A DNA stretch of 64,000 nucleotides from assembly GCA_963806535.1 (NCBI GenBank), contig CAWDYC010000004.1, positions 384,001 to 448,000 on the forward strand, written 5' to 3'. The stretch comes from Candidatus Bathyarchaeota archaeon (GTDB taxonomy: Archaea; Thermoproteota; Bathyarchaeia; Bathyarchaeales; Bathycorpusculaceae). A program made the translations under genes and the position numbers. The notes below the pieces were generated by a model. The model made no database searches. It was not told where the DNA came from and saw nothing but the letters and a program-made list of their open reading frames with translations. Each line of letters starts with the position of its first letter. Position 1 is the stretch's first letter. Of the stretch, positions 1 through 64,000 are shown in pieces.

Positions 1-548
1 CCTTTGGCATCGAGACGTATAAAAATTGGCACGGACTTTAACCACTTTGGTCATCTGCTTGAATTTCAAAATTTTGATTTTCAAACAAATTTTTGGGAAA
101 AGGGCTAACTAAGAGCTAAAATCTGTTTTGGCTATTGTGTCGGTTGCTGTTTTACCCCAGTTTTCTATTGCAAAGCTGGTTAGTGCCCAATGCCAGCCTC
201 TTTTCTCTGCAATATGTTCTCCAAACTCTTTTTCAAAACGCGATTCATTCTCGGTATTCTTCAACACAATCTGAAAACGACTATCTTTAGAGTGTTTTAT
301 TTTGACAGTATTCAAACCCGAAGCAAGTCAGGCCTCTATGAACCCATACTATTTCTGGAGCGAAACCAATTCGTTTCGGCGAGGTCTCTACTGCTTGTCT
401 TTATTTGTACTTGAGGTCTTGAAAAAATGGCAACAAGAAAAGATTCGAACAGTAACTCCTTGGTGTAAATAATATAGTAGTATAACTTTCATTAATTGAA
501 TCCCAATAGATGTAATTCTAAACAATTCTTGGGCATTTCCCTGACCAA

Positions 549-1160
549 TCACTTATTCATTTGAAGCGATTCCGTCGCTAACACGCTGTATTTAGCTTCC
601 CGTTCAACAAGCATGCTTTTTGTTTTCTTTCGTTCAACGATTTTCCGTATTGCATTTGCCAATTCAGGGTAAACAGTTTCGGGGGAACCGCCCTTGTTTA
701 TGGAGTGGTCGGCACCCATTTTCATCGCTTTAAACGCAACTTCTTCTCTGTCTGTGAAGCTGAAAAAGATAAACGCGATATTATTTTTTTCTTCTCTAAG
801 TTCTTTCAGAAAATTCAGGCCGTCTTTTAGGGGCATTTCATAGTCGGAAATAATCGCATCGTATTTTTTTGCGCGCATTTTATTAAAGGCTTCATAAACT
901 GAGGTTGCTGTATCAATCTCAAAATTATTTTCTATTTCCAGAATCTTTTTAGAGACGTTTAGGAACAAGGCATTGTCGTCAACGTGTAGTATTCTTAAAG
1001 CATGTTTTTGAACAGTGGCATCTAGTAAGATTCGGTCAAGATTGCGTTTCTTTTTGTGTTTTAGGTGATTAAGCATTAAGGCACCAACATTTTTGTGTAT
1101 TGAATCGTAATAAACAATAAAAATATTTGTGGTTGTATAACTACAGTCACAAAAAGACAA
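549..1160 (-). CDS. Response-regulator receiver protein (truncated paralog of the REC-PAS-kinase family)
   Basis: LHVDDN...IISDYEMPLKDGLNFL receiver motifs; ends just after the REC linker (KYSVLATESLQ vs KYRTLVENSLQ in 24368); real start may be internal. Confidence 0.8.
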   Translation of the reverse strand: MSFCDCSYTTTNIFIVYYDSIHKNVGALMLNHLKHKKKRNLDRILLDATVQKHALRILHVDDNALFLNVSKKILEIENNFEIDTATSVYEAFNKMRAKKYDAIISDYEMPLKDGLNFLKELREEKNNIAFIFFSFTDREEVAFKAMKMGADHSINKGGSPETVYPELANAIRKIVERKKTKSMLVEREAKYSVLATESLQMNK

Positions 1161-1581
1161 AACCTGTTCAAAACAAACATTTTAGCAAATCCAGCCTCAC
1201 ATCCAGCGCAGAATTGTTTCTGCTTTGTGCTGCAGCGCTTCACGGACTTTTTTCAGTTTTTCTTAATTTCTACGATTCCAAGGGTGATGTTTCCGCCCCC
1301 TTTTGGGGTCTAATCCCACCGTCTCCAAACTATTGTGTATACTTAGGAAATGACTAACTCTTCAAATTTGAATAAAGGACTCGGAGTAGGGTAAGAACTG
1401 TTATTTCTTTTTCATTTGGTTAGAACTTTTAATACTAAATGGTTTGATGCAAGGCTTAAATTTGGGCTAATATTTTCAAGTATTCTTGCTTTGTGACAAT
1501 TTTTTGTTTTGAATATCTATTTTCGATACGAAATCGGTGTCTTAAACTTGAATAGTTCTTTAATAATCATGTCTCATACTT

Positions 1582-2868
1582 TTGAGTATCAAAGAAGACC
1601 CTTTAGTTGATAATATGAACGTCAAACAGGAAACAAGATCTCAGATGGTTTTGGAGGATTCTCGCCCCCTGATTGACTTGAAGTTAACTGCTGATAAGGA
1701 TTTATTGCATGTTTTGCACGTTGATGATGACGATTGTTTCTTGGAGGTCTCAAAGCGGATTTTGGAGATGGCGGGCAAATTCGAAGTTGACAATGTTACA
1801 TCGGTGGAGGCAGCTTTCCAAAAGTTAGGGAAGCAACATTATGACGCTGTTGTTTCTGATTATGAGATGCCTTTGAAAGATGGTCTACAATTTCTTAAAG
1901 AACTACGAGAACGAGACGGTACGATTCCGTTTTTCATTTTCACTGGAAAAGGAAGAGAAGAAGTAGCCATCAAAGCCATAAATCTCGGAGCAGACGGATA
2001 TTTTAACAAAAATGGCGATACCGAAACAGTTTATTGCGAACTTTCGCATGGCATAAGCAAATCTGTAGAAGCGAAAAAAGTCAAAGCTAAGGCTTGCCTA
2101 GAAGAGGCAAGGTTGAAAGCTATATTGACTTCTTCTCCTGATGCTATTGTAATTACTGATTTGAATGCAATAGTTGTTAATTGCAACGATGCAGCTTTGA
2201 ATTTGGCGGGGTATTCTTCCAGGGAAGAGTTCGTCGGCAAGAGCTGCCGTGAGATTATTCAAAAAAGAGGCTACCGAGAAGCCATAGAAATATCAAACAG
2301 ATCAAGGGAAAACCCATTTCCAACCGACCGCCCAGCGATTAAGGATGAGGAGTTTTCTATCGTGAAGAGCAGTGGGGAGGTATGTTTTGTGGAACTTTCG
2401 GTGGGTACGCTCAAGGATGTTGCCGGCGAGCCGTTGGGGTATGTGAGCCTTTTGCGGGATGTCTCTGAACGCAAAAGAGCCGAGGAACAAAACAATAAGC
2501 TGGCTGATGAACTGAGCAGGATTTTTGACGCCATTACGGATCTGATGCTAGTTATTGATATGGACAACAGAATTGTGATGGTAAACAAGAAGACTTGCGA
2601 GCTTTTGAAAAAGAAACCAGAGGAATTGTGGGGTAAGTATTGCTTTGAGGTCATGCATGGTACTGATAAGCCTTTGCCAGGTTGCCCTCACTTGAAAGTA
2701 TTGGAAACGAAACATGCCGCGTCTGCAATAGTTTATTGTTCGAGTGTTGAAAAGCAACTGTTAGTTACGGTTTCTCCGGTTTTTAATGAACAAGGCCAAT
2801 TTGTTCACTGTGTCCACAGTGCAAAAGACATTGCTGACCTCAAGATAACAAATGAAATAAGTTCGTAA
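1582..2868 (+). CDS. REC-PAS-PAS signalling protein without kinase domain
   Basis: LHVDDD/SDYEMP/FTGKG receiver, then two PAS/PAC repeats (LRDVSERK; FDAITD...HSAKDI); no H-box or HATPase. Confidence 0.85.
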   Translation: MSIKEDPLVDNMNVKQETRSQMVLEDSRPLIDLKLTADKDLLHVLHVDDDDCFLEVSKRILEMAGKFEVDNVTSVEAAFQKLGKQHYDAVVSDYEMPLKDGLQFLKELRERDGTIPFFIFTGKGREEVAIKAINLGADGYFNKNGDTETVYCELSHGISKSVEAKKVKAKACLEEARLKAILTSSPDAIVITDLNAIVVNCNDAALNLAGYSSREEFVGKSCREIIQKRGYREAIEISNRSRENPFPTDRPAIKDEEFSIVKSSGEVCFVELSVGTLKDVAGEPLGYVSLLRDVSERKRAEEQNNKLADELSRIFDAITDLMLVIDMDNRIVMVNKKTCELLKKKPEELWGKYCFEVMHGTDKPLPGCPHLKVLETKHAASAIVYCSSVEKQLLVTVSPVFNEQGQFVHCVHSAKDIADLKITNEISS

Positions 2869-3356
2869 TATGGCTTGTAACGTTCCTTAGTGTTTATATG
2901 CTGAAAGTGAACTGAAATTCTTTAAGGAAAAACTGACCGAAATAATAAAATTTGTAGAAAATGGAATACCTCTAAAGGGGAAATGTGGAATCTGCGAAGA
3001 ATCTTCTAAAGAGACTTCTTTACAAGTTGCATGGACACGCCCCAGACAAAGGTGATTTAGGCACCGTTAATTCTCCGTTGGATTTTTCTTCTGTATTTTT
3101 TAGACACCCAAAACATTCCCGCATAGTTTCAGCAACCGAATTTTTACAGAAGAAAAACCCTAACAACTTTACAGGACCTTAAAAAGGACTCACCCCAAAC
3201 GGTCTGATACCCAATCAACTAATAGGTATTTTTTGTTTCCAATTTGACTCAAACTATCCGCCCAGGCTGCCCATCTCCTTGCTCCTGAAGGGTTCAGATC
3301 GCTAAACTCTAGATTGGACAGATTTGCTTTTCTCTCAGGCTTTTATTTGTGGGCGA

Positions 3357-5690
3357 TTAGGTGTGAGGCGGATCGAACTTATGAATCTGGAATATAGCCA
3401 CTTCTTTGTTAACAAATAGTAGAGTGAACATCGGGTCTTTCGCGAACCTTGAAATCTGAGAAAAATCGCGTGTGGCAATGTAGGAATCGTTTAGGTTTGC
3501 TATTGCTTGGCGATAATCAAAAACATCTAAAGGAAATTCTGCAACTTTGTCTGCATAACTCTTTGTGTTATTCATAAAGAGCTCTTGAAGACTTGTTTTG
3601 GTTGCCGAGTTTTCGCTAGGGGTTGGATATTCAAAAACGGTGACATAAAAGTTAATTTCAGTTTCAGATTGAGTGCTTAGGTTGTAGAGTATTTTAGGAC
3701 CTTCAGAATCTTGTGTGACCGTAGGCGGGGCTCCGTTGAAAATCAGTTGACCAGCCATATCCACGTAAGGGTCAACCAACCCGATGGATGCGCCATTTTC
3801 AGCAACAACATTGCCTCTTGTTTGCACAATAAAGCTAATGTTAACAAGGCTGACTGTTGGGTTGTTGCTCGATATGTTTTCAGTCATGTTGACAAATCGT
3901 ACTCCTTGGTAAACTGTAGCTTTTTGAGTGAAATTGAGAAATTCGTTTCCCCATGTAACGGATATAGTTGCAAAGGTTGAGGAGTTTTCAAGATGCATTT
4001 CCTTGACCGGAAGCTCTGAAAGCTCAACCAGAATTTGCAATCTCCGCTTTTCCTAAATGTAATTGTTGTTTGGCTGTTGTTGAAGTTAAGAAATGGAAAC
4101 GGATAATATGAGTTGCTCAACTTGGCTAAAAACTCTGGATTATGGTTCGCCGTGTAGCCTCCATCTTCTCTAATCTGAACCAAGCCATTGTCAACCAAGT
4201 AATCGGTGTCAAGAAGTCGGGTTGCTAGCAATGCTGGTTCAAACTCTCGAGAGTTAGTTATAAAGATCGGGTCAACAGCGCTTATGGTTGGTCTTTGGGC
4301 GAAGCCTCCTAGCCACCAGCCATACAATGCGTCAGCAACGAAAACGGAATTTGGGGGTGTGTTCTGTTTAATCCACTGTATTGCGTCATAACCCGGTTGG
4401 TTCATGACCTGTTGTTGACCTTGAATGCTAAAGCCATTAGACGGAGTCATAAAAAAATTTGGTAACTCAAAAAAGGCAATCAGAATCAGGATGATCGCAA
4501 ACAGGGCCAACATTGTTTGATTGGATGGATGAGAATTAATCCGTTTTAAGATCTTGTTTTCGCCAAATCTTTTTTGGATAAAGCTTCTTCTAGCTGATAA
4601 AAGCCAATTTGTGCTTTTTGCTAGCAAGCGGGCGCCAAGAAAGATACCTATCCCAATCGAAATGATAAATGGCAGGTTTGCAAAATAGAGAAAGCGCTCA
4701 TAATCTGTGTATAACCCAACAACATAAGATTGCGTCAGAACTGTTGGGATAATCAACCACGTAAGAAAAAGAACATTTGAAAACTGAATTAACTTTCTCT
4801 GCATATACTTGGAAAACACAATGTATAAGAAAAAACAAGCAAAAAATGGTATGACAATTTCAAGTGGAAGGAGCCTCATGGGAAGTAGCAGTTTTTGAAT
4901 ATCTGGTAAGCCACCCGTATACACTGCTGAGTTCAAGTTGAGGTAGATAGGAGCAGCTTGAATCAGGAAGGGAGACACTATCAATCCACCTATAAAAAGG
5001 GGAACAAGCCATTCCAAAACGTCTTTTCTGTCAACACCCAATCTAGCGTGGAAAACAGAAAGCAATCAAAACTGAGGCGAAAATTATGGCTATGAACAGG
5101 AAGGTGCTGAGTGAATGAGTGAGAAATATTGTGGCCGAAAGCAATGAAGTCACAGTTAGAAGTGGTAACCTTGAAAATCTGGATTTTTCCAATAGTAAAT
5201 AGAAAGTCAAAGGAATAAGCATCAAAGTTACGATGTTGGGGTAACCTGACCATAAAAGAATATAGATGTCATAATATGAAAACCCAACTAGGAAAGCAAC
5301 TATCAAAGCTATAGATTCATTCAAAACTTTTCGAGTTATAAGGAAAGCCACCAACACTAGCAAGGAAGAAAAAAGAATAGCCACAATTGCCTGAGCCAAG
5401 TAATCAGGCAAGCCTGTAAAAAGGATAACGTAAGAAACAAATATGTGGTAACCTGGGAACGTGTTGGAGTTGCCACCACCCATATGATAGTAATTCCATA
5501 GAAAGTTCGTATTACCTCCCTGAGTTATTGAATGAATGAGGCTATTATGGAGTCCAATGTCAGCTCCAGGAGGAAAGCCCTGATGCATAACCAAGACGGC
5601 TCGGTAGATAGCTGAAAAGAAAGCTATGACGAACAGCAAAAGAAAGCTTCTTTTTGCTTTTAGCATCTTGCTTTTTTTCCTCGTTTGCAT
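3357..5690 (-). CDS. Multi-TM GT-C-like membrane glycosyltransferase, split by two frameshifts
   Basis: ORFs 5043-5690, 3884-5065 and 3357-4040 are collinear with intact paralog 7888-10209 (PPGADIGxH, YPNI, THSLS, YGWWLxGF, GxxQxREDGG, FDY). Confidence 0.7.
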
Positions 5691-5924
5691 CTTATCCAGC
5701 TTGCTTGTTAAATATCCTTCCCATTTAGCGCAATCCAGAGCCGAATGGATTCAGAAACAGGTTCTGCGACTGGAATGCTATGGATATTTGAACCTTGTTT
5801 AATCTCTGGGTTCGCAAAAAGATACTTTTATTTCCTCCTTTTGGAGCCGAGTTTGACTGCAGCCATTGCTACGCGATATTCTTAAATATGGTTTGCAAGC
5901 ACACCAGCTTAACGGCGAAGCTGC

Positions 5925-6671
5925 TTGTGTCCCATGCCTGAGCTAATTTCAAATGTTCACTGGTTACTTTCAAATCCGATAGACTTGAAAGGTTTGCGGG
6001 GGGATATTTGGGCTTGGGGCTCTGTTCCCCGTATAAAGGGCGTCTTACGTGAACTTTTGGCTCTTCTTAAAAGGCACAACGTTGCCGCGACATTCTTTGT
6101 ATCCGGGGTTTGTGCAGAGCAAAATAAAGATGAAATTCTGAGGATAAAAAATGCTGGCCATGAGATAGGGTTACATGGCTACAGACATGTGCCCTATGAT
6201 ATGCCAAGCGCCGATATGATAAGAGATATGTATCAAGCTATTTCTGTATTCAGAGAAATGGGCGTCGTCGTTAAAGGTTTCAGAGCACCATGGCTAATTT
6301 CAAATGAAGATACGTATCGGGCAGCTCAGATGTTTGGATTGACATATGTGTCTAATATTAGTGCCAAAAAGGCTTTGCAACGGGTTGATAAATACGATTT
6401 GGCGGAGTTACCGATATACCTAGACGATCAGTCACTTTTACAAGAAAATGCGGTTGAGAACTTGCTGAAATCATCCGAAACTGGAAGGGTTTTTGAATTT
6501 CATTTGTTGTATGTAAGGCAAAGGATGCGGGTTCTAGATGATTTCCTAAGCAAATTAAGAATTGGCACTGCAACTTTTTCCCAAATTGCTGAAGGAAGCA
6601 ACGGAATAGGGTTGTCATTTGATATTGCTTATTTGAATAGGTTAGAATTAGTGAAAAAATTGTTTTCCTGA
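5925..6671 (+). CDS. Polysaccharide deacetylase (CE4/NodB-like)
   Basis: ATFFV, GHEIGLHGYRH and GFRAPW motifs. Confidence 0.85.
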   Translation: MCPMPELISNVHWLLSNPIDLKGLRGDIWAWGSVPRIKGVLRELLALLKRHNVAATFFVSGVCAEQNKDEILRIKNAGHEIGLHGYRHVPYDMPSADMIRDMYQAISVFREMGVVVKGFRAPWLISNEDTYRAAQMFGLTYVSNISAKKALQRVDKYDLAELPIYLDDQSLLQENAVENLLKSSETGRVFEFHLLYVRQRMRVLDDFLSKLRIGTATFSQIAEGSNGIGLSFDIAYLNRLELVKKLFS

Positions 6672-6674
6672 GCG

Positions 6675-7826
6675 TTGAAATGCTTGAGTGATCCTTTTTT
6701 AAATGTAAAAGACACAGGTTTCTTGTACAAATCAAAGGTTTTTTCAGGAATACTGTCAAAAAGAGCATTTGTAGGCCCATATTTCGCTGTTATAGCTGGC
6801 AAACACAGCTGCAATTATAAGTGTATTTTTTGTGAATGGTTTACTCCTATAGCAAAGGAGTTGAAGAATGAGAAACTCAGTTCTCACTCTTATATGAACA
6901 TGGATGTTTACAACGGATTGGTAAGAGAGCTAAGCGAACTAGGGACCAAAATCATTCTATTTGGCGACACTGAGGAGCCCTTTATGGATCCAAACCTGAT
7001 TGAGAAGATCGAGTGCGCCAAGCAGCACAATTTAGGATGTTTCATAATAACTAATGGTTCTTTGATAAATGAAGAAAACGCGGAAAAGATCGTAGATCTG
7101 AAGCTTGATTACTTAAATGTGAGTTTAAACGCGGGGAGCCCTGAAACATATCCGCGAATACACACAACTGAAACTCAAAAAACATTTGAAAGAATAGTTT
7201 CGATGGTAGAACTTATCGAAAAATTAAAAGAAAAGAAACAAACAGATTTTCCCCGCACTAGATTATCAATGGTAGTTTGTAATAGAAACTATCACGACGT
7301 AGTCAAATTTGTAGAATTGTGTCAAGGTATTGGTGTGAAGAATGCCCATATAAAAAGGCTGATTTCCACCTCAAGAGAAATGGCTGAGGAACTAGAATTA
7401 ACACTTAATCAAGAAGAGCAAACGAAAAAATACCTTGTTGAAGCCTTGAACTCTTCAAAAAAATACGGTATCAATTTGGACATGGAATGGACGGAATGGA
7501 CAGGTTCACAAAGAACTCTGATTAAAAATGATGTGCCTTGCTATTTTGGATGGCTTTTTACTGTGATAGATGCAGATGGTAGTGTACGTCCCTGCTGTTT
7601 CCAAAATCGTAGTCCAACTTGTACTATCGGAAACATCAAAGAAAATGAATTCACCATATTATGGCGTTCCAAAAAATATCAAGACTTTAGACGAAAGTCC
7701 AAAAACATTGAGGAGAGAAGAAAAATGGGGTATCTGTGCAATCAACCCTCCTGCTATTTTAATAACAGACAGGTTTACGAGATTCTACATAAGCCCTATC
7801 TTTTGCCTATCACACATGGAACATAA
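6675..7826 (+). CDS. Radical SAM protein with SPASM/Twitch domain
   Basis: CNYKCIFC (CxxxCxxC), EPF, ITNG, VSLNA; C-terminal CYFGW...IDADGSVRPCC...IGNI...CNQPSC. Confidence 0.9.
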   Translation: MKCLSDPFLNVKDTGFLYKSKVFSGILSKRAFVGPYFAVIAGKHSCNYKCIFCEWFTPIAKELKNEKLSSHSYMNMDVYNGLVRELSELGTKIILFGDTEEPFMDPNLIEKIECAKQHNLGCFIITNGSLINEENAEKIVDLKLDYLNVSLNAGSPETYPRIHTTETQKTFERIVSMVELIEKLKEKKQTDFPRTRLSMVVCNRNYHDVVKFVELCQGIGVKNAHIKRLISTSREMAEELELTLNQEEQTKKYLVEALNSSKKYGINLDMEWTEWTGSQRTLIKNDVPCYFGWLFTVIDADGSVRPCCFQNRSPTCTIGNIKENEFTILWRSKKYQDFRRKSKNIEERRKMGYLCNQPSCYFNNRQVYEILHKPYLLPITHGT

Positions 7827-7887
7827 ACGAATTCAATAATTTTGTTCAAATTGCTCAAGCTCGCGAACTATCAGAAATAGTTTTTAC

Positions 7888-10209
7888 CTATCCTTTACCT
7901 AAAGTGGTGTTAGTTTGAACCTTAAAAATGGCAACTTCACTGTTAATGAATGCAAGGCTAAATTCTGGATCATCAGTATATTTGGGGTTTAACCCAAAAT
8001 CCCGGTTTGCAACATATGAAACGTTGTATTCTTGCAAGGCTACTTTGTAGTCAAACGTTGTTATGGACAAATCTGGAGCGGCCGGGGGATTTTGCAGATT
8101 AGCGCTTAATGTTCCTCTGAGTCCAGATGGGGACATTGGGTTTTGAATGTCGTTTTCAGATACTGGGTATATGCCGACTAGAATTTGGATTTCAGCCGTT
8201 GATTTGCCTTCGATGCCGTATGATAGTTGAGTTATGCAGGGGCTTTGAGCATTAAAGTTGCTTATTGTCGGTTGGGTTTGAGCAAAAATCAGCTGTCCGC
8301 ATTCTTTATTGCCTGGATCCAAAATTGCAAGGGTGTTGTTGAATGGCTGTTGGAATATGCCTCGGGAGTCGATGACTAAGTTTAGCCAGTCAATCGAAAC
8401 GTTGGGTTTGTTGCTTTGAACCAGTATTGTCATGTTTGCGAAGAGTTTTCCTTTTGTGACAGTTGTGATTTCTGAGTAGCTAAAGTCGCTGTTTGTTTTG
8501 TTGACAATTATGGATGGGTTTTCACTGTTGGTGCCGATAAGCTGCATAGCTGTAACGGGCATGTCAGAGAGGTTGGTGGCTTTGGCGTTTTTTCCATCGT
8601 AAGAAAATAATGTGATTTCGCTGCTGTTAAATTGGAAAAAGCTGTATGGGGAATTGGTCCAGTTCAGGTCTGCTAGAAACATGGGGTTATGTCTGCCTAC
8701 GTGTCCGCCGTCTTCGCGAACTTGAATGTAACCGTTGTCAATGACATAGTCCGTGTCCAGCAGATAAGAAACGTTTTTTGATATACTCACTTCACGCGCA
8801 AGCGTTATCGCCTGTAAATCTACATCAGTTAATGTCGGACGCTGGCCAAACCCTGCGAGCCACCACCCGTATCCCATTTCAGAAACAAACACTGAGCCCC
8901 CAGGCGTGTTTTGCTTAGCCCACTCTATCGCTTGGTAGCCGGGATTATCCATAATTTGGTAGAAACCCTGAACTCTAACGCCTTCCCAAGGAAAAATAAA
9001 GATTGGAGTACTCAAAGTCAAGATAAGCAGGAAGCCCAATACAAAGCCTCCATAAACTGTTTTATATTTTATTCTAGCTTTGATTCTCAACCTTAATTTG
9101 CTAAAAAACTGATTTGTTTTCTGGTTTAGCCCGTTTAAAACATAGTCGGCACTTAATACTTTTGCAAAACGCCTTGATGAACAATCAATCATTACGGCAA
9201 TGAGAATTAGCACCGGATACATGAGGAAGTACAGAAACCGAACAGAATCCACATAAAACCCAACTAAGTAATCCTGAGTTAACAATAATGGCACTAAAAG
9301 CCACATGACAAGAAGAAAGACCGGCAGCGAAAAAAACCGTCCCTTATATTTTTTCGATAGCAAGAAAAACGGGGCGATGCAGGCAAAAAGAGCCAGCACC
9401 ACCTCAAGAGAAATCGTTCTATTAGCAAGCAACGCCTGTACAATCGCAGGAGAGCCAGTAAATGTAGCGCTTAAGTTTAAGTAAGGCTGCACTGCAGTTG
9501 CCAAAAAAGGCGAAACGAGAATGGCTCCTATAACTATCGGCAAGATCCAGTAAACAATGTTTTTTCTGGGCTCATTAAACGTTTTAGGAAAAACCAATAC
9601 AACAATCGCTGTAACTGCGATTATGCCTATGAAGACGGCGGCACTTAAAGAATGTGTAAGAAGTATTGATGCCGCTAAAAGAGAGGCTGATACAAGAAAA
9701 GGAGTCAGCGAAATTTTGTCTCTTTTAAGAAACAAATAGAAAATTATGGGAATCAACGACAAAACAATTATGTTTGGGTAGCCTCCCCAACAAACTATTT
9801 CAATGTCACTTCGCGAGACGGCTACAAAAAACGCGGCTACAAAAGCGACCGATTCATTCCAAACTATTCGAGTTACTAAAAACGTGGCTAACACGATAAG
9901 TGATGAGAATAAGGCTATGATAGTTCCCTGAGCTACATAACTGGGCATGCCAGTCAAAATTATTATTTGCGAAGCAAAAATATGAAATCCAGGAAATTCA
10001 AGTTCCACGCCCCCACCCATCTGATAAAAATTATACAGAAAATTAGTGTTGCCTGAATGTGTAATTGAGTTTATGACGCCGGCGTGAAAGCCAATGTCAG
10101 CTCCCGGCGGATAGGTATTCCATAGCAACAAAATTATGCGGTAGGCAAAAGCGAAGGCGAAGATTGCAAGTAGCAAAAGCTGTTTATTGGTTGGCTTGAA
10201 CATATGCAA
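7888..10209 (-). CDS. Multi-TM GT-C-like membrane glycosyltransferase with extracellular C-terminal domain
   Basis: About 12 hydrophobic segments, GADxxxH loop after TM1, AIEWAKQNTPxxSVFVS motif; overlaps the GT4 gene. Confidence 0.7.
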   Translation of the reverse strand: MHMFKPTNKQLLLLAIFAFAFAYRIILLLWNTYPPGADIGFHAGVINSITHSGNTNFLYNFYQMGGGVELEFPGFHIFASQIIILTGMPSYVAQGTIIALFSSLIVLATFLVTRIVWNESVAFVAAFFVAVSRSDIEIVCWGGYPNIIVLSLIPIIFYLFLKRDKISLTPFLVSASLLAASILLTHSLSAAVFIGIIAVTAIVVLVFPKTFNEPRKNIVYWILPIVIGAILVSPFLATAVQPYLNLSATFTGSPAIVQALLANRTISLEVVLALFACIAPFFLLSKKYKGRFFSLPVFLLVMWLLVPLLLTQDYLVGFYVDSVRFLYFLMYPVLILIAVMIDCSSRRFAKVLSADYVLNGLNQKTNQFFSKLRLRIKARIKYKTVYGGFVLGFLLILTLSTPIFIFPWEGVRVQGFYQIMDNPGYQAIEWAKQNTPGGSVFVSEMGYGWWLAGFGQRPTLTDVDLQAITLAREVSISKNVSYLLDTDYVIDNGYIQVREDGGHVGRHNPMFLADLNWTNSPYSFFQFNSSEITLFSYDGKNAKATNLSDMPVTAMQLIGTNSENPSIIVNKTNSDFSYSEITTVTKGKLFANMTILVQSNKPNVSIDWLNLVIDSRGIFQQPFNNTLAILDPGNKECGQLIFAQTQPTISNFNAQSPCITQLSYGIEGKSTAEIQILVGIYPVSENDIQNPMSPSGLRGTLSANLQNPPAAPDLSITTFDYKVALQEYNVSYVANRDFGLNPKYTDDPEFSLAFINSEVAIFKVQTNTTLGKG

Positions 10210-11338
10210 TCTGTCTCTCCTGCGTTTTTATGATCTCAGGTTCAGTGCTGTTCAAGTTATATGCGTTCAGTGCTATTCGCAGGAATTCGCTTGCGGTGTA
10301 ATCCCAAGAAAAGTTGTGCGAGTACTCTATTGCGTTTTTAGAGAAACAGATTCTTAACTTCTCATTGTTGAGTAAAGTTAGTAGCCTAGCTGCCAATGCG
10401 TGGATATCACCGTTTTTCACTAGAAAGCCCGTACTTTGGTCTTGAACTGAATCTTTCAATCCAGGCACCAAATATGCTACAGAGGGGACACCTAAAGCGT
10501 TCGCCTCAATAATGTTCAAACCAAAACCTTCCCTGATTCCTGGACTAACCAAAACCCAACTCTGCTCAATCAGCCGGCGACGTTCGTAATTAGTCAGTTG
10601 CCCATAAAATCTTACCCCTTCGCAAGACAAACTCTCCAATTTACCCCTAATCGGGCCATCACCAACAATCCACAACTCAGCATCAGGCAACTTCTCCTTA
10701 ACCTTCTCAAACGCCGCAATCGCGTGGATTGGTCTCTTAGCTTTTTTCAGTCGCCCCGCATACACAATTATAGGATGGCTATTCTTGTTCGACGGCTTGG
10801 CTAAAGGCTTAAAATTCAACCCTCCAGGAACAATGAAAACATGCTTAAAACCTAAGGCATCCAAATTTTCGCGGGTGCTGTTTGAAACAGTAACCGTAGG
10901 TATATCTGCGTATTTCTGCAGCCACTTGTCCTCAAAGTAATGGCCAAGGACATTTAGAGGGAAACCTGTTTCGTAAAACCAAATTTCTCTAGCCAGCTGA
11001 TGAATCAACGCTACCACATGCTCACCATTCTCCACAAAACTCTGTGCAAAAAAAGGCCGTGTGTTTATTTCATCAACCACAAGATCAAAACGCTCAGACT
11101 TGAAACGTTTCGAATAGAACTTTTTTGCTTCCCCGTAAACTGAAAAGCGTCCACCCGACCGGACCACTTTCACTCCGTCCAATGTTTCTTCTTTCTTGCC
11201 TCCGGGAAATATCGACGTAAACAAAGTTACCTCGTGACCCGCTTTAACCCATCGCTTCGCAACCTCATGAGTATAAACCTCCGCCCCACCCATTGCAGGA
11301 TTAAGCCAACAACGCCAATTAAAAACCAAAATCTTCAT
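10184..11338 (-). CDS. Glycosyltransferase family 4 (GT-B)
   Basis: GGAEVY, GHEVT, GRLKKAK, EGFGLNIIEANALGVP motifs. Confidence 0.92.
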   Translation of the reverse strand: MKILVFNWRCWLNPAMGGAEVYTHEVAKRWVKAGHEVTLFTSIFPGGKKEETLDGVKVVRSGGRFSVYGEAKKFYSKRFKSERFDLVVDEINTRPFFAQSFVENGEHVVALIHQLAREIWFYETGFPLNVLGHYFEDKWLQKYADIPTVTVSNSTRENLDALGFKHVFIVPGGLNFKPLAKPSNKNSHPIIVYAGRLKKAKRPIHAIAAFEKVKEKLPDAELWIVGDGPIRGKLESLSCEGVRFYGQLTNYERRRLIEQSWVLVSPGIREGFGLNIIEANALGVPSVAYLVPGLKDSVQDQSTGFLVKNGDIHALAARLLTLLNNEKLRICFSKNAIEYSHNFSWDYTASEFLRIALNAYNLNSTEPEIIKTQERQIAYVQANQ

Positions 11339-11546
11339 TTTTTCAAAAAACCTGGCTTACTTTGTAATAGACAGGTTTAGCAACCATCAAATTGGCTTTT
11401 GGGCAGGCTATCGATAGAACCAGAATTAATAAGAGTCTTCTAATCCCGCTATCCATAGCCAGTATAAGAAATGATTTTTAATAAAAGCGTATTCGTAAAG
11501 CTTTATTGACTGCGCTTAGTCAATGTTTCTTGACTTAAGCCAATGC

Positions 11547-11604
11547 AGAAATTTATGATTTTATTTGCAAATCTCGTTTAGTGTTGCTGCTTTAACGGCG
11601 GGTC
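11547..11604 (-). repeat. Remnant of vapC 3' end (copy 1)
   Basis: Aligns to 51981-52035 (AGAAATTTATG...TGCTTTAACGGC). Confidence 0.65.
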
Positions 11605-11881
11605 CAAAATAGCATTCGACGCCTTTTTGACGGCGAACTTAAATTCAGAAGTGTTGTTCCCCCGAACCCCGACTGACCCCGCTTTCAATCTTTTTTGAGA
11701 AGACACAGAACTGTGGAGTTTTTGAGGTCTTCGTATGTGAAGCAACCTGAGATATTAATACGTTCCATAGTGTTGATAGATTCGGGCTTTGATTCCTTGA
11801 TGTAGACTTGAACTGCAATTTTGAGATAGATTTTGAATCTAAACAACGTAGGCCTGTTTTCCGCAACCGAATCATGGGGCA

Positions 11882-12502
11882 TTACTGGAGACCAATCATT
11901 GCGCCGTACTTTGAATAGACTTCCCTGACAAGCTCGCCTGCTTTGGGATTGTTCCAGTCGTGCATCCATTCCGAAACAAGCGACTCAAGAGTAATCGGTA
12001 TGACCCCTGCCTGCAGCATTCTCTTGACCCCGTACTTGTGCGCATCCACAGTAGAGTCTCCCGCAGCATCGATCAATCCGTAAACTTCGTAACCCTCTCT
12101 CAGAGCATGCAGAGCAGTATACGCAAAGCACATGCTGGTCCAAAGCCCCGAAAGCACCAGCTTTTTCCTTTCCGTTTTCTTGAAAGCGTTCCAAGTTCCT
12201 TCATCCTCAAAAGCGTCAAAGCTCGGCACATTTCGTGCAAATACCTCCTTATTCGGGAAAAGCGCAGCAATTTCTGGAATGAACTCCCCCAAAGATTTAG
12301 GATTAATTGCTGAAAGAACAACTGGAACCCCCAAAATGCGGGCAGCTTTCGCCGCACAAATGGCCGCACTCTTAATTATGATCTTATCACCAGAACTAAC
12401 ACTCTTAAACATTGAAGGCTGATAGTCCACCAAAACCAAAACGCTATTCTTACCAGTCAGAAGCTCAAGTTTTCCATCTTTTGAGCGATCCATTTTTGCC
12501 AT
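11882..12502 (-). CDS. Isochorismatase/YcaC-like cysteine hydrolase
   Basis: LVLVDYQ, SFDAF, GLWTSMC, DAAGD...H motifs. Confidence 0.9.
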   Translation of the reverse strand: MAKMDRSKDGKLELLTGKNSVLVLVDYQPSMFKSVSSGDKIIIKSAAICAAKAARILGVPVVLSAINPKSLGEFIPEIAALFPNKEVFARNVPSFDAFEDEGTWNAFKKTERKKLVLSGLWTSMCFAYTALHALREGYEVYGLIDAAGDSTVDAHKYGVKRMLQAGVIPITLESLVSEWMHDWNNPKAGELVREVYSKYGAMIGLQ

Positions 12503-12602
12503 TCTCCTCTAGTGCAATGGAAACCTGCGGTAAAAATACTTTGCTCGAAATAGTGCGCTCCATTAGACTTAGGTCCTCGGTAACAACGAATGGTAACATC
12601 AC

Positions 12603-12697
12603 TTTTTTTGTTCTCTGTATTTTTTAGTCGCTTTTTTGTTTTAGAGCTTGAATCGTTTGCAGGTTGCGGTTTTAAAAGGTTTGGAAAGGTCTAAGGT
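12603..12697 (+). repeat. Dispersed phased-decamer element, copy A
   Basis: T-rich arm, TTGCAGGTTGCG at 12657-12668, then GGT at 10-bp spacing. Confidence 0.75.
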
Positions 12698-13036
12698 TAC
12701 CGCTAAATCAAATATTATAAACAAAACCGCATCACAGAAAACGAGATCGCCTCCAAATAGCCAAGCTAATTCAGTATTAAATACACGATAGAGCCGACAG
12801 AGGTTTTGAAAGTTCGTGCGCTAGCAAGTATGCAGAAATTTAATAAGAGCACGTCTGCACTTAGCACTAACTAAATGGTTTATTTCCGCTAGCGATAGCT
12901 TAGCCTGTAAAGATGTGAGGACCAAAAACATGCAGAAAACATCAATCTTAGTAATCCAATTCCTAATTGCCTTATCATTTTACGCATTTGTAATTATGCA
13001 AGCGTCAGCGAAAGGTTTGATCGGTGAGGCGAAAGA

Positions 13037-13879
13037 ATGAAGCGAAGGGCAACCAAGACTTTTGGAATCGGCTGCATCCTTATGCTACTCTTTTTATTTT
13101 TTGCTTTCGGACCATTACCTCAGTCAGTTAGAGGTACAGTGACGACGACTATTCCCGTCGGAACCCAACCTGAAAGTGTTGCTATGACCCCTGATGGTGC
13201 TTTCGCTTATGTTACAAATTATGGCAACAATTCGGTCTCAATGATTAGCACAGCTACAAACACAGTGACGTCGACGGTAACTGATTTTAGCAAGCCTTTC
13301 GGAATAGCCATATCGCCTAATGGCGCTTATGCCTATATTACAAATTTTGGCAGCAATTTGATCTCAGTGATGAACTTGCCGCCGAGTGTAAGCATAGCTC
13401 CTGTTGGTCAGCTTACATTGGATGTTGATCAGATTCAAGTGTTCACTGCAACAGCCAGCGGCGGTTCTGGTTCTCTAACATATCAATGGTATTTGGATAA
13501 TACTGCGGTTGGAGGAAACAGCACAAATTTCTCTTACACTGCATCGGGAACTACGCATTCGGTTACTTGCGCCGTAACTGATAGCGCCTCTAGCCCAATT
13601 ACTTCTACATCTAACGCGGTTTCTGTTAACGTAAACCCAGTCTCGACTCCAACTCAGACAACTCCATCAACCCATCCAACATCTAACCCTACCCAAAACC
13701 CTACATCACAACCTGTTCAAACCGTATCGCCTACACAGCAAACCTCTAACCCAACATTATCTCCGTTGCCATCCTCCATTCCAGAATATCCTTATGCGAT
13801 AATATTTGCAATTTTAGTTCTTGCAAGTATTTCTATGACCTTAGCTCTAAGGAGAAGATTTGAAGTAAAACCCGCTTGA
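13037..13879 (+). CDS. Secreted YVTN-repeat/Ig-like protein with PEF-CTERM-like anchor
   Basis: Signal peptide, two YVTN/YITN repeats, Ig-like YQWY domain, P/T linker, IPEY-TM-RRR tail. Confidence 0.8.
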   Translation: MKRRATKTFGIGCILMLLFLFFAFGPLPQSVRGTVTTTIPVGTQPESVAMTPDGAFAYVTNYGNNSVSMISTATNTVTSTVTDFSKPFGIAISPNGAYAYITNFGSNLISVMNLPPSVSIAPVGQLTLDVDQIQVFTATASGGSGSLTYQWYLDNTAVGGNSTNFSYTASGTTHSVTCAVTDSASSPITSTSNAVSVNVNPVSTPTQTTPSTHPTSNPTQNPTSQPVQTVSPTQQTSNPTLSPLPSSIPEYPYAIIFAILVLASISMTLALRRRFEVKPA

Positions 13880-13907
13880 ATCTCGATCTCGGTCATTATT
13901 TTAGAAA

Positions 13908-14372
13908 TTAAGGCAATAGTTGCTTTGCTATTTTTCTGCCGAAGTCTTGACATTTTGGCAGTTCTCCATCCGCTACAGGACCAGTTACTCCTTTCACTCT
14001 TACAGATAGACTTGGCGAGAGAAGTGTTAGGTTGGGCAACGTTTTTTGGACAATTTTTTCCAGTTTTTTTACAGCTCTATCAGCAATTCTAACTCTTCCA
14101 GAATAAGTGCCGAAAACAGCTACACTTTTGGCATTAAGGTTTAGGTCAGCTAACTTGTCAACAAACTTTTTCATAGTTCTAGATGGACTGGCCATGTGAT
14201 TTGGCGCACCTAGTATTAAGGCATCGTAGCTGGCTATTATTTGAGGGTCAACTTCTTTAGCATAGCAGATAGCAGCGTCAATTTCTTCAATCTGTTTTAT
14301 GCCCTTCAAAATATTTTCTGCAACGATCTTGGTGTTTCCATATTTTGAGTCATAGATAATTAAAACTTTCAT
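13908..14372 (-). CDS. Flavodoxin-like protein
   Basis: IIYDSKYGNTKIVA, GAPNH, AVFGTY. Confidence 0.9.
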   Translation of the reverse strand: MKVLIIYDSKYGNTKIVAENILKGIKQIEEIDAAICYAKEVDPQIIASYDALILGAPNHMASPSRTMKKFVDKLADLNLNAKSVAVFGTYSGRVRIADRAVKKLEKIVQKTLPNLTLLSPSLSVRVKGVTGPVADGELPKCQDFGRKIAKQLLP

Positions 14373-14574
14373 GATTAACCCTCAATCCAAGCCTTCTTCC
14401 GTCTCATTCTTTTATGTTCAGAGTTGGACGATTGAGCTTTCATATTATCCTGTATCAACAAAAGAGGTCCCTATTCAAATAAGCATTTACCCTAACATAT
14501 CAGGGATTTTCTTAAAATCAGTAGCTTCATCAACAATCTTATTTGTTGGCATACCATCTCAACAGCGACAAGTA

Positions 14575-15189
14575 TTATCTAGTTTTGCTATACTTGCCGC
14601 TATCGACAAATCCTACTTTTCCGATATGGATAGCGTATGCGAATAAGAGTCCGGTTTTACTTAAGACGTTAAATGCTTCTGCAGAATAAGAAAATGTAGG
14701 CCCGCCTGAGTAATTGACTTCAAATCCTGTTCCAAACCAAATAGCAAAAGAAATAGCAAAAATTACGTAAAGAATGATGGAAATTCTCGGTGGCCGTTTA
14801 CGATACACCGCGCTAACTCCAAGGAGAACCCAACCAAATAATGCTGCAAACTGCATGATTCTCAAATCCCATCCATTGAGCGCTGCAGCAGAATAATAAT
14901 ACATTATTTCGAATAACGCCATGGGAACAATGACAGCTAACAGAGCATAATACACTGATTTCAAAGTGTTTCTTCGCTGCAGGAACAAAACAAGGGCAAA
15001 GCAAGCAATTGCAGTTGTCAGCGTCGAAATCCTGATTTCAATAAGGGGAAAAATGAACCAGAGACTTTCAATTTTTGCAACCCTTGTTGCGAGCATTAAA
15101 GCAAAGACAATCAATACCGCAATTAAAATCAGAATTGGTTTCTGTATTTCCCTTTGTTTTAATTCTGCTTGTAGATGGAAAGAAAACAC
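14575..15189 (-). CDS. Hypothetical membrane protein (~6 TM)
   Basis: Multiple hydrophobic helices; start uncertain. Confidence 0.6.
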   Translation of the reverse strand: MFSFHLQAELKQREIQKPILILIAVLIVFALMLATRVAKIESLWFIFPLIEIRISTLTTAIACFALVLFLQRRNTLKSVYYALLAVIVPMALFEIMYYYSAAALNGWDLRIMQFAALFGWVLLGVSAVYRKRPPRISIILYVIFAISFAIWFGTGFEVNYSGGPTFSYSAEAFNVLSKTGLLFAYAIHIGKVGFVDSGKYSKTR

Positions 15190-15465
15190 CTTAAAATTAA
15201 TTTATAATTAACTTAAAAGAATGTCTGGTTTAAAACTATTAACATTTGCGTGAAGTCTCCTAGCTCCCTGAAATTTTCCCTCAAATTCTTCTGCTGCCTG
15301 ATGAAACTCCTCCCCTCTTTTCACGTCTCTCCAAATCAGTTATTACCGGTTATTGTGCGGGTTTTGTACGGTTTTTTTGAAACGCAATGAGACAAGCCTA
15401 GACGAATGCGCAATAGAAGTAACCTTTGAACCCACATAAATTAGCCGAAGAAATGTTGATCATAA

Positions 15466-16794
15466 CTATGGGTTTGTTGGTTTTCTAAGAGCTAATGATA
15501 CTGCAGCCAACACGATTGCTAATAATGCAGCTATTTGGAAAGCAGGGACAAAACTTCCTGTTGTTGTCGCTATACTTCCCGCTATTAAAGGCCCCAGTAT
15601 AAAGCCTACCCCGCTTATGGCATTTACTAATCCTGACGCGGTTCCAGTAACTTTTGAAGGAAAATAATCGGGGATCATAGCAAATGTCACCGCAGAGGTT
15701 CCTATCGCAAAGCCCATTGCACCAACAATGACGTAAATGACTGCAATTTCTTTTCCTAAGCCTGTGAACACTAACAAACTCACCGCATACAAGATACTAG
15801 TCGTCGTTAAGACATATTTTCTTGGTACATAATCTGACATAAAACCCCATACATAACTCCCAAACATCATTGCTACCGCAAAAATGCTGAATGCACCGCC
15901 GGCTGCCAAAGGCGTCAATTTAACTTCCGTTATTAGGTAAGCTACAATAAAAAATGAGACTGTTTTGAATATAAAAACATTCAAAATATAAACGGTACCT
16001 AAGTGCCAAGTTATACCCATCTTAATTACATCTCTGCTACTTGCTTGTTCTTTTGGAGCTTTTTGCGACCTTGCTTTTGTTGTGTCCGCGGAATCTTTCA
16101 CTGGTTCTCCGCAGGGCAATAGGCCCTTTTCTTTGGGGCTATTTCTTACAAGGGCGTATACCGTTACAGTCAGGAAGAGACTTAATACGCCCAATATGTA
16201 CCAAACATTTCTCCAACCAAAAGCGATCATGATTAGTGGAACCGCTATTCCCAGCATCGCGTTCCAAAGAGTACGGGGACTATTGATGTAACTTTGTGCT
16301 ATGCCTCTTCTGCGACTACTAAACCACGCCCCCGCAAGTATTACACCTAGAGTTGTAGGTGCTCCAGCAGCGAATCCGATTATGGAATAAAAAACCATGC
16401 CAATAATAATTGAATTCATGGTTCCCATTCCTAAAGTGCCGATTGCTAGCATTAGGCATGCCAGAGTTAACGTTTTTCGCAATCCTATTTTGTCAGCCAA
16501 TATTCCCCATGAGAAAGCGCCAATGATGAAAAGAAACCCGTAGGTGGCTGAAATTGCTCCTGCTTGAGCATTCGATATTCCCACCTCTCTCTCAATATTT
16601 ACCAAGACCAGAGGCAAAGTTGACGTAGCTGTTGCCAAAACGAAGAGTGAATTTAGTCCACCAGTCGCGCAAATCCAGCCGTAATGGACTCTTGAACCGT
16701 TTTTATCTGATTGTTTTTGCGTAATCATATTAATTTGCAATCTGCCGTATTTCTTTTCTATCATATTTATTATTTTGCAAACAAAGTCGTGCAC
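15466..16794 (-). CDS. MFS transporter
   Basis: 12 TM; GILADKIGLRK and GFMSDYVPRK motif A; start probably ~16728. Confidence 0.92.
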   Translation of the reverse strand: MHDFVCKIINMIEKKYGRLQINMITQKQSDKNGSRVHYGWICATGGLNSLFVLATATSTLPLVLVNIEREVGISNAQAGAISATYGFLFIIGAFSWGILADKIGLRKTLTLACLMLAIGTLGMGTMNSIIIGMVFYSIIGFAAGAPTTLGVILAGAWFSSRRRGIAQSYINSPRTLWNAMLGIAVPLIMIAFGWRNVWYILGVLSLFLTVTVYALVRNSPKEKGLLPCGEPVKDSADTTKARSQKAPKEQASSRDVIKMGITWHLGTVYILNVFIFKTVSFFIVAYLITEVKLTPLAAGGAFSIFAVAMMFGSYVWGFMSDYVPRKYVLTTTSILYAVSLLVFTGLGKEIAVIYVIVGAMGFAIGTSAVTFAMIPDYFPSKVTGTASGLVNAISGVGFILGPLIAGSIATTTGSFVPAFQIAALLAIVLAAVSLALRKPTNP

Positions 16795-16921
16795 ACATTT
16801 CTTTTTGAAAAAGTTTCTTCAGGAATAATCATGAACTCCTATTTTCTTTCTGAAGTGTTATCTTGAAATCGTTCTCTTGCTAAGAGCTAAAGTCTAATTG
16901 ACATTTTATATTAAAGCTGAT

Positions 16922-17792
16922 TTATATGGTTGCTTCAGTTGCTTCGCTCCAAAGTCGTTCAAAATAGTCTTGAAGTACAGCAACTAGACATGGGCTGTCG
17001 GAAAATAGTTTTGGATTCTCATACTTTTTGAGAGTTTATCCATTTGCGCGTTAGCAACTTCTAAACCCAGTCGGAAAATAGTTTTGGATTCTCATACTTT
17101 TTGAGGGCGGCATTTGTGACACTTACGAATACTTGCTTTTTATCCTCAATTCTAATAGTGGCTAATGGTTTTGTGGGAGTGAATCTTATTTCGACACAAG
17201 TGTTTTTCTTCAAAGCAAAAACTTTTGGTAAACGCTGTCCGTCTTTTGGCTGGCTGATGAGATATCGGAGCCTCACATTTTTCTCAATCAATTTCTCTAT
17301 TAATTCAGTATCGTTCATAACTCGATATTTAAATTCATCGAATGAATTGATAATATCAATGGTCTTTTGAGTGGCAGTCACTGCATCTTCCAATCTTCGG
17401 TTGTATGCGTCTTTTGTGGAAATTATTATGAATTCAGGTTCTTTGGTTGCAGGGTTTTCTTTTTGGTTAACTTTGAGTCTTTCAAGCAATTCGTTGGTTT
17501 TTTTCCTGAGATCATTGTATTGATGTGCCTTTTCTTTTAGTAAGACTTCTAATCCGTCTTTTAGTGGAATAGCCCTAAACTTGGTAGGTGCACCTACTAT
17601 TTTTTCTACTAAACTCTTTTCTTCCAACTCGGTCAGTATTCGGTAGATGTCCTGACGAGCAACTGCAGAGTCTTTCCAAATTATTGAGGCTTTGGCCGTT
17701 CCCATGCGTGATATTGCCAGGTATACTCTTGCCTGAGTGCTGGTAAGTCCAATGGCTACTAAGTTTTCAACGTCTAGTTTATTGGTGGCCAT
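16922..17792 (-). pseudogene. TrmB-family regulator interrupted by a 73-bp insertion
   Basis: GLTSTQARVY...ARQDIYRILTELEEKSLVEK HTH; removing one 36-bp repeat plus the 37-bp spacer restores a 798-nt frame ending SPCLVAVLQDYFERLW, matching the paralog at 54951. Confidence 0.88.
16997..17105. repeat. Exact 36-bp direct repeat flanking a 37-bp unique insert
   Basis: GTCGGAAAATAGTTTTGGATTCTCATACTTTTTGAG at 16997-17032 and 17070-17105. Confidence 0.97.
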
Positions 17793-17854
17793 TTTATTGA
17801 CCCGGAAATCTGAGTCTTCTTTTTGATTCTTTATATTATATATATTTTGGGGGT

Positions 17855-17875
17855 TTGTCAGCGGAGCCACTTACG
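17855..17875. promoter_or_regulatory. Candidate TrmB operator TTGTC-N9-ACTTACG
   Basis: Same motif and spacing at 55799-55819 in the other trmB/propeller intergenic region. Confidence 0.55.
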
Positions 17876-17935
17876 CTAAGACCTTAAAAGTTTTGACCGA
17901 AGATTGGGCTTCACAGAAAAAAGGAAAGAACAAAC

Positions 17936-20626
17936 ATGATAAACAAAATAAATACAAAATACAAAATTTTAGCCATTGTTATCATTGCATTCTTTGTTTG
18001 CAGCGCTTGCGCAATCTCACCTATCAAAGCAACTGAATTCAAGAATGTTCCTACATACTCATATTTGCTTGCGGTTCCAAACTCTGTAGCTTTAGGTCAA
18101 TCGATGTTCCTCACTGCTTGGGTTGACAAAGTTCCACCGAATGCTGCAGTAACAAGTGGTGATCGATGGGTAAACATGACAATATACGTTACATACCCTG
18201 ACGGAAGTGTTCATACAATTGGGCCTCTTGTTTCTGATAGCGCTGGAGGTGCCTCTACAACGTTTACTCCTGCTGTGCAGGGAAATTACTCTGCGTACTT
18301 TGTTTTCCCCGGCGAGACACTCACAGGTAACCAAGGGCATCCAGATTGGCCTGTAAACCCGGCCGACACAGCAATCGGAGATTACTACGGGTCGTCCACA
18401 AGTCCAACAATCTACTTCAGCGTGGGAACAACCCCGGCATCCACGATCCCCGAAAACCCTCTTCCAACAAGTTATTGGGCGAATCCAGTAGAAGCATTTA
18501 ATCACGATTGGTACACAATTGACGGAAACTGGCTAGGCTTGGCAGACGTAAATTTCGCAAATTCCGGATGTTACTCTGTGACAGGCAACTTTAATCCATA
18601 CTCACAAGCGCCAACAACTGCACACATTGCATGGACTCGTCCAGAAATGCCCGGCGCTGCCGGTGGTCAAATGGGTGGAGAATTTGGTCCAAGCGAATCA
18701 GGCAACTACTTCGCAGGATACGAATACCAACCAAAGTTTGCGCCAATTATTTTGAACGGAGTGCTTTACTACCAATATATGCCAGGCGGAGTGCGCAATA
18801 CAATTGGAAGTGCAGGACAAGGCTGGGTTGCGGTAGATCTACATACGGGAGAAACATTGTGGACTAAGAATTACCTCAACTATTTTGGGGATGGCCAAAA
18901 TGACCTTCTTCGGTGTGGTGAAATATTGGATTATAACCATAACGTGAACTACTACGGAGGAAATACTTATCTATGGGCAACAAGAACGAACGCTAGCGCT
19001 AACTATTACGATTTGTTTGATGCAGCAACAGGAAACTACATGACGAGCGTTTCTGGGGCACCTGCCAAGGGGAATGGTCTTACTGTTGTTGAAGGTACAT
19101 ACGGTGAATTGCTGTGTTATTACATCAACGTAACCACGATCAGCGGAACTCAGTATCAGTCACTAACACTTTGGAACTCAACCAAATGCCTGAATCCTAG
19201 CGCGATGGTTCCGGATCCGATGCAAAACCAAGTGGTTCCGTGGTCTCAAGGAATAATGTGGTCAGTGCCGTTAAACAATAGTTTTAACGGAGTACCTTTT
19301 GGAAATGACATGTCAAATGGTGTTGCAACACCTGCAGGCTTTGGACTTGGAACGGAAGGACCATATACCTACACATTTGATCTTGAAAACAACATCGTGG
19401 TAATGTCAGCTGCACAAGGAGAATATACAAGGTGGGAGTGGCAAACCGGATGGACGATTGACGCTGCCTATAGCTTAACTGATGGGCATCAATTATGGAT
19501 AACAAATCGTACACAAACGCCATTCACGATATTGATGTGGTGTTCTGGTGCAACTGATGGAGTCTATGCGGTGTTTAACAAAGAGACGCTTAATTGGTGT
19601 GGTTACAGTACGCTGACAGGGAAACAGGTATGGGGACCGACTACGCCCTACAACAATACACTTGCGTATTATGATGATGAGAGTGCTTTTTGTGCATATG
19701 GCAACCTATATGGATGGACGTTTGGTGGAGAAATCTACTGCTATAACATGACGACGGGGGCTCTCCAGTGGAGCTGGAACGATGGAAACGCAGGGTTAAA
19801 TACGCCTTATGGTGTCAACACTCTCTGGATGCAAGGCACATATGATGCCACTATCGCTGACCATATTCTATATGTGCAATCAGGTCACAACTACGGTCCG
19901 CCAATGTATAGTGGCGCTCAACTTTATGCTATAAATACAACAGACGGTAGCCTTGTTTGGAGCATGTTGAACTATGCTACTGGCGGTAGCATGCCAATCT
20001 CGGATGGTTATTTGACAACCATCAATGCTTACGACAACCAAATATATGCTTATGCGCAGGGACCAACTAAAACAACAGTTAGCGCGCCTCAAACCGGAGT
20101 GACAACATCTACACCAGTAACTATAGCAGGTACAATTACTGACATCTCTCCAGGAGCATCTCAAACAGCAGTTGCAGCGAACTTCCCCAATGGCTTACCA
20201 TGCGTATCTGATGCTAGCATGTCTCATTTCATGGAAGCAGTTTACGAGCAAAGTCCAATGCCGACTAACGTCACTGGAGTTCCTATCACCATAAGCGTTG
20301 TTGACTCAAACAATAACTTTAGGCAAATCGGCACAACTACTAGCACTCCAAGCGGAACATTTGACTATACTTGGACACCCGACATCTCAGGTCACTTCAC
20401 AATCTACGCAAGCTTTGCAGGTTCGAATGCTTACTATGGATCATCGGCTCAAACAGCGTTTTACGCAAGTGAAGCAGCAGCACCTTCGGCAACCCAGCAG
20501 GTTCAAAGTGGTTTAGCGACAACCAACGATCTAATGACGTACATGGCTATCGGTGTAATAGCAATAATCATTGCCATAGCTCTAATCGGTGCTCTATTGC
20601 TGATAAACCTCAGAAAACGACCATAA
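17936..20626 (+). CDS. PQQ-like beta-propeller surface protein, C-terminal TM anchor
   Basis: Signal peptide; repeats AVDLHTGETLW, TGKQVWG, AINTTDGSLVW; GLPCVSDASM motif; Ig-like domain; TM+RKRP. Confidence 0.88.
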   Translation: MINKINTKYKILAIVIIAFFVCSACAISPIKATEFKNVPTYSYLLAVPNSVALGQSMFLTAWVDKVPPNAAVTSGDRWVNMTIYVTYPDGSVHTIGPLVSDSAGGASTTFTPAVQGNYSAYFVFPGETLTGNQGHPDWPVNPADTAIGDYYGSSTSPTIYFSVGTTPASTIPENPLPTSYWANPVEAFNHDWYTIDGNWLGLADVNFANSGCYSVTGNFNPYSQAPTTAHIAWTRPEMPGAAGGQMGGEFGPSESGNYFAGYEYQPKFAPIILNGVLYYQYMPGGVRNTIGSAGQGWVAVDLHTGETLWTKNYLNYFGDGQNDLLRCGEILDYNHNVNYYGGNTYLWATRTNASANYYDLFDAATGNYMTSVSGAPAKGNGLTVVEGTYGELLCYYINVTTISGTQYQSLTLWNSTKCLNPSAMVPDPMQNQVVPWSQGIMWSVPLNNSFNGVPFGNDMSNGVATPAGFGLGTEGPYTYTFDLENNIVVMSAAQGEYTRWEWQTGWTIDAAYSLTDGHQLWITNRTQTPFTILMWCSGATDGVYAVFNKETLNWCGYSTLTGKQVWGPTTPYNNTLAYYDDESAFCAYGNLYGWTFGGEIYCYNMTTGALQWSWNDGNAGLNTPYGVNTLWMQGTYDATIADHILYVQSGHNYGPPMYSGAQLYAINTTDGSLVWSMLNYATGGSMPISDGYLTTINAYDNQIYAYAQGPTKTTVSAPQTGVTTSTPVTIAGTITDISPGASQTAVAANFPNGLPCVSDASMSHFMEAVYEQSPMPTNVTGVPITISVVDSNNNFRQIGTTTSTPSGTFDYTWTPDISGHFTIYASFAGSNAYYGSSAQTAFYASEAAAPSATQQVQSGLATTNDLMTYMAIGVIAIIIAIALIGALLLINLRKRP

Positions 20627-20645
20627 ACTAAAACCCAAAACAAAC

Positions 20646-20662
20646 TTTCCCCTTCCTTTTTT
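20646..20662 (+). terminator. Pyrimidine/oligo-T terminator-like tract
   Basis: TTTCCCCTTCCTTTTTT ~20 nt after the stop; similar tract after all four propeller genes. Confidence 0.6.
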
Positions 20663-20690
20663 ATGGAATAACTTGTACTGGCAAAAAAAT

Positions 20691-20800
20691 GGGCTGAGAA
20701 GGCTTTGGATAACAATTACATAGTCGCGGTTAAGAATGGTTTAGTTTGAGTTTTCATTTTCCATTCTTTTCTCCTTCAATTTCCAAAGCCTCAGCAAACC
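20691..20800 (+). ncRNA. Conserved structured element downstream of propeller gene (copy 1)
   Basis: GCTGA[GAA]GGCTTTGGA pairs with TCCAAAGCC-TCAGC[AAA]CC; inner AAGAATGG/CCATTCTT stem; RNA status unproven. Confidence 0.5.
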
Positions 20801-21009
20801 TAAATTGACAAAGAAAAATGAATGACATTTTGTCGAAGACAAGTTTTATTTTCTAAATGCTACACGTAGCAATCATTGTCTTTTTTTGTGTTGTCTTAGG
20901 TATATGCAGTTGCCTTAGCCGAAAAAGTATTGCGGTTTTAATGTTATGCCACGTTTTGAAAATTCATCTGCTAATTATGAACCAGCCAAAAGAATATTGT
21001 GAAAAATTT

Positions 21010-21450
21010 TTAGTGGAATTTCCGCGATTTACTTTCGGAACAGTGAGGATTAAAGCAGTTAAGACATCCTTTAGGGAAGGTTTGGCAGAGTTGTTTTTTC
21101 TTGAACCCCCATTTCTTTCTTAGTTCGTCGGCTTCTGCTTCTTGATCGTCTAATTTGTTTTTTGTTTTAGTATAGTTAAGGTAGGCATGGGCTATTTCGT
21201 GAGCTATTAGAGATTCTGAGTCGGTTCTTTTTAGAATTATCATGTAGGGCTTGTTTATTTCTTCTACTTGTATGGTTTGACTTTGGCCTGCATGGAAAGA
21301 GATGTTTTGTAATGTGAATTGATAAACTTCTTCAGGCAGCCTCGCCAAAGTATTTAGTAATCTTTTGTGGAGCGTGTTCCATCTTTGAGCAAGATGAATA
21401 AATTCGTCAATATCACTTTTGAAATCTACTTCTGATTTGTCTCTTCTCAT
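21010..21450 (-). CDS. Small HExxH zinc-metallopeptidase-like protein
   Basis: IAHEIAHAY...EAEADE; Cys-rich C-terminus. Confidence 0.65.
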   Translation of the reverse strand: MRRDKSEVDFKSDIDEFIHLAQRWNTLHKRLLNTLARLPEEVYQFTLQNISFHAGQSQTIQVEEINKPYMIILKRTDSESLIAHEIAHAYLNYTKTKNKLDDQEAEADELRKKWGFKKKQLCQTFPKGCLNCFNPHCSESKSRKFH

Positions 21451-21644
21451 CTTTTTTTCTCCTCGGTATTGTTCTGCGTTAAATGTAACTTGCTTAGACG
21501 TTCTAAAGTAGCTGCCATCCCTATATACTCCACAAGTCTATAGTATAGATTTGTCGGGATTTTTCACAAGAAGAATACAAACCTATTCCAAGCTACTTTG
21601 CTTTCTCAAGACAGTTCAGGCAAAAAATATGGAAGAAAATAACT

Positions 21645-22287
21645 TTGAGACATAAAAAACCAATCATAATCGAGCATCTCGCCTATCTTTCGGTGAAGCA
21701 CCACGTTTACCTTTCAGAGCTCTACCGAGGCTTTAGTTTCGGCAAGAGAAAGTGGAAAATCTACCTGTGAGACCTTAACAATCAAGTACCGCGGCATCAA
21801 AAACGATCAAGCTATCTTTCTAATCACAAAAGGCAGTATCGTCGTAGCGCAGTTCCGAGTTGCGGAAGAATTTCTGTTTAGAAAGAACATAAGTTTTGAG
21901 AGCTGGCTGGATACTGACAAAATACGCAGACAAATAACTAAACAAAACCTCAGACTTGATTCAACGTTAATTCAAAACTTGCGATACGGAATGAAGAAGG
22001 TTGATCTAAGGGCAGAAGTTTTGGAGATCGAAAAACCCCAACTAATCCACACGCAGTATGGAAACAGCGTCATGCTAACCAACGTCTGGATAGGTGATGA
22101 AACTGGAAAAGCCAAGCTTTGCCTCTGGGGTGAACAGGCAGACTTACCCGTCGTAGGTGACATAGTGCAAATCAAGCATGCGTCAGTACGAACTTTCAAG
22201 GGAGAAAAACTACTAAGTTTGGGAAAATTCGGATCACTTAGCATTCTACGCTCGTTAATTGTTGATAATGGTAACGTGACCGCATAA
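21645..22287 (+). CDS. OB-fold ssDNA-binding (SSB/RPA-like) protein with N-terminal extension, frameshifted
   Basis: IGDETGKAKLCLWGEQA...VRTFKGEKLLSLGKFG; reading continues upstream to TTG 21645 across one indel near 21730. Confidence 0.75.
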
Positions 22288-22507
22288 AAGCGTTCCAATC
22301 TCTTTTAAAATTAGCCTTTTTTCGGATTAGCCTTTATTTATTAATTAACTATGATCAATCCTAAAAGGCAAGCATCCTTCCCTAAAAAAATTGAGTAAAG
22401 CCTATTCATCACTACCAAGATTTTCCCCTAATAAGTCTTTTTTAGCGATCAGACGCCCATAAAAATCAGCAAAAACATAAAAACTTCTGCAGCCTAACCA
22501 TCTAGTT

Positions 22508-22867
22508 ATGGTAAAGCTTAATAAAAAAACTGTGGATGAAATCTTAAGCAACCTTGAACCAGGAAGGAAAGAAATAACTGAGAAGCTTCGTTCCATCGTC
22601 AAGAACACAATTCCAGAAGCAACTGAGATAGTTAGACGTGGAAGAATCACATATGTTTTGAATGGAAAAGACTTCTTGTCAATAAGAACTACCCAGTCTC
22701 ACGTCGACATGCTCTTTGTATGTGGAACAACATGTAACTCGCGCCTTTTGACGGGAAGAGGTTCAGAAAGCGAACAGAGTCATGTTAAAATTAAAAACAT
22801 GAGCGATTTTGATGAATCAGAACTCATTAGACTACTCAAAGAAGCGGAAAGAATAGCAAAGCGATAG
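22508..22867 (+). CDS. DUF1801/YdhG-like protein
   Basis: LRSIVKNTIPEATE...LLTGRG...HVKIK pattern. Confidence 0.7.
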   Translation: MVKLNKKTVDEILSNLEPGRKEITEKLRSIVKNTIPEATEIVRRGRITYVLNGKDFLSIRTTQSHVDMLFVCGTTCNSRLLTGRGSESEQSHVKIKNMSDFDESELIRLLKEAERIAKR

Positions 22868-23302
22868 TCAGGTTTCATGGTTGTTTGGAAAGATATAACT
22901 CGTCATGTGACAGCTCTCTTTTTTCTTTTTTGGAGGTTTTATCAGTGGGTAAACTGCCTAAATTTCAGAAAAAACTGCCTTTAGAGCGCCCAATGTGCCG
23001 CTGAAAACTGGTTTTTACGGAGTAATGAAAGAAATTATTGTGCGCTGAAGCTCTGGAAGGAAATTATAGGCGAAGGAAGAAAAAATGAAAACTAAACCGC
23101 GATTACAAATATGTCCAGAGCCTTTTCAGCCATTTTTTTCAAATTTTACCTTAAAACTTTTTTCTAATTTCATAATACTTAAGCTGTGTTATTTTTAAAT
23201 ATTTATTAACTATCAGCAAAATTTTTAAAAATTAATAGAAATAGAATGCAACTGGATTTGTTTTCTTGGCTCATCGTGTTTCGACTCAAGCAGAATGGGG
23301 TT

Positions 23303-23539
23303 CTACGAATTTTTTTCTTTATGAGACGTTCGGTTCATTCTCGACACAAAAATCATTAGCGATATGAAAACAGCGGCCATTATAAAACCTGCAATGCTCC
23401 TTTCTAAGGGACTTTGGGCTTTGTAAAACCAAATCGCAAAAAGAAATTCCGCTACCAATAACATAACAGCAAGAAGTGAGTAAGGTCCTGATATTTTGGC
23501 AGGATTAATTCTATTTCTTGCATACCTGATTTCTTTCAA
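23303..23539 (-). CDS. Small 2-TM hypothetical protein
   Basis: Two hydrophobic helices; AAGGTGA RBS-like sequence upstream. Confidence 0.6.
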   Translation of the reverse strand: MKEIRYARNRINPAKISGPYSLLAVMLLVAEFLFAIWFYKAQSPLERSIAGFIMAAVFISLMIFVSRMNRTSHKEKNS

Positions 23540-23848
23540 TCCATCTCACCTTATGAAAAACAGGCAACAAATGTTCTTATTATGTTAACTGAGAGCAAAA
23601 CTGCCTTTTTGATTCGAGGCAAAATTTTTCGGTATGCAAAAACTCCTTGGGTAAAATTTTCACGAAGACCCTATTTATGCAAAATTATGGTCTTCATGGA
23701 ACGGAGGGTGCATTGAAGGGGAATTTTGATATGTTTTAGCGGGGCAATTTTGTGGTGCCGAAACTAATCATCGAGAGCATCTTTCTTATTTTTTCTCGAA
23801 AAAATAGTGGGGTGATTCTATTGCGGCGGGCGGGAGAATCTGCTGAAA

Positions 23849-24058
23849 TCAGGGTTGTTTGTTTTCTGATAATAATATGCTTAGATTTTGATCTTTTCTG
23901 ACAATTTGAATTGATAGTTGCTTGTCTCGGAGAGGTTTTAGAATGTCGTGGTATTCTCTGGGGAAAACAAGCGTTATGCGATCGTACACGTAGATTCTTC
24001 TGCCGTTTTTATACCGTCTTTTTGATTTGTCAAACCGGAGTTTCATGTAAATTTTCAC
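23849..24058 (-). CDS. Small basic hypothetical protein (possible AbrB-like swapped-hairpin fold)
   Basis: KRRYKNGRRIYVYDRITLVFPREY...LSIQIV beta-alpha-beta pattern. Confidence 0.55.
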   Translation of the reverse strand: MKIYMKLRFDKSKRRYKNGRRIYVYDRITLVFPREYHDILKPLRDKQLSIQIVRKDQNLSILLSENKQP

Positions 24059-24367
24059 CGAGCATTAACAGTTAGTTCTTGATCTGTCCGCGGTCATAAC
24101 CCAAAGGACTTGCGTTTATTCTCAAAACCCCTTAAAAGAAAATCGTCAAAACGGCGACTATACACAGTAGAGAGGGTAGAGTGAAAATGAAACGCTACCC
24201 GAAAGCTCATAAACTGTTTCTAAAAGAAGTTTTTTTTGCTATATAAAATTAACAATTCCTTTGTAAATCTAAAATAATAGCTAACTTTTGAAGAGTCTGT
24301 GTAATGATTATAACATAAGTTTAGCAGTACATAATACTTAAAATCCTTGAACTAGAAAATCTAAGCC

Positions 24368-27300
24368 ATGCATAAAGGACGTAATTGCCAGGAAGACAAA
24401 CCTCAAATAATTGAAGCAACTTCAAATTTTTTAGTTGATTCTGCAGGTCTTGGCAAAAAGGATCGTCTGCACATTTTACATGTCGATGATGATCTTTGCT
24501 TTCTGGAAGTTTCAAAACAAATACTTACGACAGAGAATAATTTGGAAATTTATAACGCCACATCTGTCAATGAAGCCTTGAAGAAAATGGAAAAGCAGAC
24601 TTACGATGCGATTGTTTCGGACTATGAAATGCCTCTGAGGACTGGATTAGACTTTTTGAAAGAACTAAGAGACCAGCAGCGTGATATTCCATTTATCTTG
24701 TTTACTGGAAAAGGCAGGGAAGATGTTGCAGTTAAAGCCTTGAATTTGGGTGCTGACCGGTACGTGAACAAAAACGGTTCTCCAGAAACAATCTACTGCG
24801 AATTAGCCGATGCAATAATCAAAACCGTAGAGCGCAAGAAATCAAAACAGTTGCTTGTTTCTTCAGAGTCAAAGTATCGTACGCTGGTGGAGAATTCGCT
24901 TCAAGGTATACTAGTTACGACAGCATCTCCTCTCAGGTGTGTTTTTGCTAATGGTGCCATGGGAAAAATCTTGGGCTATTCTCCTAAAGAGTTAATGTCA
25001 CTTTCGCCCCAAGGAATATCGAGCTTGGTTTACGAGGCGGATAAGGCTGTTTTCTTTGATCGCTTGGAAAAACGTTTTCGGGGTGAACCGGCAGAGTCTT
25101 CTTTGGAGTTTCGTGCAGTGCGCAAGGACGGCTCGATAACTTGGGTAAGTGGCTTCTCGAACCAAGTGGATTATGACGGACAGCCGGCTGTGCAAGGAAT
25201 GTTCTTGGATGTTAATGAAAACAAGAAAACTGGAGAGATTATTCTTGAAAGCGAGAAGAGGTACAGGGAATTGGCAGATTCTTTGCCTAACATTGTTTTT
25301 GAGACTGACATAAATGGGCAAATTGTATTTGCAAATAGAATTGCAGTTGAAATTGGCGGATATTCCCAGAATGAGCTTAAAAAAGGTATACATTTTGTTC
25401 AATTTCTTTCCCACGAAGACAGAGAAATGGCAATAAATAAATTCAAACAATTACTATCGGGAGAGCCCCGCATTAATGTTGAGTTCACGTTTGTTCAAAG
25501 AAATGCCGTTACTTTTCCTGCCCTCATCATTGCAGCGCCTATTACTTGTCAAAGCAAAGTGACTGGGATAAGAGGACTGATTATAGATATTTCTGAGCGA
25601 AAGAAAGCCGAAGAGGCAATTAAACTTTCAGAAGAAAAGTATCGCGGTCTTTTTGAAAATGCATCTGATGTTATCCTAACGGGAGATTTATCTGGAAAAG
25701 TAACCTCGATAAACACCGCTATTAAAAAATATGGTTTTATAAAAGAACAAGTTGTTGGGAGAAATGTGCGTGAGTTTCTCTCAATTAAAGATGTCGCACG
25801 TCAGGACCAAATCTTTCAAAAGGTAAGCTCGGGAAATTCGGTTTCTGGAGAAGTTGAAGCATCATTTGTTCTTGGAAAAAGGATTTTTGAAGTTAAGACT
25901 GACCCGTTAAAGATCGGCGATGAGGTTGTGGGTTTCCAAACGATTCTAAGAGATGCAACTGAACGAAAGGAGGCGGAAGAAAAAATAAGAGAATCGGAAG
26001 AAAAATACAGAGATATTTTCGAGAACGCACGGGACGCTATTTACGTTCATGACCTGAAAGGAAGAATAGTCTCTATAAACAAAGTTGTTGAAGAATACGG
26101 CTTTACACGAGACCAACTTATCGGAAAGAACATGCTAAACTTTGTCCCCAAGAAATACTGGCCAAAACTAATTGCGAATCTTTCTGAGTTAGCTCAAGGA
26201 AAGCAGGTCGAAGGTGAAATCTACGTAAATACCCCTATCGGAAAAAGAATTGCAGAGTACCGAAGCAACCCAGTAATACGAGGCGATAAAGTCATTGGCG
26301 TTCACAGTGTTCTGCGAGATACCACAGAAAGGAAGAAAATTGAAGGTGCTTTGATTGAAAGTCAACAGAAATTCAAAGCATTGTTTTCTGCGAATCCTGA
26401 GGCTGCGGCGTTTCTAGATACCAATTTTCGCGTGGTTGAGGCCAATTCTCGGTTCAGTGTGCTTTTTGGGTATTCCTTTTATGAAATTAAAGGTAAAACT
26501 ATCGATCTCATTGTGCCTGATGAAGCAACAGAAGAGTCCCAAAGCATTCGTCATAAAATCATTCTTGGACCAGTTGAAGTTGTTGCTCTTCGAAAGAAAA
26601 AAGATGGTTCTCAATTCCCGTTATTCCTGTCAGGGGGGCCAGTTGTAGTTGATGGAAAAACAATCGGCTGCATAGTGGTTTATAAAGACATCTCTAGCAT
26701 TGTCACAGCTCAGGAAGAACTGAGTAGCGCGTTAGCGAAGGCTGAGGCGCTCAATGAAAAGTTAAACGTTGTAGGCGGCTTTACTAGGCATGACGTGCGA
26801 AATAAATTGCAAGCGATTAATGGGAACTTATACCTAGCAGAGAAATACGTCGGGGAAAACCCACAGGTGAAAAAGTGTTTAGATCAAATTAAAACAGCCG
26901 TGAGTAACACCGCTCGCTTACTTGACTTTGCAAAGGACTACGAAATGTTAGGAAGCCAAGAGCGGGTAACCCTTGATGTGGGAAAAGCAGTCAATGACGC
27001 TGCATCCTTATTTGCGGATTTGAAAGGCATAGAAATTGTAAATGAATGCGGCGGATACAAGGTATTGGCTGATTCCATGCTTACTACAATTTTCCACAAC
27101 CTGATTGACAACTCGTTGAAGTATGGTCAAAAACTTACGCAAATAAAAATAAGCATTCACCAGAACCAAAAGAAATCAGAAAGCATTGTCTATGAAGATG
27201 ATGGAGTAGGAATTGACGCAGAGAGAAAGAAGCAGCTTTTCACAAGAGGTTTTGGAATGGGAACAGGTTTAGGTTTGTACCTTATCAAGCGAACCTGCGA

Positions 27301-27391
27301 CATTTACGGGTGGACCATACAAGAAGAAGGCAAACCAGGGAAAGGAGCACAATTTGTATTTACATTGCCAACAAAACAAGACGAAGAATGA
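24368..27391 (+). CDS. Hybrid sensor histidine kinase REC-(PAS)x5-HisKA-HATPase
   Basis: LHVDDD receiver; five PAS units; TRHDVRNKL H-box; NLIDNSLKYG, DDGVGI, GTGLGL. Confidence 0.95.
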   Translation: MHKGRNCQEDKPQIIEATSNFLVDSAGLGKKDRLHILHVDDDLCFLEVSKQILTTENNLEIYNATSVNEALKKMEKQTYDAIVSDYEMPLRTGLDFLKELRDQQRDIPFILFTGKGREDVAVKALNLGADRYVNKNGSPETIYCELADAIIKTVERKKSKQLLVSSESKYRTLVENSLQGILVTTASPLRCVFANGAMGKILGYSPKELMSLSPQGISSLVYEADKAVFFDRLEKRFRGEPAESSLEFRAVRKDGSITWVSGFSNQVDYDGQPAVQGMFLDVNENKKTGEIILESEKRYRELADSLPNIVFETDINGQIVFANRIAVEIGGYSQNELKKGIHFVQFLSHEDREMAINKFKQLLSGEPRINVEFTFVQRNAVTFPALIIAAPITCQSKVTGIRGLIIDISERKKAEEAIKLSEEKYRGLFENASDVILTGDLSGKVTSINTAIKKYGFIKEQVVGRNVREFLSIKDVARQDQIFQKVSSGNSVSGEVEASFVLGKRIFEVKTDPLKIGDEVVGFQTILRDATERKEAEEKIRESEEKYRDIFENARDAIYVHDLKGRIVSINKVVEEYGFTRDQLIGKNMLNFVPKKYWPKLIANLSELAQGKQVEGEIYVNTPIGKRIAEYRSNPVIRGDKVIGVHSVLRDTTERKKIEGALIESQQKFKALFSANPEAAAFLDTNFRVVEANSRFSVLFGYSFYEIKGKTIDLIVPDEATEESQSIRHKIILGPVEVVALRKKKDGSQFPLFLSGGPVVVDGKTIGCIVVYKDISSIVTAQEELSSALAKAEALNEKLNVVGGFTRHDVRNKLQAINGNLYLAEKYVGENPQVKKCLDQIKTAVSNTARLLDFAKDYEMLGSQERVTLDVGKAVNDAASLFADLKGIEIVNECGGYKVLADSMLTTIFHNLIDNSLKYGQKLTQIKISIHQNQKKSESIVYEDDGVGIDAERKKQLFTRGFGMGTGLGLYLIKRTCDIYGWTIQEEGKPGKGAQFVFTLPTKQDEE

Positions 27392-27420
27392 GGAGTAATT
27401 GCTCGAAAGATGGTTTCAGT

Positions 27421-28593
27421 CTAGTGTTTCGCGTAGTAGTCTGCTACAGCCCAGAAAGATTCCTTTGGCTCCCATGTCATGTCGGAATATGTTTCTCCGT
27501 GCTCACCGAGCTTACCCGTAAATTTGGCTAACGTTTCGGGAGCTAGATTTACACCCACGAATTCCTTTCCCTGTCTTGCGCTCTGAGATATTATCTTTTC
27601 AAACGTGTCCTTCTCCGGGTAGCTTTTTACCAAGCCATAGCTGCCCATGTCCATGTCGAATCTGGGGTCTTCGTTATAGGTTGAAGTTGGAGAGACAAAT
27701 GTGAAAACGAAAGCACCCTCAACGCCTGCAGTATCCAGTATAGTGAGTTGTTCAATAATTTCCCGTGCCTGCAAACTCTCGTCTCGAACATAATGACCAT
27801 TAACCTTCGGGATAATCTTAACCATGTCACTAAGTGCCTTGGGCAGATCTACGCTTGAGCCGAGATAATCAGCCATCATACCAAACACAATAATGAAACC
27901 GTTCCCACCAAGCTTCTCTGCTCCTTGATAGGTGCAACAACCGAATTCCCCAATCATGACAGGTTTGTTGTACACATGGTATTTGCTGACCAATTTATCG
28001 TACAAATCTTTGATTCGAGCATCTCGATAGAGGTCAACGCCAACAAAGTCAAAAGGTGTCCAGTTGACCGTTTCAAGCGGAACTGAAAAGTATGTAAGTG
28101 GACCATGAAATACCTCTCTGACTGCTTTGTTTGCTTTTGTTAGGAATGCGTTAAGTGGCTCGTTGTGCTTGCCAGATTTGATGGTTTCCCAGAACGCGGG
28201 ATTGTTCATCCGCTCAAAGAAATTAGCGCCTTCAACTATATCCTGCATAAATAGCGTTAACTCTGAACCAAGGCTGAACACAAGCTTTCCAGGCCATCGC
28301 TGTCTCAAGCTTTCTGCAGCTATAGCGGCTTTTGTGATATATTGAAGCGTTTCTTCTTGGCTTCTGTCCCACATCTCTGGTGAGAACCACACTTCCAATC
28401 CCTGAGTAAGTGCGTCTTGGCTAGCAATTATTAGCCTTTCAATGTCGAGACCGCAAATTCTCACGGCATTACAATGTAAGTCATTTCTGATTATTTCAAG
28501 TTCTCGATGCACAACTTTGGGATCGAATTTAGGTCGCCATTCACTTCCCATCATCACGCGCCCAACATCGTAACAAACGCCTTTTAGATTCAT
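27421..28593 (-). CDS. Clan GH-A-like TIM-barrel protein (family often annotated as abortive infection protein)
   Basis: KGVCYDVG, DLHCNAVRI, GSEL, VDLY, IGEFGCCTY. Confidence 0.7.
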   Translation of the reverse strand: MNLKGVCYDVGRVMMGSEWRPKFDPKVVHRELEIIRNDLHCNAVRICGLDIERLIIASQDALTQGLEVWFSPEMWDRSQEETLQYITKAAIAAESLRQRWPGKLVFSLGSELTLFMQDIVEGANFFERMNNPAFWETIKSGKHNEPLNAFLTKANKAVREVFHGPLTYFSVPLETVNWTPFDFVGVDLYRDARIKDLYDKLVSKYHVYNKPVMIGEFGCCTYQGAEKLGGNGFIIVFGMMADYLGSSVDLPKALSDMVKIIPKVNGHYVRDESLQAREIIEQLTILDTAGVEGAFVFTFVSPTSTYNEDPRFDMDMGSYGLVKSYPEKDTFEKIISQSARQGKEFVGVNLAPETLAKFTGKLGEHGETYSDMTWEPKESFWAVADYYAKH

Positions 28594-29211
28594 TTAACTC
28601 ACTCCCTGGGTGTCTGGTTTGAGCATCCGCAGGATAATTTTTGTATCAGGAAAATGCTTTTTGTAATCTGCTGGGTCAAGCATAGATGCTCTTTTCATCA
28701 AGCCATCAAAACAGGCTAAGAGAGCAACCATCAACTGGTCAGGGTCATCCTTTGCAATCTCACCAGTAGCCTGCCCTTCAACGATTAGCTTCCGAATAAT
28801 ATCTTGAATAACCTTACCATTTCTCAGAACAAACTGCTTAAGATCATGCGGCGTTGAGTCGTCGGTCAAAACCTGATGCATTAACTGTGAATATCCAGGG
28901 TTTTCGCGTCTGTCTTCTAAAATGTATGAAATTAAAAGCGTTAGACGCATTCCGGGTGTACCTTGGATTTGCTCTATGCGAGCTGCTGGTCCGCTCCCTG
29001 ACTCTGTTACCTGTTTTATCAGGATAGAAAAGATTTCCTCTTTACTGGCGAAATAGTGGTATGCTAATCCTTGGCTAATTCCTGCCTCGGCTGCTATTTC
29101 AGCCATTGTCGCAGCTCGACCTTTTGTTGCAAAGACCGTTCTGGCCGCCTCTAAGATTTTCTTGGTTGTTTCTTTTCTAATTTGTTCGTTCTTTTGTTCG
29201 CTTTTTGGCAT
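28594..29211 (-). CDS. TetR/AcrR-family regulator
   Basis: KILEAARTVFATKG...TMAEIAAEAGISQGLAYHYFASKEEI; ATG 29211 preferred. Confidence 0.93.
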   Translation of the reverse strand: MPKSEQKNEQIRKETTKKILEAARTVFATKGRAATMAEIAAEAGISQGLAYHYFASKEEIFSILIKQVTESGSGPAARIEQIQGTPGMRLTLLISYILEDRRENPGYSQLMHQVLTDDSTPHDLKQFVLRNGKVIQDIIRKLIVEGQATGEIAKDDPDQLMVALLACFDGLMKRASMLDPADYKKHFPDTKIILRMLKPDTQGVS

Positions 29212-29232
29212 TTCAAAGTGCCCCTTTTGTAT

Positions 29233-29251
29233 ATTGAATAAACTATTCAAT
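29233..29251. promoter_or_regulatory. Candidate TetR operator
   Basis: Perfect inverted repeat ATTGAATA-AAC-TATTCAAT ~20 bp upstream of tetR. Confidence 0.7.
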
Positions 29252-29304
29252 CAACTAATAAATATTCTCCAATAGGCACTCTTCTTGCGTCCCTAAACGA
29301 TCAA

Positions 29305-29483
29305 GTTATTGACGGTTTTTGTACAGCTTTTTTCTTTGTGTTTTAAGTTGCTTTCTTGGTTTAGGCTTTGTTTTGTTTGCAGGTTGCGTCTTTAAATGTA
29401 GGAAAATGTAGGGATCTGTAAGAATCTGTAAAAAAATGTAAGAAAAAGGCAGAAATAAGTTGGCGTAAACTTTCAAGAAGTGA
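29305..29483 (+). repeat. Dispersed phased-decamer element, copy B
   Basis: GTTATTGACGGTTTTTG...TTGCAGGTTGCGTC (29377-29390), five TGTA decamers, linker GCGTAAACTTTCAAGAAGTGA. Confidence 0.85.
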
Positions 29484-29503
29484 CGCTTAGCGTTTCTACT
29501 GCA

Positions 29504-29660
29504 TTTTCTTACGCAAATTTGTTCTTTGTGTTTCAGTTTGTATTCTTGGTTTAGGGTTTGGGTTAGTTGCAGGACGCGTCACTATAAGTCACTATAAGTC
29601 ATAGGAAGTCACCAAAAGTCACTACGCGTCATAAAAAGTCACAGAAAGTCACAAAAAGAC
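29504..29660 (+). repeat. Dispersed phased-decamer element, copy C
   Basis: TTGCAGGACGCGTC (29567-29580) followed by ~8 decamers of the ACTATAAGTC type. Confidence 0.85.
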
Positions 29661-29708
29661 CCTCCCCAGCTCTTAAGTCTTGAAAATCTTCACTGTGCCT
29701 TACAAGAA

Positions 29709-29900
29709 TTATTTTGAATCTCGGTCAGATTCGCCCCAATACAAATCCTGCAGCTCAACAGTGCTAAGCTGCTTATCTGCGTCCACTTTAAGTTCCGTTC
29801 CGCAGTTAGGGCACTGAATGGTTTCGCCAGGCTGAGCATACAGCAAAAAATCTGGTTTATTAGAAAAATCAAACCCACACTCAGGACACTTCTCACCCAT
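29709..29900 (-). CDS. LysW/ArgW-like zinc-ribbon protein with C-terminal extension
   Basis: CPECG...GETIQCPNCGTELKV...DLYWGE then SDRDSK; GAGGGGT RBS. Confidence 0.7.
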   Translation of the reverse strand: MGEKCPECGFDFSNKPDFLLYAQPGETIQCPNCGTELKVDADKQLSTVELQDLYWGESDRDSK

Positions 29901-29995
29901 GCACTACCCCTCGAAATCCAATTAAGACCACATATGCAACAAACACAAATCACTTTAATTCAATAAATAATTTTGCCCATCATCGGTGAGACACG

Positions 29996-30155
29996 AGTTT
30001 TGTTTTTTATGCAATTTGTCCTTTGCGTTTTGGACTGCTTTTTTGGTTCAGGGTTTGTTGCGTTTGCAGGTTGCGTCTTTATCTGCAAGAAAACGCAAAT
30101 AAACGCAAGAATCTGCAAAAAAACGCAAGAAAAAGCGTTCACTCTCAAGAAGTGA
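29996..30155 (+). repeat. Dispersed phased-decamer element, copy D
   Basis: TTGCAGGTTGCGTC (30064-30077), six (T/C/A)GC(A/G) decamers, linker GCGTTCACTCTCAAGAAGTGA. Confidence 0.85.
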
Positions 30156-30157
30156 AA

Positions 30158-30181
30158 GGTGGGGCTGGCAGGATTTGAACC
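30158..30181 (-). mobile_element. tRNA 3'-end fragment (T-loop + acceptor strand), att-core-like
   Basis: Minus strand GGTTCAAATCCTGC-CAGCCCC-A-CC; the 5' side of the T-stem and all upstream tRNA sequence are missing; acceptor fits a tRNA starting GGGGCTG (Pro-like). Confidence 0.65.
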
Positions 30182-30289
30182 AAGAACCGCGCCAAGCCGA
30201 CTCAAGCGTTTTCTTGAGGCATGCTTGTCTGTTTTTTCTTCTTTTGATCAAGTACTCAGCCAAGAGTTGTTTAAAAGAAAGGTGAAGGT

Positions 30290-30547
30290 TTAAGGAATGA
30301 ATCCTCTCATGCAAGGTACATATCCGTAGTTTGCTGGCGTACCTTGATATGCTGATGTTCCAGTTCCAGAGTATCTTGTTCCTCCGAATCCAAAGCATCT
30401 ACCCATCCATCCGAAGACACCATTGTTTGAGGCTGCATTTGTTGTTCCATTTGGGTTTGAAGTAACGATTTGTGCTGAAACTAATCCAACCACGGTTATT
30501 GCTAATACTCCGACTATGACCAATGCGACTATTAGTTTGGTGTTCAT
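30290..30547 (-). CDS. Small secreted/membrane-anchored Gly-rich protein
   Basis: ATG 30547 after GAGGTGA RBS; N-terminal signal/TM; GWMGRCFG...YGYVPCM. Confidence 0.65.
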   Translation of the reverse strand: MNTKLIVALVIVGVLAITVVGLVSAQIVTSNPNGTTNAASNNGVFGWMGRCFGFGGTRYSGTGTSAYQGTPANYGYVPCMRGFIP

Positions 30548-30767
30548 GTTCTTTTTCACCTCAATACATATTATGGTATTCGAATCATTTGATAGTTGGC
30601 TGAAACAATTATGAAACAGTTTTTTGAAACGTTTTTTCCATTGAAAAAAGGGAATGACTCTGAAAGTTAGCCAAGGATTTTTTTGTAGCATGAGTGGAAC
30701 AGAAATATTAGTTTAACTAAACCTCATACCATACCCATAAACGTCAAGGAATCACTCAGTTAAGAAA

Positions 30768-30797
30768 TCTTGACTAAGAATAGGTGTTTAGTCAAGA
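30768..30797. promoter_or_regulatory. Perfect 10-bp inverted repeat, candidate operator
   Basis: TCTTGACTAA-N10-TTAGTCAAGA between divergent genes. Confidence 0.55.
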
Positions 30798-30855
30798 ACC
30801 TTTTACGAGAACCCTTTTATCGAGACAACACGCTTGTTTCAATAGAGTTGTAGCT

Positions 30856-33645
30856 ATGAAAAAGGCTTTCCTCAGCGTATTCGTGATAGCCCTCATGATT
30901 AGCGGATTAGCTTCTATCGGAAGTGTGAATCTTAGCACGCAAGCTCAACCACCTGAGTCAAACGCAAATCCTCAATGGGTTCCAGATTCGGCTCTGGTCA
31001 ATGGATTACCAGAATTAGGCCTTATCGGAGAGAATTGTCAATGCTCTATCTTCAACTTGACAGGTAATAATCAATGGAGCCTAATAATAGGTCAAACTAA
31101 CAGTTGGACATTAAATGAGCATCCCTTTTTAGGATACTATTGGGACGGCTCCCAGTGGACCAGCAACTCTACGATAGTCCAAGGTTTAACCGCGTACCCC
31201 AACGAAAACGACCCTACTGTTGGTTTCAATGTTACTGGCGACAACAAGTTTGACATGATAGTCGCCCAATGGGCAGGATATAATCCAACCTCTGGCGTAC
31301 AAAATAATTACGGACCTTGCTGGACAGGATATTCTTGGACCGGTTCTCAATGGGTGGTCAATTCAACCATAATTAACGGCTTACCGACGAATGCTTCTTT
31401 TGGTGGCGGAAACAACTATGCAACTTTGGGTTACAACGTGCTAGGTGACGGCAAATGGGATCTAGTCGTTGACAACTACGGAAACAATGGCTATGTCGGG
31501 TTTGAATGGAATGGAACAGCGTGGGCACAAGAAAGCAATCTAGTGAATGGCTTGCCCAATGCAGGTTCGCCTGGCAATAGCAACCAATTCCCAATTCCAT
31601 GTTTAACTAATAACTTGTCAAACGACAACACACCGACGCTTATAGTCGGTTATTCGAGCGGCGGCGGCCCTAATGGATCAATACAGAGTTTTCAATGGGA
31701 AGGTACAATATGGGTGTCAAACCCAGCATTCAACGTGGGTGTTACTAACCTGCAACCTTGGCCTAATTCTCCAACCGTAGCTTACAATATCACTGGAAAT
31801 GGCCGATGGGAACTATTGATAGGTTCCAGCACGGCGAATCCTGACCAACCAACTTATTATACTGGTTATTACTGGTCCGCTAATAGCGTTCCACTATCAG
31901 TCTCGATAACTCCACTTTCCGTTTCAATGAACATCGGGGAATCCTTAAATTTCACCTCAATTGCATCTGGCGGCACATGGCCCTACAACTATCAATGGTA
32001 TGTGAACAGTAGTGCTGTTTCGGGAGCTACAACAACTTCTTGGGTCTTCACGCCAGCAACAAGCGGAACCTTCAATGTATCTCTCAATGTTACAGACTCA
32101 ACTGGAAACACCGTACAATCTGATAATGCACGCATACAAGCAGACTATTTCACCAAATACAATATCACATTCGACAAGACAGGAATAGGCACAGACTATA
32201 ATGGTACAGTTGTCACCATAGACGGATCAAACTATACTGCGAATGATCTTCCCTTGGTTTTTTCTTGGAGTAGTTTCTCAACCCACACATTTGCCTTCCA
32301 ATCATCGCTCCTACTTGATGGAAATACAACTGGACAATATGACTGGGCTTCAACAAGTGGCCTGTCGACAAGTCAATCGGACACATTCAATGTAACTCGT
32401 TATGGAAGCGTGATTGGCAATTACAATAGCCAGAAAGCTGTTCCCATAAATCGTGTTCAAGGATGCTTTCACGCATCGACTTTGGGAAATAGTTTGATAG
32501 TCAACCTTGCACACACACCTACAAGCGGCGATGTGCTAGTCGCAATTATAAGTACAGTTACAAACACGGGGTCCCCTGCAATTCCTATTAGCATCACAGA
32601 GGCAGGTGTCGATAATTCTACAGGTGGCACTTATTGGAGCGGAGTAGCGGGAGGAGGCGGTGGAGGTACCGCCCCTGGAGAGCATGGGCTAGACATGGAG
32701 ATTTGGGTTGGAAAAGTGGGTCAGAATCAAGCAAGCCGTACCATAAATGTCACATTGAATGCTGTTGCCAATCTTGGAGCTACGGTCGACGTTTGCGAAT
32801 ATAGTGGTATATCCAAGATTGATTCGACATGGACAAATGGCACTCAGTCAAACACAGCAAATCTCTCAACTGGCTCGGTTATAAGCTCAATGAACGGTGA
32901 ACTTGCAGTTGGCGGAATTTTTGATGAAGGATATAATTTAACAAATGCAAGCAATGGATTCACACTCTCAGATGGTATCTATTCCAATAATCAAGCGTTA
33001 GCTTATCTTGAAAAAACAAATTGCCCAATAGGGGAGGAAAGTTCTACAATAGCCGTTTCAGGGAGTACTGACGGATATGGTTGTATAGCGGTCTTTCAAC
33101 CCACTCTAGTAAAGAGCAATGTAACTGTAACCGACCAGGAGGCAGCGAACGGAGTTCTGACTTTTACCGCTTCTGGGCCAAACGGACAGTTAGGATACGT
33201 TAACGTCACAATCCCATTTGGATTCAACGCAACAGACATCACAGCATTCATCGATAACCAACCGGTCCAGCAACCAACTATAATCACGGATGGCTCTAAC
33301 TACTTTGTCTACTTCGAATTTCATCTAAGCACTCACAACATCATAATTCAATATGCTGCTTCTCCAACGCTTTCGGTTTCTTCCCCATCTCCATCGCCAG
33401 ATTCAACAGCAACTCCGACTTCAACAGCAATTCCAACGCAAACACCCGATTCATCGCAAAGTTCATCAAGTCCAACTCCAACTGATTCATCGAACCCAAC
33501 AATTCCAGAGTTTTCTGCTAAATTAGTGATAATTACTTTACTTGTCTTTATGATCGCAATTTTGTCCACAGTTGTTGCAAAGAAAATAATGGCCACTAAA
33601 ATCCAAGTCATCGAGCCCCGATCACGTAGAAACCTATCGAATTAG
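30856..33645 (+). CDS. Large secreted glycoprotein: WxGxxW-repeat domain, Ig/PKD-like domains, PEF-CTERM-like anchor
   Basis: Signal peptide MKKAFL; repeats GYYWDGSQW/GYSWTGSQW/GFEWNGTAW/FQWEGTIW; YQWY Ig; S/P/T linker; IPEF-TM. Confidence 0.8.
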   Translation: MKKAFLSVFVIALMISGLASIGSVNLSTQAQPPESNANPQWVPDSALVNGLPELGLIGENCQCSIFNLTGNNQWSLIIGQTNSWTLNEHPFLGYYWDGSQWTSNSTIVQGLTAYPNENDPTVGFNVTGDNKFDMIVAQWAGYNPTSGVQNNYGPCWTGYSWTGSQWVVNSTIINGLPTNASFGGGNNYATLGYNVLGDGKWDLVVDNYGNNGYVGFEWNGTAWAQESNLVNGLPNAGSPGNSNQFPIPCLTNNLSNDNTPTLIVGYSSGGGPNGSIQSFQWEGTIWVSNPAFNVGVTNLQPWPNSPTVAYNITGNGRWELLIGSSTANPDQPTYYTGYYWSANSVPLSVSITPLSVSMNIGESLNFTSIASGGTWPYNYQWYVNSSAVSGATTTSWVFTPATSGTFNVSLNVTDSTGNTVQSDNARIQADYFTKYNITFDKTGIGTDYNGTVVTIDGSNYTANDLPLVFSWSSFSTHTFAFQSSLLLDGNTTGQYDWASTSGLSTSQSDTFNVTRYGSVIGNYNSQKAVPINRVQGCFHASTLGNSLIVNLAHTPTSGDVLVAIISTVTNTGSPAIPISITEAGVDNSTGGTYWSGVAGGGGGGTAPGEHGLDMEIWVGKVGQNQASRTINVTLNAVANLGATVDVCEYSGISKIDSTWTNGTQSNTANLSTGSVISSMNGELAVGGIFDEGYNLTNASNGFTLSDGIYSNNQALAYLEKTNCPIGEESSTIAVSGSTDGYGCIAVFQPTLVKSNVTVTDQEAANGVLTFTASGPNGQLGYVNVTIPFGFNATDITAFIDNQPVQQPTIITDGSNYFVYFEFHLSTHNIIIQYAASPTLSVSSPSPSPDSTATPTSTAIPTQTPDSSQSSSSPTPTDSSNPTIPEFSAKLVIITLLVFMIAILSTVVAKKIMATKIQVIEPRSRRNLSN

Positions 33646-33681
33646 AAAATAACCCATTTTGGGCACACCGATCATTGGCAG

Positions 33682-34087
33682 TCACCATTGAATCAGATCA
33701 ATTCCTTTGATGGATTTAAAGTGCTGATCCCGAGTCAGGATGGCATTCGCCTTTTGTTTTAGCTATTGCAGCAATTAGAATGTCAAACTCGCTGATCATT
33801 TTGCCCGATTTTTTCAGTTCGCAAAATATGGTTGATGCCTCCTCGCATGCTTCTACAGATAAATCAAGAACTTGCATGTTGGAAATTGCTTCTGTAACAT
33901 GTTTTAGGTTGTCTTCTGGTTTCGACGAGAGGCGCGCTCCTTTCAGCAATTCGTAGGCAGTGATTATCGTAATTACAACTTGGCCATTTATGTTTGACAC
34001 TTCGTGTACCTTATTTACTTCTTCAGGCGATCCATTCAGAAAAGGGATCATCACGTTTGTGTCGATAATGGTCAAGCTAAATCTCAA
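33682..34087 (-). CDS. vapC: VapC PIN toxin (frameshift near 3' end)
   Basis: IIDTNV, ITAYEL, EFDILIAAIA; shifted frame gives ILTRDQHFKSIKGIDLIQW*. Confidence 0.85.
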
Positions 34088-34301
34088 ACTCTCTTGGCTT
34101 TACGTGTTCTCTATCTTTCATTATTTGTGCAAGAACTTCGTCTGCATCGTCACCCTTCCAAGTTCCCGCAAATTCAAATATTGATTTTTTCTTTTCGTTG
34201 CTTGCTACACGAATGACAACATCTGAAAATGATTCTCCAGACTTTTTCATGCCTTTTAGAGTTTCATACGCTTTTTCAGAGAGAGAGATAACTTTAGTCA
34301 T
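34077..34301 (-). CDS. VapB-type antitoxin (DUF217-like)
   Basis: MTKVISLSEKAYETL...ESFSDVVIR...FAGTW; palindrome ATGCATATATATGCAT at 34320-34335 upstream. Confidence 0.85.
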   Translation of the reverse strand: MTKVISLSEKAYETLKGMKKSGESFSDVVIRVASNEKKKSIFEFAGTWKGDDADEVLAQIMKDREHVKPREFEI

Positions 34302-34352
34302 ATCAAATACTATGTGCATATGCATATATATGCATTCTTGTCTTAGCGTTTG

Positions 34353-34632
34353 CTACCTATATTTTTCTAAAACTTGTTTTCCAAACTCTTTTATTTGAAC
34401 AGAGTAAAAATCATACAGCGGCGACTTTCGCGCAATATCCGGATTATCTACAAGCAGCGATTTTTCCAATTCTCTGACCGCATCGTTTAAGCCCGCAGGA
34501 GTTAAGACTGTTTTCTTAGTATTTGCTCTCCCCCTCGCAAACTCGCCATCCTTGAATTCAGAAAAGCACTTCAAAAACCTTCTTGGCATTCATATCCAAA
34601 ATATTAAAATCATCAAGGTCAAAATCTTGCAT
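34353..34632 (-). pseudogene. Winged-helix protein, frameshifted paralog of 53497-53775
   Basis: Near-collinear DNA with 53497-53775 (MQDFDLDDFNILDMNAKK...DAVRELEKSLLVD); compensating indels. Confidence 0.75.
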
Positions 34633-34820
34633 TCCTGAAAACCTCAATTAGGGAAATCTTTAAGATAAAAACTATTTGAATAAATCCTTTATAGAACATT
34701 TAGTTGCTTGTTAGAAAATCCGTGTGCAGTATGAGCTTTCAAAACCTTAGGCTTCAATTCTGTTGAAGCATTAAAAAGTATAAATCAATGTTCTACTTTT
34801 GTATAACTTAAGGTGAGACA

Positions 34821-35066
34821 TTGATAGAGGAGGAGATGAAAGTCGGTCCAAAAGGACAAGTTGTCATACCAAGAACAATGCGAAAAGCGCTTAAGATTAC
34901 TCCAGGCTCCAAAGTGTTATTCAAACTAGAAGACGGAAAGCTAATTTTGGAAAAACCAAGTTTCGATGCAGTAGCAGTTTTCAGAAAAATAGCTAAACAA
35001 ATCAACTACAACAAAGAAATAGATCCCCATCAATACGAAGAAGAACTCAAAGCGAGAAATCCATAA
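34821..35066 (+). CDS. AbrB/MazE/SpoVT antitoxin
   Basis: KVGPKGQVVIPRTMRKALKITPG. Confidence 0.9.
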   Translation: MIEEEMKVGPKGQVVIPRTMRKALKITPGSKVLFKLEDGKLILEKPSFDAVAVFRKIAKQINYNKEIDPHQYEEELKARNP

Positions 35067-35461
35067 TGATTTATCTTGACTCCAACGTCTTTATTTACGC
35101 GACTGTAAACACAGAAGAGCTTGGAGAAAAAGCAAGATCTTTGCTTCAAAGAATACAACAGGGCGAAGAAAAGGCAGAAACCTCAGCGTTGACTTTCGAT
35201 GAAGTATTTTGGGCCATAAAAAAACTGGACTTTGAAGCGGCGCTCGAAGCCTCCCAAGCACTATTAAATTTTCCCAACTTGGAAATCATTTCTGCAGACA
35301 GAGACATAGCCTTATTTGCTCTTCAAATAATCAAGGAGTATCATCTGGCTCCGAGGGACGCAATTCATGCTGCGACGGCGATTGCAGCAAAGGCAGAAGC
35401 TGTAGTTTCGACAGATACACATTTTGATAAGATAAAAGAACTCAAACGAAGGCCACTATAG
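35066..35461 (+). CDS. vapC: VapC PIN toxin
   Basis: IYLDSNVF, TFDEV, PRDAIHAATA, STDTHFD; overlaps antitoxin stop. Confidence 0.92.
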   Translation: MIYLDSNVFIYATVNTEELGEKARSLLQRIQQGEEKAETSALTFDEVFWAIKKLDFEAALEASQALLNFPNLEIISADRDIALFALQIIKEYHLAPRDAIHAATAIAAKAEAVVSTDTHFDKIKELKRRPL

Positions 35462-35483
35462 CCTTTAAACCCTCAAATAAAAC

Positions 35484-35553
35484 TTTTTTCCGATAATATT
35501 TAGTACTGACGCATTAATGGAGATTGCTTTTTTGATTAAACATAGGTCCTCGA
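35484..35553 (-). repeat. Remnant of vapC 3' end (copy 2) joined to element E
   Basis: TTTTCCGATAATATTTAGTACTGACGC...CATAGGTCCTCG aligns to 47703-47772 and 51999-52068. Confidence 0.7.
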
Positions 35554-35557
35554 CTCA

Positions 35558-35724
35558 GTATTGGCGGTTTTTGTGGAAGTTTTGTTCTTTGTGTTTTGGG
35601 TTGCTTTTTTGTTTTGGAGCTTAAGTCTTTTGCAGGTTGCGTCTTTATTCGTCACTACGCGTCCCAGACGTCACATCACTACGCGTCATAAAACGTCACA
35701 GAACGTCACAATCCGTCTAAAGTG
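35558..35724 (+). repeat. Dispersed phased-decamer element, copy E
   Basis: GTATTGGCGGTTTTTG...TTGCAGGTTGCGTC (35630-35643), repeated CGTC units, ends AAGTGA. Confidence 0.85.
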
Positions 35725-36465
35725 ATAATTCCACGCGATTAACTCAAAAAATCCCTTTTAAAACAGCAGTTCAGCGAGGAAACCGCCTGCAAACTCCAAA
35801 AAATATCAAATGGCAGTTTAAGATAGAACCTGATCAGCTTCTAAAGTTGGAATAAAAGTCTTAAACCAGGGAGAAGCCTGGCAGTTTTTTTAGGCAAAAA
35901 TGGCGAAAGGTGGACGAATAAATATTAAAAGGTGACAATGGGGCTTTTGCATGCGAAGGAGAAAATCTTGAAGTGCACGTCTTTGAAGTAAAACTTGAAC
36001 CCTCTAAGATAGATTCCAATAGAATAGTCCAAGAACACACCGCCCGTTAACTAATCAAAAAGACGTCTGAACCAACATCCTAACTCACCAAACTCAGAAA
36101 AATTGGAAAAACCAACAGCAAACATTTTCTAACCCGGAAGTGGGTCAAGAGAGATTTGACTAAAATAGACTCAGTCCCTTATCATGCGGTACACAACCCT
36201 TAAACAATTTTTGTGCAGCTAAGGTTAAGGCAAAAAGTGGAAAATATACGCAAAATACACTTCAACTTGAAAAATGAGTTGATAGAGACTTTACCATTTA
36301 CGGCAAAGACATGCATAAGCCAATCGAAACATAGTCAAGAAAGCTTAAGTGTTAAACCATCCATACAAATGCCGAACGCCCATGAAGTTGAAAGGCTCGC
36401 CCATCAATCTGAATACATATGAAGTTTCTGAAATGCTGACAAACAGGCATTTTCAAGAATTCAAA

Positions 36466-37552
36466 ATGGATGAATTCGAAAAAATTCACCTTCCTCAGAG
36501 TATGAAGCCTTTCACAGATCTCAACCCCTTGGCTACCAAAGAGTTTGTTGTGGATGATAATAGAGGAGCAGTTTCCCCTTTGCCCTCTTTGAAGATGGAC
36601 GGCACTGACTTTTACCTTTCAGTTAAAGGAATCGGTTCAACAACCAATCCTTTTTCTCATCAGCTTCTCGGGAAAGATGAAATATGTAGCCTACTGAAAG
36701 ATTCCACACTAAAAGAAAGGATTGTTAATTCGGCGGAAACAGCTCCACGATACTTAACAGGGGAATTATGGCTAAGAGGTTCCCCATATGGGGGACAGGG
36801 ACTTGAGCACGCAACCACTTCGATGAGAGTGTCAGAAATGGCCGACCTTACCTCCATTCATGGATTTCGAATTGCACCCCTTGTGAAAATTGTTTTCCTT
36901 CCTGATGATCTAGAGAATGAAATCAAAAAAATATACTGGTACCGCAAATTCAGGGGACGGATGGTTCAGGAAACAAGATTGGTTCCGTCTAATGTGAGGA
37001 TTTATTTTCATTCAGGAAGCACAATCGGCAGTAACATACGATCAATCTTTAACATGTTTGAATTAGACAAGAACGATAAAGCATTAGAGTTTCTGAGAAA
37101 TTTCGTTAAGAGTGGAATTGCATACCTTACTCTTTTCGTGAGGACATTAAAAAGTAACGAGGATGGAACTTTCAGTGGATTGGATTTCTATGATGTCTGG
37201 CTAGACAAGGATGCAGTTCTCGCTCCTGACGGCACCATTTACTTTGTTGACCTTGAAGGCTTGGAATGGATAACTGTTGAGGAAAAGAAAATCTCGGAAA
37301 AGATAGACGACCAGATATACAGATCTCTGTACGAATTCATGTATGCTTATGAGCAGATAGAACGAGAACGATCCGCAAGGTTCGGAGACTTGACGGACAG
37401 GCAAGTGCAGTTTGAATATCTTCTCAAAGAGGCTCTCAAGGATGATGAGGTTGTTGACCTTGCAAGTGAGGGACAAAGCCTTAAACTGGTAATAGGTAAC
37501 ATATTAGGAGAACAAGCGTTTAACAAAAGAATTTCCAATCTTGGATCGGTGA
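36466..37552 (+). CDS. Divergent SelO/YdiU-like protein-kinase-fold protein
   Basis: LSVKGIGS, RVSEM, RLVPSNVRI, LDKDAVLAPDGTIYFVDLEG; one extra T near 37520 fuses it to the next gene in the ORF track, and the shifted frame ends EFPILDR* at 37552. Confidence 0.55.
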
Positions 37553-37557
37553 TTGAA

Positions 37558-39117
37558 ATGAAATGCAACGACGTAAGAACATTCTTCACCCAAATAGCTG
37601 AAAAATCCGTTTCGATGCAAATTCAACCGTCCGATATGGATTTTCTCAGCAGCAACGGCTACCTTTCAGTGATGCAAAAAGAAGATTATGATCAGGCAGT
37701 AGCCGAAGTTTCAAACTTGACACAGATGAATACAGACTTGGTGAATGCAGAGAATGCTGACAGGAGCGCAAAGATCAGCTCTGGAAGAAGAGGAGAAGAA
37801 AACTCATTCAATCACATTTCTTTTTGAAGACAAAGAGAATAAAGAAGCTGAACGCGAAAAAGTAGAAAGCGAAAAAGACCATTGTCTCAAAAATGGAAGC
37901 TGACGTAACTGAAAGGGAAGCCACGATTAACGAGCTAATTCACAAGAAATCCAAAATCGACAGGATGGTGCCATATGACGGAAAATATTTGTCACTTACT
38001 GGTGTTGGAGTAATGATGCTAAACGATCTTATCGTAAGAAATTACAGGGTCTCTGATGAGGAATTTCCCGATTTTATAGAAGAAATCCAAACTACGTTCA
38101 GCGAATTGCGATCCATAGCAGAGAGAGGTAGCTATCACGTATCTAATCTGAAAATTAGTTTCCCAGAAATGGACCTCTCTCAACTCTGGAGCATATCGAT
38201 AGGTTTGGCCAAGCTTCAAGGCGACCCTAACCAAATTGGTCAAAGATTTCTTTTTGCACTTGATCTCCTCAAGCATTTCGATTGCACTCTTGAAAATAAG
38301 ATGATGGCAGGGGAAATTATGGCTGCCTCTAGGGCAGATCCCTCTCAAACAACAACAAATTCTGATCTTCAGAACTTGTCGGAAACTTTAGCTAAACTCG
38401 ATCACCAACTCAGGCATGACGCGCACGTTCCTAATCCGCTTTCAGCGGGCGTTGCTGCCACTATCCTGTTTGGGCGGAGATATGACGGCACTTTTCCAAC
38501 TGACCGATTTGTGGAATTTTCCAAAATGACTTCTTCGTATGAGTCAGCTGCAATACTCTCAATATTTAATGTGCCTTCAGACCAACTGGCTAGGCAAGTT
38601 CCAATCGTTCAGATTGCTTTTTAATTCCTGGGGATTTGAGGTATCAGAGGATACCGAGCTTGCTTCGGCTTATTTAGCGATTTCCGATTTGGGACCAGAA
38701 GACGTGAGATCGAAGTTAACAATAATTGAGAATGGGCTTAGAAATTATCTGGAGTATCCACTTGTGGCTTCTGCAATACTTGCTTCAATATCAACCCTTG
38801 AAGCTAATGAGACTCTTGACCTGATGGAAAAGGCATCTTTTTTGCTTGGATCTTACGTTAAAGATCTTGAACGATCTGAAGTGATAAGTCTTGCAGTTAG
38901 GATGATTCATGGAATCAAAAATGAACTTGTCAAGGAACTTGATCCAACCGCAACTATTGTGAAGACTCCAGTGCAGTTCACTTATGTACCAACAAACGTT
39001 TTCTTCATCTACTATGCGCCTCTGATTATTGCACACTCATCTTACCATTCAACATTCAGCGGCATTGGCGGCTATCATCCTGCCCATGTGCATGGTGTAG
39101 GAGGTTTCATGGGATGA
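37558..39117 (+). CDS. Coiled-coil + helical-repeat protein with His/Gly-rich tail (frameshifted)
   Basis: ATG after GGTGA; pieces 37558-37827, 37893-38624, 38539-39117; ends SSYHSTFSGIGGYHPAHVHGVGGFMG. Confidence 0.6.
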
Positions 39118-40192
39118 ACTCAAAGTCCTTTGTTATCATACTTTCACTTTTCATAGCTCTCTTCGTGGCTCCTGTCGCCGCAGCTTACGTTCCCCATGTT
39201 GGAGACCACTTCAGCTATTACGAGGTTACAGATCTTGGAAGCGGCACCGGCGATTACACTGGATACACCGAACATGCAACATATAACGGAGCAGAAACAA
39301 TGAATGGCGTCAATACTGACGGAACTGTATCCGCTCACTATAGTTACTCCTATACCTGGAGCAACAGCACAGGCACAACAGAAACTGGGAATCCGTCTGG
39401 AGATTTCACGTTCTCACCAGTCACTTTTCTCTATGTTAATGGAACTGACGATCAGACAGGATATGTTAACCCGACTGTCTGGTTCGTTATGGATAACTCA
39501 ATCCCAGTGGGCGGTACCTTTTCTCTTCTGAACACAGAGATGACAGTCATATCCAAAAACTACAGCTACTATCTTCCGTCCCAGAACGAGAAATGTGAAC
39601 GTGATCTTTGCTCAAGGACAGTCGAGTTACGAGCGAAACGACGTATACGGACAATTCAGTGCCACCTATACATGGAAAGCCTACTTTGACCCATCCACAG
39701 GATACATCGTAGGATATAGCTATAATGAACACGATACCAATACTTCAGGAACAGGGTTCACCTACACCGAAAATCTGTATGTGACTTCAACTAGCTATCC
39801 ACTAACTGCTGCAGCCCCAAACAATACAAATGGAGGAACACCAACCCCGGTCCGCCAGCATCCCCGGCGGAACAACTCCAATCCAATCCCCATATTTTGG
39901 TTTCATTGCAGGAATAACCTTATTCATCGTAGTCATTGTTATCATTATAATTCTGATTTATGCATTTTCAAGAAGAAGCAGAAAAACTCTTCCCCAACAT
40001 TCATACCAACAGCCATATCAGCAACAGCCTCCGCCAGGTCCCCCTCCAGAGAATATCGATTTGACTCCAAAGCAACCGCCAGTACAGCAGATTGTGATTA
40101 AGGAGGTTGTGAAGGTTAAGTGCCGCTACTGCGGAGCACTAATAGACTCCACAGCTGAGACCTGTCCTATATGCGGAGCACCCAGAACATAG
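39114..40192 (+). CDS. Single-pass membrane protein: extracellular Tyr/Thr-rich domain, Pro/Gln linker, cytoplasmic zinc ribbon (frameshifted)
   Basis: Signal peptide; pieces 39114-39689, 39595-40101, 39830-40192; TM then CRYCG...CPICG. Confidence 0.7.
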
Positions 40193-40207
40193 ATATCTAC
40201 TGATTTT

Positions 40208-40969
40208 TCAATTCCTTCTTTTTGTTTCTAAGTCCTTCTTAAAATACTGAAAAACCTGTCCAGACACCTTCATTTGCGCTTTCATGACATTATTTGAAGA
40301 TGGGATGTTATAGCGTGAAATTTCAGTGAATACTGAACGGGCATGGTTTGACTTGAGCCAGAGAAGTCGTGCATTGAGGATATCTTCACCTATGCCTATT
40401 CTTCTGTATTGAGGTTTCACGTAAAGAGAGTGCAGTCTTCCAATACCGTTGACAAGTGAGACCCAACCCAACCCAGCAATTTCGTTGTTTAACCTGACAA
40501 TATAGCATCTTTCTCCGTTTTTGAGTGCAACTTTTACCCACTTCTTGTTTATGCCTGGATGGGTTGAAGACATGAATTGTTCTATCTCACCTACGTTTTC
40601 CTTGTCTACTGTTGAAATTTCATAGCTGAATCTATGAGCAAGGGCAAGATGTTCAATGTCTATGGTGTAAATGTCATAGATTTCATTTTCAAGCTCAGTT
40701 TTCATCTCTGAGAAGAGAAAATTAAACTGTTTTAATCCATAAAAGTAGTCAAAAACTTCTCTTGATCTTGTGTAAATTGTTCCTCCTTTCTCAAAGTCGT
40801 CGTATATGAAAATACCTGAAATAGTGCCTTCAGAGGTTCTGGATACATAGGCTTCGCCGCCTATTTCAAGAATCTCTTTGATATGATAATTAAGATAAGG
40901 TTCAAAGAACGAAAAGCCAACAGGGAACACGAAATCGATATCTGAGGTATTCCTGTATTTGGGAAACAT
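40208..40969 (-). CDS. GNAT acetyltransferase
   Basis: LHSLYVKPQYRRIGIG motif A. Confidence 0.85.
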   Translation of the reverse strand: MFPKYRNTSDIDFVFPVGFSFFEPYLNYHIKEILEIGGEAYVSRTSEGTISGIFIYDDFEKGGTIYTRSREVFDYFYGLKQFNFLFSEMKTELENEIYDIYTIDIEHLALAHRFSYEISTVDKENVGEIEQFMSSTHPGINKKWVKVALKNGERCYIVRLNNEIAGLGWVSLVNGIGRLHSLYVKPQYRRIGIGEDILNARLLWLKSNHARSVFTEISRYNIPSSNNVMKAQMKVSGQVFQYFKKDLETKRRN

Positions 40970-41137
40970 GCATTTTTCTTTATCAACCCAATTTTTTACT
41001 GGTTAAATTATGGTTAGTATGAATTTCAATCTGATAAGCGTAGAGTTCTCATCTGGTTAAAGTGTACGCCCCTTGGTAGAATGCACTTTTAACCAAAAAA
41101 ATTCTTATCTCTCAATTACAAAGTGTTATTGATAATT

Positions 41138-42279
41138 TTGAACTTAATCGAGTTTGAAGCTAAGCAAGTGTTGCTGAAGTACGGTATTCCGATTCCAAAG
41201 GGAATTTTAATCTCTGACTCAAAACAGACCGTTTCTGCCTTGAGGTAACTTAAAGCCTCCTTACATGGTTAAGGCTCAGGTTCCCGTCAGCGGAAGAGGG
41301 AAAGCGGGCGGGATAATACCTGCCAACTCGATACTTGAGGCGCAAGATGCCGTAACCCGACTTCTAGGAGCAGAAATAAAGAGTTTTCCCGTTAAGCAAG
41401 TGCTAATAGAAGAAAAACTTGCAACCAAAAAAGAATTGTACTTAGGTTTTACGGTTGATAGATTCAACCGTTGCTATGTTATGTTAGCCTCCAAAATGGG
41501 AGGCATGGACATTGAGGAAGTGGCAGAAAAAACTCCGCAAGCCATCGTCCGAACACCAGTTGATGCTCAGTCAGGATTCCGTTCTGTTGATGCATTATCG
41601 ATTGCGAAAAAACTTGGTTATAGCGGTGATCAACTTGTGGAATTATCAAGTGTCATTTAGAAATTATATCGAGCTTCCGTTGAAAACGACGCTGAAATGA
41701 CTGAAATTAATCCCTTAATAGAAACAGACGTCCGGGGGTTTTGTGGCTGCCGATGCTCGAATGGTAATTGATGATAATGCTCTCTTTAGGCATCCTGAAT
41801 ATGAGGCAAAACAAACTCAAACGCTCTCGTCGATGGAGACTTTGGCTTTAAAGAACAACTTGGCTTATGTGAAGCTTGACGGTGACATAGGCGTAGTTGG
41901 CAATGGCGCTGGATTGGTAATGGCTACTGTTGATTTGCTAAATTATTATGGAGGCAAACCAGCAGACTTTTTAGATATCGGCGGCGGCGCAAGCGTGGAA
42001 GCTATTAGAGTTGCCCTACAAATTGTCCTTGAAGATCCAGATGTCAAGTCTGTACTTGTTAATGTGCTAGGTGGAATAACTCGCTGTGATGAGGTTGCAA
42101 GAGGCATAATTGAAGCCGTCAAAGACGTCAAGGTCAAAAAGCCATTGGCTGTAAGGCTTGTTGGCACAAACGAAAAGGAAGGTCAAAAAATTCTCGCCGA
42201 CGCAGGAATAAGCGTCTTGGATAGCATGGAAGAAGCCGCTAAACAGGCAGTAAAGTTTGCAGCAGGAGAGAAACAGTAA
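41138..42279 (+). CDS. sucC: Succinyl-CoA synthetase beta subunit (frameshifts and one in-frame TAG)
   Basis: MNLIEFEAK, VKAQV..GRGKAGGI, GGMDIEEVA, EINPL, GNGAGLVMAT, GGITRCD; breaks near 41245, 41658 and 41740. Confidence 0.9.
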
Positions 42280-43157
42280 TGGGAATCTTAATTGATGCTG
42301 GCACAAGAGCGATTGTTCAAGGAGTAACTGGAAAACAAGGCAGTTACCAAACTAAACTAATGCTTGATTATGGCACGAAAATATTAGCAGGCGTCTCTCC
42401 CGGAAAGGGAGGAAATACAATTGATGGACTGCCAGTTTTCGATACTGTAGAAGAGGCTGTTGATTCATATTCGCCTGATGCTTCGATAGTTTTTGTTCCT
42501 GCAAAGTATGCTCAAGATGCAGTCCTAGAAGCTATTGCAAGCAAAATCAAAACAATAGTTGTGATCACTGAGCATATTCCAATAAAAGACTCAATAAACA
42601 TGATTGCCAACGCGGCTCAATCGCAAATTTCTATTATTGGTCCAAACACGCCTGGAATAATCACGCCCGGAGAGTGTAAACTTGGAATAATGCCTGCCAA
42701 CATTTTTAGTCCAGGCACTGTTGGTTTGGTCTCCAGAAGCGGTACCTTAGCCTATGAAGTAGCTGCTGGCCTAAGAGCCAAAGGTTTGGGAGAGTCAACC
42801 TGCTTTGGTGTAGGCGGCGACCCAGTTGTTGGCTTGAATTTTATTGATGCGTTGAAACTTTTCAAAGAAGATGCAAAAACAAAAGCTGTGGTTTTAATTG
42901 GCGAAATCGGCGGCAATATGGAAGAGCAAACAGCAGAATACTTAACTAGACATCGGTATCCTAAGCCTGTTATAGCTTATGTGGCTGGCCGCTTTGCGCC
43001 AACTGGCAAGCGAATGGGCCATGCAGGAGCAATAATTACGGGTAAGCAAGGTACTGCACAAAGCAAAATTGAGGCATTTTCAAGCGCTGGAGTTAAGATT
43101 GCTGAGAAGCCAAATGATATTGCCAGATTAGTCAGTGAATCGCTATTTAAAAACTAA
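42279..43157 (+). CDS. sucD: Succinyl-CoA synthetase alpha subunit
   Basis: QGVTGKQG, IGPNTPG, SRSGTL, GEIGG, KRMGHAGA phospho-His. Confidence 0.95.
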   Translation: MGILIDAGTRAIVQGVTGKQGSYQTKLMLDYGTKILAGVSPGKGGNTIDGLPVFDTVEEAVDSYSPDASIVFVPAKYAQDAVLEAIASKIKTIVVITEHIPIKDSINMIANAAQSQISIIGPNTPGIITPGECKLGIMPANIFSPGTVGLVSRSGTLAYEVAAGLRAKGLGESTCFGVGGDPVVGLNFIDALKLFKEDAKTKAVVLIGEIGGNMEEQTAEYLTRHRYPKPVIAYVAGRFAPTGKRMGHAGAIITGKQGTAQSKIEAFSSAGVKIAEKPNDIARLVSESLFKN

Positions 43158-43324
43158 TTTGCCAACCTGCAAAGAATCATGGTTTTCATCATTCAAAACC
43201 GTTTGTCGCGGGTCTCAAAGGTCTCCATTGAAAAAATTCGCTTTAAAATTCAGGCACATCCTCCGAAACTGAAGCTTGCTTGGCATAAATCTCTATTGGA
43301 TTTGAACCCTGACTTTCAGGGAGG

Positions 43325-43705
43325 TTAAACTACAAATTCAACGTTTTCCAATTCCTTAAACCACTTATCGCCAGTAAGAAATTTTACGTTAGACTTTAGT
43401 GCAAGATAATACCCAAGAGCATCTGCGTAAGATATATCGCAGCCTTTTTTCTTTAGATTCAACCGCAGCTTCATTGAATCTTCAATATCAGCTAATCCAA
43501 AATCGATTACATATTTGGCAAATACTTTCACAACCTGCGAAGCTGCTTGTGCCCCATGAAGTTCAAGAGTGCGGTAAGATATTTCCATTAAATTCAGCTT
43601 GGTTAAGAAGCCATCATTTTCTTCAAAATAAGTCCTGTAGTTTGGGTTGTCAGAAAGATAAGCCATAACGGCATAGCTGTCATAGAAGAATCTTGCTTTC
43701 TGCAA
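43325..43705 (-). CDS. vapC: VapC PIN toxin
   Basis: FYDSYA, LMEI, SYADALGY, LTGDKWF. Confidence 0.88.
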   Translation of the reverse strand: MQKARFFYDSYAVMAYLSDNPNYRTYFEENDGFLTKLNLMEISYRTLELHGAQAASQVVKVFAKYVIDFGLADIEDSMKLRLNLKKKGCDISYADALGYYLALKSNVKFLTGDKWFKELENVEFVV

Positions 43706-43706
43706 T

Positions 43707-43913
43707 TTATTCCCAGCCGCGTTTCATTTTGTTCTTTTCATCTTGCAAATCTTTGAAGGGGTACTTGCCGCGAAGAGAACTCACATCAGATACTTTTCTG
43801 ACAGTGACTTCTACCTCTTCGCCTTCCTTGAGTTCCTCTTCATCTACTAGCGCTTTGGGAAGTATTATGCCTAACGAATTTCCCCAACACTTAATTTTCG
43901 TCTTAGTATTCAT
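43707..43913 (-). CDS. AbrB/MazE antitoxin
   Basis: KCWGNSLGIILPK...ELKEGEEV. Confidence 0.9.
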   Translation of the reverse strand: MNTKTKIKCWGNSLGIILPKALVDEEELKEGEEVEVTVRKVSDVSSLRGKYPFKDLQDEKNKMKRGWE

Positions 43914-44013
43914 AATTATACACGTATAACTTATAGCTTAAAGCTTTTGTGTTTCAGATTAAAAATCAAATTGATGGCACCACGGGCGGATACCGAATTG
44001 CTGCTTATCCTAG

Positions 44014-44131
44014 GGAAATTGTCAGGAAATTTATGATTTTAATTTCCAACATCATTTAGTACCGATGCTTTAACGGCAGGTATTGATTTTTTGATAAGAC
44101 GTAGGTACTCGACTCAGTATTGACGTTTTTT
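44014..44131 (-). repeat. Remnant of vapC 3' end (copy 3) plus left tip of the phased-decamer element
   Basis: GAAATTTATGATTTT...GCTTTAACGGCAGG...GTAGGTACTCG followed by ACTCAGTATTGACGTTTTT as at 35553. Confidence 0.7.
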
Positions 44132-44499
44132 CTAAACGTGAGTTATCTTCTTATTCCTGCGATAACTGATATGTCACATAATTTGGCTAATTCCGTAAAA
44201 ATTGTGCGTGATTATAGCAAAAGCGTCGTTAGAATTTTGGAGTCTATTTCATCAATCTTTCTCGTGTCTATTCAGACTTTGGATTTTGTTTTTTAATCAC
44301 CCAACACGATATTTTTCCTAATATGGCTGATGGTTATGTGTAAAAACCTGTGTTGGATTTTATGAAATCTTGAATTTTTTAAACACTTATCTTACTATAA
44401 TGTTTATTTTTTTTCAAATTAAGACCAATTTATGCTAAGTGTTAAATATAGAATATATAGACTAAGGAATTAGCGAAATAAAAGGAGTAAGAAAAAAAC

Positions 44500-47368
44500 A
44501 TGAAAATTACAAAAAACAAAATTGCAACTTTTGCTATTGCTATATTCTTAATGCTTTCAATGACCGCTTCAATGATGCTATTGCCAACAACTGACGCACA
44601 CACGCCCGCATGGCAAATACCAACATATGCCTACATACAGGCTATGCCTAACCCAGTGGGCGTGGGTCAGCAGGTAAACATTTTCTTGTGGCTTACCAAC
44701 TATTTTTACGGTAATTCGGTAACTAACGGTCTCAATTTCCACAACTTTAAGCTAACTATCACAGCGCCTAATGGTGCCGTAACAACACAGACTTTTGCCA
44801 ATATTAACCCAACGTCAGCCCAGGATTTCTTATATAATCCTGATCAAGTCGGCACGTACAATTTGACCTTCACTTATCCAGGAGAAACATACCCCCCAGC
44901 AGGGCTAACCAACGTTGTGCCAGCTAACTGTGTGAATTACATAAATGATACTTTTATGCCATCTTCTGCATCAGGAACCCTTACTGTGCAGCAAGAACCG
45001 CTTCCTGGGGCTACAACTTCGGAACCCATGCCGACCTGTTACTGGACACGACCGATATATGGTTTGAACACTAATTGGTACTCGATTTCGTCAAATTGGT
45101 TAGGCGAAGGTGCACCTAACTACGGCGGCTGGACCAATGTAGTCCAAGCACAAAGCTTCGAACTCAATGGCATGGCAGTGTTTCCAGGGGACGCTATAGG
45201 CTCTCTAACCAGCCACGTTATGTGGACTTCACCTATGCAAAGTGGAGGAGTTGTTGGAGGAAGCGTTTACAATCCACAAGGACAAACATTCTTCGACGGC
45301 TCTGCTTACTTAGTAAGATACGTCAATCCGATAATACTTGGTGGCTTGCTATTCTACACTGAACCCATATCATTTACAAACACGGGTTACGGACCTACCA
45401 ATCCTAGTGGCCCTACTGTCTGCGTTAATCTGCAATCAGGAAAAGTTGTTTGGTCTCGAAGTGATGTGCTACCGCTATTAATGGGCTATATGCCAGACGT
45501 TCAGACTGTAAATGAGCATGGAGTTTGTGAGCCAATTCTAATTTCAGAACAGACTGTCGGTTCGACTACCCCTGGCTTTCCCACTGTTTTAGGAAATACA
45601 ACTTGGATAGGTTATGATGGAGACACAGGAGACCCAATCTTCAACGTAACTAATGTACCAGCATACGGAACAATGGGATCTCTTGGCCCTGGCAAAGCTA
45701 TGGGTCCAGACGGTGAATACTTGAACTATGTCTTTGCTAATGCAGGCAATGCTACGAATCCTGACTGGCGTCTAGGAGAGTGGAACTCATCCTTGGTGTT
45801 TCTTGCGTATGGCCAAGGTAGACCAACCTTCCAAAACCTAACTTATGTTGGCGCCAACCCGACCCCCTACATTGTCGATGGAAGCATTTCAACAGGTGCG
45901 AACAACCGTTATGATTTTAATGTTTCAGTACCATGGCTCAACACAATGCCTGCATCAACCCCGCCGCAAACTCCCTTGCAAACAAATCCAGCAGCAAACA
46001 ACACATATCCTTATGCCACGTTTTATGCAGCGAAGAACACTCCAGTAACGATTGTGTCGGCTAAGTACGGCGATGGAATACTTTGCTACAATGGTACAAT
46101 GCCTTGCAACGGCGAAAACAATGGTTTCCCATATGTAAGCTCTGCACCCTACACGTACTTCTTTGTCAACCTCAATGCCTAGTAGAGGCGCAGTCGGTTC
46201 GGTTCAGTGGTGGAGTACATTTAATGCGCCAGCAAACAATTACACAGTCGTTCCTCAGGGAGTGGATTGGGGCACTCGTATCTTCCTTCAAACAAATAAG
46301 GAAAGCGTCCAATGGGTTGGATACAACTTAGATACTGGTGCGTACCTATGGACAAGTGCGTCCGAAGTACCTCTCAACTACTACGGAAGTCCAAGCCAAG
46401 GTGTTATCGCTGGCCAAGTTGCTTATGGCCACATCTACAGCGGATCTCTCGGCGGAATAATATATTGCTACGATGATACAACGGGAAAAATATTGTGGAC
46501 TTATGGCAACGGCGGCGAAGGCAACAGCACCAACTCTGACTTCAATTGGCGCTACGGTAATATTCCAACATGCGTAGCCGCTGTTGGAAATGATGTGGTA
46601 TACCTTTGGACAACTGAGCACACTTGGACAACACCGATTTACAAAGGCGGATTAGCACGCGCTATTAACGCTACTACAGGACAAGAACTCTGGACCATTT
46701 CATCAGTCACCATGAATTTCGGTATGACAAGCTACGCTATGGCAGATGGCTTCAACACATGGTTTAACGGTTACGACAATCAAATCTACACTGTAGGCAG
46801 AGGACCAAGCGCAACCACAGTTACGGCTGGACCGAAGTTTTCAACAATCGGAAATAGCGTGGTTATAGAAGGAACAGTTACAGACATATCTACTGGCACA
46901 AAGCAAGATCAGCAAGTGGCAGACTTTCCTAACGGCGTTCCTGTCGCATCAGACGCAAGCATGGGTCAATGGATGAGCTATGTTTATCAGCAACAATCGA
47001 TGCCAACTAACTTTACTGGTGTTCCGGTGCAGTTTTACGTCCTAGACTCTAACGGGAACTATCGGCAAATAGGAAGTGCAACAACCGATGAAAGTGGTTC
47101 TTACAGTTTAACATGGACTCCTGACATTATAGGCAACTTCACTGTCTACGCCAATTTCGCGGGCACAAATGGATATTGGCCATCATCTGCTGAAACACAC
47201 TTCAACGTCGGTAGTCCAGCAGCAACTGCTCCAGTCGCGACAGCTCAAACAAACATAGCAACCACCGGCGACTTAATGACATATATCGTTGCGTCAGCAA
47301 TCGCCATAATTATTGTAATAGTAATAATTGGCGTTCTGATAATAGTGATGCAAAGAAAACGTGCATAA
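44500..47368 (+). CDS. PQQ-like beta-propeller surface protein (one frameshift near 46180)
   Basis: Signal peptide; YWTRPI..N.NW..ISSNWL; TGKILW, AINATTGQELW; GVPVASDASM; TM+RKRA. Confidence 0.88.
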
Positions 47369-47430
47369 ACAAATGACAAAAAAATTTCCCTTCCCTTTTT
47401 TTGGGTTTAAGAAATAATGGCGATAAATAT

Positions 47431-47535
47431 GGGCTGAGTAGGCCTTTGATAATACTTATCTGTTCGCGGCTGAGAATGGTTTTTGCATTTCTATTCTTTT
47501 CTTCCTTTAAAGTGGTCCAGAGCCTCAGCAAACCC
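47431..47535 (+). ncRNA. Conserved structured element downstream of propeller gene (copy 2)
   Basis: GGGCTGA[GTA]GGC...AGAATGG/CTATTCT...GCCTCAGC[AAA]CCC. Confidence 0.5.
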
Positions 47536-47689
47536 AATTTGCCAAAAATATTTTTCCCTCTTCAAATAGTTATGGAGGCGATTCGAACCCCCATTAGTTA
47601 GTGTCTTAGTGGATTTTGAACTTCCGGTTTCATTGTTCTCCAACGATGTGATCGCCTTCCTTCTTTAAAACCATCATTTGTACTGGTAA

Positions 47690-47792
47690 GTTATGATTTC
47701 TATTTTCCGATATCATTTAGTGTTGATGCTTTAATGGCAGGTAATGCTTTTTTGTTAAGACATAGGTCCTCGGTTATTAGTTGCAGTTCTTA
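47690..47792 (-). repeat. Remnant of vapC 3' end (copy 4)
   Basis: Minus strand reads ELQLITEDLCLNKKALPAIKASTLNDIGK*, matching the end of 51996-52390. Confidence 0.8.
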
Positions 47793-47842
47793 AACCTGGA
47801 TAGATGGACACGCAACAGCTACAGGTTCCTCATCGGTTTCTT

Positions 47843-50800
47843 TCACTCAGCCTTTTGCTCTATATCGTTTTCTGGTTGTTTGCGGCTGGATAGTTTATAG
47901 GGCCACCAGTTGAATTTCTGTGCCATACCCATCAGTGCAGGGCACAAAGAAGAGAATGACGACTGTGACGTCTATTAGTACAGCTGCGGCGATGGCGAGG
48001 CTGATTTCTTGAATGAGCACAATCCCGGTTAAAAGCAGAGAAGCGAACACTGCTGACAGCACAAGTCCAAGGCCAAGGATGGTTACCCAAACTTTGTCAA
48101 CAGCAGCCTTTATTGCTTCGTCGTCTGTTTTGCCGTTTAGCACTTCCTCGCGTATTCTAGTGACGAAAAATATGTCATAGTCTATTCCAACACCTAACAT
48201 AGTTACTACAACGAATAATGGTGCATAGTTAAGAATTGGCAAGTTAAGACCACTGTGGAATATGAGTGAGACTATCGCTAAGGACATAATTACGCTGCAA
48301 AGTATTGTAATTATTAGGCGAAGAGGCGTAAATGCGGATCTTAAGCTGGAAAAAGAGAATCACATAAACCGCCACCGCGAGGATTATAATAACCTCTGGA
48401 AGCAAATTATCCATGAATGTTTGGCTGTCATATGTTGATTGCGTTTGACCTCCAAAATGAATTACAATGCCATTCATAAGCGATAGATTGTTGATGTTTT
48501 TCTCCATATCCGCGTAAAGAGTTGATGGCAGCCTGACTCAAAGCTGAATCTGAAAGCCCAACGGTGATTAAAACCGTCTTATTGTCTTCCCCAATCATTG
48601 TAAACATTTCATTTTCATACTGCAAACGCAGAGATTCTGACATGCCCTCGATAGTTGAGTAATTGAATGAATCGCCATAGGGTCTTGTTGGACTAACAAC
48701 GCTTATGACGCCATTTGAACTTGCAGCGGCAGTTGTAATTTGGTCGATTTGGTTTAGCAGGGTCTGGTTAAATTGGTTATCTCCGTATGTAATCTGTGTA
48801 GGCGTTGTGACAGTGATATAGGTTGGATATATTGTTCCGCTTCCAAAGTTGTCTGCTATAACGGTTACTCCTTGGTTGCTGGAGAAGTTTGGAATGAGTT
48901 TTTGGAAGTCACTGCTAAAGGGTGTGGTAAACGTTACAAAGATGGCACCTATGGACAACACGCTGAGTATAACCACTATGGGCACTTTCTTTTTAAGCGT
49001 GCCCTCTGCCACTCTTTTCAGAATGTTCTTACGATTAGAACTTGTTTTCGAGCGCCTGTTTAGTCCTGGCCAGAAAATCTTGTCACCAAGGGCAATCTCA
49101 AGCGCAGGCAACAACGTGAGTGACGCAGCAAGCAAAATTACAACTCCTAATGCTATGGCGGTTCCGACCTGGCTAAAGATGGGTACGTTAACAACTGCCA
49201 TAATTATGTAAGCTACTATGACAGTTATTCCTGCTGTTAGCACTGCTTGTCCAGCCCATTTAATTGAGATACCTACACTTTCCTCGATGGATTTACCTTG
49301 AAGTCGTTCCTCTTTTGTGCGTTTAAGCTGCAAAACCGCATAGTCTACAGCAAGACCCAGCATCAAAAGTATTGTTAAAGTTGGAGTGAGAAAAGTCAGG
49401 CTTCCATGACCTAAATCTACAATTCCAAGGTAGATGGATGCAAGAGCAACCACAATAGAGCAGCCGCCTACCAGAATCGGAATCAAAGCAGCCAGCGGCG
49501 CCAAAAATAATAATCCAACGATTAAAATGGAAATAACAATTCCAGGTACCACTGTAATCTCAAGGGCCGGCATAAATGCAATCTCAAAATCGTTAGACAA
49601 AACAGAGCCACCAGTTACGTATACCTCTCCAAAGTTTTGCAATCCAGAGTCTTGCACATCTGATTTTACTTGGGCAATCGAGTTGGCATCTGGAATAGAT
49701 GAGAAATTAAGAATAATTAGCATTGTATCATTATTTGAATTTACAAAATTCTTAGTCAACGAGCTTAGAGGCATATACGGGTAATCCATGTATGATTGAG
49801 TTATTACCTCGTTTTCAATGGCATTGTTTATGTCGGCAATAGCTTGCATTTTGCGGAAGACCGGAAAGGAGATTGCTCAAAGATGTGCTGTTTACCGAAA
49901 AGAGTGGTGAGTCTGAAAAAGTGTTCTGAGTGGCATTTGAAATAAACTTGCAAGCAAGAGTCCATGCCTGAGCATCGCTTGGCGATGAACCAAGCAGATA
50001 AGCAGACTTGTATCAGGTCGGAAACTGAGAAGCCTGTATTTGACGTTGTGATGTTAGAGTAGCTTGTTTCTAAGAGGCTGATTGCGTAGTTTCCAAGGGT
50101 CGTGTTTGAAGGTGACGGCCCAAAACTGTATAGTTCATTAACAAGGTTCTATCGCTGAGGTTCCGAGGGACGATGATAGTTCTGAGGGGATGTTTGATGC
50201 CATGGTTGAAATCGTCAAGTTTTCTAATGCGTTAAATTGATTCCAAGTTGTAACAGTCAAACCTGACGCCACAAGACCCAGCATTTGACTTGTCTGTGTA
50301 TCAAGCTGGGGATTGTTCAGGAAAGCCGCAACTGCTTGACCTACGGCGAAAGCTTCACGGTCAGACACGGATGTGCTGTTTGGAAGCACTTGGTAACTGG
50401 CATTCCAAGCGTTAAAGAAAGCAGTGTAGTACCCGATTGATTGGGCGTTGCCTCCGAAATTAGAGGTTACGCTGAACATAGTAGCGTTAGCTTGAATATT
50501 AGCATCAATCGGATTTGTATCGCCAAAAGCACTGAGCTGTTGCGATACTCCTTGCCAAACGTTGACGTACGCTGCAGGTATACCATAAACTAGCTGAGCT
50601 GTTTGGTTAATGCCATCTTGCATTTGAAACAGGTTTGTGCTTAATACAGACAGGTTATCTTGCAGTGAATATAATCCTGAGTTGATCGTGGTTATGTTTG
50701 ATTGGAGATTTGCTGTCTGATTAATTATGGCGGGCAATGACTCGTTAAGCAGGCTTGCTTCCAGCGAGTAAAGGCTTGACTCGCCAGTGTAATTAATGAT

Positions 50801-51129
50801 CTGCTTGTCTTTAGAAAGAGTGCCATTCAACTTAAGAACAGCATCTTTTAATGAATCAGAATAAACTGGGGCACCTTGAACGGCAATAATGATGGTGTTT
50901 TTACTACTATTGCTGACTTCTGGGAATTGAGTTTGTAGTATGTTTGATACCGTTTGTGATTCACTATTTGGGGGTGATCCAACACTTCCCATGATATCAT
51001 AAGAAACTGATGAAAAGAAGCTTGGAATAAGAACAAGCGAAAGCAGTACTACGACAATCCATGCTATAATGATCGACCGATGCCGCCTCCGAATGAAAAC
51101 ATTAATGAATCGAAAATTGACTTACGCAA
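47843..51129 (-). CDS. MMPL/RND-family membrane transporter (multiple frameshifts)
   Basis: YVTGG, LGLAVDYA, GVGIDYDIFFVTRIREE, WWP; several collinear ORF pieces. Confidence 0.85.
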
Positions 51130-51193
51130 TTAAATCTAACTCCACGTAGCAATGTATCGATAAGCATTTGCTTGCTATCAGATTAACATTTTA

Positions 51194-51207
51194 CCGCATA
51201 GATGCGG
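51194..51207. promoter_or_regulatory. Inverted repeat between divergent MMPL and HTH genes
   Basis: CCGCAT-AG-ATGCGG. Confidence 0.45.
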
Positions 51208-51248
51208 CTCATCGAAAAGAATAAATCAAAAGGCAACAAGTATCTTTT

Positions 51249-51901
51249 ATGCGTCGATTAATTTTAGAAATCTCGGAAAAAGAACTTTCCAAATTTGGAT
51301 TAGAAATGCAATCATTTCAAAAAATAAAATCATTAGACTTTCTGCATTTCCTAAGACAAGACCGTGAAGAATTTGCAGTAATATCGAGAATAGAATTCAA
51401 GGACGACTCATCCAAAATCGAAGACCTGCTTGTTGGAGGCTTAATGGTTGAAGCGCAGCTTCTTGAACAAGAAAATAGCAGAACCTACACCGTCTTCTTG
51501 AAAGGCGGACCAAGTTTATCCTCAATTCTAGATTATTTAGGCATAGGCGGATATTTGTTCCCTCCGCTTGAAATTAGCGGAAAAAAACTAACGTCTTTCC
51601 TTTCTTGGAAGTGAACAACAAGTGGGCGAATTTATCAAGAAAATAACCGCCTTAGGGATTCGACATAGAGTAGTTTTGTTGACTGAAGCAAACTTCTCAC
51701 CCGACTCCCCCCTCAGCAAGCTAACTGAAAAACAAAGAGAGGTCTTAATTGCAGCTTACAAGCTTGGATACTATGACATCCCACGAAGAATAAATTCAGA
51801 GAAACTTGCTAAGAAACTTAACATTGGAGGCTCAACGTTAGGGGAGCATCTTGAGGAAAGCAGAACAACGCATTCTCATCGATGTACTAACAGAAACATG
51901 A
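51249..51901 (+). CDS. HTH-10 (bacterio-opsin activator-like) regulator, frameshifted
   Basis: LTEKQREVLIAAYKLGYYDIPRRI...LAKKLNI..STLGEHL(RKAE). Confidence 0.85.
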
Positions 51902-51995
51902 CCTTTAGCTTTGTCAAGTTTCTTTCCAAAAGCGTCATAGGCAGTCAAACATTGCCATGCCAACTGAAGGAAGATTGTCTAGAAATTTATGCTTT

Positions 51996-52390
51996 TTATT
52001 TTCCAATATCATTGAGCGCTAATGCTTTAACGGCTAGCATTGCCTTTTTGATTAGGTGTTGGTCTTCGGTTATTAGTTGCAGTTCTTTAATTCTGGCTAT
52101 GCGAACGTATGAGGCATCGTAAAACGTAGTTTTCAACTCCATTGCCCCACTCTAGTATTTCTTCCTCATTGCTCTCTATCGGTATTACTTCCATTAGGGT
52201 CAGCGCGTGCTTTATCGCCTTTAAGATCTTCTTTGCCTCGTTTTTTGAGATTTTGGCATGCAAGAAATGATCTTTCCAAACAATATTTCCCAACTCATAC
52301 CTTGCTAACTCTAACTTATAGCTTCCAAATAAAAGGTCGATTTTATTCTTTTCAATAGTTCTGAAGATGGCTGAAGATTCAAATAGGCAT
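51996..52390 (-). pseudogene. vapC: VapC PIN toxin, frameshifted, first acidic residue Glu instead of usual Asp
   Basis: MPYLFESSAIF...ARYELGNIVWK...TFYDASYV...LITEDQHL; 395 nt. Confidence 0.8.
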
Positions 52391-52391
52391 A

Positions 52392-52928
52392 TTATCTGCT
52401 GTCTCTATCTTCTCTTGTGCTTTTGACTATGTCTTCTATGCTTACTTTCTCGGGTATGGGTTTTATTTTGTCTACTTCTTCTCTAAGTAGTTCAGTTTCT
52501 TTTCTTTTTATTTCGTCTTCGATCATACTCAGGATGTTTAGCATTTCCTGAACTGTTAGGATTTTAATCCCTTTGAATTCTTTCAATGAAAGCAGGTGCT
52601 TGTCTCCTGAAACAACGTAGTCAGCTTTGCCATCATAAGCTGCTCGTAGAATAATGTCGTCATCAGGGTCTGCTTTAACAACCTTGAATCTGGATTTCAC
52701 TTGCACTATTCTTGCAGCGATTCCCAACGTCTTGAGAAAGACAGCCACATCTTGTTCGCTTGTATACTTTGCCACGTTTGGGTCTTCTATTACATCAAGG
52801 AACTCTTCCAAAATGGCTTTGGACAAAAATATCTGTTTATCTCTTGCTAATTTATTGATGAGCTCGCGCGGCTTACCAGCCTTAATTAAAGCTGAAATCA
52901 AAACGTTTGTGTCAAGGAGCGCTCTCAT
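52392..52928 (-). CDS. PIN toxin fused to the C-terminal half of a VapB antitoxin
   Basis: LLDTNVLISA...DPDDDIIL...VSGDKHLL, then IEDEIKRKE...IVKSTREDRDSR. Confidence 0.8.
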   Translation of the reverse strand: MRALLDTNVLISALIKAGKPRELINKLARDKQIFLSKAILEEFLDVIEDPNVAKYTSEQDVAVFLKTLGIAARIVQVKSRFKVVKADPDDDIILRAAYDGKADYVVSGDKHLLSLKEFKGIKILTVQEMLNILSMIEDEIKRKETELLREEVDKIKPIPEKVSIEDIVKSTREDRDSR

Positions 52929-52938
52929 TGTTCATTTG

Positions 52939-53229
52939 TCACTTTGAACTCTTTTTTCTTTGCCTATGCTCATGGATTATTTCGTTTATCTCATCGTTTG
53001 AGAGTTCGCCGTATTTTGCTATTCTTTCATCGACTCTCTTGTACATGGCTTCAATCTCTTTTGATAAGTCCGGCTCCTCAAATTTCTTTAGTATTACTGA
53101 GTCGTTGCATTCGTATACTAAGAATTTAGTTTTAGGTTTGAGGCCCATTCGTGATCTTATTTTTGCGGGTATAACAACTTGACCTTTTTCACTGAGAATC
53201 GTAAGTTCAGCCTTTTCACTTTGAGCCAT
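52939..53229 (-). CDS. AbrB/MazE/SpoVT antitoxin
   Basis: LSEKGQVVIPAKIRSRMGLKP. Confidence 0.9.
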   Translation of the reverse strand: MAQSEKAELTILSEKGQVVIPAKIRSRMGLKPKTKFLVYECNDSVILKKFEEPDLSKEIEAMYKRVDERIAKYGELSNDEINEIIHEHRQRKKSSK

Positions 53230-53496
53230 TTACATTACCTGAGTATAATCTTACATTCTTACCTAAAATAGATATCTCTTACAAAGATAACGTCCTAGAG
53301 GCGCGATCAAGAATGCCCACAGCTAGTTATTGGAGCCAAGTGCTTTAATGTCTTTAATTCACGTGTAAGATTCTGTTTTGGTGCGGATGTATTGACTCTG
53401 TTATCGCTTTAGCATTGGCTATATGGCAATTAAAGCACAGTGCGCGTCCGGGAGTAGATGTATACTTCTTTGAACACGAGGATAATCTCGTCGTTG

Positions 53497-53775
53497 CTAC
53501 CCATATTTTTCTAAAACTTGTCTACCAAAATCTGTTATTTGAACAGCATAAAAATCATAAGGCGGCGACTTTCTCGAAATATCCGAGTTATCCACAAGCA
53601 ATGATTTTTCCAGTTCTCTGACCGCATCGTTTAGGTCCTCTGGAGTTAGACCTGTTTTCTTATGTATTTGTTCACCTTTTACAAGTTCGCCATCTTTGAA
53701 TTCGGAAAGCACTTCAAGAACCTTCTTAGCATTCATATCCAAAATATTAAAATCATCAAGGTCAAAATCTTGCAT
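53497..53775 (-). CDS. Small winged-helix protein
   Basis: QIHKKTGLTPEDLNDAVRELEKSLLV...VQITDFGRQVL. Confidence 0.75.
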   Translation of the reverse strand: MQDFDLDDFNILDMNAKKVLEVLSEFKDGELVKGEQIHKKTGLTPEDLNDAVRELEKSLLVDNSDISRKSPPYDFYAVQITDFGRQVLEKYG

Positions 53776-53942
53776 CCCAAAAACCTCAATTAAACTATAG
53801 TGATCTTTACATAAAAACTATTTGCAAAAAGCCGATTATACAGATAAGCTCGGAATAATCATATTTGTCTCTCCTGGCGCGGAAACTAACCAACGATTTT
53901 GAGCGGTTTGGAAAACAGAATTTTTTAAATAAGGGAAACTAA

Positions 53943-54503
53943 TTGCAGAAAGGTGAGCGAGATGTCATGTCATATCTTGAGGCATGGAGTAGCTTTTTCA
54001 TAATTGTAGGGCCCTCTGCAGGCGCTCTGATTGGATTGCAATTCGTCATGATGACGTTAATTGCTGAGAGGTCTCCGCCACAAGCAACAGAGGCTAATCC
54101 TGCTTTTGCCACACCGACCATCGTACATTTTGGTGCCGTGCTGCTTTTGTCAGCAGTACTAAGTGCTCCATGGCCAGGAATGACGTTCGCCGCAGTTATT
54201 CTGGGTCTAATCGGTCTAATTGGAGTAGTCTACGTAATCCACGTGGCTGGACACATGAAAATGCAAACCTCATATAAACCAGAGTTCGCGGACTGGTTGT
54301 ACTATGCTCTGCTGCCCCTATTCGCATACATAATACTCGCATTATCAGCATTCATAACTCTATTTTATACAAGTGAGGCTTTGTTTGGCGTTGGAGCTGT
54401 GGCACTGTTGCTGCTTTTCATCGGCATTCATAACGCCTGGGATAGCGTCGTCTACCTTGCACTCTATAGTAAGCAGAATACGGATGGAAGGAAGGCAACC
54501 TGA
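53943..54503 (+). CDS. Hypothetical membrane protein (~5 TM)
   Basis: WSSFFIIVGPSAGALIGLQFV...IGIHNAWD; start probably ATG 53967. Confidence 0.7.
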   Translation: MQKGERDVMSYLEAWSSFFIIVGPSAGALIGLQFVMMTLIAERSPPQATEANPAFATPTIVHFGAVLLLSAVLSAPWPGMTFAAVILGLIGLIGVVYVIHVAGHMKMQTSYKPEFADWLYYALLPLFAYIILALSAFITLFYTSEALFGVGAVALLLLFIGIHNAWDSVVYLALYSKQNTDGRKAT

Positions 54504-54559
54504 TTGAATGTAAACTCAATTTGGGTTGATTTTTTGTTTTAAAGTTATTGCGTCTTGAA

Positions 54560-54698
54560 GGTTATTGACGGTTTTTTTGGAAGGGTTTGTTCTTAGTGTT
54601 TTAAGTTGCTTTTTGTGTTTGCGGTTTGCTTCATTTGCAGGTTGCGTCAAAATTTGTCAAGAATCGTCAAAAAAATAAAATTAAGTCAAAGAAAGTGA
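54560..54698 (+). repeat. Dispersed phased-decamer element, copy F
   Basis: GGTTATTGACGGTTTTT...TTGCAGGTTGCGTC (54635-54648), GTC at 10-bp spacing, ends AAGTGA. Confidence 0.85.
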
Positions 54699-54950
54699 AC
54701 CATTAATGTCCTATCAAGAGCTGTCGTGATCTAGTTTGGTCTAGCACTCGCTGTCGATATCGAAATTAACTTTATTTCGCGTTTTTGCTTCTCCTTTTTT
54801 TCTAGTTTTCCGAAATTTTATTCACTTAGCAAGTCTTTAATCGCTTCAATAAGATTGAAGTGGCGAAATCTCCTGCACACCCCTTTCTTAATTTTTGTAT
54901 CTAGCCAATCAACTTGCTTAAATGCATAGACCACAAGCTCAAAAAATTTG

Positions 54951-55769
54951 TTACTCTACCCTTTTCCCGTTTTTCCATTTGGTTTCAAAGAAGTCCCTTG
55001 CCAAATTTATAATAACTGGGCTGTTTGACCAAATAGCTGGGACTTCAGCAAATTCGGCATCACCGAAAATCGCCATGATTGTATCTTTCCCGTCAAATAT
55101 GCCTAATTTAACACTAGTTTTGGAGCAGAATTTGACTTCCATTTGTGGATTTTTAACCAATTCAGCACGAATTGACTCCAGTATTTTTTTGTTCATCGAT
55201 TTTTGTACTATCCATCTTATTTTTGCACCATTGTTACTCGCTCGTTCATAAGAATCAGAGCAAGAAGTTACCCATTTCATAAGTTCATCTGGTACGATGC
55301 TATCAACGCTAATTTGACATTTCCCGATAAGTTCTTGAGCTTTATGCAAAAGCGCTTGTTTCTTATTAATTATTAGAATTTGGTCCTTTTTGCCAGAATG
55401 ATGAGGTTTTCCATAGTTTCCCATAATTTTTTTGGCAAAAAACTGCGCTTTGTTGTTTAACTCACTAAAATAGACAATTTTTTCTCCAACCAATATAGAG
55501 AAGGCATCCATAGGCGGAACTGCTCGGAATCGATTTGGTTTTGCAATTACTTTTTCAACAATGCCTAATTTTTCGAGTTCTATCAATACCCGATAAACGT
55601 CCTGCCGTGAGACACCTGAAATTTGAAACAGACTCGCAGCATTTGATTCCATTCCTAATTTGAGAAGTGCAAGATAGATCTTGGTTTGGTTTTGGGTTAA
55701 GCCTAAATTCGAAAAAAAATTAAGATCATCTTCTTTGATAGAGAGGATCATGATGTTTATTCTGAGCAT
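54951..55769 (-). CDS. TrmB-family transcriptional regulator
   Basis: LGLTQNQTKIYLAL...SRQDVYRVLIELEKLGIVEK; IFDGK...WSNSP...FFETKW. Confidence 0.9.
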   Translation of the reverse strand: MLRINIMILSIKEDDLNFFSNLGLTQNQTKIYLALLKLGMESNAASLFQISGVSRQDVYRVLIELEKLGIVEKVIAKPNRFRAVPPMDAFSILVGEKIVYFSELNNKAQFFAKKIMGNYGKPHHSGKKDQILIINKKQALLHKAQELIGKCQISVDSIVPDELMKWVTSCSDSYERASNNGAKIRWIVQKSMNKKILESIRAELVKNPQMEVKFCSKTSVKLGIFDGKDTIMAIFGDAEFAEVPAIWSNSPVIINLARDFFETKWKNGKRVE

Positions 55770-55798
55770 GAATTTATTTAATTTTCGTAAAGTTCTCC

Positions 55799-55819
55799 TT
55801 GTCGTATGTTTGACTTACG
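55799..55819. promoter_or_regulatory. Candidate TrmB operator TTGTC-N9-ACTTACG
   Basis: Contains near-palindrome TGTC-N8-GACT; matches 17855-17875. Confidence 0.55.
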
Positions 55820-55949
55820 GCTTTTTCTTAAATAGAAAATAAAAGATAGGTAGCTCGGACCTAAAAAAATTAGGTTACACAACTTTATGGAAAGAAAAAC
55901 AAAAATGAAAACGTTAATTGTAAAAACGTCAAAAAGAGGAAAATGAAAA

Positions 55950-58637
55950 ATGACTAAAAAAACAACCATATTATCACTACTGCTCATTATCGCAATGCTG
56001 ACACCCATGGCAATGTTACCATCAGCTTTTGGTCATAGCCCACCATTACAATGTAAATCGTACGCCTACATCAACGTAGCACCTAACCCTGCAGGCTCAG
56101 GGCAAACCGTCACCATCGGTTTCTGGCTAGGCATGCCCACGCCAACAGCATCCAACGTTTTCGGCGACCACTGGTCTAACATGACTATAACAGTCACAAA
56201 ACCCAACGGACAAACCGAAACCCTCGGTCCATTCACCGCAGACGATACCGGTGGTACATTCACCGTCTACACCCCTAACCAGCTTGGCAACTACACGTTC
56301 CAAATGCACTTCCCAGGACAAACCATCATAGACGCTAACCCAGTTCCAAACGAAGCCCCCGCAATCACAGCGTGGAAAGGTGACTACTTCCTACCAGCGG
56401 ACAGCCCAGTAGCTTCCTTAACAGTTCAACAAGACCCCATACCCATGTTCCCAGAAACCCCCTTGCCCAACCAATATTGGACTCGCCCAATCGAGTCAGT
56501 CAACAATTATTGGTACCAACTCGGTGGTAACTGGCTAGGTCTTGGCGGCTCAACATTCTCCAACACAGGCATGTATAACGACACTGGAAACTACAATCCG
56601 TACACCCTCGCACCCCACACATCACACATAATGTGGACTAAACCGGTTGCGTTCGGTGGACAAATCGGCGGCGAATTCGGCGGAGACCAAACAACCAACT
56701 TCTACTCAACATCACAGTACGAGCCAAAATATGATCCAGTCATAATCAACGGCATACTTTACTACGAAATGTACCCAGGTTCAACACAGGACCCAGCAGG
56801 CATCACTGCAGTTGATCTGAGAACTGGCGAAAACGTTTGGACAATAACAGACCTAAACTCTACAATACCAAACCCAATTCAGCAGCCTAAAGGCAGGGGG
56901 TCAGTTCAAGGTAACGGTGTAATCAGCTACACAACCACCTTGCGGTGTGGTCAAACGCTAGATTATGAGTCACCAAATCAATACGGTGCGCTCTCATATC
57001 TGTGGCTTCAACTAGCTGCTAACGCCCCTACAACAGCAAACTCAGGCATCTCATACGCAATGCTTGATGCAATGACAGGTAAGTATATCCTCACAATCGC
57101 AAACGGAACTTCAATGCGACTAACTGAGGATGCAGGCGGTAACCTAATCGGCTATTACGTCAACAACACTATAGGTACGATGCTCGTTAACGGTCAAACT
57201 GTAACAAGCACAGGTCCAATGCTTTACTGCTGGAACTCAACATTTAACGTCCAATTCCCCAACGGCAAAGACCCCTCATACACCGACTGGAGATGGGAAC
57301 CGATACAAGGTTCAGTTCTTGACTTCAAGCGTGGCTTAATGTGGGCCGTACCCCTACCATCAAACTATACGGGAACGCCACTTGTAGCAGGCTTAGGAAT
57401 TAGCGCAATCCAGAGCAACACTATACTCATGACCTCAACAAGCAGCCCCGGACTCAGCTTCGGTTACGGCTGGCAAATTGAAGCAGGCTACGACCAGACC
57501 ACTGGACAGCAACTCTGGATAACCAACAGAACACAGACACCCTACACCAGAATCGATATTGAAGGCGCAGGAAACGGCGTTTACACCGAAGTCTGCTATG
57601 AAACCTCTGTTTTAGAAGGCTACAGCCTACGTGACGGCAGCAAACTATGGACGACATCCCTGCCTAACCCCAACCCGTACGATAGCATCGGCGGATACAT
57701 GCATGTGGTCGCAAACAATATAGACTACATATGGTCTTTCGGCGGTAACATCTACGCTGTAAACTTTGCAGATGGCAAAATCCTCTGGACAACCGACACA
57801 AACAAAATCAGCGGTGACCCCGGCGATAACACGCCATACGGTATATGGCCACTGTGGACATTCACAGTCGGTAGCGTCGCTGACGGTATGCTGTTTGTTC
57901 CAGAAGGACACATGTACAACCCACCGCTATTCCACGGCGCACACCAATTAGCACTCAACATAACTGATGGTTCGTTGGTGTGGCAGATACTAGCCCATGA
58001 CGTTACAAGCGGACCGGCAATCTCAGACGGCATCATGACAACCCTGAGCGCATACGACAACCTAATCTACGCCTATGGGAGAGGCCCAAGCAAGACAACC
58101 GTGGCAGCACCCCAAATGGGCGTCACCACAGCAACCCCGATAACCATCACTGGCACAGTCACCGACATTTGCGCAGGTGCAAGCCAAAACGCGCAAGCGA
58201 TGAACTTCCCCAACGGTCTTCCATGTGTTTCAGATGAAAGCATGGAGCATTTCATGGAATTCGCCTACATGCAACAGCCACAAATGTACAATACAACGGG
58301 TGTAACGGTTAAATTCAGTGTTCTTGACTCAAACAACAACTTCCGAGAAATTGGACAAACAACAAGCGATGCAACAGGTGCCTATGGCTTCACCTGGACA
58401 CCGGACATTCTAGGTAACTACACCATAATCGCCAGCTTCCCAGGCACGCAATCATACTACCCATCATCCGCCCAAACTTATATCTACGCAAGCGAAGCAT
58501 CAACGCCAGTACCAACAGCAACAGTAGCGCAATCAGTCGATAACACCATGACCATAATAGGTATAGGTGTTGCCATAATCGTCGTCATAGTCATTGTTGG
58601 CGCTGTTCAAGCAATAATGATCAGAAAACGACCATAA
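55950..58637 (+). CDS. PQQ-like beta-propeller surface protein
   Basis: Signal peptide; AVDLRTGENVW, TGQQLW, ADGKILW; GLPCVSDESM; TM+RKRP; paralog of 17936. Confidence 0.88.
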   Translation: MTKKTTILSLLLIIAMLTPMAMLPSAFGHSPPLQCKSYAYINVAPNPAGSGQTVTIGFWLGMPTPTASNVFGDHWSNMTITVTKPNGQTETLGPFTADDTGGTFTVYTPNQLGNYTFQMHFPGQTIIDANPVPNEAPAITAWKGDYFLPADSPVASLTVQQDPIPMFPETPLPNQYWTRPIESVNNYWYQLGGNWLGLGGSTFSNTGMYNDTGNYNPYTLAPHTSHIMWTKPVAFGGQIGGEFGGDQTTNFYSTSQYEPKYDPVIINGILYYEMYPGSTQDPAGITAVDLRTGENVWTITDLNSTIPNPIQQPKGRGSVQGNGVISYTTTLRCGQTLDYESPNQYGALSYLWLQLAANAPTTANSGISYAMLDAMTGKYILTIANGTSMRLTEDAGGNLIGYYVNNTIGTMLVNGQTVTSTGPMLYCWNSTFNVQFPNGKDPSYTDWRWEPIQGSVLDFKRGLMWAVPLPSNYTGTPLVAGLGISAIQSNTILMTSTSSPGLSFGYGWQIEAGYDQTTGQQLWITNRTQTPYTRIDIEGAGNGVYTEVCYETSVLEGYSLRDGSKLWTTSLPNPNPYDSIGGYMHVVANNIDYIWSFGGNIYAVNFADGKILWTTDTNKISGDPGDNTPYGIWPLWTFTVGSVADGMLFVPEGHMYNPPLFHGAHQLALNITDGSLVWQILAHDVTSGPAISDGIMTTLSAYDNLIYAYGRGPSKTTVAAPQMGVTTATPITITGTVTDICAGASQNAQAMNFPNGLPCVSDESMEHFMEFAYMQQPQMYNTTGVTVKFSVLDSNNNFREIGQTTSDATGAYGFTWTPDILGNYTIIASFPGTQSYYPSSAQTYIYASEASTPVPTATVAQSVDNTMTIIGIGVAIIVVIVIVGAVQAIMIRKRP

Positions 58638-58694
58638 AGCAGAACCAAAACATTTTCCCCTTCCTTTTTTTGTAAAGAAACGCTTTGAAAATAT

Positions 58695-58804
58695 GGGGGC
58701 TGAGTGGGCTTTGGATAAATTAACATTTGTCGTGGTTGAGAATGGTTTTTGCATTTCCCCATTCTTTTCTTCCCTTAAAGTGGTTCAGCGCCTCAGCAAA
58801 CCCT
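58695..58804 (+). ncRNA. Conserved structured element downstream of propeller gene (copy 3)
   Basis: GGGG-GCTGA[GTG]GGCTTTGGA...AGAATGG/CCATTCT...TTCAGCGCC-TCAGC[AAA]CCCT. Confidence 0.5.
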
Positions 58805-59150
58805 TCGACACCGTAGCTGTCGAAAAGATGCTTTACTTGATGCCACAGGCCGATACCGGATTGTTACTCATCTTAGGGGAATTTGCCCAAAAATTATTTC
58901 ATCAATCTTTCTCGTGTCATTCAGACTTTGGATTTTGTTTTTTAATCACCCAACACGATATTTTGCCTAATTTAGCTGTCGGTGATGTGTAAAAACTTTT
59001 GTTGGATTTTATGAAATCTTGAATTTTTTAAACACTAATCTTGCAATCATGTTTATTTTTTTTCTAATTAATGACTGATCATGATAGAGTGTTAAATATA
59101 AAATACAATAGACTAAGGGATTACCGAAACAAAAAGGAGTGAGAAAAAAA

Positions 59151-62005
59151 ATGAAATTTACGAAGAACAAAATTGCAACTTTTGTTATTGCTATATTCTT
59201 AATGCGTTCAAGACAGCTTCAATGATGCTATTGCCAACAACTGACGCACAACGCCCGCATGGCAAATACCAACATATGCCTACATACAGGCTATGCCTAA
59301 CACAGTGGGCGTCGGGCAGCAAGTAGACATTTTCTTGTGGCTTACCAACATTATTACGGTGTTACTGGATATAACGGCTCAACTTCCACAACTTTGAGCT
59401 TACCATAACAGCGGCTAATGGTGAAGTAACAACAGAAGCTTTTGCTAATATCAACCCAACGTCAGCCCAAGACTTCTGATATGTTCCTGATGAAGTCGGC
59501 ACGTACAATCTGACCTTCACCTATCCAGGAGAAGCATGCCCGACAGCAGGACTAGCCAGCCTTGTGCCAGTTGACCGATGTGCCTTATATAAATGACACT
59601 TTTACGTCATCTTCTGCATCAGGAACCTTACTGTGCAGCAGCAACCGCTCCCTGGTGCCACAACTTCTGAACCTTTGCCGACCAATTACTGGACACGACC
59701 AATATATGGTCTGAACACTAACTGGTATTCGATTTCGTCAAACTGGTTAGGCTTAGGTGCACCAAACTACGGTGGCTGGACCAATATGGTTCAAGCTCAA
59801 AGCTTTGAACTCAATGGCATGGCAGTGTTCCCAGGCGACGCTATAGGCTCTCAAACCTGCCATGTTATGTGGACTTCGCCGATGCAAAGTGGAGGAATTG
59901 TCGGAGGAGGCGCTTATGCGGTTCAAGGACAGAATATTCTTCGATGGCTCTGCATACCAGTAAGATACGTCAATCCGATAGTACTTGGTGGCCTGCTATT
60001 CGACACTGAACCCATATCATTCACAAACACGGGTTACGGACCTACCAATCCTAGTGGTCCTACAGTTCTGCGTTAATCTGCAATCGGGAAAAGTTCTTTG
60101 GTCTCGAAGCGATGTGCGACCGCTATTAATGGGCTATATGCCAGACGTCAGATGTAAACGAGCATGGAGTTTGTGAACCCATAATAATTTCAGAGCAGAC
60201 TATCGGTTCAACTACATCAGGCTTCCCCACTGTTATAGGAAATACAACTTGGATCGCTTATGATGGAGACACAGGAGACCCAATCTTCAATGTAACTAAT
60301 GTTCCAGCATATGGCTTAGAGGGATCACTTGGGCCTGGCAAAGCTATGGGTCCGGACGGTGAAGACTTGAACTATGTCTTTGCAAATGCAGGAACCGCTA
60401 CGAATCCAGACTGGCGCTTAGGCGAGTGGAACTCATCCTTGGTGAATCTTGCGTATTACCAGGGTAGACCAACATTCCAAAACCTAACCTATGTTGGCGA
60501 CAACCCAACCCCTACATAGTTATGGAGGCGATTTCAACAGGGCGAACCCCCGTTATGAGTTTAACGTTTCAGTACCATGGCTCAGCACAATGCCCGCATC
60601 AACCCCGCCGAACTCCGTTGGCAACAACAGCAGCAGCAAACAATACATATCCTTATGCCACGTTTTACGCAGCGAAGAATACTCCAGTAACGATTGTGTC
60701 GGCTAAGTACGGCGATGGAATACTTTGCTACAATGGTACAATGCCTTGCAACGGTGAAAACTTAGGTTTTCCATAGAAGCTCTGCACCGTACACGTACTT
60801 CTTTGTCAACCTCAATTCAAGTAGAGGCGCAATCGGATCGGTTGTTTGGTGGAGTACTTTTAACTCGCCAACAAACAACTACACTGTCGTACCTCAAGGA
60901 GTGGATTGGAACACTCGTATGTTCCTTCAAACATACAAGGAAAGTGTCCAATGGGTAGGATTCAACTTGGACACTGGTGAGCAAATTTGGACAGGTGCGT
61001 CGGAAGTACCCCTCAACTACTACGGCAGTCCAAGCCAAGGCGTTATCGCTGGCCAGGTTGCTTATGGTCACATCTACAGCGGTTCATCGGTGGAATAATC
61101 TATTGCTACGATGATACAACAGGGAAAGTATTGTGGACTTACGGCAACGGCGGCGCAGGCAACAGTACCAACTCTGACTTCAATTGGCCCTATGGAAATA
61201 TACCAACCTGCGTAGCCGCTATTGGCAATGGTGTAGTATACCTTTGGACAACTGAGCACACTTGGACAACACCGATTTACAAAGGTGGATTGGCACGCGC
61301 TATTAACGCTACTACAGGGCAGGAAATCTGGACATCTCATCAGTTACCATGAATTTCGGTGAGACAAGCTACGCTATGGCAGATGGCTTCAATACATGGT
61401 TTAACGGCTATGACAATCAAATCTGCACTGTAGGCAGAGGACCAAGCGCAACCACAGTTACGGCTGGACCGAAGTTTTCAACAATCGGAAATAGCGTGGT
61501 TATAGAAGGAACAGTTACAGACATATCTGCTGGCACAAAGCGAGATCAGCAAGTGGCAGACTTTCCCAACGGCGTTCCTGTCGCGTCAGACGCAAGCATG
61601 GGTCAATGGATGAGCTATGTTTATCAGCAACAATCGATGCCAACTAACTTTACTGGTGTTCCGGTGCAGTTTTACGTGCTAGACTCTAACGGGAACTATC
61701 GGCAAATAGGAAGTGCAACAACCGATGAAAGTGGTTCTTACAGTTTAACATGGACTCCTGACATTATTGGCAACTTCACTGTCTACGCCAATTTCGCGGG
61801 CACAAATGGATATTGGCCATCATCTGCTGAAACGCACTTCAACGTAGGCAGTCCGGCAGCAACTGCTCCAGTCGCGACAGCTCAAACAAACTTGGCAACC
61901 GCCGGTGATTTAATGACATATATAGTTGCATCAGCAATCGCCATAATTATTGTAATAGTAATAATTGGCGTTCTGATAATAGTGATGCAAAGAAAACGTG
62001 CATAA
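59151..62005 (+). pseudogene. Degraded or poorly assembled duplicate of the 44500-47368 propeller gene
   Basis: Collinear with 44500-47368 including ~250 bp upstream and the downstream element; many indels and stops in the 5' two thirds. Confidence 0.85.
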
Positions 62006-62067
62006 ACAACTGACAAAAAAATTTCCCTTCCTTTTTTTTGGGTTTAAGAAATAATGGCGATAAATAT

Positions 62068-62172
62068 GGGCTGAGTAGGCCTTTGATAATACTTATCTGT
62101 TCGCGTCTCAGAATGGATTTTGCGTTTCTATTCTTTTCTTCCTTTAAAGTGGTCCAGAGCATCAGCAAACCC
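62068..62172 (+). ncRNA. Conserved structured element downstream of propeller gene (copy 4)
   Basis: Near-identical to copy 2. Confidence 0.5.
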
Positions 62173-62221
62173 TTCGTAAAAGAAAGAAAAAACTTTGGAG
62201 TTTGGGTTTCAAGTTATTTGC

Positions 62222-62863
62222 TTAAGATGGCTTTTCTCTTAAACCGAACATTACAGCAAACCCAAGCAAGAAGAATGCGGAACTGCAAATTATTAGTGGA
62301 AAAGTGTATCCCTGATATGGTGTTGTCGTTATATTGTACGAATATGGTTGGCTAACTTGATATCCTCCCACGCTTATTCCTGGAATAGTCTGAGCACTTG
62401 TCTGTTGATATGCATAAGCGAAGGCTGCAAACAAAAGCAGAAGTGTTCCGAAGATGACTATGAATAGCCCTATTTTTCGATAATTAACGCTTGACTTTTT
62501 TACTGGATTAGTTTCTGTGGAAGTATTGGAATATTGAACATCGCCTTTTGCTTCAACTGGGTTGGGGATAACTACTTTCTCTTCAATTGGCGGTTGTTTT
62601 GGATGGAAATCTTCTTTAAAAATTGGGCTATCATTTCTTTTTGTTCTTTCAAACCTCAAATAGCTTATCCATATTCCAGCTATCCCCACGATAAGAAAAA
62701 CTAAACCTACAAAGAAGTATGGGGGCGATAAAAACAGTAGGGGTAGATTATTGTTGAACAGAAGAATCTGCTGTTTTGTAAGCCTTTGATATTACTGCAA
62801 GAATAATAAATAAAACTCCAACACTTGACGCAATATAGCTTAAGAGTTTGGCCAGCTTAATCA
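62222..62863 (-). CDS. Hypothetical membrane protein (5' part probably frameshifted)
   Basis: ORF 62222-62689 with two TM segments; hydrophobic reading continues up to an ATG near 62863. Confidence 0.5.
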
Positions 62864-63431
62864 TTTGTTTTCCTTCTTTCAGCTCATGTATTGTATATGA
62901 TGATATAATACTTATTCAAGTTTTCTCTTATATGTGAAAAAGGTCGTCTTTAACGAAGAGCATTGGCTGTGCATAATACTAGATACGTCACTTATGACAG
63001 TTTGATCACAGATACCCTTGAAGGATACGATAGTTATTTGCAAAAGGAAAAGGAAGCCGAACAAATAAGATCAATCATACAGGATCTATAATTGTTTACG
63101 CAAGAACCAAGGGTATAATTTAGTGATTGATGTTTCCGACGGTTTGTAAAAAACGCTGTTAACTCTCGAAAAATAAGGTGCTTTTGCTCGACGCAATTCT
63201 GGGTCATACCCTAAGCGTTCGGGCAAACGCGTGAGACCCCAAACTACCCTCTCTCTTCTGCAATATTTTTCCCGACTATTGTTTTACTCGTTTATTTATT
63301 TTATTAATCGGCGAGTAACTTGTTAGCGCGAGCCATTAAAAACGTGAAGAAGACGAAAGGTAACGTGGAGAAGAAGCAGTCAAAGATGTAATAAAACCTT
63401 TTTTTGTGAAAGCGTATAAAAATTTTCCCTA

Positions 63432-63809
63432 ATGGGAGTGCCAAGTCGACCTACCACCAATCAGAAATACAAAGAATTAAAAGTTGAACAAAGTAATCTA
63501 AACTTAGTTGGTTCAATGAGTAAAAAACAAGAGACAGATGAGAATTTAGACCTAATCAGGCGCGTTGACAAAGAATACAAAGATAGCGGGGTCAATTCAT
63601 TTTTTAATTATAAATTTGGGTTCTTGAATGCCTTTATGATCATCGTAATAGTGAATTTTGAGTCTTACTTCTTCTATTTCTTCCGTTCAGAACCAGCTCA
63701 AACGGTTATGGCGGACTTCCGACTATTTTGGCAATTTTCATTTCTTTTTCAGCGCTCACGATTACTCTTCAAGCATTCGCAGATAGGTCTGAAGAAAGTC
63801 TTCAAGTAG
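63432..63809 (+). CDS. Hypothetical membrane protein, possibly frameshifted into 63728-63931
   Basis: ORF with hydrophobic stretch; no recognisable motif. Confidence 0.35.
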   Translation: MGVPSRPTTNQKYKELKVEQSNLNLVGSMSKKQETDENLDLIRRVDKEYKDSGVNSFFNYKFGFLNAFMIIVIVNFESYFFYFFRSEPAQTVMADFRLFWQFSFLFQRSRLLFKHSQIGLKKVFK

Positions 63810-64000
63810 AAAGAAATTATTACTCGATATTAAGAAACTATGCACAAAAAACACGTTTTGAAAAGTTGAAAATATGGCGAGATTTATTTTATGGAGCAAA
63901 GGTTGAGAAAGCGATGAAAATCCATTGTTAAGAGCTATTATTAGAATAAAGGCGAAAAACCCTAAGTTGGGGCTTGAAGAATTGTTTCAAAGTAATAAAT

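Follow-up and report, generated by a model that had tools for sequence, protein, structure and literature searches.

The window analysed here, a stretch of 64,000 nt that covers positions 384001-448000 of contig C4 in an archaeal assembly of 2.95 Mb (12 contigs, 91.75% complete, with an SSU rRNA scoring 1488 bits on the archaeal model), contains a minus-strand gene for a TrmB-family regulator whose 3' end is interrupted by additional DNA (Table 1). The TrmB family match (PF01978) lies in the truncated open reading frame at residues 39-103, the N-terminal winged-helix DNA-binding domain, with an E value of 2.7e-13 and a score of 50 bits, where the cut-off is 25.6. The regulator gene is divergent from that of a PQQ-repeat surface protein, which from the gene order is the presumed regulatory target of the TrmB-like protein. 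A further regulator and surface-protein pair is found at 54951-55769 on the minus strand (PF01978 at E 6.4e-15) and 55950-58637 on the plus strand, and the two paralogous divergent pairs (17061-20626 and 54951-58637), each composed of a TrmB-family regulator of about 270 aa and a C-terminally anchored PQQ surface protein of about 895 aa, suggest a regulator and surface-protein module that is repeated in the window. Outside the window, at C4:45120-45824, the same contig carries another TrmB-like paralogue (32% identity), possibly a pseudogene, with two in-frame stops in the match, one TAG and one TAA.

Table 1. Features at the interrupted regulator gene, in window positions
Feature	Position	Strand	Remarks
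Stranded 3' gene remnant	16922..16996	-	Conserved C-terminus SPCLVAVLQDYFERLW... still encoded, in the frame restored by removal of 73 nt
Pseudo-leader end, atgggct	16990..16996	+	Lies in the 3' portion of the TrmB-like coding sequence, which is on the opposite strand; adjoins the duplicated segment directly upstream
Copy 1 of the 36-nt target duplication, leader-proximal pseudo-repeat	16997..17032	+	Starts GTCGGAAAAT; exact repeat
37-nt spacer-like insert, non-local	17033..17069	+	Carries the stop codon that ends the minus-strand gene
Copy 2 of the 36-nt target duplication	17070..17105	+	100% identity to copy 1
Truncated TrmB-family regulator ORF, 269 aa	17061..17870	-	Pfam PF01978; last 24 ancestral residues replaced by WV and a stop
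PQQ-repeat surface protein, 896 aa, C-terminal membrane anchor	17936..20626	+	Divergent from the TrmB-like gene; Pfam PQQ_2, E 2e-10

A 73-nt insertion in a TrmB-family gene

The interruption has the layout that the original prediction ascribed to it, a 36-bp repeat, a 37-bp spacer and a second 36-bp repeat, with the two copies identical throughout, their starts spaced 73 nt apart, and the 37-mer between them unique in the genome. Because the bases flanking the copies are unlike (t against a before them, a against g after them), the duplication is exactly 36 nt long and the added DNA amounts to 73 nt. The truncated frame ends ...LFSDWV*, and its stop codon falls inside the 37-mer, as had been expected. 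When the 73 nt are removed by script, a frame of 291 aa is obtained from a GTG start, or one of 265 codons plus stop from an internal ATG; the latter is the 798-nt frame that had been foreseen, and its tail, SPCLVAVLQDYFERLW..., indeed aligns to the end of the minus-strand paralogue at 54951-55769.

The restored C-terminus likewise aligns with the closest orthologues found in the genus (G261, G259, G007 and G005; 44-51% identity), which have ...LFSDSPCLVALLQDYFE..W at the position of the remnant and, in all four cases, read ...LFS(D/N)(S/N)PCLVA.L..YFE..W with the insert absent. Since the paralogue and these four orthologues align through the corresponding place without an insert, the uninserted form of the gene is ancestral. 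The identity of the two copies, together with the undecayed state of the stranded 3' remnant, points to an insertion that is recent, and we infer that the function of the regulator was lost with its conserved last 24 residues.

The original prediction had also proposed a genome-wide look for other duplications of 30-38 bp that flank small inserts. A scan of the whole assembly for exact repeats that measure 18 nt or more and lie within 150 nt of one another returned 11 rows, and the combination of a repeat of about 36 nt with a unique insert of about 37 nt was seen in one row only, that of the trmB structure, with no second case among the 11. Four of the ten other rows were inspected, and comprised a tandem duplication linked to a tRNA, a low-complexity repeat in acidic coding sequence, and two repeats that were short or widely spaced. 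A further observation, outside the window, concerns a minus-strand tRNA-Thr(TGT) at C5:21327-21610, where the 5' 57 nt of the tRNA and about 70 nt upstream are tandemly repeated at a period of 127 nt with some mismatches; this is perhaps a plain tandem duplication, or else a partial copy of the tRNA such as integration leaves behind at att sites.

The 37-mer itself has a G+C content of 41%, like the genome, and by manual reading is open in plus-strand frame 1 and in one minus-strand frame. In the window it occurs once even with three mismatches allowed, and none of 100 shuffles gave a match there; in the 2.95-Mb genome it occurs once, with an exact 14-mer (E 0.22) as the best match elsewhere. 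A local template-switch copy of nearby DNA, which the original prediction had named as an outcome that would speak against it, is rejected, as the best alignment of the 37-mer to 150-10,000 nt of flanking DNA was equalled or beaten by 123 to 200 of 200 shuffles. A tandem duplication of 73 nt is rejected as well, the 37-mer being unrepeated and unrelated to the DNA on either side.

The prediction had further envisaged a search of the 37-mer against the genome and against viral and plasmid contigs, and this search showed the 37-mer to be unique in the genome and turned up no protospacer in the viral, phage and plasmid collections. The exact 37-mer was found in none of the viral, genome and metagenome contig collections; 17 phage records were returned, all with E values of at least 2 and thus at chance level; no plasmid match was found; and at up to three mismatches the 37-mer occurs in none of 119 other genomes of the genus and none of 150 other genomes drawn from the family. 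No PAM can be stated, since no protospacer was found. For an uninserted allele, the exact 36-mer had no match in the metagenome contigs, and a TrmB-protein search of the genome contig collection yielded 137 pattern matches, none of which was confirmed.

Arrays and leader-repeat junctions of the genus

The CRISPR arrays examined in other members of the genus have 37-nt repeats throughout, and their spacers measure 33-41 nt, save for two spacers in G171 that reach 45 and 50 nt. Over 265 units pooled from 11 loci, the repeat-spacer period ranges from 68 to 95 nt with a mode of 73 nt (59 of the 265), and the commoner spacer lengths include 36 nt (59 units) and 37 nt (48 units). The 73 nt added at trmB therefore equal the modal repeat-plus-spacer unit of the genus, split as 36 + 37 where the canonical unit is 37 + 36. 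The insert falls within the 33-41 nt range of genus spacers, and the target duplication is 1 nt short of the 37-nt repeat in every genus array examined.

The orientation of these arrays was established independently of the window, from a conserved A-rich leader on the side of the cas genes and from a degenerate repeat at the distal end of the array in G171. So oriented, the genus repeat ends ...ATTGAAAC, which we take to be the usual crRNA handle. Eleven leader-repeat junctions from 11 other genomes read ...aaaaatATGGCT^GTCC(G/A)AAA(A/G)G, with the caret marking the junction, or in short ...ATGGCT^GTCC(G/A)AAA, to be compared with atgggct^GTCGGAAAA in the window. Read at greater length the window has ...gacatgggct^GTCGGAAAATAG, and the boundary of the duplication falls exactly at the caret. 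Among individual relatives, the leader of G199 ends in 7 nt, atgggct, that are identical to window positions 16990-16996, and the repeat of G223 starts GTCGGAGAAT.

Weight matrices were made from the junctions of the 11 relatives, none of them from the studied assembly, and about 5.9 million positions on both strands of that assembly were scanned. The insertion junction ranked sixth with matrices spanning -7 to +9, -5 to +8 and -4 to +8, and 46th with the matrix spanning -10 to +10, ranks that are to be read in the knowledge that the matrix windows were picked after the junction had been seen and that the 11 training junctions are mutually related. The least favourable of the two-sided matrices still places the junction at about 8 in a million. 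With the repeat part only (0 to +10) it ranked 1,077th, and with the leader part only (-10 to 0) 52,967th. Its score is 17.6 bits, against a leave-one-out range of 6.5-21.9 for the real junctions, and the opposite orientation of the insertion structure scores 3.7-6.5 bits. Five other positions in the assembly score equally well and carry no insertion.

The original prediction had described the target as loosely repeat-like at both ends, and this is upheld for its start, over the first 9 nt or so, and not for its TTGAG end. Of the first 10 nt of the duplicated segment, 6-9 agree with real first repeats in the genus (9 in the case of G223), and of its remaining 27 nt, 5-7 agree, which is the chance level; by eye, from the match lines, the 3' ends of target and repeat share TTGA only. 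Over its whole length the segment agrees with real genus repeats at 11-15 of 37 positions. Since the likeness ends after the first 9 nt or so, any motifs that lie mid-repeat are missing at the target.

CRISPR-Cas machinery in the assembly and its relatives

A check of the genome for cas1 and cas2 and for an array of approximately 36-bp repeats and 37-bp spacers, as the original prediction had advised, gave one answer for the studied assembly, where neither cas genes nor an array were found, and another for the genus, where 48 of 119 other genomes encode Cas1 and the repeats are 37 nt long. In the 91.75%-complete assembly no match was obtained for Cas1 or Cas2, nor, by tblastn, for any of the cas-operon ORFs of four relatives; the ORFs that flank those operons do match (45 of 88 ORF queries had a tblastn match). 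A repeat scan of the assembly found no array-like periodic CRISPR repeats, a search for a stray canonical repeat within 11 mismatches yielded nothing beyond two matches at chance level, and no contig ends in a partial array. The sole periodic repeat that the array scan picked up is a run of 48-nt tandem repeats (GCCGTTGGAGTTGGAGACGG...) at C1:15351-15600, which also contains the C1 rows of the direct-repeat scan; it is without spacers, and therefore not CRISPR-like. The absence of cas genes is an absence from an assembly of 12 contigs and 91.75% completeness, by which absence from the genome is not proven.

In the family, Cas1 was found in 62 of 150 other genomes drawn. The operon of G171 contains Cas1, Cas3 (HD and helicase) and a Csh2-like Cas7, and on this ground the system of the genus is of type I. 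Of the four relatives examined, three (G188, G017 and G120) have an array that begins at most 90 nt from the start of a contig, the contigs measuring 17-40 kb. Short array-ended contigs are easily dropped from bins, and it is possible that a cas locus of the studied genome was lost in binning in this way. The genes that flank cas in four relatives (loci L016 and L017 in G171, L019 in G017, L020 in G120 and L018 in G188) have homologues at scattered places in the studied assembly (C3/C10/C7, C5 near 264 kb, C5 near 30 kb and C4 near 172 kb). Because these homologues are scattered, contig-internal and free of cas genes, the CRISPR-Cas locus appears to be a mobile or variable island in the genus.

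Proposed ectopic spacer integration and its alternatives

Overall, we believe that the insertion in trmB is best read as an ectopic Cas1-Cas2 spacer integration, carried out by the integrase of a type I CRISPR-Cas system of the genus type, and we would put the probability of this reading at roughly three in four. The natural ectopic spacer insertion that was originally predicted is thus supported, by the 73-nt geometry of the genus, by a junction that ranks sixth among about 5.9 million positions, and by the non-local 37-mer. In the series of events that we infer, an integrase of the genus type would have carried a 37-bp prespacer of foreign origin, and would have been misled by a sequence within the 3' end of the TrmB-family gene, atgggct^GTCGGAAAA, that by chance mimics the leader-repeat junction of a true array. 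The first strand transfer would have occurred exactly at the junction of the mimic, and the second on the other strand, at a distance of 36 nt measured off by a ruler. Once the gaps were repaired, a copy of the 36 nt would have stood on either side of the spacer, a gain of 73 nt in all, and the stop codon brought in by the spacer would have left the regulator without its conserved last 24 residues. The 36 nt, in place of 37, would plausibly come of a target that lacks the internal anchors of the repeat.

The structure is distinct from a canonical array, in that there are two copies only, the repeat is TrmB-like coding sequence, and no A-rich leader is seen beyond the last 7 nt. It has the duplication within 1 nt of the repeat length, the unrelated insert of spacer length and the in-register, junction-like target that an ectopic integration should show; a Cas1-Cas2 integrase, which should be present in the same genome, is missing from the 91.75%-complete assembly. 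The lack of an integrase gene is also a point in favour of a Cas-independent origin, whether a staggered break with overhangs of about 36 nt that was filled in and captured 37 nt of filler DNA, or the scar of an element with a long target duplication. Such an origin would sit easily with a duplication of 36 nt next to genus repeats of 37 nt, and with the failure of contig, phage, plasmid, genus and family searches to supply a source for the insert. It does not, however, predict that the boundary should lie, in the correct orientation, on a junction mimic among the top 6 of 5.9 million positions, nor that the added length should equal the modal CRISPR unit. Known IS elements and casposons duplicate far less target DNA than 36 nt; moreover, a search of 16000-18200 revealed no inverted-repeat arms at the ends of the insert, and the 37-mer is without a second copy in the genome, so that neither mark of an IS element or transposon is present. 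We consider a Cas-independent origin improbable.

Still less probable, in our judgement, is an artefact of assembly or sequencing, arising from a chimeric read, an adapter-like oligonucleotide or a loop in the assembly graph. The insertion is known from the assembly alone, the 36-mer having no exact match among metagenome contigs and the 37-mer none in any collection, and one may speculate that the lengths, 36 and 37, are those expected of a k-1 / k loop when a de Bruijn graph is built at k = 37. But an artefact would have no reason to fall on a mimic of the leader-repeat junction with a period of 73 nt, and the insertion lies in a 588-kb contig of a 12-contig assembly, with flanks collinear with an otherwise intact gene. 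As to a functional element, either 73 nt that are skipped as a small intron or by programmed bypass, or an on/off switch that works by precise deletion between direct repeats, we give it hardly any credence. Exact removal of the 73 nt does restore the frame, the perfect 36-nt direct repeats would make precise excision possible, and the downstream remnant is intact; yet a restored frame and an intact remnant are equally to be expected of any recent insertion with a target duplication, the insert is absent from the four aligned orthologues and from the paralogue, and no comparable structure is found elsewhere in the genome.

Off-target integration by Cas1-Cas2 is the favoured reading, and precedents for it are described in the literature. 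Off-target integration that gives rise to 'neo-CRISPR' loci was reported by Nivala, Shipman and Church 2018 (Nat Microbiol), as cited in 10.1101/148544, PMC7054753, PMC9456107 and PMC6698737. As those citing papers present it, the event resembles the one at trmB in that an insert of spacer size and a duplication of about one repeat, at a site that is not CRISPR, create a unit of two repeats and one spacer. In contrast, that work involved the type I-E system of E. coli, over-produced Cas1-Cas2 and supplied oligonucleotides, whereas the present case is a natural one in an uncultured archaeon, in a genus with a type I system and 37-nt repeats, within a protein-coding gene, and in an assembly from which the integrase is absent. 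Off-target integrations elsewhere in the genome were likewise detected in E. coli with over-produced Cas1-Cas2 (PMC7054753). According to 10.1101/148544, off-target events spawn new arrays, and the evidence for this in nature is circumstantial only and comes from two other species.

Other integrases offer parallels on single points. Cas1-Cas2 of Pyrococcus furiosus, an archaeal integrase like the one proposed here, integrates in vitro at non-CRISPR sites that share features of the repeat (Grainy et al. 2019, PMC6698737); in that case the DNA was a plasmid and motifs situated mid-repeat mattered as well, whereas at trmB the likeness is confined to -7 to +9 around the junction and the mid-repeat is unrelated. 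In the type I-B system of Haloarcula hispanica, duplication proceeds from a fixed leader-repeat junction to a measured distance, independently of sequence (Wang et al. 2016, PMC4872114), and displacement of the internal motifs leads to duplications of aberrant size (PMC4872114). A ruler of this kind, reckoned from the junction, would account for 36 nt at a target without anchors, although the Haloarcula repeat is 30 bp long and the arrays were engineered. Ectopic acquisition is also described within arrays of Streptococcus thermophilus and S. mutans (PMC7999890, PMC5338259, PMC8265633), where, as here, a spacer enters at a site other than the leader-proximal repeat; in S. thermophilus (PMC7999890), in contrast to trmB, the sites are internal repeats of genuine arrays, and not a gene outside any array. 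The literature covered, which did not extend to the primary E. coli paper and its supplements, yielded no report of natural off-target integration into an archaeal protein-coding gene. Within that coverage, the trmB insertion would be a natural archaeal case of an event known mainly from engineered E. coli and from work in vitro.

If the favoured reading of ectopic Cas1-Cas2 integration is true, integration errors of this sort occur in nature and are able to inactivate genes. It would also follow that some 16 bp around the leader-repeat junction seem sufficient to draw the integrase, as the target bears no likeness to the remainder of the repeat, and that the second cut is set by distance, falling one base short where the internal motifs of the repeat are lacking. 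One way to gauge the cost of self-damage that CRISPR adaptation imposes would be to screen genomes for repeat-insert-repeat structures in which the repeat is as long as the CRISPR repeat of that genome and the site scores highly with the genome's own junction matrix. A bolder extension would see at trmB a newborn 'neo-CRISPR' unit in nature, made by a wild archaeal type I integrase that needs no more than the junction of about 16 bp and a ruler, inserts anywhere in the chromosome and inactivates genes as it does so, with loss of cas as the price of self-damage. We regard this extension as unlikely. Were it true, natural populations would experience ectopic integration as a mutational force large enough to measure, and would gain new arrays by this route, and the absence of a cas locus from the studied assembly might reflect loss of the adaptation module after mis-integration.

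As a minor observation, isolated repeats of the genus type occur in several relatives. At locus L035 of G199 (C9:88256-91294), the conserved leader ending in atgggct is followed by a single CRISPR repeat (locus positions 1505-1541, ending ATTGAATC), with no spacer or second repeat within the next 1.5 kb and with cas1 (C9:87786-88649) about 1 kb away; it has the look of an empty array, or of one that has shrunk to a lone repeat. Loci L037 in G004 (C12) and L039 in G222 (C12), the latter in a genome that gave no match for Cas1, each have an isolated and degenerate genus-type repeat near locus position 1500 with homologous flanks (...caacggatgctaagg...), and these single repeats look like a conserved orphan repeat relic.
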